64,000 bases of DNA from Tetramitus jugosus (lineage: Eukaryota; Protista; Heterolobosea). The stretch lies in the NCBI GenBank assembly GCA_937625935.1, contig OW569347.1:496001-560000 (forward strand). The letters run 5' to 3'. The notes below the pieces were generated by a model. That model was not told the origin of the DNA. It ran no database searches and saw nothing but the letters and a program-made list of their open reading frames with translations. The translations under genes and the position numbers were made by a program. This document shows, piece after piece, positions 1 to 64,000 of the stretch (position 1 is its first letter; each line of letters starts with the position of its first letter).

Positions 1-1
1 G

Positions 2-463
2 CCGAGATCAGCTACATCTACTCGATCAGCGCTCAACCCGCAACACTCTGTTATAGAGTATGTGTCCAGAAACGAGCGAAACTTGGAGCAAAGGAATCTG
101 GTTCAGTCCTTCCTAAGAGAAGCCAGTCCAACAACATTCTACCGTTTCCCTGGTCATCATTTATCTCCGGACGAATTTCCCTCAGGTGTGGTTCCAACAC
201 CAGAGTATACTCTCCCAGGGAATACATTCATAGAGGTGACAGGTCGAGAAACAAGACTTGAAATTCCCAAGGCAGTCGTGTCAAACTTGAGCGTCGATCG
301 AAGAAGCACAGAAGCGACCAGACGAGTGAAAACGATCCGAGTTGCCACTTCTCCAGCCAACCATCAAATATCGAGTTGGATCAGCACCTCAGACTCTGCC
401 GAGCTCATGTCAGACCACTTTCTGATGAACAGGGCTGTTGACTCATCGGAATTATGGACGTGA
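2..463 (+). CDS. Possible 3' part of a hypothetical protein running in from the left edge
   Basis: Frame open from position 2 to TGA at 463; no recognisable motif. Confidence 0.35.
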   Translation, partial: PRSATSTRSALNPQHSVIEYVSRNERNLEQRNLVQSFLREASPTTFYRFPGHHLSPDEFPSGVVPTPEYTLPGNTFIEVTGRETRLEIPKAVVSNLSVDRRSTEATRRVKTIRVATSPANHQISSWISTSDSAELMSDHFLMNRAVDSSELWT

Positions 464-600
464 GACATGAATCAATCGGACGGAGAAACATGACCAGAGA
501 TCACCGTTTTATTTTTTGCTTTCACACACTGCACGGTTTCTTCTTCAAGAAACAAACAACCAACTCGCCTCACCAGCATCACAAATTTTTATTATTCACA

Positions 601-1350
601 ATGAGCTCAGAAAACAAGAGACTTTTCGTCAACAACTTGTCCTGGAGGACTAAGTGGTGGACTTTGAAAGACTACATGAAGAGTATGGAGATCAACCTTT
701 TTTGTCGACGCTTTTTTTTGTAAGTGATTCTTCTCTCCAATTGGAGAGACACTGATCGCACAGACACATTTTGGATCAGTAAAGAATCAAGTCGTATTTG
801 TCATCCACAAACACATGGATCTAACATGATTGTCTTTATAGCTATTGGACCTGTTTCATACGTCGATGTCTACTTTGACCGCAACGGTAAGTCCAAGGGA
901 TGTGGTGTCGTTGAATTCGAAACTCTTGAAGACGCAAAGAGAGCAATTGCTGAATTGAACGATACTGAATTGGACGGAAGAAAGATTTTCCTCAGAGAAG
1001 ATCAACCAGAGAACAAGACAACCAAGACTACCCCTGCTGTCTCTGCCTCCTCCTCCTCCTCCACTGGAGCTTCCACTGCCTCCACTTCCTCCCCTGCTCC
1101 AGTCAGTGGCAAGAAGGTCTATGTCGGTAACTTGAGCTTTGAAACTACCAGTGATGACTTGAAGAAGGAGTTTGCTTCTGTCGGTACCATTGTCAATGCT
1201 GAAGTTGCTAGACACGCTGACAGCCAAAGATCCAAGGGCTGGGGTATCGTCGAATTCTCATCCGATGACGAAGCACAAAAGGCAATTGCTCAATTCAACA
1301 AGAAGGTTGTCGGTGGCAGACCTTTGTCTGTCTACTTGGACAAGAAGTAA
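601..1350 (+). CDS. Two-RRM RNA/ssDNA-binding protein (Gbp2/GBP1/hnRNP-M-like); exons 601-682, 842-1350
   Basis: LFVNNL...WxxLKD, KSKGCGVVEF (RNP1), second RRM KVYVGNL/SKGWGIVEF; GT-AG intron 683-841 with CTAAC branch point restores the frame. Confidence 0.9.
725..789 (+). other. Predicted three-way-junction RNA structure in intron
   Basis: TGATTCT 725-731 / AGAATCA 783-789; perfect 18-nt palindrome TCTCTCCAATTGGAGAGA 732-749; ACTGATC 751-757 / GATCAGT 774-780. Confidence 0.6.
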
Positions 1351-1461
1351 ATGTTTATATCATGAAAAAGAACAATAAATATTTGTTGAACATGTTTTAT
1401 TCATGTTTGGTATCTACATTGTTACAAATCTGAGAAAGGTGTAAAATGAACAATCATTCAT

Positions 1462-2923
1462 TTACTCGCCCAATTCAGCTTGCTCTTGTCTTGCCTTGGC
1501 TCTCTTCTCAATTTCTTCCAAGTTGAAGGTTTCACCAGTGAATCTCTCATATAGGGAGATGACGTCCTTGCAGCAACTTTCAAAGTGAGCAGTTGGGTCA
1601 TAGGATTGGGAGATGAAGACACCATCAGCCTTTCCGTCAGCCAATGGCTCATTAGAGTCCAAAATGTAGACAAACTTCTCCATGATTGGTCCCAAGATGT
1701 CCATGGCAGGCTTAATTTCAGCTTCTGGGTTGTTGGTCTCAACTTCAGTGGAGACAATAGCAACATACATGCCTTGAGGTGCAACTTCGTGCTTGTTGGA
1801 GGTACAGTTAATATAAATATCGTGTTGTCTGTTGACTTGCTTCTGTGGAAGAATGATTTGAGCAGATTGAACATCGTTGGTTCCTGGAATTGGATGATTC
1901 ATCAAGCAAATGACACGAATCACCTTTCCAGTCTTCTTGACCTTCTCTGGGAAGTAAGATGGATCACCAATGATAAACTTGGTCTTGGCCAACTCACCTT
2001 CTGACTCAACACCAGACACCTGTCCATTCTCATCATAGATAATCTTGTCAACAGGCTTGTTGAGCATATATGTACCACCATAGACGGCACAGAGTCTTGC
2101 AAACACTTGAGGCAACTCACCAAGACCATACAGAGGGTACAAGTATGGAGAACCACCAAACATGGCCAATGATTCAGCATACAGCTTCAACTTTTCAACA
2201 GTCTCCAATGCAGGTCTGTTCAAATAGTCATCACTGGTCCACAAAGCAACAGAGTGACCCAAAAAGTCAATAGTGTTCTGATCAACACCAAACTTCTTGT
2301 ACACATCGCTCATTGGAGCACGAGCGAGGTCCAATCCTTGATGGGTCTGTGGGTTGGATTGTTCATATCCGTGAACATAGGTCAAGAGCTTCTTTGCTCT
2401 GCCCTTCTCAAAGAATCCCAACAATGGAGAGGTGGCAACTTCCATAGCAGTGCAAGGAACCTTGTAAATCTTCTTGTTGCTGCTCAACACAAAGGAACTA
2501 TCAATCAATCTGAATTGCATGCTGTAGCGAGTGACACCAGTAGCAATCAAAATCTTTTTCAATTGACCTGTCGTTGTCATTATTATGAGGAGAGAGAGAG
2601 AGCAGTCAGTATACACTTGTTGGTCAAAAAAAAAAGAGTGAGAGAGACTGAAAAAAAGAGGAAAACATACCGTTGGCCATCAAGTACTTTGGAATCAAAT
2701 CAATATTGTAGTCTCTTGATCTGCCCAAGTTTGCAGGTGGCTTGGCATCAGGACCTCTGAACTTTTGGTACATTTGTTCAAGGTTCAATGATGCAGACTC
2801 ACCACCATAGTATGGGTTTCTGTCCAAGTGAAGAACCTTCTTGCCAGAGATACTCAAGAGGCCAGAAAGGATACATTCGGTCAAACCAGTGCCTAGAACT
2901 ACAACGTCATATGTGTCATTCAT
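1462..2923 (-). CDS. GDI1: Rab GDP-dissociation inhibitor; exons 2923-2671, 2567-1462
   Basis: [54 protein letters not shown]; intron 2568-2670 GT-AG joins MANG/QL. Confidence 0.97.
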
Positions 2924-3614
2924 TTTTGTTTGTTGGGTAAAGTGTGAAGCTTTGTGTGTTTTGTTGTTGGTTTTTTTTTGTTTACAAGGGTGTTTTGCTT
3001 TGCTTCTTCCAACAGGAGGCTGTTTTTTTGATGATTTTTTCGCGATGAGGAGATCGAGGCAGAGAATCAGCACCCATCCTTGTTCGTCGGAGAAAGAACG
3101 AGGATTGTTGTAAACGAGCTTTTTTCGGATCATCGATACACCGCTGTCTCGTCATGAACTATTGTAAAGAACACGGAAGTTTACAGTAACACGTTACACT
3201 TTGTTGAACAGAGGCAGTGAGTAAATTCAAAGATGCAGTTGAGAACACTCCAAAATCATTATTCTATTGTCTTATTCACCTAAAGAACCAATACTTGACA
3301 TGCTGACCGAAGGACTGACATCTACGGCCCCAAAAATGTCAAGTCAGCTTTCAAAAATTTGACAGAAGATAGGTTTGTCGTGAAAATTGAGCAACGAAGC
3401 ACAAAACAACGACGGACACAACAATTTCTGTTCACCAGAGCCATATTCCCAAAAACAACATTCTCAGAGCTTGTTAATTTGTGTGTTTGTTCCAACGCCA
3501 AGCCAATTAACAACCACCGTCTCTGTGTTGCATTACATCACTTCAGTCATAAACAAACAACATATTTTGTCAACTTTACAACACTGCAAAACAACGACAA
3601 GATAATATCATACC

Positions 3615-6600
3615 ATGGACGATCGAGAGAAAATTTTTAATGAAATTGTGGAAACAGAGAGAAAGTACTTAGCGAGTTTGGATCTGTTGAACAAGGTATG
3701 TCATCGTCATCATCATCATCATCAAACAAGAGGAATCACTCTCAGAAAAGAAGCTTTGTGTGTGTTCAAAACAAACGAGACCATACTAATGCCATTTTAT
3801 TGTGCACATCATATGATTTGATATATGATGATTTGTTGTTTATTGTGTTGTTTTAGTTATACTTGAAACCAATTGAGAAGAACAAGCACATGAAGCTTTC
3901 TCCAGAATTGAAGAACATCATGTCGACATTGACCATCATTTTGAACATTAATCAAACATTGTTGAAGAAGATGGAGAGCTCAAACAAGGATGCTATTGGT
4001 GCAGGTATGAATGTGAATTGTTGTTGTTTTTGTCCAAGTCTTCCACTTTTGCTCATTGCTCACACACACTCCATTTTCTGTTTGTTGCCCCTGAACTCCA
4101 AAAAAATCATTGCTTCTATTGTTCTTCTCCTCTCAAAAACAGCGTTCAAAAACGTGATTCCATTCTTGAAGGCTTACACATCGTATTTCAACTCGTATGA
4201 AAATGCTTCCAACGACATCCGTAACGCCAAGAAGGAGAACAAAAAGTTTGCCGAGTGGCTAGAAAAGACAGAGAAGGCAGCAAAGAAGAATGGTCAACTC
4301 GCAATGAATTCCTACTTGATTCAACCTGTACAACGTGTATGTATTGATCTCTCTCTCTCGCTCTCCATTGACAAGTAATGATACTAACAAACATAACAAA
4401 ACACGTCACATTCACACGTACACAGATTCCAAGATATAACCTACTATTGAACGAACTGATTAAGAAGACGGACAAGACACATGAGGACTACAACAATTTG
4501 AGCGTCTGCTTGGCAGAGACGAAAAAGGTGGCCGCTCATTTGGACTGTGCAATCGAAGAGATGGACAATAGAGCCAAGATGGCACTCATACAGCGGAATC
4601 TCATGTCCAACGATGGTAAATTCTCAAAGGTGAGCATTGTGCAACCACACAGAAAGTTTGTCTCCGAGTTGGAAGTGTTCCTGTTGCCTAGTCAGATGGG
4701 ATTGACCCAACAGGACCCGATCACCTTTATGAATTATACGGCAGATAAGAATGAACAAGCGATTCGATACCTCTTCTTGTTCAGTGACATTTTGCTCGTG
4801 TGCAAAAAGTCAACAAAGGAGGAACAAATGACATTCAATAGCTTGAAACAGCACAGGGACATGAACGATAGAGCCAGTGTGAGAAAGAGTCAAATGTTGT
4901 TCAGAATGAGCATGGGTCAACAGACTGGTGATGCACTCGATAGTGAATTTGCACAAGATGGTGGTTCTTCGGCCAGTCCTCTGTACGTTGTCATGGATCA
5001 AATACAGTTGACGAGCGTTCCGATTGTGGCTGCTCATTCGTGCACCGAATTTGATTCCTTTTACGAGTTCAGTAAGCGCTTCCCTAATATGACTCAGATT
5101 GCTACCAAGGCACAGACGTTGACCTTCTTTTCAAATGATGAGACAAAAGCGGCCAAATGGGTCTCAAAGTTCAGCTCCTCCATTGCCAGTTTAGTCAAGA
5201 ATACGAACTATAATATGGTTGATCAACCATTCTGCAAGCGCAAGGGATATCCTGATGAAGTGATTGATTATTGCGTCTCCACAATTCAGAGATGTGTTGT
5301 TGCCTCATTGGAGAGAGACAACATCAAGAAGGGAATGTATATATTGCCTAGAAGTGTTACTGAGCCTGTGGTGAACAATGTATTGGCCATGTCAGATGAA
5401 GTCATCTTGTCTGTCTATAACCAAGAAACCGAACAGTGGGATTTGTTGGTCGAAGGCAGTGTAATTTTAGAGAAGAATCCATCTCAAGCAGGTTCATTCA
5501 AATTCAGATTTTCTGACTATGTGGACAGCAAGAGGGATTGCGAGTTTGTCATGACATCAGATCGTCACATTAGAGTCGATGAAGTGCAAATATTCCATTT
5601 CTGGGAGACAGACACAAGTGACTATGCTCTCCAGCTCCCTAACTTGCAAATTTCAAGAAAGCTCGAGCAATTGTACGACATGGAAATTATCATGTCAATC
5701 AACAATGCTATCCAAACTACAGCGCTCATTGACGAGAAGAATGCAATCGAAGTAGCATCTATCGAAAAGGTTGTAGTGTTGCAGAAGGATGATACCGATA
5801 ATGAATGGAAGTTCAATTCATGCGGCAACATTTTTATCTTCAAGTATGAAGCCGAGCCAGAGGTGTTGAAGTTTTATTTCTTTGATTTGAGTACTGGTGA
5901 AAATAGAAACACTCTACTCAAGGATGGCAAATTACCTTACGTGGATCCAGTTAATTTCTTGCACACATGGTTCGAGGATCAATCATTGTATGATGACGGT
6001 ACTGCTATTGCTCTTCAATTCCCTGACGGTGAGACATCCGTAAAGCTTGAGAGCTTGTATGATACCATTCGTGTGAATCAACCAAAGAGTAACGAAGATG
6101 TTGAAACTGACGATCAAGAATGGAATGTATCTTATACACCACACGATATTGTGAAGGATGAAGCATGGTACAACAAGAAGGAAGACGAAGAGCAGAGCAC
6201 CATGCAACGGTTACTCCAACAACAAGAGAGAATTAAGAATATGCAAAAGATGCTAGAGGGAGACAGCACGGAGGAACCTCAGGATGGTTCTCCAGTGAGC
6301 GAAGATGTCGAGAAACCTGTTGAGACTGACCAGCCAATGGATAATGGAGAAACAACTCCAGAGCCAGCTGTTAAACAGAGTACTGACACCACCGATGTCG
6401 TCGACAATTCGTCAGAAGAGGAGCCAGAAAAGCAACCTGTTGAGCCAGAAATTGAGTCATCTCCAAACAATGAACCTGTGGAACAACAGCCTACTAAGAT
6501 TGAACAAACTCAGGACGAGCCAGAGAAGCCTGAGGAACATCATATCCCAGAGCCTGAAACGAGTGTAGCAGAACCAGTGTCCGAGCCTCAACCTGAACCT

Positions 6601-7035
6601 GAGCCTGAGGTAACTCAACCTGAAACTAAGCCTGAACCTGAACCTCAATCTCAATCTGAGCCTGAGCCAGAGCCAGAGGTCAAACGGACAGCCACTGAGA
6701 AACCACCTGTGGAGTCCAGCACCACAGAGCCAGAAACATTAATTATGGATGATACTATACCTGAATGGAAGAGAAGAATTCTTCAAAAGAAGAAGAGTAC
6801 AGAAGAAAGTACGAGTACCACTCCCAATGCAACTGACTCGAAGGGTTCTGAAGATTTGGAGACATCAGGATACTATCCTTGGCAGATTGAAATTATGAGA
6901 AGAAAGAGAGCTCTAGCAGCAAAGGTGCTAACAGATGTTCAACAACCAACACAGCAGAACTCTACCGAAGAAACAAACGCAACACACAAGAGGAGTTTCC
7001 GTGATTTGAGAGCAAGGTTCGAAGCAAGCAATTAA
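3615..7035 (+). CDS. RhoGEF (DH-PH) with two WH1/EVH1-like repeats and acidic Pro-rich tail; introns 3696-3856, 4005-4142, 4337-4425
   Basis: EIVETERKY and SYLIQPVQR/IPRYNLLL DH signatures after splicing; YLFLFSDILLVCK PH strand. Confidence 0.9.
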
Positions 7036-7179
7036 AGCAAATGCGTTGTAAAATTATTTGTGACTATTATCGTAACATTTTGTTCTATCTTTGTTCGCGA
7101 ATACAGTCAACACCAGAATGGTTGACTTGAAAAACAGATTGAACAGTTCGGGAAACAATAGAATACACACATCAACAAT

Positions 7180-7575
7180 ATGAGACGAGTAGTTAATCGG
7201 ATCCACCACTTCAGTGACACAATCTCATTCAGCAAGAGATGTTATGCCAAGGGGGGTCAGAACCTCATGAGAGAAGCAGAAAATCCAATGATGGATCAAA
7301 GAGATGAGAAGCACGTCGTGTCGTCTAAGAGAGTCGAATCTCGACACCCGGGCATACATCCACTGAACAGACTGAACATCAAAGAACCCATTGAAGAAGT
7401 AGTCGAGGAGAGTTTTGAGGCAGAGTTCAAATACGACATCAAGAAAGAGTTTTCGTGCGATGCCAAAGATTTGGAGGGAAAAGGAAAGAATCAGAACGCA
7501 AACATGGGCAGAATGAAGAAGGAGAGAGGAAGCAGCAATGAACCCTTCTTGGATGTTGAAGCACCAGGTGGTTGA
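7180..7575 (+). CDS. Small hypothetical protein, possible mitochondrial presequence
   Basis: 131-aa ATG ORF after A/C-rich leader; basic N-terminus ending KRCY/A. Confidence 0.6.
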   Translation: MRRVVNRIHHFSDTISFSKRCYAKGGQNLMREAENPMMDQRDEKHVVSSKRVESRHPGIHPLNRLNIKEPIEEVVEESFEAEFKYDIKKEFSCDAKDLEGKGKNQNANMGRMKKERGSSNEPFLDVEAPGG

Positions 7576-7634
7576 GCAGAACTTACTTTAAAAATATAGG
7601 CATGCCTATTTGTAAATTGAAACGATTACAACAC

Positions 7635-8759
7635 TCATTTTTTCTTGTTGAAGGACAATGACCAGACACATAATCGTTCATCCTGGGATCCACTGATTAA
7701 AATGTTTTGTTCGTGATTCGTGTCGAGGCATGTTACTGCGGCCGTATGATTTTTGAAGATGGCCAATGGTTTCAAGGTAGGCACCACTCGCTCCGAGTTC
7801 TTTTTCAATTCAAAGATACGTACTCGGTGATCCCACCCACCTGTGCACAATAGCCTTCCCTTATTGACAATAATCATGTCGTTGATTCCTTCTGTTTGGA
7901 GTTGATGTTCACTGGTCGAGTCCTTGTGACCAACTGATTGAAAATACAGCTTGTTCCCTGTTGTAGCAATACCGATTGTATCCAAGTTTGGATCGTGCCT
8001 CACAGAGAAATTTTTGATGCTCATGATTGGTTCATGCATCAATGTTTCTCGAATGCACGACACTGGTTGACCATGGCTCAACCGAACATCCCATTCGAGT
8101 ATTTGGCCATTCTCAAAAGCAGCAAACAAGGAGTACTCCCTCGTTTTATGGAATTCCATTGCCATGAGCATGCCTAACTTTGTGTGCCCCATCTCATCAT
8201 CTATCGGTACAAGAGATTCACTATTTTCCCATTTCAATACCTGTACACGACTCAAATCCTTACCAGAGTACAATTCAATCGAGCCAGAAGATGGTAGAGC
8301 AATAAGATTACTCACTGGATTGAATTTCATCTTGCAGAACGATGTCTGTATCAGCTCTTCACCATATCTCACTGCTCCCACAGTTTGATTCCTGTTCACA
8401 TCAATCTTGCGCAACAAACAACATCGGCTCTGACTCAACAGCCATTGATCATCGTTCGGTGGTGCAGCCCAACAGAGCTGCAGAACCATAAAGTGTTTAT
8501 TCTTGTGAGCAAGTTTCAATGCACTTGCAGATACACTGTTTCCCTCATCATCATCATTACTATTCCCCACCATTTCAAGTCGACTCTGACTTCTGCGAGT
8601 GGCAAGGGCATTGCGCCAAATGTGGATGACACCGTTCTGATCACCAGAGGCAAAGAGATCTTGAGATGGGTGATGACTCAGGGAGGTAATACCTGCCGAG
8701 TGACCACGAAGAATGCCCAGTAAGGAGCTATCGATGGCAGTGCTCGTTGATGAGTGCAT
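7635..8759 (-). CDS. GNB1L: WD40 protein, GNB1L/Asa1-like
   Basis: LRGHSAGITSL, TGGWDHRVRIF, LAIFKNH...SGSQDERLCVW; first ATG at 8759. Confidence 0.75.
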   Translation of the reverse strand: MHSSTSTAIDSSLLGILRGHSAGITSLSHHPSQDLFASGDQNGVIHIWRNALATRRSQSRLEMVGNSNDDDEGNSVSASALKLAHKNKHFMVLQLCWAAPPNDDQWLLSQSRCCLLRKIDVNRNQTVGAVRYGEELIQTSFCKMKFNPVSNLIALPSSGSIELYSGKDLSRVQVLKWENSESLVPIDDEMGHTKLGMLMAMEFHKTREYSLFAAFENGQILEWDVRLSHGQPVSCIRETLMHEPIMSIKNFSVRHDPNLDTIGIATTGNKLYFQSVGHKDSTSEHQLQTEGINDMIIVNKGRLLCTGGWDHRVRIFELKKNSERVVPTLKPLAIFKNHTAAVTCLDTNHEQNILISGSQDERLCVWSLSFNKKK

Positions 8760-8842
8760 TTTTGTTGTTCGTTTTTTCAATAGTTTTGATCAAAATTCCA
8801 GTCTGGAGGCGAAGTTGTGAAGGAAATGGGCGAATCAATGTT

Positions 8843-11044
8843 TTAAAGTTGATTGTCCAGCATGTATTGGATGGCCGTTACCCATTTAGAAACAGATTCT
8901 TCTGATTCACATGTGAATAGGATGATTTGTTTGGCTGATTTCTTGTCAGTTTCGATCGAGAAGGAGTTTGCTCGATGTTTGGCATCAACTGATCCCTTTC
9001 TGATACCTGTGATAGTTGAAGACTTAAACTTATTGAGTTTCTTCGGGTTGTTTGCCCAATTAATCTGCTTACTTGTCGGATTAATCCAGACAAACTTTCG
9101 ACTCGACCTACCCAACCCTCCTTTGGTCCACTTTTTCATTGATGTTCCACTCAGCACCATGTCTTTCAAAGAGGCAAGGAGGACAGGATCAACTATTAGT
9201 TCACTGACACCTGTTCGTTGAGAATCAGAATCGACAGGAGAGGTAGTTGGTGTTGCTCTGGAGGTTGTCTGTGCTATTACTGGTGGAGTTGAGAGAGGTT
9301 GATTCGTTTCTGGCTCCACATACTGAACATTGTCGTCACCCTTAGAGTCATTCACTGTTAGGTATTCAATACATGCAGGGTTTGAACTTATGGGAACTGA
9401 GGTGTGAAGTTCTATATCCTCTATCTCAAGTTTCTCCTGGGTTGTGTTCTCAGAAGAAACATTTCGATACCATTCTTTCTCTGCGTGTCGCGACTCTTCA
9501 CTTTCCTCTAGAATTTGGTCTCTCTCTTCTTTGAGAGTCCTCATTAACTCATCCACATGGTCTTCAGAGCAGTTCATCTCTAGTTCATCGTTTCTGTCTA
9601 TCTCTCGGTCAACTTCATCTAGCTCGTCAATATCAGATAGAGTAAAATCCCCTAAATCCCACCCATAGCCGTCGACAGGAGTGTCAGTAAGTGGTTTTGG
9701 GGTTTTAGGACTAGAGTCCACACATGGATGATCATATCGCTGGACTTTGGAATCCAATCGCAACGAGGAGATATCTATTTCTTCCTGTTCCCATGCGTGA
9801 TTCACAGTTCCTGAAGACTGAGACAGTGTACTTATCGAGTCTTCGGAGTTTGATCTTTCAATCGTTGACAGACACTCTTTGCCCAAGTATTCATTCAGCA
9901 AGGCTTCTGAATCGATCTGTTCAAACTTGAATTCATCTGTTGTCAAACGAGAGAGTTCCTTGTTAGCGAAGGAAGTGTCCCTTTCTACGGCTGTATTAAT
10001 CTTATTAGAGTCTACGGAACGCTTCAATGAGTCTGAGTTGAAGATCTTCGACCTTGATCTTGATTCAAACGTTGGGGAGGTAACCCTTTGTTTCCGTCTT
10101 TCTATCAAGGGTACTTTCTTCTGTGTTACTACATCTGCGTATTTGGCCTGGACTTGGTGACTTTTCTTTTTACTTTTCTCGCGGGCTTGTTTCTGTTTCT
10201 CTGCTAGCAGTTTCAGTCTTTCTCTCACATCTTGTTTTCTCTGTTCTAGCTGTTCTCTTTTGTTCCTTTCCATATTCAATCTTTCTTTCAATTCTTGAAG
10301 GGCTAACTTTGATCGAAGATGATCATCTCTGATGGCTCTAGGCTGGCATCTTTTCTGGGGAGAGGTTTGTTTAACGACGGGGCTCTTTGACTCCTTGAAA
10401 AAGGGTCTACTCACTCTGTGTATCATTGTTATTGGATTCTTTTTGAGTTTCTCCTTTGAAGCTGAACCTGGCTTAGCAGGAGAAGTTAACAGGGGAAGTT
10501 CAGGAGAAGGGAATGTATAATCGGGAGTTCTGAATTTGGAACTCTGAAATCGATGAATGAGAACAGGGGGATCAGAGGATTCATTGTCATCTATCTCTCC
10601 CCTGATTGTTGAAGAGTCTGATTCTCCTGAAGGTTCCGATTTACCATCGTTATTGCATTTCAAAGGATGATTTTGGTCATTTATCTCCTTTGTTTCGGAG
10701 AGAGTACTTGTTGAAGTATCAAGGGAGATTTGGATCTTTGTTGTTAGTTCAGGAGTTCGTTCAGTCTCTTCTATTCTTTCACAATGATCGATCATTTCAT
10801 TGATTTCACAATCCTCTTGAAGAGGCTCTATTTGCATAAAATCCTGCTTCGATACTGATTTTCCAATAGTCTTTCGTCTGTGTACAAGATCGGATGTAAG
10901 TTCATCAATTTTACTACACTCCTCCGCATAGTTCTCTAGTTGGTCTCCTTTATAGCCGACTTCTTGACTTTGGGATGACTCAGGTACATGATTAGAGGTA
11001 TCTACAGTAATTAAATTATTGATCACAGGTACACTTGAATCCAT
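8843..11044 (-). CDS. Disordered/coiled-coil protein with C-terminal PH domain
   Basis: GTSMKKWTKGG...RKFVWI...NSFSIE...ESVSKWVTAIQ; first ATG at 11044. Confidence 0.8.
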   Translation of the reverse strand: MDSSVPVINNLITVDTSNHVPESSQSQEVGYKGDQLENYAEECSKIDELTSDLVHRRKTIGKSVSKQDFMQIEPLQEDCEINEMIDHCERIEETERTPELTTKIQISLDTSTSTLSETKEINDQNHPLKCNNDGKSEPSGESDSSTIRGEIDDNESSDPPVLIHRFQSSKFRTPDYTFPSPELPLLTSPAKPGSASKEKLKKNPITMIHRVSRPFFKESKSPVVKQTSPQKRCQPRAIRDDHLRSKLALQELKERLNMERNKREQLEQRKQDVRERLKLLAEKQKQAREKSKKKSHQVQAKYADVVTQKKVPLIERRKQRVTSPTFESRSRSKIFNSDSLKRSVDSNKINTAVERDTSFANKELSRLTTDEFKFEQIDSEALLNEYLGKECLSTIERSNSEDSISTLSQSSGTVNHAWEQEEIDISSLRLDSKVQRYDHPCVDSSPKTPKPLTDTPVDGYGWDLGDFTLSDIDELDEVDREIDRNDELEMNCSEDHVDELMRTLKEERDQILEESEESRHAEKEWYRNVSSENTTQEKLEIEDIELHTSVPISSNPACIEYLTVNDSKGDDNVQYVEPETNQPLSTPPVIAQTTSRATPTTSPVDSDSQRTGVSELIVDPVLLASLKDMVLSGTSMKKWTKGGLGRSSRKFVWINPTSKQINWANNPKKLNKFKSSTITGIRKGSVDAKHRANSFSIETDKKSAKQIILFTCESEESVSKWVTAIQYMLDNQL

Positions 11045-11207
11045 TCTATTGATTTTTCCAAGCGGAGGCAAAGATTTGTCCGAACTTGCTCACGTAAAGG
11101 TCCTATACTTTTCTTGTTGTTCCACTGCACAGAACGACAGGCCTGACACAGTCCAAAAACAACTGCATTATGGTTCTGCTATCATCTGATTTCATCAAAG
11201 GCCCAAG

Positions 11208-11650
11208 ATGTCCATTCCAGTGACTTGTCTCTCCTAACTTTTCAATGACAGGTCAATCTCTGACTTTACAATTATCCTTCCCAAGAACCAACGGGAAATT
11301 TATGCATAGGTTGATTCTGACATCTTCGAAGTAGTTACTTCCGATGTCTCTACCACAATGGCAATTGTTACTCTAATTCTCGTTTCACCTTTCATGCCGA
11401 AGATCATAATCGTTTATGGGATCCAGAAGCTGTCGGGAGAGCCTTCGGGTACATGATCCAAATGTTGTACACTGCCAATTTTTCATGCACTGAAGGTGAT
11501 AATCAAAATCTCGAACTGCTGTATCAAATGCTGTCAGTTCGCAAGTTTTTACAAATCAAGGACTTGGTCTCAGTGATCTTGAGTCGCGAAGTATCTGAAG
11601 GAAATGCATTCATGCTGCCACCCGCGGGTGAGAGGAGGTGTTTAAGTTAA
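11208..11650 (+). pseudogene. BTB/POZ-domain pseudogene
   Basis: Across frames reads LS*LFNDRSISDFTII..REIYA/HRLILTS/RSSYFRCLY..AFGYMIQMLYT..LLYQMLSVRKFLQIKDL; one nonsense codon and two frameshifts. Confidence 0.7.
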
Positions 11651-12196
11651 AGGATATTGAACCACCCCAAAACTGAAAAGAGAGAAGAAGGTTCTGTGTA
11701 TCGGATTGGATGCAAGTGGACAGTCAACACTGCTCTACTCACGACAGCAAATGGTTCAAAAGCCTACATTACTGAGGGTTCTCGAGTAGTCTCCTATCTC
11801 AATACTAACTCAGCCAGATGGTGCTTAACTTCTCTATTCGAAATGGGAAGAGGTGGTTCCACCATTGTATGAACGTAGACACACTTGAAGCAAAACTGAG
11901 TTATTTCCGCCGTTTTCGCTGCTTAAAAATTCTGTCGTGAAGGAGTGAAACATTTCTCAGCGGAATCTTTTTGGAGACTTGGATGTGAATATGTTAGTGG
12001 CAAGCAAAAGCATTTCAAACCACTTGATGCTGCTTCTCTCTCTTCCTGGCGCGCCAGCGGAGAAATTATAGAACCGATACTACGATTTAAATCGCCGGTG
12101 GACCGGAAGATGATTGGACTCAAGAGAAAACACAGTGAACTAGAGTCTATCCCATAAATCCATAAGTTTGAGCAAATCATCTCACATCTGGTGTTA

Positions 12197-13675
12197 ATGT
12201 TCAATAATAACGAAAATTATAATGAGCGAGGCCTCAACCGTCCTGTCACTCCAAGAACATCAAACGGTTCATCATTCAACACAACTCAAAGTCCAATCGC
12301 TGACGATATAGAAGAGGAGGATGATGATTTGGCTTTGCCAGGGTCTTTGAATGACGATATTCTGAATCAAAAGTTTAAGAGATTGCAGGAAGCTGCTCAA
12401 CACTCAAGGCCCACTAGCATAGGAGGAATGGGGATTGTTCAATCTTCAAGACCCATCTCAGCAAGAGGAGCTAGACCCTCTAGTTCAGCTGGGGTAAACA
12501 GTAGTTCAACAGGTTCCATTTTAGCAACAACTATATCTACTCCCAGAAATCACTTGGGATCTCATGCCCCTGCGACGAACCCTTTGAAGTATTCTTCTTC
12601 GGCTAGTTCAGTCCCTACTCCCAGAGTGATGGCTCCATTGGATAGATCATCATCTTTCTATCAAGACGCTGAATTACTTGAAGATTTGTCACAATTGAGA
12701 AGCTCTCGCCAAGCAGCAGTAAGTTGTTAATACTAGTGTTGATTTGTCTATGTTATGATCATTACTCACCCATAATGTATACTTTAGCTTGAACTTGAAT
12801 CTCAGCTGAAAGATAAGGGAATTGTTTCTTCCTTTGACCCAACCCAACATCAAGACTCTACACTGGCCGCACAGTTGCCTCCTCCAACCTATAGACAGAC
12901 ATCCCGACCTAGACTTGACCTCTCTGACAGAAGAAAATTCATCACTATCCCTCCACCTTTGGAGTATGGTTTTGTTCGGTGTTACATCACCAGGGACCGA
13001 AGCAAGTTGAACAAAGTGTTCCCAAGATATTATCTGTGGCATGAGGATTCTCGAACTTTCTTACTCTCAGCCAAGAAGAGAAAGAAGAATAAGTCTTCGA
13101 ACTATACTGTATCATTGGATGATAAGGATATGGGGAGAAACAGTGGTAGTTTCTTTGGTAAGTTGAGGTCGAACTTTATCGGAACCGAATTCACAATGTA
13201 CGACAAGGGCGAGAGTTCTACAAATGGTGAAAAACCAAACACGAGAAAGCAAATTGGTGCCATCTCCTATGAAACGAATATCTTGGGGTCAAAGGGTCCA
13301 AGAAAGCTCTGTGTCATCACTCCTGATGTGGGTCCCGATGGAAAGCACCATGATTTCCCAGAGTTAGCCAACCATCCAACCATAATGGACAGATATAAAA
13401 CAGGACACACTGAAAAGTTGAGAATTTTCAAGAATAAGAGCCCAGTGTGGAACGAAAAACTAAAGGCTTACGTGCTAAACTTCAACGGAAGAGTCACCAA
13501 AGCATCAGTGAAGAATTTCCAACTCTGTGATGTGAGTGATCCTGGAAAAACTTACCTTCAATTTGGAAAAGTGGACAAGGATCGATTTACTCTTGATTTT
13601 AGGTATCCAATCTCCGGAATGCAAGCCTTTTGTGTCGCCTTGAGTGCCTTTGATTCGAAGCTTGCTTGCGAGTGA
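12197..13675 (+). CDS. TULP: Tubby-family protein; intron 12719-12787
   Basis: GKLRSNFIGTEFTMYD, LNFNGRVTKASVKNFQL, C-terminal FDSKLACE. Confidence 0.95.
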
Positions 13676-13780
13676 TCAATCTCCCTTTTTTTCCATCCAC
13701 ATCGGCAACATCCCATTTCCAACTTCCTGAAATATTCAACGACAACTAAAACAACAAAAAACACAGCACGATATAAAACG

Positions 13781-15274
13781 ATGTCTTCTCAAACCACTGC
13801 AGCAACACCAACAAGCAACAATACCGAAGGCCCTATTCAAATCAAGAGAATTGCGTGCATCGGAGCAGGATACGTTGGTGGTCCTACCATGGCCATCATT
13901 GCCTCACACAACCCATCTATTCAAGTGTACATTTTTGATATCAATCAATCCAGGATTGATCAATGGAACTCTGACAAGTTGCCCATTTATGAGCCAGGAC
14001 TCGATGAGATTGTCAAGAAGCACAGAAACAAAAACTTGTTCTTCACGACTGACTATGAACAAGTGATTGAAGCAGATATGATTTTCCTGTCTGTCAACAC
14101 ACCTACCAAGCACTATGGAATCGGAAAGGGAAGAGCTGCTGATTTAAAGTATATCGAGTTGTGTGCAAGACAATTGAGAGATCGCATCCGATCTGGCAGA
14201 AAGATTATTGTGGAGAAGAGCACGGTTCCTATTCGTACGTCTCTTGCAGTCAAGGCCATCTTGCACAGTGATAACAATTCAAATGTTCAGTTCGATATCT
14301 TGTCGAATCCAGAGTTCTTGGCAGAGGGAACAGCCGTGCAAGACTTGGAGAAACCAGATCGAATCTTGATTGGTGGAGAGAATGAGAGTGCGATTGAAGC
14401 ACTGGAGAATGTGTATGCTGCTTGGGTGCCTAGAGAGCGCATTATCAAGACCAATCTGTGGAGCAGTGAACTGACCAAGCTTGTTGCCAATTGTATGCTC
14501 GCTCAAAGAATCAGTAGCATGAATGCTGTTTCTGCTCTTTGTGAGGCTACTGGTGCAAATGTCAGTGAAGTTGCCAATGCTGTAGGAAAGGACACGAGAA
14601 TCGGTAGCAAGTTCCTTCAGGCGTCTGTTGGCTTTGGAGGCTCCTGCTTCCAAAAGGACATTTTGAATTTGGTTTACTTGGCAGAGCACTATCACTTGCA
14701 AGAGGTTGCAGACTATTTTTATGGTGTCGTAGCCATCAACGACTACCAAAAGCAAAGATTTGCAAAGAAGGTTGTTCACAAGTTGTTCAACACTGTCACT
14801 CACAAGAAGATTGCCATTCTAGGATTTGCCTTCAAGAAGGACACTGCTGATACGAGAGAGTCCGCCGCTATCTACGTCTCCAAATACTTGTTGGAAGATC
14901 GCGCCAAGCTCAACATTTACGATCCAAAGGTACCAGAGACTCAAATTCTGGACGATTTGAAGAGAATGATGAACGATGCCTACGATGGAGACTTCTCTGC
15001 TCACTTGCAACAATCTGAGAACAGCGAACTCGTTTCTAATCATGTCATCGTGTCCAACGACGCATATGAGGCTGTGAAGGGCGCTCATGCTGTGTTGATC
15101 TTGACCGAATGGGACGAATTCAAGACTCTTGACTGGCAAAAGATTCATGACAGCATGAGTCAACCTGCATTCATGTTTGATGGAAGAAACATTCTGGACC
15201 ACGAACAAATGAAGAAGATTGGATTCGATGTGTACGCTGTAGGAAAGGCTGATGAAAAGCCAGCTCTATGGTAA
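13781..15274 (+). CDS. UGDH: UDP-glucose 6-dehydrogenase
   Basis: [46 protein letters not shown]. Confidence 0.98.
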
Positions 15275-15347
15275 ATGACCATTCACGCACACTAAATTTA
15301 CGTGAATTAAACGAACTACAAGATAAACTGCACCATGTTGTTTTGTT

Positions 15348-16226
15348 TTACTCTGTGGTGATCATTGATTCACCTGTGCTGTTGCTGCTCAACACGTTTT
15401 GTGCATCACTCGTACTTGTCGATCCTTGTTGTTGCTCATTGTTGATGATATTTGTTGCTTGTTTCTTAGTAGTAGTAGTTTGCTTCTTCTTTTGATTGCC
15501 ATCATTCAACATGTAACGCCTAAATGTTCCACATTGACCACACGTAACAATCATGTAGCACCGATTTCGCTTGTTTGAGATTCGAACAGAGCAAGTCTCT
15601 CCTGCAATCGACAACAAGTGACACTTTTTACACAATGTTCGCTTCATATCCGAATGCAATCGAAGTACGTTCTTTGCCGATATTTTCGACAGTGTTCGAC
15701 TATAGTGTTGAGACACTTGTTTTGCATTGAGGATCGTATGCTGATGCTGATGCTGAACACTGTGTTCTGTTTCTGTTTCTGTTTCTGTTGTTTTTTCTTC
15801 AACAACTACAGATGTCATTGGCACATCGTCATCATCATCACCACCACCACCACCACCACCATGATTACTCTCATTCAAACATGTAGTGCTCTTGTTCGTC
15901 TCTATTGTTGTTGTTGTTGCAGGTCCAGTGAGTGATGCATACAATTGTTCTTGTTCCTTCATTTGCATGTGAGTGTTCATGAGTAGGTGAGATGCCTGGT
16001 AGAGGAAATTGATACGATGATAATGTAGCATGTTGGGTATGCTTGTTGTTGATGCATTCTTCTTCTTTTTTGGTTGCTGTTTTTGTTTCTGTTGATTTGG
16101 TTGGTTCTTTTTGGATTGTTGTTGTTTCTGTTTCTGTTGTTGTGTATTCTGTTGTTTGGATTGTTGTTGTTGTGACTGTAGTTGTTGGTTGGCGTTTGGC
16201 GCCTTGTTTGATGGTTGATCTTTCAT
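15348..16226 (-). CDS. RPP21: RNase P subunit Rpr2/RPP21 with polyQ N-terminus
   Basis: RINFLYQAS, KRTLCKKC...VTCGQCGTFRRY zinc ribbon. Confidence 0.9.
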   Translation of the reverse strand: MKDQPSNKAPNANQQLQSQQQQSKQQNTQQQKQKQQQSKKNQPNQQKQKQQPKKKKNASTTSIPNMLHYHRINFLYQASHLLMNTHMQMKEQEQLYASLTGPATTTTIETNKSTTCLNESNHGGGGGGGDDDDDVPMTSVVVEEKTTETETETEHSVQHQHQHTILNAKQVSQHYSRTLSKISAKNVLRLHSDMKRTLCKKCHLLSIAGETCSVRISNKRNRCYMIVTCGQCGTFRRYMLNDGNQKKKQTTTTKKQATNIINNEQQQGSTSTSDAQNVLSSNSTGESMITTE

Positions 16227-16372
16227 TTTTGTTTTTGTTTTCCTTTGTGCTTTCTAAGTTGAACCGGAGTTATTCTGAACAGGGAAACAGGAGCGAACTG
16301 ACATTCATCATCGCAACCTTGCAAAACATATCCACACAGAAATATCAATACTCGTACACACAGACACCTGAT

Positions 16373-17254
16373 ATGAAATCGATTGTACTGGTCTTTATTG
16401 TTATCGTTGCAGTCTTAACTGTTTTCGTTTCCTCCTATCAAGGTAGTGACTCATCCTATCCGTTGCCCTTCTCCAGACAATTGTCCAAGGGCAGCTCTGG
16501 CAACGATGTTCGCATTCTGCAGCAATTAATCAAGAGATGTTCGGCTGTGCCATCAGGATTAAAGATGCAGGACAAGGTGTTTGACCAGGCAACTGTCACT
16601 GGACTCGCTGCCTACCAGAAGCATTTTGGATTGTCGAGCAGTGGAGTGATGGATGTCACTACGGCAAAGTCGTTATTGTCAAGTGAGTTGCAAGATGGAT
16701 TCAAGCCCATTTATTGCCGAGAGGGTGTAGCAACAGCGCTGCCATTGCCATACAAGTATCTAGTTGATATTCCAATCTTTTTCAATCGTTCAATCGAAAC
16801 AACCGGTACACTGTTTGACAGCAAGTGCAATGCACTGCATACGTTCAGAGTGAGAACCCATGGACAAAAGGAGTACAATGAGCTGACATCAAACGGAAAC
16901 ACACCTACTGGTCTGTATACCTTTGATTTGAACACTCCAGAACCTGATCCAAAGTCCTATGGTCCATACAATGTGAATCGAGCTGTGCTTGGATTGAGAG
17001 GCAATGCAAGAGTGATCATTCCAGAAATTAGAAATGGAATCTTGTTGCACACTGGTGAATGGGACAACTGGAACCCTAGTCTTCCTATGCCAAATTCTCA
17101 TGGTTGCATGCATTCACACCCTGCTGACATCAAACTGATATCTGAGATTTTAACCGAGAAGTTGGGAGTCAAGGCTCATGAGAATCCATTCGGAAAGCTT
17201 CCATATCCTTTTGAACCACAAGGTTTGCTCAGTATTTGGGTGAAATCCAACTAA
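16373..17254 (+). CDS. Secreted peptidoglycan-binding + YkuD-type L,D-transpeptidase-like protein
   Basis: Signal peptide MKSIVLVFIVIVAVL; LSKGSSGNDVRILQQL..FDQATVTGLAAYQKHFGL..SGVMD (PG_binding_1); TPTGLY and ILLH-x15-SHGC. Confidence 0.8.
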   Translation: MKSIVLVFIVIVAVLTVFVSSYQGSDSSYPLPFSRQLSKGSSGNDVRILQQLIKRCSAVPSGLKMQDKVFDQATVTGLAAYQKHFGLSSSGVMDVTTAKSLLSSELQDGFKPIYCREGVATALPLPYKYLVDIPIFFNRSIETTGTLFDSKCNALHTFRVRTHGQKEYNELTSNGNTPTGLYTFDLNTPEPDPKSYGPYNVNRAVLGLRGNARVIIPEIRNGILLHTGEWDNWNPSLPMPNSHGCMHSHPADIKLISEILTEKLGVKAHENPFGKLPYPFEPQGLLSIWVKSN

Positions 17255-19248
17255 ATAAAATCGTCTTCGGTCTTGATTATGGAATAGGAGTGATTGGCAC
17301 AAGAGCCAAGTAGATTTTGTACTGATTCAAATTGCTCAAATGATTGATACTTATGATCCCTATACCAAACTGTAGCTAAGTGATCATCTCCATTCGATTG
17401 CCACTTAGACTTGGCTTCTGTGTTAAAGAAGACAACATCGCCGCAATAGGATTCCCAAAACATGGTACTCGCCATATAGTTAATCAAGGAATTCCAACGC
17501 TTATCTTGATATTTCATGATCTTCTTGAGAGACTTCTTTCCTCGAAGGTATGGAGATAGTATGTTTCCAAATGAAATGAATGCGTTGTTAACTCCAACAC
17601 CAAGACGAAAATGTGCAGTTGAAACAGCATCACCATGTAAGATAAGCGCACGTCCATTGTCCATCGTGCTATAAGATTTCGAAGCACGCTTAACGACAAC
17701 ATTCCATAGAGTCATATCTATTTCATTTGTGTCTCTGTTCCTCTGGAGCATTGATATGAGTTCATCAATATTGGCTGGAGGATCGACCAATATCTCTCTC
17801 ATCACAGCCGATATGTCATTCCACGGATAAGCATCTAACTCCCACGCTTTACAAGGAAGGTTCTTCTGTTGATTAGGATCCAAGATGTCGTTTACAGCAA
17901 ATGATACCTCTCTTTCATGGCTCTTACCTGCTTTCTTGCTGTTGTACCTGTCCATGATTCTCTTACCCAGGTCGTTCTCAAACAGTATTTGAATATGGCA
18001 ATGCCCAAAATAAAACCGTTTGAATATGGCAGATATTCCCTTCAATTTGAAGGTGGGTGTCCATGGATCGATCTCACGTTTAGTCTCAGGATCAATCTTT
18101 ACTTGTGGACAGTAAAATGAACCACTGGAAACATTATAAAGAGGAGCTAAATTCAACACAAGTGCTGTTTGATGTAGACCAGAAGCATATATACTGTGAA
18201 CCACCTTTGATTCACTGCCGTGTTCACTTTTCGTTAAAATATCGAATTCAGACACTGGATACGCTCTTATATTGGCATTACTTCGAACTCTGCTGTTACC
18301 TCCATCCGTTGCAACCAACAAATCAAAATCAAGGACCAAGTCGGTCTCTATATTCCCTCGCTGCACTACGATATGTGTATCATTATGATTCTTATACTCG
18401 TGGCCATACAATATATCGACCCCGAACATAAATAAAACCTTACTCAGAAAACGCTCCAGTATCTGACACCGCATCAATATTAAGGTGCCTGAAGCAGCCG
18501 TCGCATTAACTCGAACAGGTTCATATTCAATATCTTGATATTTCAAACCAAGACTAAACAAAAAATCGCTGGCAACAGAATAGGGAGTAGGGTAAAAGTC
18601 AAACCACACATTTCGCGAATAAGTGTTCCTCTTCTCAATGACTGTGACTGTTATATTTCGATGATTTTGTGCATTGTTAACCATAACACACTCCAAAGCA
18701 CTTAGCAATCCAACTGGACCTGCTCCTACTATCACAACACTCTGGACATTGATTCCAGGCTCCATTGTACCTAGCGGTTGATCTTGTAGCAACTGAAATT
18801 GATATAATTGTTCATAAAACAATGTCAATCGATCCAAATTATCACTCTTTGCACATTGTGAATTAAACATTGATACACAATCTTCTCTATTCAGTGAAAA
18901 ACAGTTCTTCATCGTATGTTCCTTCAACAAGCTCTCCAGAGCTGACTTGGAGTTATCCACAGTTTGCATTGACATGCGACAGCTCACGTATACCTCGAAT
19001 GATTGCCTCAATAGTGAAAACATGATAGAGGACGCTAAAGGCAAATCCAAGCTCGAAGAGGTCATTAGAGCAACACGAAAGAAATGATCCAAGGAGAATG
19101 TTGGTGTTGCTGTAGGCAGCAAACCTTCATTGCATTGAACAACAAGCACAATCAATAGAATAACGACTGCGATAGTAACCAACAGAGATTTCCTCCTCAT
19201 TGGTTCTGATCGATGATGTCTATGGTGTGAATCTCTGAAATTTTTCAT
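17251..19248 (-). CDS. FAD-dependent monooxygenase, MICAL-MO-like, with N-terminal hydrophobic signal
   Basis: IVGAGPVGL..ALE..VIEKR..YSRN; DLLVATDGGNS; LHGDA..HF..GVGVN. Confidence 0.75.
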   Translation of the reverse strand: MKNFRDSHHRHHRSEPMRRKSLLVTIAVVILLIVLVVQCNEGLLPTATPTFSLDHFFRVALMTSSSLDLPLASSIMFSLLRQSFEVYVSCRMSMQTVDNSKSALESLLKEHTMKNCFSLNREDCVSMFNSQCAKSDNLDRLTLFYEQLYQFQLLQDQPLGTMEPGINVQSVVIVGAGPVGLLSALECVMVNNAQNHRNITVTVIEKRNTYSRNVWFDFYPTPYSVASDFLFSLGLKYQDIEYEPVRVNATAASGTLILMRCQILERFLSKVLFMFGVDILYGHEYKNHNDTHIVVQRGNIETDLVLDFDLLVATDGGNSRVRSNANIRAYPVSEFDILTKSEHGSESKVVHSIYASGLHQTALVLNLAPLYNVSSGSFYCPQVKIDPETKREIDPWTPTFKLKGISAIFKRFYFGHCHIQILFENDLGKRIMDRYNSKKAGKSHEREVSFAVNDILDPNQQKNLPCKAWELDAYPWNDISAVMREILVDPPANIDELISMLQRNRDTNEIDMTLWNVVVKRASKSYSTMDNGRALILHGDAVSTAHFRLGVGVNNAFISFGNILSPYLRGKKSLKKIMKYQDKRWNSLINYMASTMFWESYCGDVVFFNTEAKSKWQSNGDDHLATVWYRDHKYQSFEQFESVQNLLGSCANHSYSIIKTEDDFI

Positions 19249-19454
19249 CCTTTGATAATGATCGTGTCAAGTTTTACAGTTCTCTTGAAAAGTTCACCCG
19301 CATCTTTCTTGAACAAAATTCACACAGCAACAAATTCAAATTTCTCCGTTGTTGAAGGAATTCGTGTTGAATTGTCCAACAACACCGCATGAGTTAGCTC
19401 AGAAACAAATCCAACGCAACAACAACACCAACAACAACACCAACAACAACAAAC

Positions 19455-20609
19455 ATGGCCGTAGGAGACGTAATCGATTTATTCGATCTTGATAACTTGA
19501 AGGACAAAATCAAAGACAACAAAAAGGCCGTTATTATTGGCGCCATTATTGCCGCCGTCGTAGTCGGAGTCATCCTTGTCGGTATTATTGGAATCATTGT
19601 CGTGAGAAAGAATAGCGGTGGTGGTGGCACGACCAAACCAAAGGTCAATGAATCTCTCCACTTGCTCAACATGAAGCAAATCACAAACGGAGGAACCAAT
19701 GCAGAAGCTTACTGGAGCTATGATGGCAAGAGACTCGTCTTCCAAGGTATTCGAGGCAACGACAGTGTCTGTGATCAGATTTATGTGATGAATGCAGATG
19801 GATCCGATGTCAAGTTTGCATCGAATGGCAAGGGAAGAACCACATGTGGCTTTTTCCTCAATGACACTCACATTGTCTATGGTAGCACAATGGACACGAT
19901 GGGCAAGGGATGTCCACCAAACCCTGATTCCTCCTTTGGTTATGTCTGGCCAGTGTACAAGACAATGGACATTTATGTGGCAGAGTGGAGAACTGGACAA
20001 GTCGTTGCTCAATTGACAAATGGAGGAGGATATAACTCTGAAGCTACATTGAGCCCTGATGGTAAGAAGATTGTGTTCACATCGGCTAGAGATGGAGATT
20101 TGGAGTTGTATTCGATGAATGTGGATGGATCAGAAGTCAAGAGATTGACTTATTCACCTGGTTATGATGGAGGTGCATTCTTCAGTAACGATGGTAGCAA
20201 GATTGTGTGGAGAGCCAACAGACCAAGAGGTCAGAATTTGACAAATTATTTGAACTTGTTGGATTTGGGTCTTGTGGAACCAGTGGCCACAGACATGGAT
20301 CTGTATGTCATGGATGCTGATGGACAAAATCAAAAGAAGGTTGCTTCCATTGGTGGTGCCAACTTTTCACCATACTTCCTCCCAGACGACTCTGGTATTA
20401 TCTTTGCATCCAATATGAACAATGGATTCAACTTCCACTTGTACACCATTGATTTGAATGGTAAGAACTTGAAGCAGATTACATCTGAGGGAACATTCAA
20501 CTCATTCCCAATGTTCAGTCCTGATGGAAAGTACTTGGCATTTGAATCTAACCGTGGTGTCAAGTCACGTCACGAAATGAACGTGTTCATTGCCGAATGG
20601 AAACCATAA
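19455..20609 (+). CDS. TolB-like/PD40 beta-propeller with N-terminal membrane anchor
   Basis: Repeats WSYDGKRLVF, LSPDGKKIVF, FSNDGSKIVW, FSPDGKYLAF; hydrophobic span around aa 25-50. Confidence 0.9.
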   Translation: MAVGDVIDLFDLDNLKDKIKDNKKAVIIGAIIAAVVVGVILVGIIGIIVVRKNSGGGGTTKPKVNESLHLLNMKQITNGGTNAEAYWSYDGKRLVFQGIRGNDSVCDQIYVMNADGSDVKFASNGKGRTTCGFFLNDTHIVYGSTMDTMGKGCPPNPDSSFGYVWPVYKTMDIYVAEWRTGQVVAQLTNGGGYNSEATLSPDGKKIVFTSARDGDLELYSMNVDGSEVKRLTYSPGYDGGAFFSNDGSKIVWRANRPRGQNLTNYLNLLDLGLVEPVATDMDLYVMDADGQNQKKVASIGGANFSPYFLPDDSGIIFASNMNNGFNFHLYTIDLNGKNLKQITSEGTFNSFPMFSPDGKYLAFESNRGVKSRHEMNVFIAEWKP

Positions 20610-20642
20610 ATCAATATTGATATTTACTATACTTAATTTATC

Positions 20643-22079
20643 TTATTTATTGTTACTGTTGTCTTTGATGTATTGCAGTTTGATCTGCTGTATTCTCTGA
20701 GCCTTATCAAAATGTCCCGCCTTATTGAATCCATAAATTAATAAATCAAATGTTGTTATGTCTGGATACAGCATTTGTTGAAATATCTTGGTTGCTGTTT
20801 TTGTGTCCCCCTCGACTGATGCTATCCGCAGCAGTGCGTTCTCTGGTTCTGGATTCTCCTCATGTAATTTTCTTTGCTTTGCAATTTCAAAAATTTGTTT
20901 GCACAATGGGAATAATGGTGTATCAATAGTTGAGTATGACAATGCTGACAGTGCAAACATGCAATTGACATCTGGACACAGATCCGAATGCAAATACTCC
21001 AACAATGGTCCACTATTTGTCACCAAATATTGAGAAATAGTATTGTGAATGTTCCTGGATTGACTCTTGAGTAAATTTCGAGCCTTTCTCCAATAGTGCA
21101 CCACCGTGGCAATATTTTCAAAGCTTGGCTCCACTGAGCACAAACGTTGAACCACAGGAGCAAATGTTTGCACAGTGGGCTTCAAAACATTACCATTCAA
21201 AACCTCATTCAACAATGTCATTGCTTCATCAACCTGATTCAATTGACATCTCAATTGAATCGCATCATTGTACGCAGCAATCACCGGAACAACAAACAAT
21301 GTCCTCGATTGATTGAAAAAGTCAAACAATGGCACATAATTCTCACTCGTTACCCAATCACTCGACTTGATCCGTTTCATGATTTGATACAGAGTGTTCT
21401 GATCAAACTTTGTAAACGATTCATCCAACACAGATCGATAAAAGAAATTCATAGTCTCTTCCAAGTCATAACCATACTTTAAATGAATCTTCAACAACAA
21501 ATTATAGGTGTCTTCATTCTTTTGTAATCGAAACAGACCAAAATCCTTCATCAACTCATTCACGTGTTCTCTCTCGATAATGAACTTTCCATTCCAGTCT
21601 TGCACTTTACTACCATTATTATTAATATTATTATTGTTGGGATTGTTGTTGGGATTGTTGTGATTGACCAATAGCTTAAACATTTCATTCCAACATGCAA
21701 TATTCGAATAAAATTGATCAGAGCTCATCAACATTCGATGCAAATGGCTCCATCGCTTCAATGTCAGAGATTCATTGGACTTGAGAACGAAATGATACGG
21801 TGCAGCTCTCATTTTATTCAAACGATAACTGTTCAAGTGGTATCGAGTACGTGGTTGTTCCTTAAATTTACATTGATTTTGTTGTTGTTGTTGATGATGA
21901 TGATGTGGTTGTTGTTGTTGTTGTTGTTGGTGATGAAAATTGTAACCACTACTGTTGTTTTTGGCGCCAACTGAGTTCAATGAACTTTGAGAGTAGAATC
22001 GAATGGAGTGAGGTTGAGTGGGAAAGGGAGTGACTGAAGCTTTGATGGGCGTGGAGAGTCGCACAAGTGTGGATCTCAT
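20643..22079 (-). CDS. Pentatricopeptide repeat (PPR) protein, likely mitochondrial
   Basis: TYNLLLK, AYNDAI..VDEAMTLL..KPTVQTF, PDITTFDLLIYGF..AGHFDKA; presequence-like N-terminus. Confidence 0.8.
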   Translation of the reverse strand: MRSTLVRLSTPIKASVTPFPTQPHSIRFYSQSSLNSVGAKNNSSGYNFHHQQQQQQQPHHHHQQQQQNQCKFKEQPRTRYHLNSYRLNKMRAAPYHFVLKSNESLTLKRWSHLHRMLMSSDQFYSNIACWNEMFKLLVNHNNPNNNPNNNNINNNGSKVQDWNGKFIIEREHVNELMKDFGLFRLQKNEDTYNLLLKIHLKYGYDLEETMNFFYRSVLDESFTKFDQNTLYQIMKRIKSSDWVTSENYVPLFDFFNQSRTLFVVPVIAAYNDAIQLRCQLNQVDEAMTLLNEVLNGNVLKPTVQTFAPVVQRLCSVEPSFENIATVVHYWRKARNLLKSQSRNIHNTISQYLVTNSGPLLEYLHSDLCPDVNCMFALSALSYSTIDTPLFPLCKQIFEIAKQRKLHEENPEPENALLRIASVEGDTKTATKIFQQMLYPDITTFDLLIYGFNKAGHFDKAQRIQQIKLQYIKDNSNNK

Positions 22080-22165
22080 TCCTTACGTGATTTATGGTTG
22101 TGGTGTGTTTCGTGTTCTCTTTTGCATTCAAATTCAAACACAAAAAACGGGAGGAGTTTTGTGAA

Positions 22166-22175
22166 ATAATCCGAT
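22166..22175 (+). repeat. Left copy of 10-bp direct repeat ATAATCCGAT
   Basis: Identical to 26157-26166; both preceded by TTTTGTGA and followed by TTGTAATT. Confidence 0.5.
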
Positions 22176-22433
22176 GTGAGAAATTGTAATTCTGTGCGAA
22201 GAGAGGAACAATGAATCGCCTTTAATTTTGGTTATGTTCATATTTGGTATTTACGAATAACGAATGAATAGTTCTTGTCATTAAAGTAACTGTAACACTT
22301 ATTGGTTTGTGAACTAGGTATTTGTTTATGTCCAGTTAGCCTCTGGACATTGTGAGCGACATCTGTACAAAGCCATTGGTACCGAGAATAACGAATAGCT
22401 GACTCAGACGACGAATTGGGAACCCTTCAGTAT

Positions 22434-22700
22434 TTACAAGTGAACTTCTACTGCGTCGTTCAACATAGAAGCACGTATGGCTTGTACTGTCAATAGGTCA
22501 TCCACAACAATGTCAACTGGCCGGTGCAACACGTCCTATTTCTATGGCGATTTGAGCCCTCTGTCACACGAGGATTTGGACTTGGGATTAACTGTAAATT
22601 GTCTCTGTACACTTGCAATACCTTCTGACTGGAAATACCTTTCACTTTGTACATGGTTAGATTCAACCGTTCAACGGCAATTGTCAAGAATGGAACTCAT
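22434..22700 (-). pseudogene. Decayed minimal nucleotidyltransferase (MNT copy 2)
   Basis: MSSILDNCR*..RYFQSEGIASVQ..[GS/DxD block absent]..GLK../DVLHRPVDIVVDDLLTVQAIRASMLNDAVEVHL*; C-terminus matches the MNT consensus LGRxVDLV...IL.EA. Confidence 0.65.
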
Positions 22701-22788
22701 GTCACTGACATTGACCAGTGTTTACAAAAACCAACACTTGTTGTGCATTGATACAGAAATCAAATTTATATTTACATGAAGTATATCC

Positions 22789-23119
22789 TCAGTTGTTCAA
22801 TTGAGAGGTCAGAGAGTCAATCACTCCCTGCAAAAAAGTGATATCGTCAGGCACCAGCGCCAAAGAATTGTAAACAAGTTTTGGATCAACCTTGTCGTAT
22901 TGATGGAGCAAGAAATCCTTCAACTTTGCAATCTTAGACAACTTCTTCGACTGTTCTTCGTCCAAGTGGAGACCAATGGTAGAACACGCCTTTGTGCATC
23001 GTTTTGCTGCTTCGCCTGAAAGTGTGAACCAATTACAAACAGCACTATGCTTCTCCTCGTTTGCTAGGTAGTCGTTCAACGTGACATTTTCGAGAGATTG
23101 ATGAGAAGTTTTTAATCAT
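22789..23119 (-). CDS. DUF86/HepT-like HEPN domain protein (5' end frameshifted or pseudogene)
   Basis: TLNDYLANEEKHSAV..FTLSGEAAKR..KLKDFLLHQYDKVDPKLVY resembles DUF86 (GEA.K, Rx4HxY..VD); ATG 23119 is in frame only if the A5 run is A4. Confidence 0.75.
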
Positions 23120-23193
23120 TTCCTATTTTTCAAATAAAATTTCTTTGCACCGAGTAAAACAAGGAATTTCCTGTTGGTCGAAAAAACAAGAAC

Positions 23194-23454
23194 ATGTGGC
23201 AACCAACCCCTCACGCTTACAAGAATCCCTTTGCCTCTCAACCAGTGCAAAGCACGAACGAAGCCATTCCATTAATCAAACCCATCTTGAAGAAGCATGG
23301 AGTAAATTCGGCAAAGATTGTAGGTTCCTTGGCAAGAAACAAACACAGAGATGAGAGTGATGTAGATATCCTTGTAACCTTTATCCCTGAAGTAAGAAGT
23401 TCAATGAATATGATGGATATCATAGACCTCCAAACAGAAGCAGAAGGAGTGTGA
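23194..23454 (+). CDS. Minimal nucleotidyltransferase (MntA-like), C-terminally truncated
   Basis: ILKKHGV..IVGS-LARNKHRDES-DVDILV = GSx10DxD; stops before the LGRxVD strand. Confidence 0.8.
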   Translation: MWQPTPHAYKNPFASQPVQSTNEAIPLIKPILKKHGVNSAKIVGSLARNKHRDESDVDILVTFIPEVRSSMNMMDIIDLQTEAEGV

Positions 23455-23524
23455 TTCCACATTTCTTGGCAAATGACCCAAACTTTCAGTTCTATTGACC
23501 AATAAATTTTCTGAAAGTTGAAAA

Positions 23525-24439
23525 ATGGAGCATTCATTATTGTATTCGAAAGACTATCACCAATACCTAGAGAGAAAGAGGAACATTAATGAGCAAAGAA
23601 GGAGAACTTCTGTTCGAAATGCAATACTCATCACTCTTGTTGCCATCTTGTTGTCATCCTTGGGACCAGAAGTTGCTAAGAATTGCACCAGAGTTGTTGT
23701 GAACAAGTACAACAGTGCGACAAGATATTTCGAAGAGAAATCAAAAGAGAGAGCCTTGATAAAGAAGGCAAGAGAGTTGGAATCTGCAAAGGTAGAGAAG
23801 GAAAGAGTGAGACAATTGGCAATTGTAAAGGAACAAAAGAATAGAGAATCGTTCAATAGAATTGTTCAGAAGAGAAGAAGAGAGAGGGACCAGCATCAAC
23901 AACAGATTCAGATTAATATTCATTCTCTGAAGGGGTTGATAGGTCAATTGTTTGGAATGAAGCCTACTTTGCAATGGAGTGAGTTACTCACACAAGAGGC
24001 GTACCGAGGAGCGAAGGAGATTGTCCTTGGAGGTATTCCAACTTATGATCTTACCCCGTTATCAGAAAGAGTCAACAAGAAATTCACTTTTCTTGAGCGA
24101 TTAACATCATCCTGCAGTGTCTTCTTTTATGGCTACACGGCTTATGGGCAATGCGCTCCTCACCCGACACTTGAAGAAGCTTTGATTGAATGGAAGGTGA
24201 AGGATGTATCTGAGCAATTCAAAAGTTCAACCCATGTTGGATATGAAAGATATGGAATCTGTAGCAAAACGGCACTCATACTTTTCCTTTGTAACAAAGA
24301 TCCACCTGGTGCGGCTATCGTGTTTACTCACGAGTATTTGAACCCAAAATATGATCCATCTGTTGATTATACTCATCAAGAGAGTCTTGGTCTCCCAGAA
24401 TGGGTTGAAAATATGATAGAGAACTGGTTCGGAAAGTAG
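23525..24439 (+). CDS. Single-TM coiled-coil protein with possible divergent CAP/SCP domain
   Basis: Hydrophobic AILITLVAILLSSL; charged helix; LQWSELL..A..A...ERV...ALIEW pattern. Confidence 0.6.
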   Translation: MEHSLLYSKDYHQYLERKRNINEQRRRTSVRNAILITLVAILLSSLGPEVAKNCTRVVVNKYNSATRYFEEKSKERALIKKARELESAKVEKERVRQLAIVKEQKNRESFNRIVQKRRRERDQHQQQIQINIHSLKGLIGQLFGMKPTLQWSELLTQEAYRGAKEIVLGGIPTYDLTPLSERVNKKFTFLERLTSSCSVFFYGYTAYGQCAPHPTLEEALIEWKVKDVSEQFKSSTHVGYERYGICSKTALILFLCNKDPPGAAIVFTHEYLNPKYDPSVDYTHQESLGLPEWVENMIENWFGK

Positions 24440-24684
24440 TTGTAATGCAACGATTAAAGGAATCATGATATCTAAGATGTTATTTCTGTTGGACAAAGGA
24501 CAAGTACCTGGAAATGTAAAGTGTATCGATCTACTAAGACTATTGAGGTCAACATACCAGCAATGAATCCTCCATAATGCGTCATGTTGTTCCAGTGTTC
24601 ACTTCTAATAAAAATAAAGATAACATCATAACAGTCAAAAAATTTACTGCATTTGAGTGCTACTGCTTTTGTGATGTGGAGTAG

Positions 24685-25035
24685 TTAAAAGCGTCGATAA
24701 CCAGCTTGGTGTTGTCTTTCTTCCTTCTTTTGACCCCCAAACAGATACCACAACACCCCAATCACCCAAATAGCATCAACAATCATCAACAAGATGGTCA
24801 AGTCCCTGTCGTGTTCACTACAGTAGTCTCCAGAAAGCAATCCCCATATACTTTGAGCACTTCTTCTTTGGAAGATGAGAGCTCGAATACAGGTGATGTA
24901 GGTCAGGTTTACAAATCCAAGGAGCAGGGTAACAGTAACAAGGAATTTGGCTGTTGCATCCCCTGGAATTACATAGTACACACCAGCAATTGTAGCAATA
25001 GTTTGCCAAAATTTATCGTCTTGTTGTCTTCTCAT
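24685..25035 (-). CDS. Small multi-pass membrane protein
   Basis: ATG 25035; three hydrophobic segments. Confidence 0.55.
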   Translation of the reverse strand: MRRQQDDKFWQTIATIAGVYYVIPGDATAKFLVTVTLLLGFVNLTYITCIRALIFQRRSAQSIWGLLSGDYCSEHDRDLTILLMIVDAIWVIGVLWYLFGGQKKEERQHQAGYRRF

Positions 25036-25280
25036 TCTTGTGGTTATCTTGTTAGAGGTTTCGCAGGAAAGGTTCTGGGACAATTTTTATGTGTCGGCTT
25101 TACTTTACAAAAAGTCAAGATTACAAAATCTTTCCCTGGAATTGCGCTCTTCCAGAGAGTGAGATTGGGCTTTTCACAACGAAACGTTTGTGACATGGAA
25201 TCGTTGTTTTGGTTTACTATTTTTTCTCTCGGGGTAAAGCCCATTTTTCCTTTCACTAATTGATCGAAAGAACAAATAGA

Positions 25281-26037
25281 ATGGATGTGTTGAGCACCAT
25301 CATCCCGACCAAACTCCATTTAGGTGATCAGTTTGATGCACGTTCAGTTGAATGTATCACCATAAAGAATATTTGCTGTGTAGTGAACATGGCGAGAGAG
25401 TGCACCTGTTTTTTTGAGAAGTCGTCAAGTGTGGTCACTAGTTCCTCCAATCCATTCCCAGCTCACACAGTCCAATACTTGCATATCCAGTGGACAGATC
25501 GGTTCTTTGCCAAGAAGAAGCTTGACAATGACTTTGAACTGTTCTGTGATGCAATGGAGCAAATTGAATATTTTATTCAGAGGAATGTCAAGATGAATGC
25601 TGATGATATCAGGTGTGAATCTGGTTCAGTGCTCATCCATTGTATGAGTGGAGTGAATAGAAGTGCTACCGCAACTATTGGCTTTCTTATGAAACATTAT
25701 AGGATCTGTGTCCATGCTTAACTCATACGAGATTGTCAAGAAACAGAGACCTATAATCTCTCCATCTACATTCTACATTCAAATGTTACTGAAATATCAA
25801 ACACATCTGTTTGATACGTGTGAGGAATATAGAAGAGAATTTGATCGAAAAGTGGACTCTGCCATGAACTTGAGTGATAGATCTCTATTGCAGAAGTTGT
25901 CGTATGAACCACTTAGATTGGCTTACCGAGGCCTAAAGCCACAATATAGTCATGTACTACTTGCACACTGGGCTGACACAAGTAGGTTGCCTACTCAACA
26001 GGAATGGGACAAGGTTTTTGAGATTTTAGATTCTTAG
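25281..26037 (+). pseudogene. Dual-specificity phosphatase with one frameshift
   Basis: VLIHCMSGVNRSAT active site; removing 4 nt at ~25705-25708 gives YRMSMLNSYEIVKKQRPIISP. Confidence 0.75.
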
Positions 26038-26156
26038 TTCAATTTAATAACAGCAAAAACGAAGTTCACCAGGTTCAATATGAATCAAGTGTTTGAATAC
26101 AACCGAATTTCTATTTTAAGAGGTCAGACATTTTGTTGTTTTTGTGACATCAGGAG

Positions 26157-26166
26157 ATAATCCGAT
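26157..26166 (+). repeat. Right copy of 10-bp direct repeat ATAATCCGAT
   Basis: Identical to 22166-22175. Confidence 0.5.
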
Positions 26167-26253
26167 TGTAATTTGTTCGGGGTAATCATATGTATTTTCA
26201 ATCAAAAACGAAAAATCAAAATTCTCATCCACACAACCACAAACAAACGAAGA

Positions 26254-28119
26254 ATGCAGAAGCGATCAGTCGTTAATCGTGTGTTGCGTGCCGCGCAGGC
26301 CAAGAAGAAGCAACCCTTGATCCATTGCCGATCTACACCACTCAATCAACAACCACAACAACAACAACAAGTAAGATTCATCAGCAGTCACAACAACGCT
26401 ACCACTCAAAAGAAGCACTTGACCAATGTCAACTTGTTCAAACCAACGAGACCGCTCCTTCAACAACAAGAGGAAGAAACAGTTGAGCGTGAGTCCATTG
26501 AATTTGATGTTGTGATTGTCGGTGGTGGACCATCTGGTCTTGCATCTGCCATTACGCTGAAAAAGTTGGCCAATGAAGCAGGAATGGAAGATTTTACAGT
26601 GTGCTTGATTGATAAAGGACAAGATATTGGATCTCACATCTTGTCTGGTGCTTGCATGGAACCAAGATCCCTGTACGAAATGTTTGGAAAGGATGATTTG
26701 GAGGGAGCACCATTGAACAACCCTGCCACCAAGGATAAAATGTATTTGTTGACAGAGAAGAATGCAATTCCATTGCCTACCATTCCCCAAATGCACAATG
26801 AAGGAAACTATATTATTTCACTGGGTCAGATGTGTAAGTGGTTGTCTTCGAGAGCCGAGGAATTGGGTGTTGATATCTATACTGGATTCGCTGCGGATAA
26901 CATTTTGTATCATGAAGATGGTTCAGTGAAGGGTATCGTGACAAAGGATGCTGGTATTGCCAAGGATGGATCCATCAAGGACACATTTGAACCAGGTATG
27001 GAGTTGCATGCCAAGATGACTATATTTGCCGAAGGTTGCAGAGGATCCTTGACCAAGAAGCTCTATGAGAATCAACAATTCAAACTGAGAGAAGACTGTC
27101 AACCTCAGACTTATGCACTCGGCATCAAGGAAATTTGGGAAGTGGACAATGATAAGTTTGATAAGGGATTGGTGATGCACAGTGCTGGTTGGCCAATGGA
27201 TCAGAGCACATATGGTGGCTCGTGGATGTACCACTATGATGAAAACAAAATTTCTGTTGGATTTGTGATGGCTCTCGACTACAAGAATCCTACAATGAGC
27301 CCATATCAGGAGTTCCAGAGATTGAAGCATCATCCGAAGTTTTCTCCATTCTTGAAGAATGGAAAGTGCATTGCTTATGGTGCTAGAACATTGAGTGAAG
27401 GTGGTTATGTCAGTATTCCAAAGTTGCAATTCCCTGGTGGTATTTTGGTTGGTGATACAGCTGGATTCTTGAACTTACCAAAGATTAAGGGTATTCACAC
27501 CGCGATGAAGTCAGGTATTTTGGGAGCTGAGTCCGTATTCGAGGCATTGAAGGCAGGAAAGAACTTAGCAGATACATATCAACAAAGATTTAAGGAATCA
27601 TGGTTGCATGAGGAACTCTATGGTGTAAGAAACATTAGACAATACTTCCACTATGGTTTGTATCCTGCCTTGTTCTTGTCCGGCCTAGATGCAATGATCC
27701 TGAGATCTCATACACCATGGACATTGAATCATCCAGGGCCAGATAACGAGCAAACCTTGAAGATTAACGAAGTTACGCCAATCAAATATCCAAAGCCTGA
27801 TGGTGTATTGAGCTTCGATTTGCTCACAAACTTGACCAGATCTGGAACCAATCACAACCACGATCAACCAGCTCACTTGAAACTAAAGAACAAGGATATC
27901 CCAGTGGATGTGAACTTGAAGCAATACGGAGGTCCAGAACAATACTATTGTCCAGCAAAGGTCTACGAATTCCATACTGACGAGAGTGGAAAGAGCAGAT
28001 TGCAAATTAATGCCCAAAACTGTTTGCATTGCAAGGCCTGCGATATCAAGGATCCAAAGCAAAACATTGACTGGACAGTACCAGAAGGAGGAGGTGGTCC
28101 AGCTTACAACATTATGTAA
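26254..28119 (+). CDS. ETFDH: Electron transfer flavoprotein-ubiquinone oxidoreductase
   Basis: DVVIVGGGPSGL, GSHILSGA, AEGCRGSL, KIKGIHTAMKSG, CPAKVYE..NCLHCKACDIKDP. Confidence 0.98.
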   Translation: MQKRSVVNRVLRAAQAKKKQPLIHCRSTPLNQQPQQQQQVRFISSHNNATTQKKHLTNVNLFKPTRPLLQQQEEETVERESIEFDVVIVGGGPSGLASAITLKKLANEAGMEDFTVCLIDKGQDIGSHILSGACMEPRSLYEMFGKDDLEGAPLNNPATKDKMYLLTEKNAIPLPTIPQMHNEGNYIISLGQMCKWLSSRAEELGVDIYTGFAADNILYHEDGSVKGIVTKDAGIAKDGSIKDTFEPGMELHAKMTIFAEGCRGSLTKKLYENQQFKLREDCQPQTYALGIKEIWEVDNDKFDKGLVMHSAGWPMDQSTYGGSWMYHYDENKISVGFVMALDYKNPTMSPYQEFQRLKHHPKFSPFLKNGKCIAYGARTLSEGGYVSIPKLQFPGGILVGDTAGFLNLPKIKGIHTAMKSGILGAESVFEALKAGKNLADTYQQRFKESWLHEELYGVRNIRQYFHYGLYPALFLSGLDAMILRSHTPWTLNHPGPDNEQTLKINEVTPIKYPKPDGVLSFDLLTNLTRSGTNHNHDQPAHLKLKNKDIPVDVNLKQYGGPEQYYCPAKVYEFHTDESGKSRLQINAQNCLHCKACDIKDPKQNIDWTVPEGGGGPAYNIM

Positions 28120-28322
28120 AAACGATAATGGTGGGGATTATAAACATGTACAGGATCTTTTGATTCATGCAGTAATGCATGTCCTACTCGCAAAAGTGTG
28201 CGGTTTGCGCGCTCTGAGAAAGCGGCTTTTCTCAACGCTCATCTACTACAGTTTCTATTCCAATAAAACTGCATTGCGATCCGTTTCACACAGAAAGAGT
28301 AGAAGATATCACCTAGTTATCC

Positions 28323-29969
28323 ATGTCAACATCAAGCCTACCTCTACGGAGACTCTCAAACGGTGGTCAGAACCCTCCATCTTTCCTACCCCATATCAAG
28401 AGCAAGCAAGCATTTGTCCAAGAGGTTCAATCGGACGAAGATGTTGATGATTCATCACTAAGGGATTCTTTTTCGAAACAACCGATGGGACATCGTGTCA
28501 GTTCACTCGAGGAAACCATGCTGAAAAACAATAAGGTTGTTCACCAGTTGCTTCGAAGGATGAAGAAACTTGAAGTCAATGGAGTTGAATTCAGTAGCGG
28601 TCCTGCGTCTGCTCGAGTGGAAACAAAGATTATAAATGTTGAAGTTCAAAGAAACATCAATGAGATACTCGAGAGGTTGAACAACTTGGAGGATGAGAGC
28701 AAAAAGAATGCTCAGGCGAGTCAAGATTTACGAGACAGTGTCTCTGCTCTGGAATCACAAACGATGAACAAGTTCGGAGACATTGAGAAGTCAAACAATG
28801 AAAGGTTTGACCAGTGCAATGAAAAGATTGCAGAAAGCAACACTAGGATAGGAGAAAACCAAACAAGAATCGAGAAATTAGAGCAAGAGCTTGCTAATTC
28901 GTTGAGAAATGAATTGAATGAGCACACAGAGAAGATTACTAAACTGTTGGAAACAACAGATATTCACCAACAGGAAATGGAGAAAACCAAAACAGAACAA
29001 AATAATGTCATCCAGGAAATGGGCAATAAGATTCAAGAAACACTAGATAGATTAAGTGTAGTTGACGACCGTTTGAACGTACTGGATACTCATGAGTTAC
29101 AAATTGAAAGTATTAACAATGATCTCCTTGTTCACCAAGGTTTACTCCAAAGACATTCGGAACAAATTGATGAGTATTTGACGGGTTTCTCTGTTCAGAT
29201 GAAGAGTCAAACCGACTATTCATTTTCTATGGAGCAACAAATAACTTTCATCGATCGTCAGTTAAAACAAATTAGCGAGTCTGTGGCTGAATTAAGATCA
29301 CAACGTGATTTCATTCAGTCAGTCGAGACTCAACTAGGACCAATGAAGAAGACACTGGATTCGATGAAAGACTATGGGGAACAGCTCAGAATCGTTAAAG
29401 GACAAACCAACGCTGTTCTTCAAGAATTAAGAGACTACATGGACACAGTATCGAGAACAAAAGTGGAATCAACATACGACGCTCTCAAAAAGTTACAGGG
29501 AGATTTAGTGGATGTATCTGGCAAAGTAGAAGGTTTACTCGAAATTCAGCATGAAATTGATGTGATCATCTCAGCATCAAAGGAGAGATCCCTCCTGAAG
29601 GAGATAGATATGCACATCTCACACAAGCTGCCAGATTATCTGGCATCTATGATGAGCACAGGAACTCCTTTAGCTTCGAAATTGATGAGTTTCTCTAGGA
29701 TTCCACCTAACTCAGCACAGGACATAAATGCCGTTGAGACTAGAATACAAGCAAGGATAGATGAGATTGATTCAAGTACACACAAAATCCTAAGTAAGTT
29801 GATGTTGGAAATGCGATCTGTTCGCCAACAAGCGCTAGATGACAAAGAGCAGATGATGGAGGAATTACTGAGGAACTTGGATGAGAATCCTGGAGAACGA
29901 GTGAAGAATTTGGAATCAAAGATATCTTCTCTTTCAAATACAATTAGCACTCTGCATGGTCAAACTTAA
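28323..29969 (+). CDS. Long coiled-coil protein
   Basis: 548-aa ORF with heptad E/Q/K/L composition. Confidence 0.8.
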   Translation: MSTSSLPLRRLSNGGQNPPSFLPHIKSKQAFVQEVQSDEDVDDSSLRDSFSKQPMGHRVSSLEETMLKNNKVVHQLLRRMKKLEVNGVEFSSGPASARVETKIINVEVQRNINEILERLNNLEDESKKNAQASQDLRDSVSALESQTMNKFGDIEKSNNERFDQCNEKIAESNTRIGENQTRIEKLEQELANSLRNELNEHTEKITKLLETTDIHQQEMEKTKTEQNNVIQEMGNKIQETLDRLSVVDDRLNVLDTHELQIESINNDLLVHQGLLQRHSEQIDEYLTGFSVQMKSQTDYSFSMEQQITFIDRQLKQISESVAELRSQRDFIQSVETQLGPMKKTLDSMKDYGEQLRIVKGQTNAVLQELRDYMDTVSRTKVESTYDALKKLQGDLVDVSGKVEGLLEIQHEIDVIISASKERSLLKEIDMHISHKLPDYLASMMSTGTPLASKLMSFSRIPPNSAQDINAVETRIQARIDEIDSSTHKILSKLMLEMRSVRQQALDDKEQMMEELLRNLDENPGERVKNLESKISSLSNTISTLHGQT

Positions 29970-30025
29970 TGTACAATAAATTTTAATCTTATTTGTTTGT
30001 GGTTGAGGAATGGAGAACCTCAGAT

Positions 30026-31465
30026 CTAATTATTGTTTGGGTTATGTTCTAGAATACAAACACCTCCTATGCCACCTGCAGCACAAATGGAGACCAAACC
30101 ATATCTCTTTCCTGTTCGTCTCAACTCATTCATACAACTGGTGACTACTCTACCACCTGTAGCACTAAATGGATGACCAATAGCAATACTACCACCATTC
30201 ACATTCAATTTTCTTGGATCTACTTCACCTACTGGCTCATCACGTCCCAAACGCTCCTTACAAAACTCCTTACTGGCCAAGCAGGCAACAGTAGCCAACA
30301 CTTGAGCAGCAAAGGCCTCATGAATCTCAAACACATCGATATCGTTGAGTGTGAGACCTGCATTGTCCAATGCCTTTGGAATTGCGAGAGCAGGAGCCAA
30401 CAAGAGTTCTGGGAATGGATCGATTGCAGTGGTAGAATAGGATCGAACAGTCATATCAGTTGGATATCCCAACTCTCTTGCCTTTTGTTCACTCATAATG
30501 AGCACACAACTGGCACCATCGGTCAATGGACTACTCGATGCAGCAGTCACTGTTCCTTGCTTTCGGAAAACAGGCTTCAATTTTGCCATCTTACCAGAGT
30601 CTTGCTTCTCACGAATCAAATTGTCCTCAGTGATCACACCGGCACCATTGGGCAACACAACAGGAACAATCTCCTGTGCCAACTTGCCCTCTCTTCTTGC
30701 GCGTCCTGCATTGACATGAGAAGCCATTGCAAACGCATCTTGACTCTCTCTCTTGACATCTCTGGACTCTGCCATCAAATCAGCGTGATAACCCATTGTG
30801 TGACCCGTGCTTCTCTCTGCAATAGCAGGTGGAGTAGGCACCCATGTCATTGGACTTCCTGCGTCCTTCAACAGCTTGACAACGCCCTTGAAACCCTGGC
30901 TGCTTGCTCCACCGTACTTGTACATGCCCAGTGCGTGACCCAAGTGCCTTGGCAAGCTAATTTCACCATTACTCATCGAATCACTGCCACCTGCAACGAC
31001 AACTTGTGCTCCACCGTGTTCAATCAATCGAATTCCCTGCAAAATGGCTTCCAATCCACTGTGACATGCTCTACTCACAGTCACACCAGTAATCTTCTTT
31101 GGCAAATTGAGGTCGAGAACAATTTCACGTGCCACATTGGGTGCCTTTGTGTTGAGAACGACATTGCCCCAAATGACCTCATCAATCAAGTTGGGATCAA
31201 TTTGGGTCTTGTTGAGAAGCCCGCTGACGGAACTGACTCCTAATCCGATGCTGTCAACTGTCATCATGGGACCAAAAGCTCTGGTAAAGGGTGTTCGAAC
31301 ACCTTGGATGATCACTGCTCTGTTGTTGTTATTACTGTTGAATGTGTCATTGGTGTGCAAAAGCTTTTGTTGTTGTTGTTGTTGTTGTTGGAGTGGTGAG
31401 GGAGAGAGATGTTGTTGGAGAATGTGGAGACGTCTGTTGCTCTGTTGATTGTTGTTGTTTGACAT
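30026..31465 (-). CDS. 3-ketoacyl-CoA thiolase, FadI/HADHB type, with PTS2
   Basis: GVRTPF, PNVAREIVL, VSRACHSG, HEAFAAQ, GHPFSATG, CAAGG; RLHILQQHL at aa 12-20. Confidence 0.93.
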   Translation of the reverse strand: MSNNNNQQSNRRLHILQQHLSPSPLQQQQQQQQKLLHTNDTFNSNNNNRAVIIQGVRTPFTRAFGPMMTVDSIGLGVSSVSGLLNKTQIDPNLIDEVIWGNVVLNTKAPNVAREIVLDLNLPKKITGVTVSRACHSGLEAILQGIRLIEHGGAQVVVAGGSDSMSNGEISLPRHLGHALGMYKYGGASSQGFKGVVKLLKDAGSPMTWVPTPPAIAERSTGHTMGYHADLMAESRDVKRESQDAFAMASHVNAGRARREGKLAQEIVPVVLPNGAGVITEDNLIREKQDSGKMAKLKPVFRKQGTVTAASSSPLTDGASCVLIMSEQKARELGYPTDMTVRSYSTTAIDPFPELLLAPALAIPKALDNAGLTLNDIDVFEIHEAFAAQVLATVACLASKEFCKERLGRDEPVGEVDPRKLNVNGGSIAIGHPFSATGGRVVTSCMNELRRTGKRYGLVSICAAGGIGGVCILEHNPNNN

Positions 31466-31704
31466 TTTGGTGCGTGTCTGTGTTTTGCTTGATTTCTTTT
31501 TTTTTGGTTTGATGGCCAAGAGAAATATTTCCAATGAAGCTTTTTCAGCACTAGATTATTTTTCCTGAGCTGTGATTGTTTTTAATCTTCCCCCTTTTAT
31601 TTCCCGGAGGCTACCTGCCGGTGAAACAACTACGGAGCGCAAAATTGAGAGACAGTTACGCTGAACAACAGAGACAGACACCATTTTGGTAAGATTGATC
31701 ATAC

Positions 31705-33239
31705 ATGAGCTTTCATCAGCAGTTTCATCAACCACAGCAGCAACAACTAAATACTTCTCAACTGAGGAATGAATTCGTTGAGATGACACATCCCGTTTCT
31801 CGCCAAGAGAAGGAATTTGCTCACATGGAGTACCTCATACGAATGAGTTTGAGATCGGTGAGCGCCAACATCTACAGAATGTACAGTTTGAAGCATCCGA
31901 AGGAAGTGGAGCAGTTCAAGGTTAATACAGGCGGTGGTTTCTTTGATGTTTGGTTCAACATGAACTCAGAACGAATGAAAGACTATTCGATCGAGGAGAT
32001 TGCGACAGAGGGATTTGCAATCCCTGAGACAGGTTTAACAGTGAAAACTGGAATGTTGCGATTGGATGACGATACTGCTCAGGACAGAACTCTGAACAAT
32101 GAAGCTTCATTGAACATGAGTCTGCATGGTGTAAAGAGGAAGAAAATTTTTAAGTTACTCCATTGTCTAGTGGCACCAGGAAAGTGTTTCTTTGTTTCCA
32201 ATAAGCTTCACGAAGTTGTGATGCCAAAAGGTTATAATTCAATCTATTTGCAACCAGGTAAGTGAATTGAGTATGAGAAGCAGTTCTAAAACCTAACTAA
32301 ACCCGTCTCAACAATTGTTCTTAGAGTCAACCGAGGATACTAGTTCACCACTGTACAAACATCAATATATCATTTTTGACAAGAATAGGCTGCTACCAGA
32401 TTATGTTATCTTCCTAGAATATGATCCCGAGGGAGACAGTAAGTTGAAAGTAATTAGCTCCTCAAGTAGCGAAGAGTACTTTGAGACCAATGAAAAGATC
32501 ATTAATGAAGCATATTACAAAGCCAAAGCAACTGTAGACAATGAGGTATGATACTTTCCGTACATTTCTTTCATACCACTGATTGCATTAATCTTCTCCA
32601 TAGAATCCTAATGCTAGCCTCGAAACTTCGATGATCGAGCATGAGAAATATTTCGCTGCAGCAAGGGATCATATCGATTTGTTAGAAAAGAGAAGGCAGG
32701 AGATATGCGAGAATGCCAGAAACATGGAAAATGACCTCAGAGACATATTTAAACGATCTATATCCAGGTTGCATGAGATTGCCCAAATGAAATTATCGAA
32801 CTTGTTGAGCGATGAAGCAGAGCTAAGGAGACGACTTGAGGAGGTAGAATGGATGAATCAGTTCATACACTATCAGAAACAGAATGTTACGCCAGTAAAC
32901 TTTTTGGACTCGTTCGCTCAACACAACAAGCTGAAAAAGGAAAGGATAGTTGGAATGGATGTCACTCTTGGCAATATTACTTTGACTCTGGACCAGGTGA
33001 AACCAGATATTCAAGCCAGCGGTCAAATGCAAGTCATATCCCCTACTACCGAACTTCAAGATGACCCTGAATACAGAATAGTACCTATCGATGAGAATCA
33101 AAGAATATTGTTTGACGAGCAAGGGAATATGCTCACTACTATACTTGAGGAGCCAGGAGAGGAGAATGGAATCTATCTCGATGATGAAGCACTTTTAGTG
33201 AACAAGCAAGATCCAAACGAACAATGCAGGATCTCATAG
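31705..33239 (+). CDS. Degenerate PARP/ART-like domain + coiled coil; introns 32258-32324, 32546-32603
   Basis: EEIATEGF..LLHCLVAPGK..PKGYNSIY..YIIFDKNRLLPDYVI resembles the PARP catalytic C-terminus; GT-AG introns join three ORFs in frame. Confidence 0.7.
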
Positions 33240-33289
33240 TTTCCCACATGTATTAAATACATTTTCGTCACACAAAAAACCACAAAATC

Positions 33290-33871
33290 ATGACGCACAA
33301 CATCATTGCAATCACTTCTGGAATAGGTGTTGGAAAGAGTACCCTACTGATGAAAATTGCCCAAAATCTGCAAGAGGCAAACAAATTGTCTCCCCGTGGA
33401 CATAATCTGATCCTATTGGAACCATGCACCAAGAAACGACAAAGGGTGTCACTACTATCCAAGAACCCTGCATTCGACACTCGGGTACCGGTTGGTCCCA
33501 CGAACCGACGATGGATATTCCATGAGTCTGCATTCCAAATTGCCCATGAGCATGTCAGGAATCTGGTGAAAAGTGTCACTTCCACGGATGATCAGTCAGA
33601 ACAGCTGTTCATTGTAGATGAACTCGGGTGGAAGGAGGCTGACCAAGAGGGACATTGGCCACTGATCCAAGAGATCTTCACTTCTGGAACAAAGCAAAAT
33701 ACAACCTGGCTAATGGCCATTCGTGAGGGATTGCTGGACACTTTCATGGACAAGTTTCGGCAAGCCAATCCTGACACAAAACTTGTCCTTTCTATCCATC
33801 TGAACGACAATTCAAACCTCGAGTATCACGAGTCTACCATCATGACGTCACTTTCCTCCATTTCGCTATGA
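33290..33871 (+). CDS. P-loop nucleoside-triphosphatase (NTPase_1/THEP1-like)
   Basis: ITSGIGVGKSTLL Walker A; LFIVDELGWKE Walker B. Confidence 0.8.
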   Translation: MTHNIIAITSGIGVGKSTLLMKIAQNLQEANKLSPRGHNLILLEPCTKKRQRVSLLSKNPAFDTRVPVGPTNRRWIFHESAFQIAHEHVRNLVKSVTSTDDQSEQLFIVDELGWKEADQEGHWPLIQEIFTSGTKQNTTWLMAIREGLLDTFMDKFRQANPDTKLVLSIHLNDNSNLEYHESTIMTSLSSISL

Positions 33872-34012
33872 TGACAAATTCAATCGTTTCATTTCTCCTA
33901 AAATAACCCCGAAACAAAAAAAATTCGCAACACACAAAGCGCCAAACAAGACGACAAAAACAACAAGAAACAAGCAAATAAGTAAAAACTCACCTAAACA
34001 ACACCAAAAAAC

Positions 34013-35749
34013 ATGTTCAGGATCATTGCCCGTTCATTCAACTGGTTACTGGGCAGAGAAACCATTGATGACTTTGGCATCCAATTCTTCTACTATCAAA
34101 AGCAGTTGCGCTCACTCAAATCTCAAGCTCAAAAAAATTCGAATCGCGCCGTCACCATTCCTCACAAAATTACAAAACTATTTCTCTTGTTCTACCTGAT
34201 TATCATTGCACCACTACTCACCTATCACCTAGGCTTCCAAACCAAGGAACAACGCATTCAGCTCGGAGTATTTTTGGCATTGGCTCTCCTTGTCAATAGT
34301 GTAGTCATGTGGTTGGTGAGAAGAGTTGTTCGATTGTACTATGATCGAAATGAGAATGTGGCTGTCATGAACATGGAAGAGTTGTTGAAGAGTCAGAGAG
34401 AAACGTTGGATCGATTGAAGCAGAAGACGGATTTTGAAACGACGAATTTGTTGGTGAAAAAGTATGAGACGGCGATACGGTACATGGGTAGTCGATTGCG
34501 CAACGAAAATGAAGACTCTAGGAATCATTTCTCCGATGATGAAGGAGTTGAGGATGAGTATGGTGGTGGAGAGGAGGAAGGCGCTAATGATGATTTTGAT
34601 GATGAGTATCCTCATGGTGAGTTGATGGTTGATGATACGGCGGGAGTATTGAGGCGGAGGCGGAATAATAATGCAATTTCGGCGACAAAGCTTACGAACA
34701 AGAGAGGAAAGCACGGGAATCATCGAACGAGTCAAGCGTCAGTGGGAACACAAACGGATTTGACACTCTTGAATAATCGCAATAACAGTAATTATATGAG
34801 TTTGTTGCAGCAGAGAGAAACAAACTCTTTTATACATGCTGTTCATCGAAGCAAGAGCTTGAACTCGATTGAATCGCCTCAAGAATTGCTGTCCATTGAG
34901 CCAGTATCACCTGAACCGCAATACATTATGCCAAAGGATGATGAAGACGAAATGAGTGATGCCAGTCGGACACGGTCCAGAAGTCGTTCCTTTAGTAGCA
35001 GCGGCAGTCCTTCTGCATCTCCCGTCTCAAGAAAATCTCAAAATGACAATCGGTTGCTACTCGAACAGAAAATGCAACAGATTGCAATGTTGACCAATAA
35101 TTTATCCAGGAAGGAACAAGAATTAGCACATAGAGAACAAGAAATACAGAAGAGAGAGAGGGAGATGCACAAACGATTGCTGAGACTAAAAACTGAGCAA
35201 CAACGAGCTCCATTAACACCGACAAAACTGTATGGAAGTGTGATTACGAACAAATGTGATAAACAAGAGTTGATGGCCAAGAATTTTGGTGGAGGGTGGA
35301 TGACTCGCATTGTAGATCGATTGATGGGTCAAAGTCCCGAAGACTGTTTGGCATTAATATGTGACCGGTGTCATTCTCACAATGGTCTTTTGATGTTGGA
35401 GGATGGTGATCAGCTGCAACAGTTTAATTGTTGGAGATGCGGTTATCAGAATGCCAAGCTTTTGGTGCAAAACAAAGCCAACTCTGAAGATTTACATTCA
35501 AAGTTTAATGAATCCCTCGCTCGGGAATCGAAGAATGAATCAACAAGGACAGACAATGCAGAATCATCAAAGCATGAAGACAAGGTGGAGAGCAAAGAAA
35601 TATTTGAGGATTTAGAAGACGAAGAGAAAGAAGTAACAGCGAATGATGAATCATCTGTTGAATATGATGCGATACTGAACACAGATGATGTTTCAGATAT
35701 GTCAGATGAAGGCAAAGCAGCTGTCATACAAGAATTTGATAACACATAA
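34013..35749 (+). CDS. LNPK: Lunapark (ER junction protein)
   Basis: Two TMs, coiled coil, WM.RIVD.LMG, ALICDRCHSHNGL..FNCWRCGYQN zinc ribbon. Confidence 0.9.
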   Translation: MFRIIARSFNWLLGRETIDDFGIQFFYYQKQLRSLKSQAQKNSNRAVTIPHKITKLFLLFYLIIIAPLLTYHLGFQTKEQRIQLGVFLALALLVNSVVMWLVRRVVRLYYDRNENVAVMNMEELLKSQRETLDRLKQKTDFETTNLLVKKYETAIRYMGSRLRNENEDSRNHFSDDEGVEDEYGGGEEEGANDDFDDEYPHGELMVDDTAGVLRRRRNNNAISATKLTNKRGKHGNHRTSQASVGTQTDLTLLNNRNNSNYMSLLQQRETNSFIHAVHRSKSLNSIESPQELLSIEPVSPEPQYIMPKDDEDEMSDASRTRSRSRSFSSSGSPSASPVSRKSQNDNRLLLEQKMQQIAMLTNNLSRKEQELAHREQEIQKREREMHKRLLRLKTEQQRAPLTPTKLYGSVITNKCDKQELMAKNFGGGWMTRIVDRLMGQSPEDCLALICDRCHSHNGLLMLEDGDQLQQFNCWRCGYQNAKLLVQNKANSEDLHSKFNESLARESKNESTRTDNAESSKHEDKVESKEIFEDLEDEEKEVTANDESSVEYDAILNTDDVSDMSDEGKAAVIQEFDNT

Positions 35750-35812
35750 ATAACTATTTATCTGAATTCAATCTTCCATTTGTTCAATATGTGCAGTTGC
35801 AGTACCAGTTGC

Positions 35813-38059
35813 TCAGGCGTCATTGAACGGATCACCAGCGAAGGGATCTGACTCAAAATCTCCCTTAAAGTCGATTACAAGGTCGTTCTGCTGAATTGGT
35901 AGTGGGCTGTCAGCGAATGGATCAAATTGAGGCTGAACTGGTTCTGTCGATGGTGTCAGCTTTTGAGGTGATGAAAACACGAACAGATCCTCCGAAATCG
36001 ACTTGCTGACAGCATAAGGACCAACTAGTTGATGATGTTCCGCAAAGGTACCGCCTGCAAAGTGTTGATCTGCCTGCGTTGGGCCATTTAGAATACTTGT
36101 AATTTCACTCTCAATTCCTGAATCAAGAGGTAGCTCCTCGAGATATTCAGGGCTCTCTGGCTGGGACGTATTGGGCGTAGATGATGATAGCAAGGGTGCA
36201 GAGTAGTCTTTCGCTTCATTTGCAGGTGCAACTCTCGAATCGCTGATGGATGTTGTTGAACCTGTTTTGCCCCACTTTCCGAACCAAGAACCGAAGAAAG
36301 ACTTGGACTTCGTGTCGTAGTTCTTGCTTGTCGTGACTTTGTTCTGAGTCGTTTGACTCGAAACATACTGTCCACTTGAAACAGGTTTCATTGCATCTTT
36401 CAGCATTGATGTTGTGCTGGCGATCACCCTTGTTGGTACAAGCGACGGCGTAATAATCTCTCTCTTCAACGGTATGGATTCCTTGTCAAAGCCATATTCG
36501 CTTGGCAGCAATCGAGCACACCGAATTTCAAACTCATTGTTCAGCACCGGATTGCTGCCATTTTCACGATAAGCCGTTGACCGATCAGCTAGAAACACCT
36601 TCAGTAGCTTCGAGTTTCTCATTCGTTTGAACAAGTCTTTGACTGATTGTTTCTTTGCTAATTGGTTGTCTGGAATATCTGTGAGTGCTTCCTCCAGAAG
36701 CAAATCCAAATCTATTGAATAATCCTTGTTCGTTCGAGAGAAGAGACGATATTTGCCAAATAGTGAAACCAACACATCCAAGAATCGATCGAGAATAGCA
36801 TCAGACAAGGACGACAGAGAGACACACAACGGATCAGCAGCCACTATCGAATCATATTGATCTTGATACTCCTCAATCAATTTCTCAACAGTCATTCTCA
36901 AATCGCCAAACATGTGCTCTGAATCATACTTGTACGTGTGACCACCACTCGCATTTGTTGTCGGTGTTGCCACATTAGCAGTTCCATTGGACCGATTTGG
37001 GTTTGCTGGTGATGGTGCAAACGATTGCACAGACTTGTTTTTCAAGTCAACCAACAGTGCTTGACGTGTGGAAGTAGTCAATGATGACGCAGAGGAACCT
37101 TGATTGAAGAAGCATTGAGTCATCTCAGATAGCATTCCACTGTGAATACCGACAATGAAGGGATGATTGGACCGACAGACCATGGGTATCGTCGCTTTGG
37201 ACACATAGGGAATAAAAATGTGTTGCCATCGAAACGGATAAATGAGTGCAGTGAGACTATGACAGCACTGAGACACCAATCGTGCATCATCACCCACAAT
37301 CACAATTCTCTGTTCACATAACACAGCATAAAACAATTGAATCACTTGACGAGGTGTCAATTGTGAGAACAAGGGAGAAACATCGAAACGAGACAAACAA
37401 AACTCCAAGTTGTCATCATCGAGCAGCGATGGCCTCACAAAATCAAACTGATGTCCAATCGCCTCATCTCCATTTCCCCATTTTTCACTCAGACTCACCG
37501 TAAACTGTTCTCCCGCGCATGGAACACTCCGATCAAAAAATGGCGCCAAAAAGGAATACAAGGCTTTCGCGCCGGACAAAGAGCGCAATAAATGACAAAC
37601 GAGCATCACTTGATTCAAAAAATTAAAATGTGCATGTTCACTCACAATACAATAACACTCATGACAACTCCTCCAATAGACACATGCTCCATATTTTCTC
37701 GTTTGACCGCTATTATTATTACTACTACTGTTCATCTCAATTGTAAAGGTATTGTAACCAAAGCTACTGTCTGAGCTCTCACTTGTGAAAGTAGTGTTGT
37801 GCTGACCGTGGCCATGATGATAGGCAAGTGGTGATGGTGACGAGGATAACATGACTGGAAAACAATAGTCATAAATCATGTCGGTATCTATTGCTGTAAC
37901 TCTGTTGTTGTTGTTGCTGTTGTTGCTTGGAGGAGGATATTGAGCCAGAATTTTGTTGTTATGATTGGAGGAGTTGGGTGATAGGGATGGTGGATAATGA
38001 AAGACGAGAAATGTGTCAAAGATGGTCGAGGTGGACGGTATGGATGTTGATGTGGCCAT
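35813..38059 (-). CDS. DENN-domain Rab GEF
   Basis: YCFP, KYGAC, LCEQRIVIV, LIYPFRWQHIFIP, PFIVGIH. Confidence 0.9.
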   Translation of the reverse strand: MATSTSIPSTSTIFDTFLVFHYPPSLSPNSSNHNNKILAQYPPPSNNSNNNNRVTAIDTDMIYDYCFPVMLSSSPSPLAYHHGHGQHNTTFTSESSDSSFGYNTFTIEMNSSSNNNSGQTRKYGACVYWRSCHECYCIVSEHAHFNFLNQVMLVCHLLRSLSGAKALYSFLAPFFDRSVPCAGEQFTVSLSEKWGNGDEAIGHQFDFVRPSLLDDDNLEFCLSRFDVSPLFSQLTPRQVIQLFYAVLCEQRIVIVGDDARLVSQCCHSLTALIYPFRWQHIFIPYVSKATIPMVCRSNHPFIVGIHSGMLSEMTQCFFNQGSSASSLTTSTRQALLVDLKNKSVQSFAPSPANPNRSNGTANVATPTTNASGGHTYKYDSEHMFGDLRMTVEKLIEEYQDQYDSIVAADPLCVSLSSLSDAILDRFLDVLVSLFGKYRLFSRTNKDYSIDLDLLLEEALTDIPDNQLAKKQSVKDLFKRMRNSKLLKVFLADRSTAYRENGSNPVLNNEFEIRCARLLPSEYGFDKESIPLKREIITPSLVPTRVIASTTSMLKDAMKPVSSGQYVSSQTTQNKVTTSKNYDTKSKSFFGSWFGKWGKTGSTTSISDSRVAPANEAKDYSAPLLSSSTPNTSQPESPEYLEELPLDSGIESEITSILNGPTQADQHFAGGTFAEHHQLVGPYAVSKSISEDLFVFSSPQKLTPSTEPVQPQFDPFADSPLPIQQNDLVIDFKGDFESDPFAGDPFNDA

Positions 38060-38266
38060 GACGATGATGATTGTACAATGTAATTTTTGTTGTTGTTGCA
38101 CTCGTGGTTGTGTTGTTCTTTTTTGAGTGTGTTACTTTTTGTTTGTTGTTGTGTTGTTCGTGTGGTGTGATTCGCTATTTTTGTGGTTAGTAGCACCGAC
38201 TCCATTTCCTTTCCCAATGATAGAAAGTTTACTTTGATTATAAATATTATGGATGATGGACTGTAG

Positions 38267-39251
38267 TTAATGGCCAAACTTGTCCTTGAGTTTTTCAAGA
38301 ACAAGGAAGGTGATCACAGTGTGAGGTCCCAATCTGAAGAAATAGGGAGTAAAGCCTCTCCAAAGAGACAATGGGCCATCTCTCTTTGCGATCTTGATCA
38401 ACACGTCCAATGAACCCTTGTATTCCAACTTTCCGTCTGGTCCAGGCTTCTGTGCCTGCAGTGTTGTCTTTGCTAAATCCACTGGAATGCTGACTGCAGT
38501 GGACACGAAACCACTGGTCAATGAAGAAACCAAGTGCAATGGAGTGCCCTCACTCATTCCTCCATAACTCACAAACAATTGCTTGGCTTGTGAGTAGACA
38601 GACAGTTGTGCAGCATTCAAAATCACAGCTCTGACAACAGTGGGACCACAACCGTTCCACATGCTGAAGAAACCTTCTTCTCTGGTGACTCTGATGAGCG
38701 CGTCAAACACATTTCTGTAATTTCTTCTCTGTTCTGGAGGCAATCGCCCATCAGATGTCATTCGAATGAGTGCCAACTCGGCAGGAGTACCCACAACAGC
38801 ACCGATACCACCAGCTGTCATACCAAAGAGCATCTTGATGAGGAATGAGGATGGAGCAGTTGTTTTTCCAGTCACTGGATCAACCTTTGTGAAATGATCA
38901 ATCAAGATGTTGTAAACTCCGAGTCTCGTTGTCGTGTAGGTGGCTTGTCTGAAGAGACCTGCTGTTAAACCCTTGTAGAGATTGAAAATTCCCTCTGATT
39001 TGGCAATGCTGGCAAAGGCATCAAATGAATTCTTGTACTTGACATTGGACAATTGGATTCGAGTTTTGATTAGATCAATGGGTTGTACGCAACAAGTGGC
39101 AACCATGCTGTGTTGTGTGAAATTACAAATTGACTAGTGTGAATATGGCACTGAGTGTGATCAAGTGGTGATCGACATGTGAAACAGGAACATACCCACT
39201 CAAACCGCCAAGATAAAATTGTTGAGATGAACTCAGATGTTTCTCGACCAT
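38267..39251 (-). CDS. SLC25A11: Mitochondrial 2-oxoglutarate/malate (dicarboxylate) carrier; intron 39108-39195
   Basis: VQPIDLIKTRIQ, RQATYTTTRLG, PAELALIRMTSDGRLP, RLGPHTVITF. Confidence 0.93.
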
Positions 39252-39376
39252 GTTGTTTGATGCTGACTTCTGCTCCAGAACAAAATCAGACAAGATCAAC
39301 CAAAAATACGCCCACAAATAGCAAAAAATATTAAAATTGATATTCGCTAAAAATGGAGCGAATTGTCATCATCGGA

Positions 39377-39447
39377 TCTCCTATGGTCTAGTGGTATGAT
39401 AGCGGACTTTGAATCCGTTGACGGTGGTTCGATTCCACCTAGGAGAA
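39377..39447 (+). tRNA. trnQ-UUG: tRNA-Gln (UUG)
   Basis: Acceptor TCTCCTA/TAGGAGA; anticodon arm GCGGA-CTTTGAA-TCCGT; T-arm GGTGG-TTCGATT-CCACC; A and B boxes; TTTT downstream. Confidence 0.93.
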
Positions 39448-39602
39448 CAGTTTTGTGCTTCTTCCTTCCATTCAAGGACTTTTATTTTTAACTATGTTCC
39501 GTTGATCTGATCCGTCAAAAGCTTCAAAAAATCGTGTCTTCTTTTTTGCCCGAGAAAAAAACCCCAAGTTCCCAACTTATAACAAAACACAAAAAAATTA
39601 TC

Positions 39603-40289
39603 ATGTCCTACCAACAACCTCCATACGGCGGATACCAACAACCACCACAACAACCACAATACGGTGGTGCCTATCAACAACCACCGCAACAACCACAATA
39701 CGGCGGTGTGGGTGGTTACCAAGCAGCCCCTCCACCTCAACAACAACAATCCTACTACCAACCACCATCTCAACAGTACGCTCAACAGAGTCAATTGAGT
39801 CAGTGGTTCAATGCTGTAGATCGTGATCACTCTGGTCACATCACTGCCTACGAATTGAGAAATGCTCTCAGTCAAGGAGGTATGCCATTCGATGAAGATG
39901 TCTCCAGAAAGATGGTCAAGATGTTTGACAGGGACGGAAACGGTCAAATTGACTTTAACGAGTTTTGCAACTTGCACAACTACTTGTCTCAGATGAAGGC
40001 TGCCTTCTACAATGTCGATACGGACAAGTCTGGTAATTTGACTTTTGATGAAGTGGAGAGAGCAGTGATGCAAGCTGGTTATCGCGTCAATAGAAATGTG
40101 CTTTACAAGATTTTCAGAAACTTTGATACTCTGAAGAGAAATGCATTGAACTTTGATGGTTACATCAAGTTGTGCATCTACATTGGCACTGTTCGTCAAA
40201 TCTTTATGAACTTTGACAGACAAAGAAACGGTTATGCTACCTTTAGCTTTGATGACTTTACTGATAGCTGTCTCTTGTTCACTCAATAG
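39603..40289 (+). CDS. Penta-EF-hand protein (peflin/ALG-2/sorcin family)
   Basis: Q/P/Y/G-rich N-terminus; DRDHSGHI, DRDGNGQIDFNEF, DTDKSGNL. Confidence 0.93.
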   Translation: MSYQQPPYGGYQQPPQQPQYGGAYQQPPQQPQYGGVGGYQAAPPPQQQQSYYQPPSQQYAQQSQLSQWFNAVDRDHSGHITAYELRNALSQGGMPFDEDVSRKMVKMFDRDGNGQIDFNEFCNLHNYLSQMKAAFYNVDTDKSGNLTFDEVERAVMQAGYRVNRNVLYKIFRNFDTLKRNALNFDGYIKLCIYIGTVRQIFMNFDRQRNGYATFSFDDFTDSCLLFTQ

Positions 40290-40320
40290 TATGTATGTTA
40301 TTGTGATTACATATTAGAAA

Positions 40321-40333
40321 CACACACACACAC
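40321..40333 (+). repeat. (CA)n microsatellite
   Basis: cacacacacacac. Confidence 0.8.
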
Positions 40334-40653
40334 GCGTGTTCATTGGATTTGGAGGGAGTCTAGTGGAATTCAATGAAACAACGTCGCAGTCACGCAGCTA
40401 TTCTATTTATTGTAACACGACCTAGTTGACACTGATCCATTTCTCTTACCTCTCGATCCATTGTAGCGAGAACCCTGTGTAATGGTTGCTATGTACACAA
40501 AGACTACTGAGTGAGAACTCTCGGCGATCCTATTGACCAATAAAATTCATGTTTATTGCCTGAACCCTTCCATTCTGTTTTTGCCGCCAAAATTTTTTCT
40601 GCCGCAAAAGAAACGAACCAAAATTTGACAGAAAAACCAACCAAACAGCGAAC

Positions 40654-41163
40654 ATGTCTTCTTCGAGAGATGATGAAGAGACACAGTATGTGTACGATCT
40701 ACCAAGAACAAGCATCAACAGAATCGTTAAGAAAGGCATTCCAGAGGGAATATCTCTCGGAAACGAGCCAAAAACTGCCTTCTCAAAAGCCGCTATCGTT
40801 TTTATCATGTATTTAACTGCAACGTATGTTGTTTGATGGAGATGGAGTGTTATTGTTCCATTACTTGTTGATGTTCACACAATCTATTTTTCTAAATCAT
40901 GCATCGCATGAAAACACAACAGGTCACAAGAACATGCCGGAAAAGCAAAGCGTTCCACTTTGACTGCAGATGATGTAATTGCTGCGATTGATGAGCTCGA
41001 TTTGCACAGATACAAGGATAAATTAGTGGAAACATTGAACGCATACCGGACAAGCCAGGCCGCCAAAAATCAGGCAAAGAAAAAGAAGAAGCAAGAGCAA
41101 GAGCCAACTGGTTCAGAAACCGCAACAGTTGTCAGCTCGGCTAACACACCACCACCTCAATAG
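40654..41163 (+). CDS. POLE3: Histone-fold protein DPB4/POLE3/CHRAC17; intron 40824-40922
   Basis: LPRTSINRIVK..AFSKAAIVFIMYLT/..KRSTLTADDVIAAI. Confidence 0.85.
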
Positions 41164-41292
41164 TAATTATTATGTACGACTAAATATATCTAAATATCTG
41201 AATTTGATCAAGCATCCCGTGCTTTCTTTACTGCTGAAGTCTGATGCAAAGTGTAGTTGCTCACAAGTATTCGTATGTGAAAACATGTCTTT

Positions 41293-42695
41293 TCAGATTG
41301 CATCATCAGCGAACAAGTGAGCAAATTTACACTGAATCTCTGCGATAGCACCTTTCAGCATTGGACAGTCCAACATCATCATTCGATTCATCTCTATATT
41401 GTATCTCAGGGCACAGTTCTTCATATCCTCTGTAAAGCGGGTCATATCTTCGATTACTCCCTCAAAGGTTCTATTGAGTTCATTTTCGGTGTTCTTTGCA
41501 TTGGTTTCCTCCGGTTCCATGCTCTGAAGTGCATTGATCGAATGATCATACTTGTGAGCAATTTGGTGCATTTGTTGATCCAGTTTCTTTGCAGCCTCTT
41601 CTTTGGCATTTGTTTGTTGTTGTTGTGGGACTGGTTTCTGAATACCTGCCAAGTTCATTGCTCCTGGCCCTCTCACTGGTCTGGAAGAGGAAGAGGAAGC
41701 GATGAGAACCTTGTTTTGTGGTAGAGGTTGTTGCTTCTGAACTTGTTGTTGATGAGGATGATCTGCTGGCTTGGCAGGTGAACGACCAACCACTTCGTTC
41801 TCATTTCTCATCATGGTTGGCTTCTGGGTTGGATTAATACGATTAATTGATAGAGGTTGCACATCTTGCATTGGTTTCTTGCTCTGGTGATGAAAATTTA
41901 CAGTAGGGGTTTGAGGCTTCTGAATATTGAGGATCATTGTGGTGGATTGTCCTCCAGTTGCTTGTTGTTGAGGTTTTGACTTCGTGGGCTGAACTTCAAT
42001 ACTCTTGTTTGACTTGTCTGGTGTGTCCCTAGAAGTTGGTTTGTGAGTTAGCAATGAATTAGGAGGTGCCATGGGTAGCACAGCATTACTTGATGTGGTA
42101 GGCACATTTTCTTTGTTCCTGCTGTGAATTGTGGAGTTGTCCGCTGATTGGGAAGCCTCAATAGTTGTATTGAATTGTTGTTTGAGCTTTTTGATGGGAG
42201 GTTCTGTGACAGGGATAGAACTCTCTCTATCACTGGATAGCTCATTCGATTCAATGAGAGATGCTGCTTCAGATATTTGAGACACTGTTATGAAGAGCCA
42301 CAGTTGTTAATTTTCCAGTTGTTGAAATACAAAAATTTAAGCTGTGTTTTTGTATCATTATTCTTACCCTTTCTCTTCTGACTGAAAAAGTTGTGGTTGG
42401 AGTCTTCTTCCTCTTGGATGGAAAAGTTGAAGGAAGCTGTGGATTTTTGATTGGAGTTGGTGCCATTGTCTGAATCATTCCTTCTAGACTTGTTGAAGAT
42501 GCTAGAATACAAAAATGTTGGAGAATGGTTAGAGAGACATTGGATGGCTTCTTTTTATCAACAAAACTCCCAACAAGTGATAATACAATACCTAAAAGAA
42601 TCATCATTGCTTGAACTGTTATCGTCAGTCATGAAGCTTCTAAAAGAATGGTTCTTGTTGCTCTCGCTGTTGGTAAAGAAGTTTTTGTTCAACAT
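41293..42695 (-). CDS. Low-complexity protein with C-terminal coiled coil; introns 42502-42591, 42285-42367
   Basis: Two GT-AG introns link ATG 42695 in frame to the 330-aa ORF. Confidence 0.7.
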
Positions 42696-42858
42696 TGATG
42701 TTCAAGTGACGCTGAAAAGTTTTGTTGTTCTGCTTTTTGTTGTTGTATCTGCTGTGTGATAAGACACCATAATCGTAGTGACAGAAAATGTCAAAAGAGC
42801 GGGAAGCTTCACGTGTGGAATTCTTCCAGAAATTTCTCTACAATAGAGCTGAGGAGTA

Positions 42859-44830
42859 TCAATGAGCTTCCTCCCTTGGACTACCCTCTTGGACATTTTG
42901 AGAGTTCGAGAGGATTCTCCTTGAATTCCCTCTTCTAAATATTTTCAACTTGCTCTCTTTTTTGGAATCCTGGTCATGAACTTGGTCGCTCTCTTGATCT
43001 GTGGTGGAAGATCGTCTCTTCCTCGCTAAAGCATTCATCTTAACTACAGTTTTCAGTTTGCTCGTTCCACTTTGAGCTTTCTGAGCTACAGCAGCAGTAG
43101 CTTGCTGCCGCCTTTCGATTTCCTCTTGCATAATAATCTTGGCATTGGGATATCTCCCAATTACATTGTCAAAATCTTCCTTCATAAGAACATACACCTC
43201 ACATAATTCTGCTGCTCTGATAGATGCAGTTCGTCTGGCATCGGCACTCAATAGAGCAATCTCCCCAAAAAATTTTCCAGCCTCCAACTTTGCAAAGACA
43301 ATGTTACCATCCTCGCTAATCACCTCCACTGATCCCTTGCCGATGAAAAACATTTCCTTTCCTATTTCACCCTTATTTACAATTCTGTAACCTGTCAAAA
43401 GAAGTGTATACTTTAAATACTGACATATATCTTGGATAAAAAGTTCTCCGCATTGCTGGAATAGAGGCACTTGACTCACGATATTTCTGTGGAGATACTG
43501 AGCAATGTTTCGCTTAATAGACATTTCAAGATCACCCATTATTTCTTCTTGATCTACACCTCTTCCTGATCTCTGTACAATACTGAAGAAAGTAAACGCG
43601 TCCTTTTGCAATCGCTCATTCACACTCCTGAACCTCATGTAATCTTTAATATTTTGCATCTTTTCATTGAACGCCTGTTCAGTTGCGCCAAGTTGATTAA
43701 TTAAAGCCACCACCGTACCCACGATGGTGGCGAAAAGGGCTGTACCACCAACAACTGTGACCAGAGAGTACACTACCTATAAACCCTATTGTTAGCATGG
43801 AATGACTGATAATCATGACATGGGTATTCAACAACTTACATCTGCTTCATTCTGTGGAGCTGCAGCACCATAACCGACAATTAATAGGGTAGAAAAGTAT
43901 AATCCTCCAACATACTGCCGAAACTTCTTCCTGAATACATAGCCACTGTCGCTTCCTGGCAGAAGGAATACATCGTTGATTAGTAGGTCATTTGAAGGGC
44001 CTCCTTCTGGAAACATGTAATTTCCATGTTTGTGTCTCATGTTGGCCAGTGCAATAAACAAGCAACCTAGCCAGTGAATTGTTATCAACAAATAGAAAGA
44101 AAACTTAATGATTCTCAGTACAACCGGTCCTGCGTCCAAAAATGGTAATTTTGCTGCCATATCTTCGACTGAGTTCATATATTGATTGTAATACAGTATC
44201 CCCAGTATCCTATGAGTTCTCGCCCATGGTGATTGAATAAAATAGTCGACTGGAATGTAGGTGAGAACCTCAATCAAAAACCATATCTGAGTCCAAAGAT
44301 AACCAGTTAGATTCTAAGAACATTCTGTGACTACTGAACAAAGTACAATAGATAAAACTTACATTGAAACAAGTTCTTAAAGATTCTTTTCGACTCTTTT
44401 TTAGCTCTCCATGGGATTCTACGGCCTGTAATAGTTGAAAGAGGAGACTGAGCCACGCCACAACATCGGTAAGCACATCAATCACTCGAAAACCAGAATG
44501 GGTGTAATCTTCTAAACAGGTCCGATAAGGTATAGATATGACATTCCATAAAATAGTAACGACCATCAACAAATTGACAATCATTCTCTCGTTTGATTCA
44601 GGTTCGACATAGTAAGCTCTAATCTTTGGGAGAATGGACTTTAAGATAAATACTCTATACTTCTTTTTCGTAAAGAACTTCTTGGTATGTCGTAAATGAC
44701 GAGATATTCGATCTTTGAATGGTTTGGCTAGAAACGGATCGACATCATCCTCTTCATCGCTGAATAGCTCAGAATCTGAGTCAACTTTGGTTACATCCTC
44801 ATGAATCTTCTCGTCTTTAACAGAACTCAT
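42859..44830 (-). CDS. Cyclic-nucleotide-binding-domain cation channel (CNG/HCN/KCNH-like); introns 44287-44362, 43777-43839
   Basis: TM helices, HWLGC, pore IVGYG, C-linker, GEIGKEMFFI..FFGEIALL..RRTASIRA. Confidence 0.92.
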
Positions 44831-45208
44831 GACAAAATAGGAATGAAATAGAGCTCTCTTCACCTTTATGAGTCAATGAAGGTCTTCAAAACAATTTTCG
44901 GTGACAATGTCCGTAGAGGAGCTCGCACTGACGGCCCGAATTCGACAGACGGAGAAAGAAAACTATAAATCGCCGTCATTACAACCACACATTTCTCCAA
45001 CAAAAACACGTTTCGACATTGTTGAACCAAAACAAAAAGTCAAACACTCTGTGGTCTGCACTCTCTTATTTTTTTTGTGAAAGCTGAGACAGTTCTCCAT
45101 TTCCCAAAAAACACGTAGCCTGACTGACTGATCCATCATCCCGCGCATTCTTTTTTCTTCTCCTCGCGTTTTTTACCCCGTCAAAAGCTTTTTCAACACA
45201 CCACAACA

Positions 45209-46249
45209 ATGGGTATTACTCAGAGCATCACTGAAGATGACCAGTATCGAGGCTTGGAGTATGATGAAGAAGATGACTCCCACAATGCAGCACGCTCTCT
45301 CAACTCATCCTACACTGTCAGCATGACACCAGCACGCACCCGCCCTTCCAACTCAAAAACTCCGCTCATACTCGATGGACCTAAATCACCGACGAGCTCC
45401 AACAACTCGGCTTCTTTTTCTACGAGTACGAGTGGTGCCAACTCACCCACTACACCCACATCCAGCACCTCATTCAACGCAGAGTACTATTTGGAACACA
45501 GTGTCGATGTGGACAATGATACTGTAGCGGGATTGTGTCTGCGATACGACATTGACAGACGAGAGACAATTAATTCAGTGCACAGCAGTTCAAAGATTAC
45601 TGGTGATGGTGGATTGAATGACTTGTTCCATATCGAAGCACTGTTTGTTCCCGTTCAATTCAAAAATGTGGGCAATGTAATATCTTATTTAAATCGTGCA
45701 TCCAATAACAACAATAATAATAATAATAATACGATGAACAAAAACTTGTCATCGGGTAGTGGAAGCAACAGTGGAACACTTGCAAAGAAACAACAGCAAC
45801 AACAAGTTGTTGAATCCGATATGACCAACATTAGTGACAGTGTCCTTTCACTGTTTCATGACGAGGTAATCAGTGTGAATTCTAGTAGAACAAACACGGA
45901 ACAACGAGAAATGATTCTTCATGAGTTCTATGCACCTGAGATGACACCGAGAATGATTCAGTGTAACAACATTGTACAACTGGAGTGGATATCGACTGAT
46001 TCATTGAGAGGAAAATTCTCGATTGGTGTCAATCTTTTCCATACGGAGATGGCTGCTCGCATTCAACAAACAATGAAGATTAGAGAGAATACGATAACGG
46101 ATGGATTTTTGGTGTATGAGAAGAATAGAGTGATGCCCACTTTTTTCACAACCAAGAACAACCCTCAATTCTTTGAAGTCATTTCTCAGTTATTGTCCTC
46201 CATGAACATTCAAGTCAGAAACAATGTGAACACATTAACTTTCCGGTGA
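45209..46249 (+). CDS. Putatively N-myristoylated protein with LysM-like domain
   Basis: MGITQS; EHSVDVDNDTVAGLCLRYDI resembles LysM. Confidence 0.65.
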   Translation: MGITQSITEDDQYRGLEYDEEDDSHNAARSLNSSYTVSMTPARTRPSNSKTPLILDGPKSPTSSNNSASFSTSTSGANSPTTPTSSTSFNAEYYLEHSVDVDNDTVAGLCLRYDIDRRETINSVHSSSKITGDGGLNDLFHIEALFVPVQFKNVGNVISYLNRASNNNNNNNNNTMNKNLSSGSGSNSGTLAKKQQQQQVVESDMTNISDSVLSLFHDEVISVNSSRTNTEQREMILHEFYAPEMTPRMIQCNNIVQLEWISTDSLRGKFSIGVNLFHTEMAARIQQTMKIRENTITDGFLVYEKNRVMPTFFTTKNNPQFFEVISQLLSSMNIQVRNNVNTLTFR

Positions 46250-46427
46250 AGAACCCAGTTGCATGCATACGATATGAGATGATTCCATCATCCAATAAAC
46301 CCCAATTTTGTCCCTTTCAGAGATATCTACCATTACACGGTTCAACAGATTCCTCAACCGGAGAATATTCACAAGCTGAAAAAACAAACAAAATCAAATA
46401 GCATTCCACACATTCATTTCTGAAAGT

Positions 46428-46925
46428 ATGACATCTGGAGGAACAGACACTCATCATCACAAGAAGCACTCTGTCCTATTCGTGTGTCTAGGTAACATTT
46501 GTCGAAGTCCCATGGCCGAAATTATCTTTACAAAGATGATTCAAGACGCAAAGTTGGAACATCATTGGCACATTGACTCTGCAGGCACAGCAGCCTATCA
46601 CTGTGGCGACCAACCAGACGGTAGGACATTGTCCACTTGTGAAAAGAACTTGGGAGTTCGTGGACATCACCTAAAGGCACGTCAGCTCACCAAGAAGGAC
46701 TTTAAGGAATTTGAGTACATTCTGTGCATGGACCAGAGCAACTTGTCAAACATTAAGAGAGTCACACCGGAGAAGGCAACAGCTATTGTGAAGCTTCTAG
46801 GATCATATGATCCTGAGAAGGTCATGGAAGTGGATGATCCATACTATGGTGGACGAGATGGCTTCGAGAAGATTTTTGTTCAGATTACGCGGGCATTGAA
46901 ACAGTTCCTGCAGGAGAATCCCTGA
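46428..46925 (+). CDS. ACP1: Low-molecular-weight protein tyrosine phosphatase
   Basis: VLFVCLGNICRSPMAE, DSAGT, DDPYYG. Confidence 0.97.
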   Translation: MTSGGTDTHHHKKHSVLFVCLGNICRSPMAEIIFTKMIQDAKLEHHWHIDSAGTAAYHCGDQPDGRTLSTCEKNLGVRGHHLKARQLTKKDFKEFEYILCMDQSNLSNIKRVTPEKATAIVKLLGSYDPEKVMEVDDPYYGGRDGFEKIFVQITRALKQFLQENP

Positions 46926-47441
46926 ACACACAATAAAACAAGTATGCTGTGAGCATGACCAAAAAGAAGTAGCCAAAAACCCACACTGCATGTACAATTG
47001 AATCATGGCTTTGGCAAGAAGCCATTTCCTATCCTACCAGCTGAACGCCAGTGGTACATGACCTTTGATTTCGATGACCTGTATTTCGATATGAACCACT
47101 TTAGTTCTTTGGTGCTTGCTTGCCAAACTGATGAGGCCGAAGGAAATGAGAGTAATGAAATTCCCGAGTGATGACGGGAGGGATGAGGAAGAAAACTTGG
47201 AGGCAAAAAACGATGAGATCATAGACGAGGCGGGATTTAAAGTTATTCATTTCGAGGAGGATGGCGATAGACAATGTACTACAAAATTGAACGCGCTTCA
47301 ACAATCCGTAAATCTCCCTTTGCCGCTCAAAAAGCTCCTCCGATCGTGCAAACAGATTTCCAATTTGTGATCGCCCATGGAACACTAACAACAACAATAA
47401 GCAACCAACAAAAAAAAACATCCTGATCAAAAACAAAAAAC

Positions 47442-48860
47442 ATGCCAGTCCTAGAGCACAGCACCAACAACAGTGACCTACGTGAACACTTTTTCCAATA
47501 CACCAACAATCTGACCAAGACCAACACTGCCATCTTCATTCAAGGTGGTCAATCCGCTCTCAGAACACCAACTGCCGACACGGATGCAGTCTTTCGTCAG
47601 GAGAGTCACTTTTACTATCTGACTGGTTGTTTGGAACCTGATTGCTTTGCTTTGATTCACTTGGAAAGTCGTCAATTTGCCTTGTTTGTCCCTCGATATG
47701 GTGATGAGTATGCATTGTGGTGTGGTGAATACCCAGAGAAGCAAGATTTCAAGAACAAGTTGAATGCAAATGTGGTAGAGTACAATGATGATGCTCAAGC
47801 ATTTGTTCAATTGTTGCTCAATGAGTGGAAAGTTGAAAAAGTGTACACTTTGGAGCACTCTGAGCAATCATTCAAGAATTTGATTGCAAAATCGGCATCT
47901 TCAGAGAACAAGATTGAGATGCAATCTTCGAGAGATCTCTATTTGGCACTCAAGGATGCTCGATTGATCAAATTGGAGCGTGAAATTGAACAGTTGAGAA
48001 TCATTGGAAAGGTGGCTGCTGATGCACATTCTGCCATTATGAAGAATGCACGATCTGGAATGAACGAGGGTGAACTGGAGAGCTATTTCTTGCAAGTTGT
48101 TGCTGCACGTGGATGCAAGAATTTGGCCTATTCTTCCATTGTGGCCGGTGATGACAGAGGAGCTACTCTGCACTATGTGAATAATGATCAAGTGTGTCAC
48201 GATGGTGGTTTGGTGTTGGTTGATGCTGGTGGTGAATCACGAACCATGTATGCCAGTGACATTACAAGAACATTCCCAATCAATGGCAAATTCACTGAAG
48301 ATCAAAAATTAATTTACAACTTGGTGCTCAAGGCTCAATTGGCAGTGTTGGATGCCATGAAGCCTGGTGTTGCCTGGGTTGACTTGCACAGATTGGCAAA
48401 CAAGATGATGACAGAAGACTTGTGGAAGGCTGGATTTTTGAAGGCTGACAACTTGCAAGAGTTGTTGGACAATCACATTGGTGCATTGTTCTTCCCTCAT
48501 GGTCTTGGCCATTCTCTTGGTTTGGACGTGCACGATCCTCCTAACAGAGACGGAAGCTTTAAGCAAATTGACGAGCCAGCAATTAGATACCTGAGAACCA
48601 GTGTCGTCTTGCAAAAGGGTATGGTAATGACTGTTGAGCCAGGATGTTACTTTATTCCTAGATTCTTGACTCGTGCTCTGAACGATGAGAAGCAGAGCAA
48701 GTACTTGGTCAAGGAAAAGATTGAGCAATTCTTGAAGTTTGGTGGTATCAGAATCGAAGATGATGTTGTTGTTACCGACAATGGAATTGAAATTCTGACT
48801 TCTGCTGTTCCAAAGACTGTTGAAGCTATTGAACAATTGATGGCATCTGGCAAGAACTAG
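47442..48860 (+). CDS. PEPD: Xaa-Pro dipeptidase (prolidase, M24B)
   Basis: FRQESHFYYLTG, YASDITRTFP, PHGLGHSLGLDVHD, TVEPGCYF, GGIRIEDD. Confidence 0.95.
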   Translation: MPVLEHSTNNSDLREHFFQYTNNLTKTNTAIFIQGGQSALRTPTADTDAVFRQESHFYYLTGCLEPDCFALIHLESRQFALFVPRYGDEYALWCGEYPEKQDFKNKLNANVVEYNDDAQAFVQLLLNEWKVEKVYTLEHSEQSFKNLIAKSASSENKIEMQSSRDLYLALKDARLIKLEREIEQLRIIGKVAADAHSAIMKNARSGMNEGELESYFLQVVAARGCKNLAYSSIVAGDDRGATLHYVNNDQVCHDGGLVLVDAGGESRTMYASDITRTFPINGKFTEDQKLIYNLVLKAQLAVLDAMKPGVAWVDLHRLANKMMTEDLWKAGFLKADNLQELLDNHIGALFFPHGLGHSLGLDVHDPPNRDGSFKQIDEPAIRYLRTSVVLQKGMVMTVEPGCYFIPRFLTRALNDEKQSKYLVKEKIEQFLKFGGIRIEDDVVVTDNGIEILTSAVPKTVEAIEQLMASGKN

Positions 48861-48897
48861 ATCAAGACTGAAATTCAATAAATAATATTTATGGTGA

Positions 48898-51800
48898 TCA
48901 CTTTGTCGTTGGAACTTCTTTGATCATGTAACATGGTACATTTCTCTCTTCAGAATGACTCTTCTTGGAGAGAATACAATTAGGATTACCTCTGCCACTG
49001 ACAAACTTGCATCGACTCGATTCAACAAGTGGAACATTCTTATAAAACACCTGAAGTGTATGCTTCAAAGATTTGCTCGCGTTCTGTGAAATATCGAACC
49101 GCAATGCCATGTACATGAAGTATTCGTGCTGGTTCTCTCCAATGAGACATTTAAACATTGTTTGCTTATCTATCAACACCTTCTCCCTATCCTCGTATTC
49201 AAAATTGTCACATCTTCTTGCCATGACAGCAAATTGGCCGTAATCAAATTGAATATTAGTGGGATCAATAACTCCTTGTTGTGCAACCAACAGGTCTATT
49301 GGAACTCGAAAATACAAGGCATATCGTATTCGGTTGTGACTTCCATTGTCATTCGTCCCCTTATTGCCTGATCGAATTACCAGTGTTCCTTGATCCGCTC
49401 CCATATAACTGGCTCGACCCAACATGCCGGCAGTCGGTGTCGGTGGCGTAGTTTGTTGATCTGGTATTATCATATTGGCCACCTCCCAGTAAAGACCGGT
49501 GGGACTGCTCTTGGCTCCTTTGTTAGGTTTCAGCTTCGTCAATGTCATAACCATATTCAATCGCTCTTGCACCAAATAATTGACAACATCAATCTGGCTC
49601 TGAGATGATGGAACCTTCCTCTTCATCGTATAGAAATACTTTTTCGATTCCACAGGCTCAGGCATCTGAAAGCGATAAAGACTAACTGCAGCTGCAAATG
49701 CATCATCATCTCCACCATTTTCTTCTGCATTTTCTTCACCATGATGATTGTGGTGATGAGAATGGTGAGAATGGTGATGATCACCGCTCTTCATGTCAGT
49801 CATTGTTGTCTCATGATGATCCAAATCAGTCCCTCGTCTCTCTCCAGTCATATTGACTGCACCACTGCCATCCTCACTGTACTGACTATGCACTTGACTG
49901 TTCGAATGATTCATCACTGCACCACTGGTAGCACTATTTGCACTCGTATTAGTAGCGGCAGAATTCTCAGACTCCAAATACTGCTGCATCCGACCATCCC
50001 GCAGGAACAACTCTGCCATGTAATCTCTCTCCCCTCGATGAATCACTGCAAAGTGATAACTATCGTAGCACGCATAGGGAGATATCGATGAATTCGTTAA
50101 TAGCTTTTGCAGCAAAACAACATGTCCATATCGTATCGCATGTTGAAGAGCCTTGACAGCCACAACATCATTATTCCTCACTTCAACTGTTCTATTTTTA
50201 GACCTGGAAACAGATGAAAAAAGCATGCGATGATAGGCAATCATGTGAAACAGCTTACTCGTCAACAAAATACCACCCACAGCATCCATTGGTGAAATAA
50301 ATGACAAAATTCGATAGAAGACTGAACTGTGTTGCGTACTAATCAGTGGAGCTAACAGTGCGTGTGATCTTTTTCTTGAAATTTCATCAAGTGAAGCAAC
50401 AGTTGGTTTCAACGATGACGAAGATGATGTTGAAGCATCAGTCTCTCGTTGTTGATGATGATAGAATGAACTTGTTGTTTCTCTTTGTTTCGTCCTTTGA
50501 GAGCTATTGCTATTACTATGATGATTGCTATTACTATTGTGACTGTGGTGAGGATGATGATGTGAGGAAGGGGATGATGATGACGAAGATTTGGTAGCTA
50601 AAGCCATCAATGCCTCACTTACATTGTGATTCTGACTAATGATACGAGTCATGTTGACTGGTTTGGGTGGAACAGTGAACTCTGGAACAGATGACAGCAC
50701 AAATGGTGGTGGTTGTTGCTTCTTGTTGTTGTTGTTGTTGTTCGCATGATGGATGACAAGAGGTGGATAAAGTTGATTTTTTGTCGTTGTATTTGATAAA
50801 GAGCTCAAGTGTTGTTGCTGCTGTTGATGTTGTTGGTGGTGATGATGATGATGACTGCTGCTACTATTGTTATTGTTGTTCATGTATTGAGGACTGTAGT
50901 TGGAAGTAGGTTGAGAAGGTGATTGCTGATGTGAGCTCACTGGAGCTGAATATTGCTGTTGTTGTTGTTGTTGTTGTTGTTGATAGAATGATGGTGATGA
51001 TGACATTGATGGCAATGAAGATGGGTGAGAATGAGAGCTGCTCTTGTTGTGATTGTATGGAGGAGGAATGTGAGATGGTGGTAGTGGTAGTTGTTGTTGT
51101 TGTTGTTGTTGATAATGATAGTGTGACTTGTTATCATTGCCATGTCTAATCATTTGAGGTGATTGTTGTTGAGTGTGATGGAGATGATGGTTGTAGGGAG
51201 GTGGTGAGTGCTGTGATTGAGCATAGGAATGGGCAGAAGCATGTTGTTGTTGGGAGTAATAGCTCTGCTGAGCATGAGATGATGGTGGAGGTGTATGATG
51301 ATAGGGCGGTGGAGGATGTGAAGATGGTCCTACGGGAGCTGAGCTTTGCTGCTGCTGCTGTTGTGACTGCTGTTGATTCCTCCGAACCAAGGGAGCCAAA
51401 GGAGGAGGTGGAATTTGGGCGTACTTGAATCGTTTCACCAAGGGAGGGCCTACCTCTGGTGATGATTCATGATGGTGGTAGTCATGCTGATAGGGCTGCT
51501 GCACTACGATATCATTCGTAGGGGAGTTTTGTTGGTGGGGGACTTGAGACTGCAACGCAGAAATTGGCGGCAAAGGGAAAAGAGAGTTGGAGTTGGCATG
51601 ATCCAAGGAACTGCCGTAAATTCGTCGGGGTGGCGGAGGAAATAAAGACGCTGAACTATGGGTATCATGAAACGGCATCGACCTTGGAACGTTCGAATGG
51701 GAATTACCAATGGGAATTCGTTGTTGTTGAGTCATGAGATGCTTGGGCAGTGGAGGCCTTATCTCTCCTCCTCCATGAGGCAGCTGTTGTTGTTGTGATG

Positions 51801-52074
51801 TTGATGACGATGGTGGTGAGTGATGAAAAGCTGTATGATACGAACGTTTGTTTTGTTCCGTTGTTGTTGCTACCACGGGTGGAGAGTCTGTTGAGCTAAT
51901 CGATGAAACCGAACTTGGACTATGGATCATATGTCGTTGATGTTGTTGTGGCGATGAAAGATATTGAGGTTGGTATTGATGTTGTTGTGGTTGTTGTTCG
52001 GATTGGTGATGGTGGTGCTCTTCTGTACTATTATCCGATGTTGTTGCTACTGCGGTTGTGGAAGTTCCTATCAT
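48898..52074 (-). CDS. Q/H/P-rich protein with F-box-like and ankyrin-like segments and a globular C-terminal domain
   Basis: 1058-aa ORF; VFYRILSFISPMD..LLTSKLFH (F-box-like); ALQHAIRYGHVVLLQKLL (ankyrin-like). Confidence 0.75.
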   Translation of the reverse strand: MIGTSTTAVATTSDNSTEEHHHHQSEQQPQQHQYQPQYLSSPQQHQRHMIHSPSSVSSISSTDSPPVVATTTEQNKRSYHTAFHHSPPSSSTSQQQQLPHGGGEIRPPLPKHLMTQQQRIPIGNSHSNVPRSMPFHDTHSSASLFPPPPRRIYGSSLDHANSNSLFPLPPISALQSQVPHQQNSPTNDIVVQQPYQHDYHHHESSPEVGPPLVKRFKYAQIPPPPLAPLVRRNQQQSQQQQQQSSAPVGPSSHPPPPYHHTPPPSSHAQQSYYSQQQHASAHSYAQSQHSPPPYNHHLHHTQQQSPQMIRHGNDNKSHYHYQQQQQQQLPLPPSHIPPPYNHNKSSSHSHPSSLPSMSSSPSFYQQQQQQQQQQYSAPVSSHQQSPSQPTSNYSPQYMNNNNNSSSSHHHHHHQQHQQQQQHLSSLSNTTTKNQLYPPLVIHHANNNNNNKKQQPPPFVLSSVPEFTVPPKPVNMTRIISQNHNVSEALMALATKSSSSSSPSSHHHPHHSHNSNSNHHSNSNSSQRTKQRETTSSFYHHQQRETDASTSSSSSLKPTVASLDEISRKRSHALLAPLISTQHSSVFYRILSFISPMDAVGGILLTSKLFHMIAYHRMLFSSVSRSKNRTVEVRNNDVVAVKALQHAIRYGHVVLLQKLLTNSSISPYACYDSYHFAVIHRGERDYMAELFLRDGRMQQYLESENSAATNTSANSATSGAVMNHSNSQVHSQYSEDGSGAVNMTGERRGTDLDHHETTMTDMKSGDHHHSHHSHHHNHHGEENAEENGGDDDAFAAAVSLYRFQMPEPVESKKYFYTMKRKVPSSQSQIDVVNYLVQERLNMVMTLTKLKPNKGAKSSPTGLYWEVANMIIPDQQTTPPTPTAGMLGRASYMGADQGTLVIRSGNKGTNDNGSHNRIRYALYFRVPIDLLVAQQGVIDPTNIQFDYGQFAVMARRCDNFEYEDREKVLIDKQTMFKCLIGENQHEYFMYMALRFDISQNASKSLKHTLQVFYKNVPLVESSRCKFVSGRGNPNCILSKKSHSEERNVPCYMIKEVPTTK

Positions 52075-52518
52075 TTGGATGGTGATATGGAATATTAGAT
52101 GTCAAAAAACGTCGTGAGAGGAATAAGGGAATCAATAATGAAATCGGTTGTTGACTTGACCACGTTATTTTGAGTGCAGTGTAGTGGTATGATGTTAAGT
52201 TGTGTTGTCGTCAAGATTTTTTGTGTGATGTGAGGGTTCTGTCCTCTTTATGAGTCTGCTTAGAGACTTGACTGGTGAATTGGCATCGTCCTCTTTGTAA
52301 AGGGAGTTCTCACTTCTCCCAAAAAATCAATACCGGATGTCCATCACATCACATTTCGACACTCTTTATAACAAAAAATAATACTCCGCATCGTATAACC
52401 GAATGTTGAACCATCTAATGGGAAAACTTCGGAGCTCATCGAGCGAAATCTCATCGGTGAAATCGAAAAAAATTAAGGAGAAAGGAATTCACAGAGAAAA
52501 AAGTAGAAGCACAAAATA

Positions 52519-53072
52519 ATGGTTCGATTTCCACGCATAGGCAACAGGGGATCCAAGATTGCATTGTACACGGGCTTCTCCACTCTCTTAATCATCAATG
52601 GTTTCATTCTCGTGCGAGCACTCAACGGTGATCCTATCAGTAAGTGTGAATATTCATTTTTTTGTGTTCTTATCGTTCTTTACTTTTTTTTTGACACGAC
52701 GGCTCAGAATTGGAGGGATTTGAGACCAAGGAGATTGGAAGAGAAACAGTGAGACAAGCGATTCGACCAGGCACGAGCTACGAAGATGTGAAGCGACGAT
52801 TGATTGAGAAGAAGAAGAGACAATTGATGGACAAGCAAGAACAAGAATCGGATTTGGATTTGAAGCAAATGGCAGAGACAACAAGCTTTGATTTTTGGAA
52901 TCAAAGTGATGATGACAAAGATGATGACAAAGATGATGACAATAACGAGAATGATGAAAACGGAAATGATGAGAATATGATTGCTTCTTTGAATGATGAA
53001 ATGAATCGCATGAATCAATTGTTTGAAGTGAAGATTAGACAAGCACCATCCATTGTTGCGAACAGGAAGTAA
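52519..53072 (+). CDS. Single-TM hypothetical protein; intron 52640-52707
   Basis: GTAAGT..CTCAG intron joins the two ORFs in frame. Confidence 0.7.
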
Positions 53073-53360
53073 GAATGTGAGAAATGTTGGTTGGAATATA
53101 TTGGTTTTCATTTTTGAACAATTCATTTGGGGTCAACAATCCATTCAGTGAGAGGAGCTTGTCGTTTTTGTTGATCAATAACGCTGCCTCACAAGATATC
53201 AACAATAATGAGGGAGTTGATTCCTGATATGTTGTCGGGTGGTGTGAATCATGGTGAGCTAACTATTTACAAAACCGGGGCTTCCCATTCACTTGAAACT
53301 TCGTACGATATGAATGAATATGATCAATAAATATTGGAGCTGCAAATCTGGCCAGTATTG

Positions 53361-53639
53361 CTATTGACTGCATTCTGAGCTTCCATCACAGAAAGGCATG
53401 TCACCACTGTTCTTGCAGCCACAGAGCCAAACTTCGACTTGATCACCTCTCTCAATTCCCTGGAATTGATCATCGACTGTGAACGGTATGGGATTGCACG
53501 TTGTTGCTAAGGATGACTGTTGAGTGACAGAGGGCGAGACAGATCGTTGAACTGTCGAACACAACAACGCCTCCTTGTGCTTACAAGTGCAATAGAGATA
53601 GGCAGCACCTTTCTTTAAAAAGATGGGAACGGAGGACAT
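53361..53639 (-). CDS. CDGSH-type iron-sulfur protein, variant
   Basis: WLCGCKNSGDMPFCDGSS; degenerate first repeat YLYCTCKH...LC. Confidence 0.75.
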   Translation of the reverse strand: MSSVPIFLKKGAAYLYCTCKHKEALLCSTVQRSVSPSVTQQSSLATTCNPIPFTVDDQFQGIERGDQVEVWLCGCKNSGDMPFCDGSSECSQ

Positions 53640-53741
53640 GCAAACGTTTTTGTTTGTTCTTGCTCAAAAAAAAGAAGGTAAAAATGAAGTGCATAGATAA
53701 AACGTTTACTAAAGTAAAACAACATCTCATCAACAACGAGC

Positions 53742-54353
53742 TTATCTCTTTCTGGAGAATCTGACGGTGTTGTATCTCTTCCAAGCAGCAGTCTGGGAAG
53801 GTCTGATCTTGGTGAATCCGTATCCCTTTCCGGTCAAACCTCTGCTTCTTCTACCAGCGGAAGTCTTACCTCTCATTTCTCTGTGCTTGTGCTTGGCGTT
53901 AGCGATCCAGTTGATGGAAGGGTCCATTCTGATAGCTTCGTGCATTGGATCGACAAAGACAACTTCGTACCACTTGTACTTGGCGTCTTGGTTAACCCAG
54001 TATGAAGACAACAATCTCAAAGCACCCAATCTCTTACCGGCTCTTGCTTCAGCAATGGTTTGCAGAGACTTCTTTTGGGTAACGTGGATACCTGCGGAAG
54101 CTGGCTTACCAGAAGGGTTACCACCTGGGTATGGTCTTTTTCTCATACCTCTCTTGACTCTGATTCTGTAAACAACGAATCCTTGCTTGGCCTTGTATCC
54201 CAATCTTCTGGCCTTTTCTGGTCTAGCTGGGTGGATGACACGGACCAAAGCTGGCAATTGTCTGTATTCCCATGCTCTAACACGGAGCAAGAATCTCAAA
54301 GCATCAGATTGCTTATTCTTGTAGAGTTCGTTCAAGTACTTGTATGCACCCAT
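53742..54353 (-). CDS. RPL15: 60S ribosomal protein L15 (eL15)
   Basis: [39 protein letters not shown]. Confidence 0.99.
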
Positions 54354-54549
54354 TGTCTATAAAGTTTTGGCTAGTGGTTGTGAAGTGTTTTGTTTTGTTT
54401 TGGTGTGTTACGTATTTTCGAAATTTTGATTGAGCGACTAGGTTGACTTCAACTGAAATATTGAAGGTTCAACGAAATGAAACGTCATCCATTTTTTTCA
54501 TGTCTGCTTCCTGGTTTTCAACTCTTGAAGTCTTCAAGGAGGAATGGCA

Positions 54550-56709
54550 TTACCATTCTGACTCCTCATAATCCTTCAAGAACACACCATACAGGTATTT
54601 ATTGTTTTTGATGGCTTCGTAAACGGGTTGAGTGATTCTTGCAGCAGCGTCAACTTCGTCCAGAGGAGGAGAAAAATCTCTCCCGATCTTGTTCGTTGTG
54701 GCTTGTGGGTATGGGCAGAGTTGACTGACCCACCCAGGATCAACACAAGTCATATATATTTGGTAATCAATCGCATACTTCGGTGCCATAGTCATAGTGA
54801 GCATATTTAAGCTAGATTTGCTCATGTTCGTATGTGGATGGTGACCAAACTTTTGCTTAAAGTTCTTGGAGAACAATCCTTCCACGGACGATACATTGAC
54901 AATAAATTTCTCTTTCTGAACATGTTTGATGTGCATTGTAAAGGTGGTTAGTGGATGATTGTATACAAAACAAACAAGACAAAAAATTGTACGTACATAT
55001 GGTGATTTGGTAAACAGTCCTTGCAGTTGCTTGACGAGAATAAATGGTGCCATTACATTACACATTTGAACCTCAAGTGCTTCTACTGAGGATACTGATT
55101 CGATAGAGTTCTTCCAGGTGTTGTTCGCTCTCCTATCTAACTGATCCAGTTGATCGTCTCTCTCCCCAAGAGGAAAATCAGCAGGATTGGACTCTAAATC
55201 TTCTGGGATTCTGGGGATAGCACTTAATAGGGCTGCAGGAATACTTTTCTTGGTCTGGAGAACAGTTTCTAGATGAGTTATTGCTCGATGCGCAGTTGTA
55301 TTCAGTACTTGAATTGTTTGTTGTGGGCTTGGTTGCAAGGGTCGTGCGGAGATGTCTTCGGAGCTGTTTGTAATAGATTCTAGATTCTTTTGCAACTTGT
55401 GTATCATTTCGGTTGAAGAATATTGCTTTCCAGAGGTTAGACATGCTCTCATGTGGTTCGGTAGTTGGTCCACTGGTGCTAATTCTTCCTGTATTAGAGA
55501 GGTGTAATACATTGGAGGTCTTCTAATGGTCTGAGCAGCATTATTGACTAAAATGTCTAGATGATCGAAATTATCATACATAAACTTACAGAATTCTTCA
55601 ACTGCAGTTAGATCACGCAAGTCTAATCCGTAGACTAGCAAACGATCCTTGTAGGATTCAAAATCTGCTTCAGTACTAAATCTCTTCAGGGCGTTCTGAG
55701 GAAATCTCGTAATAACAATAACCTTCGAACATTGGCCGCGCAGTAAACGAAGGGCGGTTTGATATCCAATTCTTATTCTACCACCTGTGACAATTGCAAC
55801 TCTACCTGTTAGATCACATTGCTCCAATCTCTTGTCATAATTCAATGTGGAGCAATGCTTGCACAACTTGTCATAAAAGTGATCTAGTTCAAAATATCTT
55901 CTCTTGCAAATGTAGCAATATATGCCACTGCGAAGCACATCTGATCTATTTTCTTTTTCCTCAACACCCTGCTCAATGATAGGTTCTTCCTCGGTAGATG
56001 ATACATGCGAGGTTGGAGCTTCAATCTGAAGAAATTGATTACCAGAATTGAGCGACAGGGAATATTCTGGATTGTATTGAGCCATTTTCTTATGCATTTG
56101 GTCCATATGATCAACTCTTTCCTTTCTGATACCTCTCCGTGAAATCAACTCCCTATCCATGTTTTTGGTTCTTTCTCTACGAACTTGATCATTCTTCCAT
56201 TCCTTGAGAAATTGTTCGTCTCTGAAGATGAGCTCGCGGAACAATCGATTTCCAACAACACCAATCTCGTAGTACTCTTCCCTATCGAACCACTTGATAT
56301 CATCGCTATCAGTCATTTCGATTGAGTCATCACTGCTCTCCATTACTTTTCTATTGGTTCTCTCCTCAATAATATGTTTGAATACGTTGACACAAATTTT
56401 GATTTGCTCCTCCATGCTCAACTCCTTCAAACGACTTTCCTTCAAGCTTTTGTAATCCCGATTCATTTTCTCCAATTTCTCTGTTTGGTCACGAACTTTG
56501 TCCTCTAATTGAGTCACCACTTGATCAATATCATTGTCACTATTGTTGTCCTCGGAAGGTGCAACGCATCCCTTTTCCAATGCACGCTCAAGCTGTTTCA
56601 CTTTTCTCGACTCAAATTTAAGAGAACTTTCCAAACAGGAGATTTTGAGTGTCAGCTTTTGAATCTTTTGATTCAGATCTTGAATGATCATGTCAGACGA
56701 TGGTGACAT
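54550..56709 (-). CDS. Coiled coil + Cys-rich motif + SDR oxidoreductase; probable intron 54916-54996
   Basis: CYICK..HFYDKLCKHC; VAIVTGGRIRIG, LVNNAAQT, IVNVSS.EG, HPHTNMSKS, VDPGWV. Confidence 0.88.
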   Translation of the reverse strand: MSPSSDMIIQDLNQKIQKLTLKISCLESSLKFESRKVKQLERALEKGCVAPSEDNNSDNDIDQVVTQLEDKVRDQTEKLEKMNRDYKSLKESRLKELSMEEQIKICVNVFKHIIEERTNRKVMESSDDSIEMTDSDDIKWFDREEYYEIGVVGNRLFRELIFRDEQFLKEWKNDQVRRERTKNMDRELISRRGIRKERVDHMDQMHKKMAQYNPEYSLSLNSGNQFLQIEAPTSHVSSTEEEPIIEQGVEEKENRSDVLRSGIYCYICKRRYFELDHFYDKLCKHCSTLNYDKRLEQCDLTGRVAIVTGGRIRIGYQTALRLLRGQCSKVIVITRFPQNALKRFSTEADFESYKDRLLVYGLDLRDLTAVEEFCKFMYDNFDHLDILVNNAAQTIRRPPMYYTSLIQEELAPVDQLPNHMRACLTSGKQYSSTEMIHKLQKNLESITNSSEDISARPLQPSPQQTIQVLNTTAHRAITHLETVLQTKKSIPAALLSAIPRIPEDLESNPADFPLGERDDQLDQLDRRANNTWKNSIESVSSVEALEVQMCNVMAPFILVKQLQGLFTKSPYVRTIFCLVCFVYNHPLTTFTMHIKHVQKEKFIVNVSSVEGLFSKNFKQKFGHHPHTNMSKSSLNMLTMTMAPKYAIDYQIYMTCVDPGWVSQLCPYPQATTNKIGRDFSPPLDEVDAAARITQPVYEAIKNNKYLYGVFLKDYEESEW

Positions 56710-56924
56710 TCTCTCTTGACTTGTTGTTTCAGTTTTGTTTTTTTATTGTTTGTGCTTTTGCATCAAATACGCAAGTTCGCAAGTGCAATTCCGCCAAAGC
56801 ACAGCCACACATGGAGTTCACTCTGTAAACGAAGTAAAAATCTCCTTCAGTCAGATCACACAACCAATAAAGGTAAAGTTTATTTTGCCTTCTGCCTTCA
56901 ATGATCCCATCTCACGCACACACC

Positions 56925-57401
56925 TTAATATTCTTGTCCCTTGACAATTCTTCTTGCCTTCTCATCTTCTTCTCTCTCCTTGTCCAAAGCAATAAAATCA
57001 GGCAAAGTATCCGGTATTTCCACATTTGGTCTCTTTAGCATGTGAACCAATTGTGCACCAAACAGTGCAGCACCCAATGAAACACTAAACATGACAAGGC
57101 CTTGCCTCGTGTTTAATCGCATGGAATTTGCATCTTTTAAAGCTCTTGTTGGAAGTTCAGCTCTATGATGAATTCTTGTTCGTGAGAGTGGTCTAGCTTT
57201 TGTTGTTGTTGATGATTGATGCGCAGTTGATTCTCCACCAGAGATGGTGGTCGATGTTGTTGTGGTTGAGGTGGATGAGATGGGTTGGTTTCGATTGGTG
57301 AAGGAAGTAGGTGGGAGATCAGAATCGATAATGTTTTGATATTCATTACTTTCATTATCAGATTGCATTGTTTGGTTTGATGTGTTACTCGTATTGCTCA
57401 T
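56925..57401 (-). CDS. Small single-TM hypothetical protein
   Basis: ATG 57401; S/T-rich N-terminus; LVMFSVSLGAALFGAQLV. Confidence 0.6.
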   Translation of the reverse strand: MSNTSNTSNQTMQSDNESNEYQNIIDSDLPPTSFTNRNQPISSTSTTTTSTTISGGESTAHQSSTTTKARPLSRTRIHHRAELPTRALKDANSMRLNTRQGLVMFSVSLGAALFGAQLVHMLKRPNVEIPDTLPDFIALDKEREEDEKARRIVKGQEY

Positions 57402-57552
57402 TGTCGTCTTGTCTTGGTGGTGGCGTTGCAATTCTTGTTACTTGTTCAATTTTCTGTCGGTCTGTGTGAATTAGGCCGCTTTTTGTGTCAATCCCTCTCG
57501 GTTTGAAACAACAACAAAAAACAGAAGAAAGAAGAAGAACTTTGTAGACAAC

Positions 57553-58101
57553 ATGAACACTGACTTGTACTCTCAATTGAAGGAATTTGGGTTCACTGAT
57601 GATCAAATCCTAAATGCACTCTCCACTCGTTCATTTGACACTGTGGAATCTGCTGTCGCTTTCATTTTGGAGTCTGGAGAAAGTCAACCCACCACCGCTG
57701 TAGTAGAGACCACTTCCGCGCCAAGAACTTACAACGAAGAACACAAGATGATTTTGGTGGTGCGCGATGACTTAAAAATGGGCAAGGGAAAGATTGCTGC
57801 TCAATGCTGTCATGCCGCCGTTGGTGTCTACAGGAAAATCATATTCTCCGGCAATGCACAATGGAAGATTTGGGTCAATACATGGCAGGATATTGCTGAG
57901 GCCAAGGTAGCTCTCAAGTGCAACTCTGAAAAGGAGATGGATGACTTGGAGAAGAAGGCTATTGAGTGTGGTTTGCCTACAATGTTGATCGTGGATGCAG
58001 GAAGGACTCAAATCGCTCCCAACTCAAAGACTGTGCTCAGTATTGGACCAGCTCCTGTCTCAGTGATCAATCAAGTCACTAGTCACCTCAGACTCCTTTA
58101 G
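57553..58101 (+). CDS. PTRH2: Peptidyl-tRNA hydrolase 2 with N-terminal UBA-like domain
   Basis: LKEFGF...VESAVAFIL (UBA); KMILVVR.DLKMGKGKIAAQCCHA, DAGRTQI. Confidence 0.95.
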   Translation: MNTDLYSQLKEFGFTDDQILNALSTRSFDTVESAVAFILESGESQPTTAVVETTSAPRTYNEEHKMILVVRDDLKMGKGKIAAQCCHAAVGVYRKIIFSGNAQWKIWVNTWQDIAEAKVALKCNSEKEMDDLEKKAIECGLPTMLIVDAGRTQIAPNSKTVLSIGPAPVSVINQVTSHLRLL

Positions 58102-58353
58102 AGCTCTTTTTATGCTCGTCCATCTCCCTTTTATACTTACCCGAGGAATACAAAAAAGAATGATAAAAACTCCGCTGTTGTCCTTCTTCTCTCAAAGGAA
58201 CAAATGATGCGAAATTCTGAACTTTGTTCGATGAATCGACAGGATCGCTCTGACACATTCGTGCGCGGACAGAAAAAGCAGAAAAGAAACAACCACACAC
58301 ACGTCAACACATCATCACTCAACAAGAACCACACACACACAAATTGAAAAAAC

Positions 58354-60330
58354 ATGTCGTTCAATGATTCTGTTCACTTGCACACAGACATTGACAGTGA
58401 AGATGTAGTCATTACACCGAGACAGTTTGATCCAAGAGAAGTTAAATCACCACTATCGACTCACGATGGTGATGATCTCTCTACAGCCACAAACAATAAT
58501 AACAATGAAAATGAAAATAATGAAAATAATGAAAATAATGAAAATGGTGATAGTGATGGTGATGGTGGAAGACAACAATGGGGCAATCACATTGCATTCC
58601 TGTTGGCCAGTATTGGTGCAGCTATCGGGTTCGGTAATTTTTTCCGGTTTCCCTACTTGACTTACTCGAATGGTGGTGGAGCATTCTTGATACCGTACTG
58701 CTTTGCTCTGTTCATCATGGGTATACCACTGTTGTTGATGGAGTTGTCCGTGGGGCAAATTATGAGAAAGGGACCAATGATGGCGATGCGATTGTTGAAT
58801 AAGCGATCAGGTGGCGTAGGGTTGGCCGCTGCACTGTTTGGCAGTTTTTTCATTTGTTCGTACTATACAGTGTTGTTGGCATGGGTGCTCGTGTACATGT
58901 TCTATACGTGCAGACGAGAGTTGCCATGGTCCGGTCGCTCCGAAGAGTTTTTCTTTCAGACCGTGTTGCATCGGTCTGATTCGATTACGGATCTCGTGGG
59001 AACAGGTATTGTCAGCTGGCCCGTACTAGGTTCCTTGGCTATCGTGTGGTTTCTCATTTATTTCTGTGTTTGGAGAGGTGTAAAGTCCACTGGATTTGTC
59101 TCATATTTTACGGTGCCTCTCCCGTTTGTGCTGTTGGCGATTCTGTTGGTTCGAGCACTGTTTTTGGATGGTGCCATTACGGGAATCACCTATTATTTGA
59201 AACCTGATTTTAGTTTGCTCAAGAACCCGAGTATATGGTTGGCTGCAGCTGGTCAAATCTTTTTCTCACTTGGTATTGCTTCTGGTGTCATGACATCGTT
59301 CGGATCATACAACAAGCCCAATCAGGACTTGGTGCGAGATAATTTGATTGTTTGTGTAACGAATTGCAGCTTTAGTTTCTTTGCTGGTTTTGCAGTGTTT
59401 GCAATTCTAGGATACATGGCTCACTCAATAGGAACAACAGTGGATAAGGTAACTACTAGTGGTATAGGTCTTGCGTTCGTCGTGTTTCCAGATGCAGTTT
59501 CATTGATGCCTGCACCGCACGTGTTTGCCATCATGCTCTTTCTGACCATGTTTTCTCTGGGTATTGATTCTGCTTTTGCATTAGTCGAATCACTGAATGC
59601 TGTTATTCATGACAAGTTTCCACATTGGAATCTTGCATGGGTTTCCATGGCCGTGTGCTCGATCGGTTTCCTCACTGGTATTCCATACTGTCTAACGAAT
59701 GGAATATTTTTGATGGATGCAGTTGATCATTATATTAGTGACTATTGCTTACCGATGATTGCTGTTGCAGAATGTATTATAGTTGGGTGGTGCGCTGGAT
59801 CAAAGAGTTTCCGAGAGTCACTCGCTGAAGAGCTACAATCAGCAAATCCTGCAATTGATCAATCAACCAACAACGAAGGAGATACTGAAACTGTTCCAGA
59901 TTATTCCCTGAGCTGGAAGACAAAACTTGTCACATTCCTAAAGTTATTCTTCAGCTACAGCATAGAAGAGTTCCGGATGAAGATTAAGAGTGTTTCGAGG
60001 ATTGGACCTTTCATATGGTGGAGCATTGGAATCAAATTTACCATTCCCATTATTCTGTCGATCTTGTGGCTTACTCAGTTCGTGAATGAGTTGTCCGAGA
60101 TGGTACGCATTGGCAGACTAGATATCCTGAACTTGATACTCGGCTTGTCCATTCCTTTTGGCTGTTTGGCAGTCATTCTTGGTCCAGCATTCTTTCCGGA
60201 TGGTGTCAGTGTTTCACTCCCCCAGCTTTTGCGACGCAAAACAAGTGAACACAGACAGCACTTGACCAAGGTTTCATCTTCACCATCGGAGATAAATTAT
60301 GACGACGAACAAACAAGCACCAACCTGTAA
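58354..60330 (+). CDS. SLC6/NSS sodium-dependent transporter
   Basis: GAAIGFGNFFRFPY..NGGGAFLIPY, AAGQIFFSLG, GIGLAFVVFP, LGIDS. Confidence 0.96.
   Translation: MSFNDSVHLHTDIDSEDVVITPRQFDPREVKSPLSTHDGDDLSTATNNNNNENENNENNENNENGDSDGDGGRQQWGNHIAFLLASIGAAIGFGNFFRFPYLTYSNGGGAFLIPYCFALFIMGIPLLLMELSVGQIMRKGPMMAMRLLNKRSGGVGLAAALFGSFFICSYYTVLLAWVLVYMFYTCRRELPWSGRSEEFFFQTVLHRSDSITDLVGTGIVSWPVLGSLAIVWFLIYFCVWRGVKSTGFVSYFTVPLPFVLLAILLVRALFLDGAITGITYYLKPDFSLLKNPSIWLAAAGQIFFSLGIASGVMTSFGSYNKPNQDLVRDNLIVCVTNCSFSFFAGFAVFAILGYMAHSIGTTVDKVTTSGIGLAFVVFPDAVSLMPAPHVFAIMLFLTMFSLGIDSAFALVESLNAVIHDKFPHWNLAWVSMAVCSIGFLTGIPYCLTNGIFLMDAVDHYISDYCLPMIAVAECIIVGWCAGSKSFRESLAEELQSANPAIDQSTNNEGDTETVPDYSLSWKTKLVTFLKLFFSYSIEEFRMKIKSVSRIGPFIWWSIGIKFTIPIILSILWLTQFVNELSEMVRIGRLDILNLILGLSIPFGCLAVILGPAFFPDGVSVSLPQLLRRKTSEHRQHLTKVSSSPSEINYDDEQTSTNL
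58504..58545 (+). repeat. Coding tandem repeat (AATGAAAAT)n encoding NEN
   Basis: aatgaaaatgaaaataatgaaaataatgaaaataatgaaaat. Confidence 0.7.
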
Positions 60331-60609
60331 TATTAAATCACCAAACATCCTCAAAAATCATCCAGTTTTTTTTGGAACTTATTTCTTCTTGCCTTTTTTG
60401 CTGCCGGAAGATTTGAACTTGCGGGACTTGCACCTCCAGAATGTTGTGGAAATAGGTCATTTTGCAGGACATCATCCTTCAATGTATGCATTGCGGGAGC
60501 CTCCTGCATGCAAGTGACAAAGATATAAATTGATTCTCAAAGTGACAATGTTTGTCTGTAACCAACACAACAACACAATAACATAACAACACACTGTCAT
60601 CTAGTAACA

Positions 60610-61644
60610 ATGTCATATTACACAATTGGAAGAGGTGTCGTACAGTACGCATGCGATAGTATTGTCACTCTATTGGCGGTTATTGCCTCAGTAGTAGTAG
60701 GTCTATTGAATCCTCTCTGGAACAAGAGAGTATCAAAGGAAAGAATGCCTGTAAAGGGTCAAAAGTATTGCATCCTGGTGACTGGAGCTTCGAGTGGAAT
60801 CGGTAGATCCTTGGTCATCGAATTTGCCAAAAAGTATTCTGCAAGCAAGGGATACGTGATCACTTATTGTCTAATTGGTATCAATTTAAAACGATTGATG
60901 AATGTTCAATCTGAGTTGGTGAATTTGGGTGTCTCTCAAGCAAGGATTCACTATGATACCATTGATGTCTCTGATACTCAAGCCATGAGGTCTCTCATTC
61001 TTAAAAAGGAAGAAGAGTGTGATGGTATTAATTTTATCATCGCGAATGCTGGTGTGAGTGAGTTCGGTCTCAAGCAACGATCTCCAGACAGTTCATTTGA
61101 AGCGATGCAACATCAAATCTTTGGCATTAACCTTACGGGAGTCATTAACACAGTCGCACCAATTGTAAACCAACTGGTCCTTCCTTTGACCTCTCAGTCT
61201 CCTTCACATTTGGTCACACCAAGCACCATTGACTTGCCATTCAAGGTTATGAAGAGCTATCGAGCTGGTCAACCTTTAAACATTTGCATCGTGAGCTCCT
61301 CCGCAGCAGAGTTGTCCATGTATGGTGCATATGCTACCTCGAAGCGAGCGGTGTACGATTATGCTAGATACTTGCGCTACCAATTGTATCCTAACTCGGA
61401 TGTTAATGTTTCAGTAGTAATTCCTGGCTGGATCAAAACAGCAATGACTGATGCGTATACTGGAAGAAGAGACATGGGGGATGGTGCTGATCCTGAAGAA
61501 TTGGCAGAACACGTATTCTCTGGAGTCGAAAGCGAGGATCCCTTCATCATCTTCCCAAGATCCAAATACATGATTGTCCGAGGTATCAATTCACTCCCAC
61601 CTGATCTGCTAGATAGTCTCTTGTTCAGGGAAAAGCCAATGTGA
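60610..61644 (+). CDS. Membrane-anchored short-chain dehydrogenase/reductase
   Basis: LVTGASSGIG, IANAG, VSS, YATSK, PGWIKT. Confidence 0.92.
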   Translation: MSYYTIGRGVVQYACDSIVTLLAVIASVVVGLLNPLWNKRVSKERMPVKGQKYCILVTGASSGIGRSLVIEFAKKYSASKGYVITYCLIGINLKRLMNVQSELVNLGVSQARIHYDTIDVSDTQAMRSLILKKEEECDGINFIIANAGVSEFGLKQRSPDSSFEAMQHQIFGINLTGVINTVAPIVNQLVLPLTSQSPSHLVTPSTIDLPFKVMKSYRAGQPLNICIVSSSAAELSMYGAYATSKRAVYDYARYLRYQLYPNSDVNVSVVIPGWIKTAMTDAYTGRRDMGDGADPEELAEHVFSGVESEDPFIIFPRSKYMIVRGINSLPPDLLDSLLFREKPM

Positions 61645-61684
61645 GGTCAAGACTTGAATACATTTCCCTGATTGTAAATAAATT

Positions 61685-63943
61685 TTATAAAGTATGTTTA
61701 GAAAAGACTTTGTGATTAGGTACGTGTTCCAAGACTTCTCGCATATGTTGATTAGCCTCTTCTTTCAATCCCAATTTGGATTCCAGCTTAGCTAAGTCAG
61801 CCAAAGCAAATACAGTGCTTCCTCTAATGTTTAACTGTTTGCCTGTTTCTATTGCTTCTTTGAGTAGTTGTAGAGCTTGGGTATGCTTCTTCTCATCCAC
61901 TGCAAACACTCTAGCCATTGCATATTTGAGCTGGAAGTTCAACTCGTCCACAATAAATGAGTTATCTGTGGTCTCTCTTAATGTTCTCTCAACAAGGGCA
62001 AGGTCATTTGTTGCTGCTATGAATTGACCTAAATTGGCCAATACAACAGCTCTCATCATCAGTGCCTCAATATTCTCATAAGATTTGGAATTATTAGTAG
62101 CTTCAACATACGTGTTCGCGACCTTAAGAGCAAGTTGGAAATCCTTGCCCCAGTCAGTCAAAATACGCAACTCAAGATCATACACAGAAACAAGCAGATC
62201 GGATGATCCAGATTTCATATGTGGTTCAGCATTCTTTCTATAATAGTCTAGCGCACCTTCATAATCACCATTCCATCGCTTACAACTACTGATTAATAAG
62301 TGTCGTAGCAACTGGAGATCATTCTTTTCTTGTTGAGAGATCTTCATTCTTCTCAAAAGGCTCGGCATTCGATTACAGAATTCTTCCAACTCATCATATC
62401 GAGCTAGATACAGCAGACAGTTGATATGCTCCTTTATTACATCGGGCATGTGCTCTGGTGATAACGATTCGACCATCTTGATATCTTCTAGCGCTTTTTC
62501 AAAATTTCGAACTTGGTAATAGCACGTGCTTCTCATTAAATAAACACCAGGAGTTGCCATTTCATTCTCGGTGCACTTATTGAATGCTTCCAAAGCTTCT
62601 TCATATCTCTCTTCCTTACTCAAGCAAATCGCGTAAATGAGTTGCGCTTTCTCTCTCACCTCACCTTCGACATCCATCGACAATAACTGCTCTGCATCCT
62701 TCATTGCATTCGCTATTTTTCCTCTCTCCATATAAATAAGAGCTCTCAACTCTAATGAAGGATGATTTCCATCTCTCAGGATTTCATTCAAATCCTTTAG
62801 TGCCATCTCCTTCCGATTCTTCAAATAATGAATGTTGGCTCTTGTGGCCAACTCGGATCTCAATTGCTCATTCACGGTGTCTAATAGTTTTTCTCTCTCT
62901 GACTCGTAAATTGACTCATCCATTCGAATTTCTTCCAACTTGTTTCGCAATCGCTCATCAATTAAAAAATTAATGTATAACAGAGCCTTGTCCAATCGAT
63001 TCAAGCTCATCAATGCTTCTACTCGCAAGCTACAAACATCATTCAAATCAAAGAAGATATCATCCTGGTCAATATACCTTTCCAACACTGGTTCCATCGC
63101 CAACACCCTATCACTATAACTCAAAACTTTGGAGTACTCTGTCAATCGATACAAAACAGTTGTGTACTGCTTACCAACAAACAGTTTCCATCCGAGAACA
63201 AATTGATGATCTTTCAACTCTTCTTCACTCAATTCCTCAGCATCCTTCATACTCAATGACTCTTCTCTCTCTGACAATACTTGGGTCCACTGATCCAAGA
63301 CTTGTTTTGCTTCCAATAATGAGTTCTCATCTCCCGTATCAATCAAATCGATAAGTGTCTTGGTATGAGACTCCAAATCAAACTCTGCTTCTTCTGCTCC
63401 TTCTTCTTCCTCTCCTGTTCTAAAGGGCAAAAATTCTCCACTCTGAAGAAAAGCATTCATCTCATCATAGTCATTATCTCCCAAAATGGGATAACCATTC
63501 GTGTCTTGTGTTCTGGCTTTGGCCTTCGTTGTACCTGAGGTCTTTGTGGCCTTCTTTGTGGTCTTTGTAGTAGTAGTTGGAGTCACTAGATCCTCTTCAT
63601 TTTCAACTTGAATATCAATAATGTTTTGATTGGCATATCTCTGTTCTTGTTGCTGCTGTTGTTGATGTAGCTTTTGAAGCTTTTGTTGTTGTTTGAGTAG
63701 CCAACCATCGAGAGTGGCAACTGAAAGCTTTTTCTTCTTGATTGTTGTTGTTGTTGTCGTCTTTTTCTTCTTTATTGGATGCAAAATGGGAGAGCATGTG
63801 GTGGAGAAGCACAACAGAGCTTGTTGTCGTTGAGTTATTGTTGTTTCATGTTGGCAGATCAGGAGGGGGACATTGGATCGATGGGTAGCGATCTTGAATT
63901 GTGGTTGTTGGTGCGAGAGTTGCTTGAGGATAAATGGGATCAT
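61685..63943 (-). CDS. TPR-repeat protein, possible mitochondrial presequence
   Basis: Multiple TPR helices (YLMRSTCYYQVRNFEKALEDI, ALMMRAVVLANLGQFIAA). Confidence 0.85.
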   Translation of the reverse strand: MIPFILKQLSHQQPQFKIATHRSNVPLLICQHETTITQRQQALLCFSTTCSPILHPIKKKKTTTTTTIKKKKLSVATLDGWLLKQQQKLQKLHQQQQQQEQRYANQNIIDIQVENEEDLVTPTTTTKTTKKATKTSGTTKAKARTQDTNGYPILGDNDYDEMNAFLQSGEFLPFRTGEEEEGAEEAEFDLESHTKTLIDLIDTGDENSLLEAKQVLDQWTQVLSEREESLSMKDAEELSEEELKDHQFVLGWKLFVGKQYTTVLYRLTEYSKVLSYSDRVLAMEPVLERYIDQDDIFFDLNDVCSLRVEALMSLNRLDKALLYINFLIDERLRNKLEEIRMDESIYESEREKLLDTVNEQLRSELATRANIHYLKNRKEMALKDLNEILRDGNHPSLELRALIYMERGKIANAMKDAEQLLSMDVEGEVREKAQLIYAICLSKEERYEEALEAFNKCTENEMATPGVYLMRSTCYYQVRNFEKALEDIKMVESLSPEHMPDVIKEHINCLLYLARYDELEEFCNRMPSLLRRMKISQQEKNDLQLLRHLLISSCKRWNGDYEGALDYYRKNAEPHMKSGSSDLLVSVYDLELRILTDWGKDFQLALKVANTYVEATNNSKSYENIEALMMRAVVLANLGQFIAATNDLALVERTLRETTDNSFIVDELNFQLKYAMARVFAVDEKKHTQALQLLKEAIETGKQLNIRGSTVFALADLAKLESKLGLKEEANQHMREVLEHVPNHKVFSKHTL

Positions 63944-64000
63944 TGCTTGTGGTTGGTTTTTGAGTGTGAAAAAAATAGAAATTTGAAGTTGTTGATTGTT

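Follow-up and report, generated by a model that had tools for sequence, protein, structure and literature searches.

The window analysed here, a 64,000-nucleotide stretch of Tetramitus jugosus contig OW569347.1, is gene-dense eukaryotic DNA. Its host was recognized as a eukaryote by a 103-nt GT-AG intron that restores the GDI frame and by an eL15 protein whose best matches are eukaryotic chains. The window contains a HEPN gene and a minimal nucleotidyltransferase (MNT) gene placed head-to-head, with a PPR gene, a dual-specificity phosphatase and an ETF-ubiquinone oxidoreductase (ETFDH) as neighbours (Table 1). Both members of the pair scored above Pfam cut-offs, which bore out the reading in the initial annotation of a prokaryote-type HEPN/MNT pair in a eukaryotic chromosome. 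Two further genes of bacterial type lie nearby on the plus strand, one with a peptidoglycan-binding and a YkuD domain (16013-17254) and one for a membrane-anchored PD40 (TolB-like) propeller (19455-20609), both according to Pfam.

Table 1. Features of the HEPN/MNT locus, in window coordinates.
Feature	Position	Strand	Basis
PPR gene (host), left flank	20643..22079	-	Pfam
One-haplotype island, 2,919 bp: HEPN/MNT module, 304-aa ORF and 116-aa membrane ORF	22215..25133		X1 joint, depths
MNT C-terminal third, 33 residues and stop, holds third catalytic Asp	22434..22537	-	91% identity to P0004 C-terminus; joined to 23434 in X4/X5
899-bp block, inverted: its orientation in the window's strain is opposite to that in the groundwater strain	22536..23434		Opposite-strand joints in X4/X5
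HEPN (DUF86/HepT-like), frameshifted near start; 100 codons in frame from 23091	22789..23119	-	Pfam, AlphaFold
K-D-F-L-L-H-Q-Y, i.e. RX4HXY in which Lys replaces Arg, the His and the acceptor Tyr being retained	22897..22920	-	Sequence; Lys also in P0140
8-nt deletion breaking the HEPN frame	23093..23094		8 letters inserted behind 23093 in one X4 contig
Spacer between divergent start codons, 74 bp, candidate two-way promoter	23120..23193		Sequence
MNT, N-terminal two thirds; runs to stop 23452-23454 past inversion junction	23194..23434	+	Pfam, sequence
GSx10DxD motif (GS, 10 residues, DVD)	23323..23367	+	Exact in sequence
ORF304, 304 aa, whole, no known family, within island	23525..24439	+	Sequence and profile searches
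116-aa ORF, two hydrophobic stretches, no family, within island	24685..25035	-	Profile searches
Dual-specificity phosphatase (host), right flank	25281..26037	+	Pfam DSPc on both pieces

The HEPN frame (22789-23115, minus strand) matched the Pfam HepT-like family PF01934 with 37.8 bits (cut-off 23.5), and the MNT frame (23158-23454, plus strand) matched Polbeta with 30.6 bits (cut-off 26.9) and NTP_transf_2 with 27.8 bits (cut-off 21). The DUF86/HepT and NTP_transf_2/MNT assignments proposed earlier thus both held. The MNT frame also matched PADLOC PDC-S09 models, and sequence matches in the PDB were to HEPN toxins for HEPN and to a minimal nucleotidyltransferase for MNT. With the NCBIfam HepT/MntA equivalogs (cut-off 60 bits), the window pair scored 28.7 and 22.4 bits and whole MNT relatives 36-38 bits, three of the four bacterial controls also staying below the cut-off. 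The AlphaFold model of HEPN built with 53 prokaryotic relatives as alignment had a pLDDT of 88.7; the model from the single sequence was poor (pLDDT 49.5). The structures nearest to the HEPN model in Foldseek were those of HEPN toxins (7ae6, 7ae2 and 7ae8; TM 0.72-0.76, E 0.02-0.1). The ten best matches were all HEPN toxin chains (TM 0.67-0.76, E 0.02-0.5), with none reaching E ≤ 0.001.

The closest known system is class I HepT/MntA (type VII; PF01934 + PF01909; Shewanella SO_3166/SO_3165; structures 7ae2, 7ae6, 7ae8 and 7ae9), in which, as described in PMC7641770, MntA moves AMP onto the Tyr of RX4HXY through its GSX10DXD motif and thereby blocks the RNase. The window pair resembles it in the adjoining position of the same Pfam families (class I HEPNs belong to PF01934 or PF08780), in fold and sizes (~100-117 aa), in the His-x-Tyr and in the exact GSx10DxD, the latter as first annotated. 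The pair departs from class I in the Arg, in operon layout and in intactness. The RX4HXY motif at 22920-22897 has Lys in place of Arg with the Tyr retained, as the initial annotation had also seen, and the HEPN has 6 extra residues. The genes are divergent in a eukaryotic genome, not co-directional and overlapping with MNT upstream. Here the HEPN is frameshifted and the MNT split, its third Asp sitting in a displaced piece.

The two start codons, ATG 23119-23117 for HEPN (minus strand) and ATG 23194 for MNT (plus strand), confirmed the head-to-head arrangement and its 74-bp distance; the host divergent gaps that we have measured were 206 and 496 bp. The A-rich leader proposed for these genes was present but only moderate, with 40% A before the MNT ATG and 50% before the HEPN ATG (17-67% in 24 host genes). 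We have compared this layout with 73 prokaryotic loci, and none was divergent: 65 had MNT followed by a co-directional HEPN, one was fused and one had no ORF, and the remaining six had no MNT in the sequence covered, five of these with <300 bases upstream. A fused MNT-HEPN ORF of 232 aa was seen at L008:1072-1767 (plus strand) in an Aggregatilineales genome bin. A 2026 paper (PMC13000451) describes fused MNT-HEPN forms (FhepTA) in prokaryotes and eukaryotes; such a fusion leaves both parts with a single promoter, but the window has two separate divergent genes, and the length-free HMMER search detailed below returned no fused relative. Since a co-directional operon would not be readable as two proteins from one eukaryotic mRNA, placing the genes divergently on either side of a short spacer would make the production of both possible, and the 74-bp spacer would allow co-expression of HEPN and MNT.

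DNA near-identical to the window was present in 20 runs from 15 studies, seven runs holding at least half of the words. Read-derived contigs matching the window came from sequencing runs X1, X2 and X3, the last a second sample; X4 and X5 are groundwater-strain runs, both from one independent study. These contigs allowed both lesions to be located. From ATG 23119 the window's HEPN frame stops after 24 residues. The HEPN start frameshift noticed initially is real, but it is best placed at 23093/23094, as an 8-nt deletion, and not in the A5 run: the 8 extra bases that X4 has behind 23093 bring ATG 23119 into the HEPN frame. A frameshift in the A5 run fits the arithmetic too, but only the 8-nt form is seen in nature (X4).

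The MNT, initially described as truncated, is indeed broken, but by an inversion that left its C-terminal third on the other strand. Two whole MNT relatives end in the stretch that the window encodes at 22434-22535 (minus strand), and X4/X5 have joints of opposite strands at 22536/23429 and 22537/23434, the inversion ends carrying 2-nt and 6-nt microhomologies. In the X4 orientation, 23434 joins 22537 in phase over 9 letters, within which a stop is possible, to give a 117-residue MNT frame whose ungapped alignments with P0001 and P0003-P0005 contain 83-87 identities over 100-103 columns. The window's right junction has six bases once that X4 has twice, and the window is without 9 and 84 bases at the inversion ends, which indicates that its state is the derived one. 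The X2 and X3 contigs had 0 differences from the window across the lesions, so the breaks are not assembly errors. The window copy is a pseudogene pair, with both genes dead on this haplotype. Copies 84-91% alike to 22536-22662 and 22247-22313 occur elsewhere in the genome (X2 contigs), the former segment beginning exactly at the inversion breakpoint.

The length-free HMMER search with HEPN covered 1.84 billion representative proteins and gave three matches: P0140 (56% over 63 residues), an ordinary DUF86 protein (37%) and P0142, a repeat protein without a HEPN match that we took as chance. The nearest prokaryotic HEPNs were 23-38% identical to the window HEPN, and a word-index search found no relative among proteins of 59-189 aa. 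P0140 and its two cluster mates are identical where they overlap and lie on contigs of up to 2.7 kb. At three columns that hardly vary among prokaryotes, this group and the window HEPN have the same changes (W->L, G->K and R->K), and they also share a 6-residue insertion (40 residues from the GEA box to the motif vs. 34 in 51 of 53 prokaryotic rows). Between the window HEPN and P0140, identity is concentrated in the motif block (15 of 18 residues vs. 20 of 45 outside it; p 0.006) and at prokaryote-conserved columns (12 of 13 vs. 23 of 50 others; p 0.004); the His, an upstream Glu and the acceptor Tyr are kept despite 44% divergence. The shared Lys, insertion and constrained motif block mark Lys for Arg as a conserved family trait and not decay. 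The motif has been under constraint in this Lys-type HEPN family, through past selection that may predate the transfer. The P0140 frame ends two residues past D-K with V-R-stop, ~30 residues short, as either a premature stop or reading on into a GT intron would produce.

The Lys bears directly on whether this HEPN was a toxin. Arg was present in 53/53 aligned prokaryotic relatives, although the search pattern permitted Lys. The corresponding Arg->Lys change in the HEPN motif of Las1 abolishes cleavage (bioRxiv 10.1101/760058), and the Arg is required in KEN and PrrC (PMC3710099). With Lys for the catalytic Arg, the HEPN would not be a standard HepT; we predict an RNase of reduced or changed activity, or else an RNA-binding protein. 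Such data would suit a domesticated, non-toxic pair in which Lys switched the RNase off early and HEPN became an RNA-binding or substrate-presenting partner of MNT, as in other nucleotidyltransferase-tied HEPNs, among which motif loss is common according to the survey in PMC3710099; the three substitutions fixed in both the window HEPN and P0140 point the same way. We consider this quite unlikely. The retention of His, Glu and Tyr argues against it, the same survey reports toxicity even for HEPNs of MNT-HEPN pairs that lack the motif, and loss on most haplotypes seen, described below, is unexpected for a useful host regulator. Arg->Lys is a family trait, and the Lys type may have RNase activity.

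The MNT family comprises two clusters at 79-97% identity, beyond which identity drops to ≤50% over 80% of length. When the best 7,996 candidates were scored, the clusters were followed by P0015 at 77 bits, with a prokaryotic background of ≤62 bits among 1,567 matches. The MNT relatives keep the GS, the DxD and the third Asp; the whole ones were found by a protein search and are hence whole by construction. Judging from these sequences, the family keeps all parts for AMPylation, the toxic side being less sure.

Trees named no donor, with an HEPN end branch of 4.66 (quick tree, 68 of 72 rows, 85-140 aa) and MNT unplaced, and so give no support for HEPN and MNT having moved jointly. Similarity of HEPN and of MNT over 65 prokaryotic pairs was weakly anti-correlated (rho -0.25). 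A cyanobacterial likeness of the HEPN (ANEEK-x-SA) was not upheld in the tree. JGI metagenomes gave no match for six 8-residue P0004 patterns, all of which differ from the window allele, or for a degenerate motif matching the window once. In IMG/VR there was no relative of MNT, HEPN, ORF304, P0015, P0016 or P0140; a mixed alignment found 2 ordinary HEPN loci there, at 25-27%. No member of the Lys-type HEPN family occurred among 68 GTDB loci.

The module lies in an island that is present on one haplotype only, at about 22215-25133. A second X1 haplotype joins 22214 to 25246 at a depth of 17.8, where the island has 18.8 and the flank 32.8, and the loose end of this other haplotype begins with letters found at 25134. 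On the island haplotype the phosphatase is frameshifted by 4 extra bases at 25706, which X1's other haplotype does not have. A further haplotype in X4/X5 joins 22209 to 23588 via a short direct repeat. Three haplotypes thus change at one left breakpoint (near 22209-22214), a short way upstream of the PPR gene. An imperfect direct repeat (22201-22214 / 23575-23592) is seen at this groundwater join. ORF304, which is whole while its neighbours decay, encodes a protein identical to P0006, recorded on a 2,279-nt contig, and had no passing match in Pfam, NCBIfam, PADLOC, PHROG, the PDB or IMG/VR. Rfam gave no match within 22000-26300.

The initial annotation had named a chimeric assembly with bacterial DNA as the case that would overturn its reading. 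The prokaryotic type of both genes would suit such an artefact, as would the possible origin of X1 and X2 from the window's own source sample. A 3,109-nt X1 contig nonetheless starts at 22185, crosses the island and ends at 25293, within the phosphatase gene, at half of the flank depth, although it spans the left junction by just 30 letters. The same DNA is held by the X3 sample and, with strain-specific rearrangements, by the independent X4/X5 study, in which a 2,279-nt X4 contig joins the HEPN 3' side to ORF304, its length fitting an end at 25294. The GC content of the island (0.395) is that of its flanks (0.397 and 0.413), and a divergent bacterial source has no counterpart among the 73 prokaryotic loci. 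A chimera is therefore largely refuted and, in our judgement, highly improbable.

A more serious alternative is that the module is a passive passenger: the Lys-type, head-to-head pair would have arisen in a prokaryote, virus or mobile element outside present sampling, come with the 2.9-kb insertion and decayed since. Its confinement to one haplotype, the common left breakpoint and the two further ORFs of no family in the island favour this view, as do the HEPN copies described below, all broken. The island ends, by contrast, have neither terminal repeats nor a target duplication, and sequence and profile searches found no transposon or virus hallmark genes. The family is missing from IMG/VR and the 68 GTDB loci, the divergent layout from all 73 prokaryotic loci, and the MNT is whole in several relatives at 79-97% (with the proviso, given above, on how these were found). 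Codon use and leaders are also host-like, the module having values of 0.07-0.11 compared with 0.00-0.28 for 24 host genes and -0.08 to 0.06 for seven bacterial HEPNs; as the genes are short, this and the GC content are weak evidence. We regard a passive passenger as possible, though less probable than a pair that once worked.

The read-derived contigs were also informative on paralogues and on the order of decay. X2 contained one HEPN/MNT copy at ≥ 80% likeness, at a flat depth of 31.4. In the groundwater strain the HEPN contig had a depth of 25.5 vs. 8-10 for its branches in X4, and 11.5 vs. 7-8 in X5, suggestive of two or three HEPN copies. The expectation of paralogues was thus correct for the groundwater strain, while that of intact copies is unsupported, no whole HEPN having been found in three sources: the window's is frameshifted, P0140 is ~30 residues short, and X4 is without His-x-Tyr. 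The X4 HEPN contig skips 22879-22915 with no letters between, which removes F-L-L-H-Q-Y-D-K-V-D-P-K. The X4 bin depths (23.6 and 23.8) were reproduced only if no other contig covers 22879-22915, with the reservation that contigs can drop rare variants. The HEPN copies of the groundwater strain have lost the His-x-Tyr stretch. In this collapsed HEPN contig, 3/3 substitutions between window and X4 alter the residue, a further point in favour of a passive passenger.

In the X4 contig with the in-phase MNT junction, the one gap over 23063-23434 measures 7 letters, so this contig shares the window's 8-nt HEPN deletion, which makes the toxin lesion older than the antidote lesion. It is likely that the toxin broke before the antidote, judging from one event pair and an X4 contig reaching 31 letters past the deletion site; this is the order that toxin-antitoxin logic predicts. 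The X4 HEPN copy with the 8 extra bases has a differing 5' flank at 23114 (a 220-nt loose end), whose final T-rich run followed by AG resembles a splice acceptor, and the other strand of this flank resembles the first codons of the N-terminal extension of P0001. This gives a weak hint that HEPN/MNT paralogues may also be head-to-head. The RNA runs X8 and X12 cover the PPR, phosphatase and ETFDH genes and leave the module uncovered; since their strains may lack the module, this is no evidence of silence. A 310-nt X7 contig lies over 23192-23501, contigs being unable to show transcription.

Taking these data together, we favour, with no more than middling confidence, an old horizontal transfer by which the protist gained a prokaryote-type HEPN/MNT gene pair. 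Its products were probably co-expressed and functioned in the past as toxin and antidote, and the locus is now accessory and decaying. The age of the transfer is suggested by the low identity to prokaryotic HEPNs, by the drop in identity outside the MNT clusters and, more weakly, by codon use within the host range. The MNT, with its GSx10DxD and third Asp, would AMPylate the Tyr that lies two residues past the HEPN His and so restrain a dimeric, growth-inhibiting HEPN. Lesions would have struck the toxin first (8-nt deletion, two strains), leaving the antidote free to break (inversion, window's strain only). Against a once-working pair stand the lack of a whole HEPN in the three sources, the Arg of all 53 prokaryotic relatives and the inactivity of Arg->Lys in Las1. 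We nonetheless rank a once-working toxin-antidote pair above a passive passenger, and the latter above a non-toxic regulator. A bolder version would have the protist lineage turn the type VII operon into a eukaryotic two-gene system, with a divergent promoter, a Lys-type toxin of new active-site chemistry, an AMPylating antidote and an intron in a distant relative. The system would be either a selfish toxin-antidote element or a suicide module against viruses, its spread and loss showing up as presence/absence polymorphism, with working copies in related strains or species. We think this unlikely.

HEPNs of prokaryotic origin in eukaryotes offer a precedent for such an acquisition. In the 2013 HEPN survey (PMC3710099), DUF86 (HEPN-M) is entered in Table 1 for bacteria and archaea only, and other HEPN families are described as transferred to eukaryotes: the HEPN-T of Sacsin, solo Swt1-like/Ava_2192 HEPNs of Naegleria, dictyostelids and Daphnia, and PaREP1-like HEPNs of Caenorhabditis. 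These share with the window a lateral acquisition, some being multi-copy, but they belong to other families and stand solo or in larger proteins, whereas the window has a DUF86 gene beside a separate MNT gene.

We have found no report of a separate MNT and DUF86 gene pair in a eukaryotic nucleus in the main texts of the openly licensed literature. Toxin-antitoxin systems made of two genes are seen as a prokaryotic feature. If this pair was functional in the protist, it would show how an operon survives the shift to one-gene mRNAs and would provide a natural Lys-for-Arg HEPN for testing active-site rules. It would also catch a selfish or defensive module in the course of its decay across strains, with the toxin going first.
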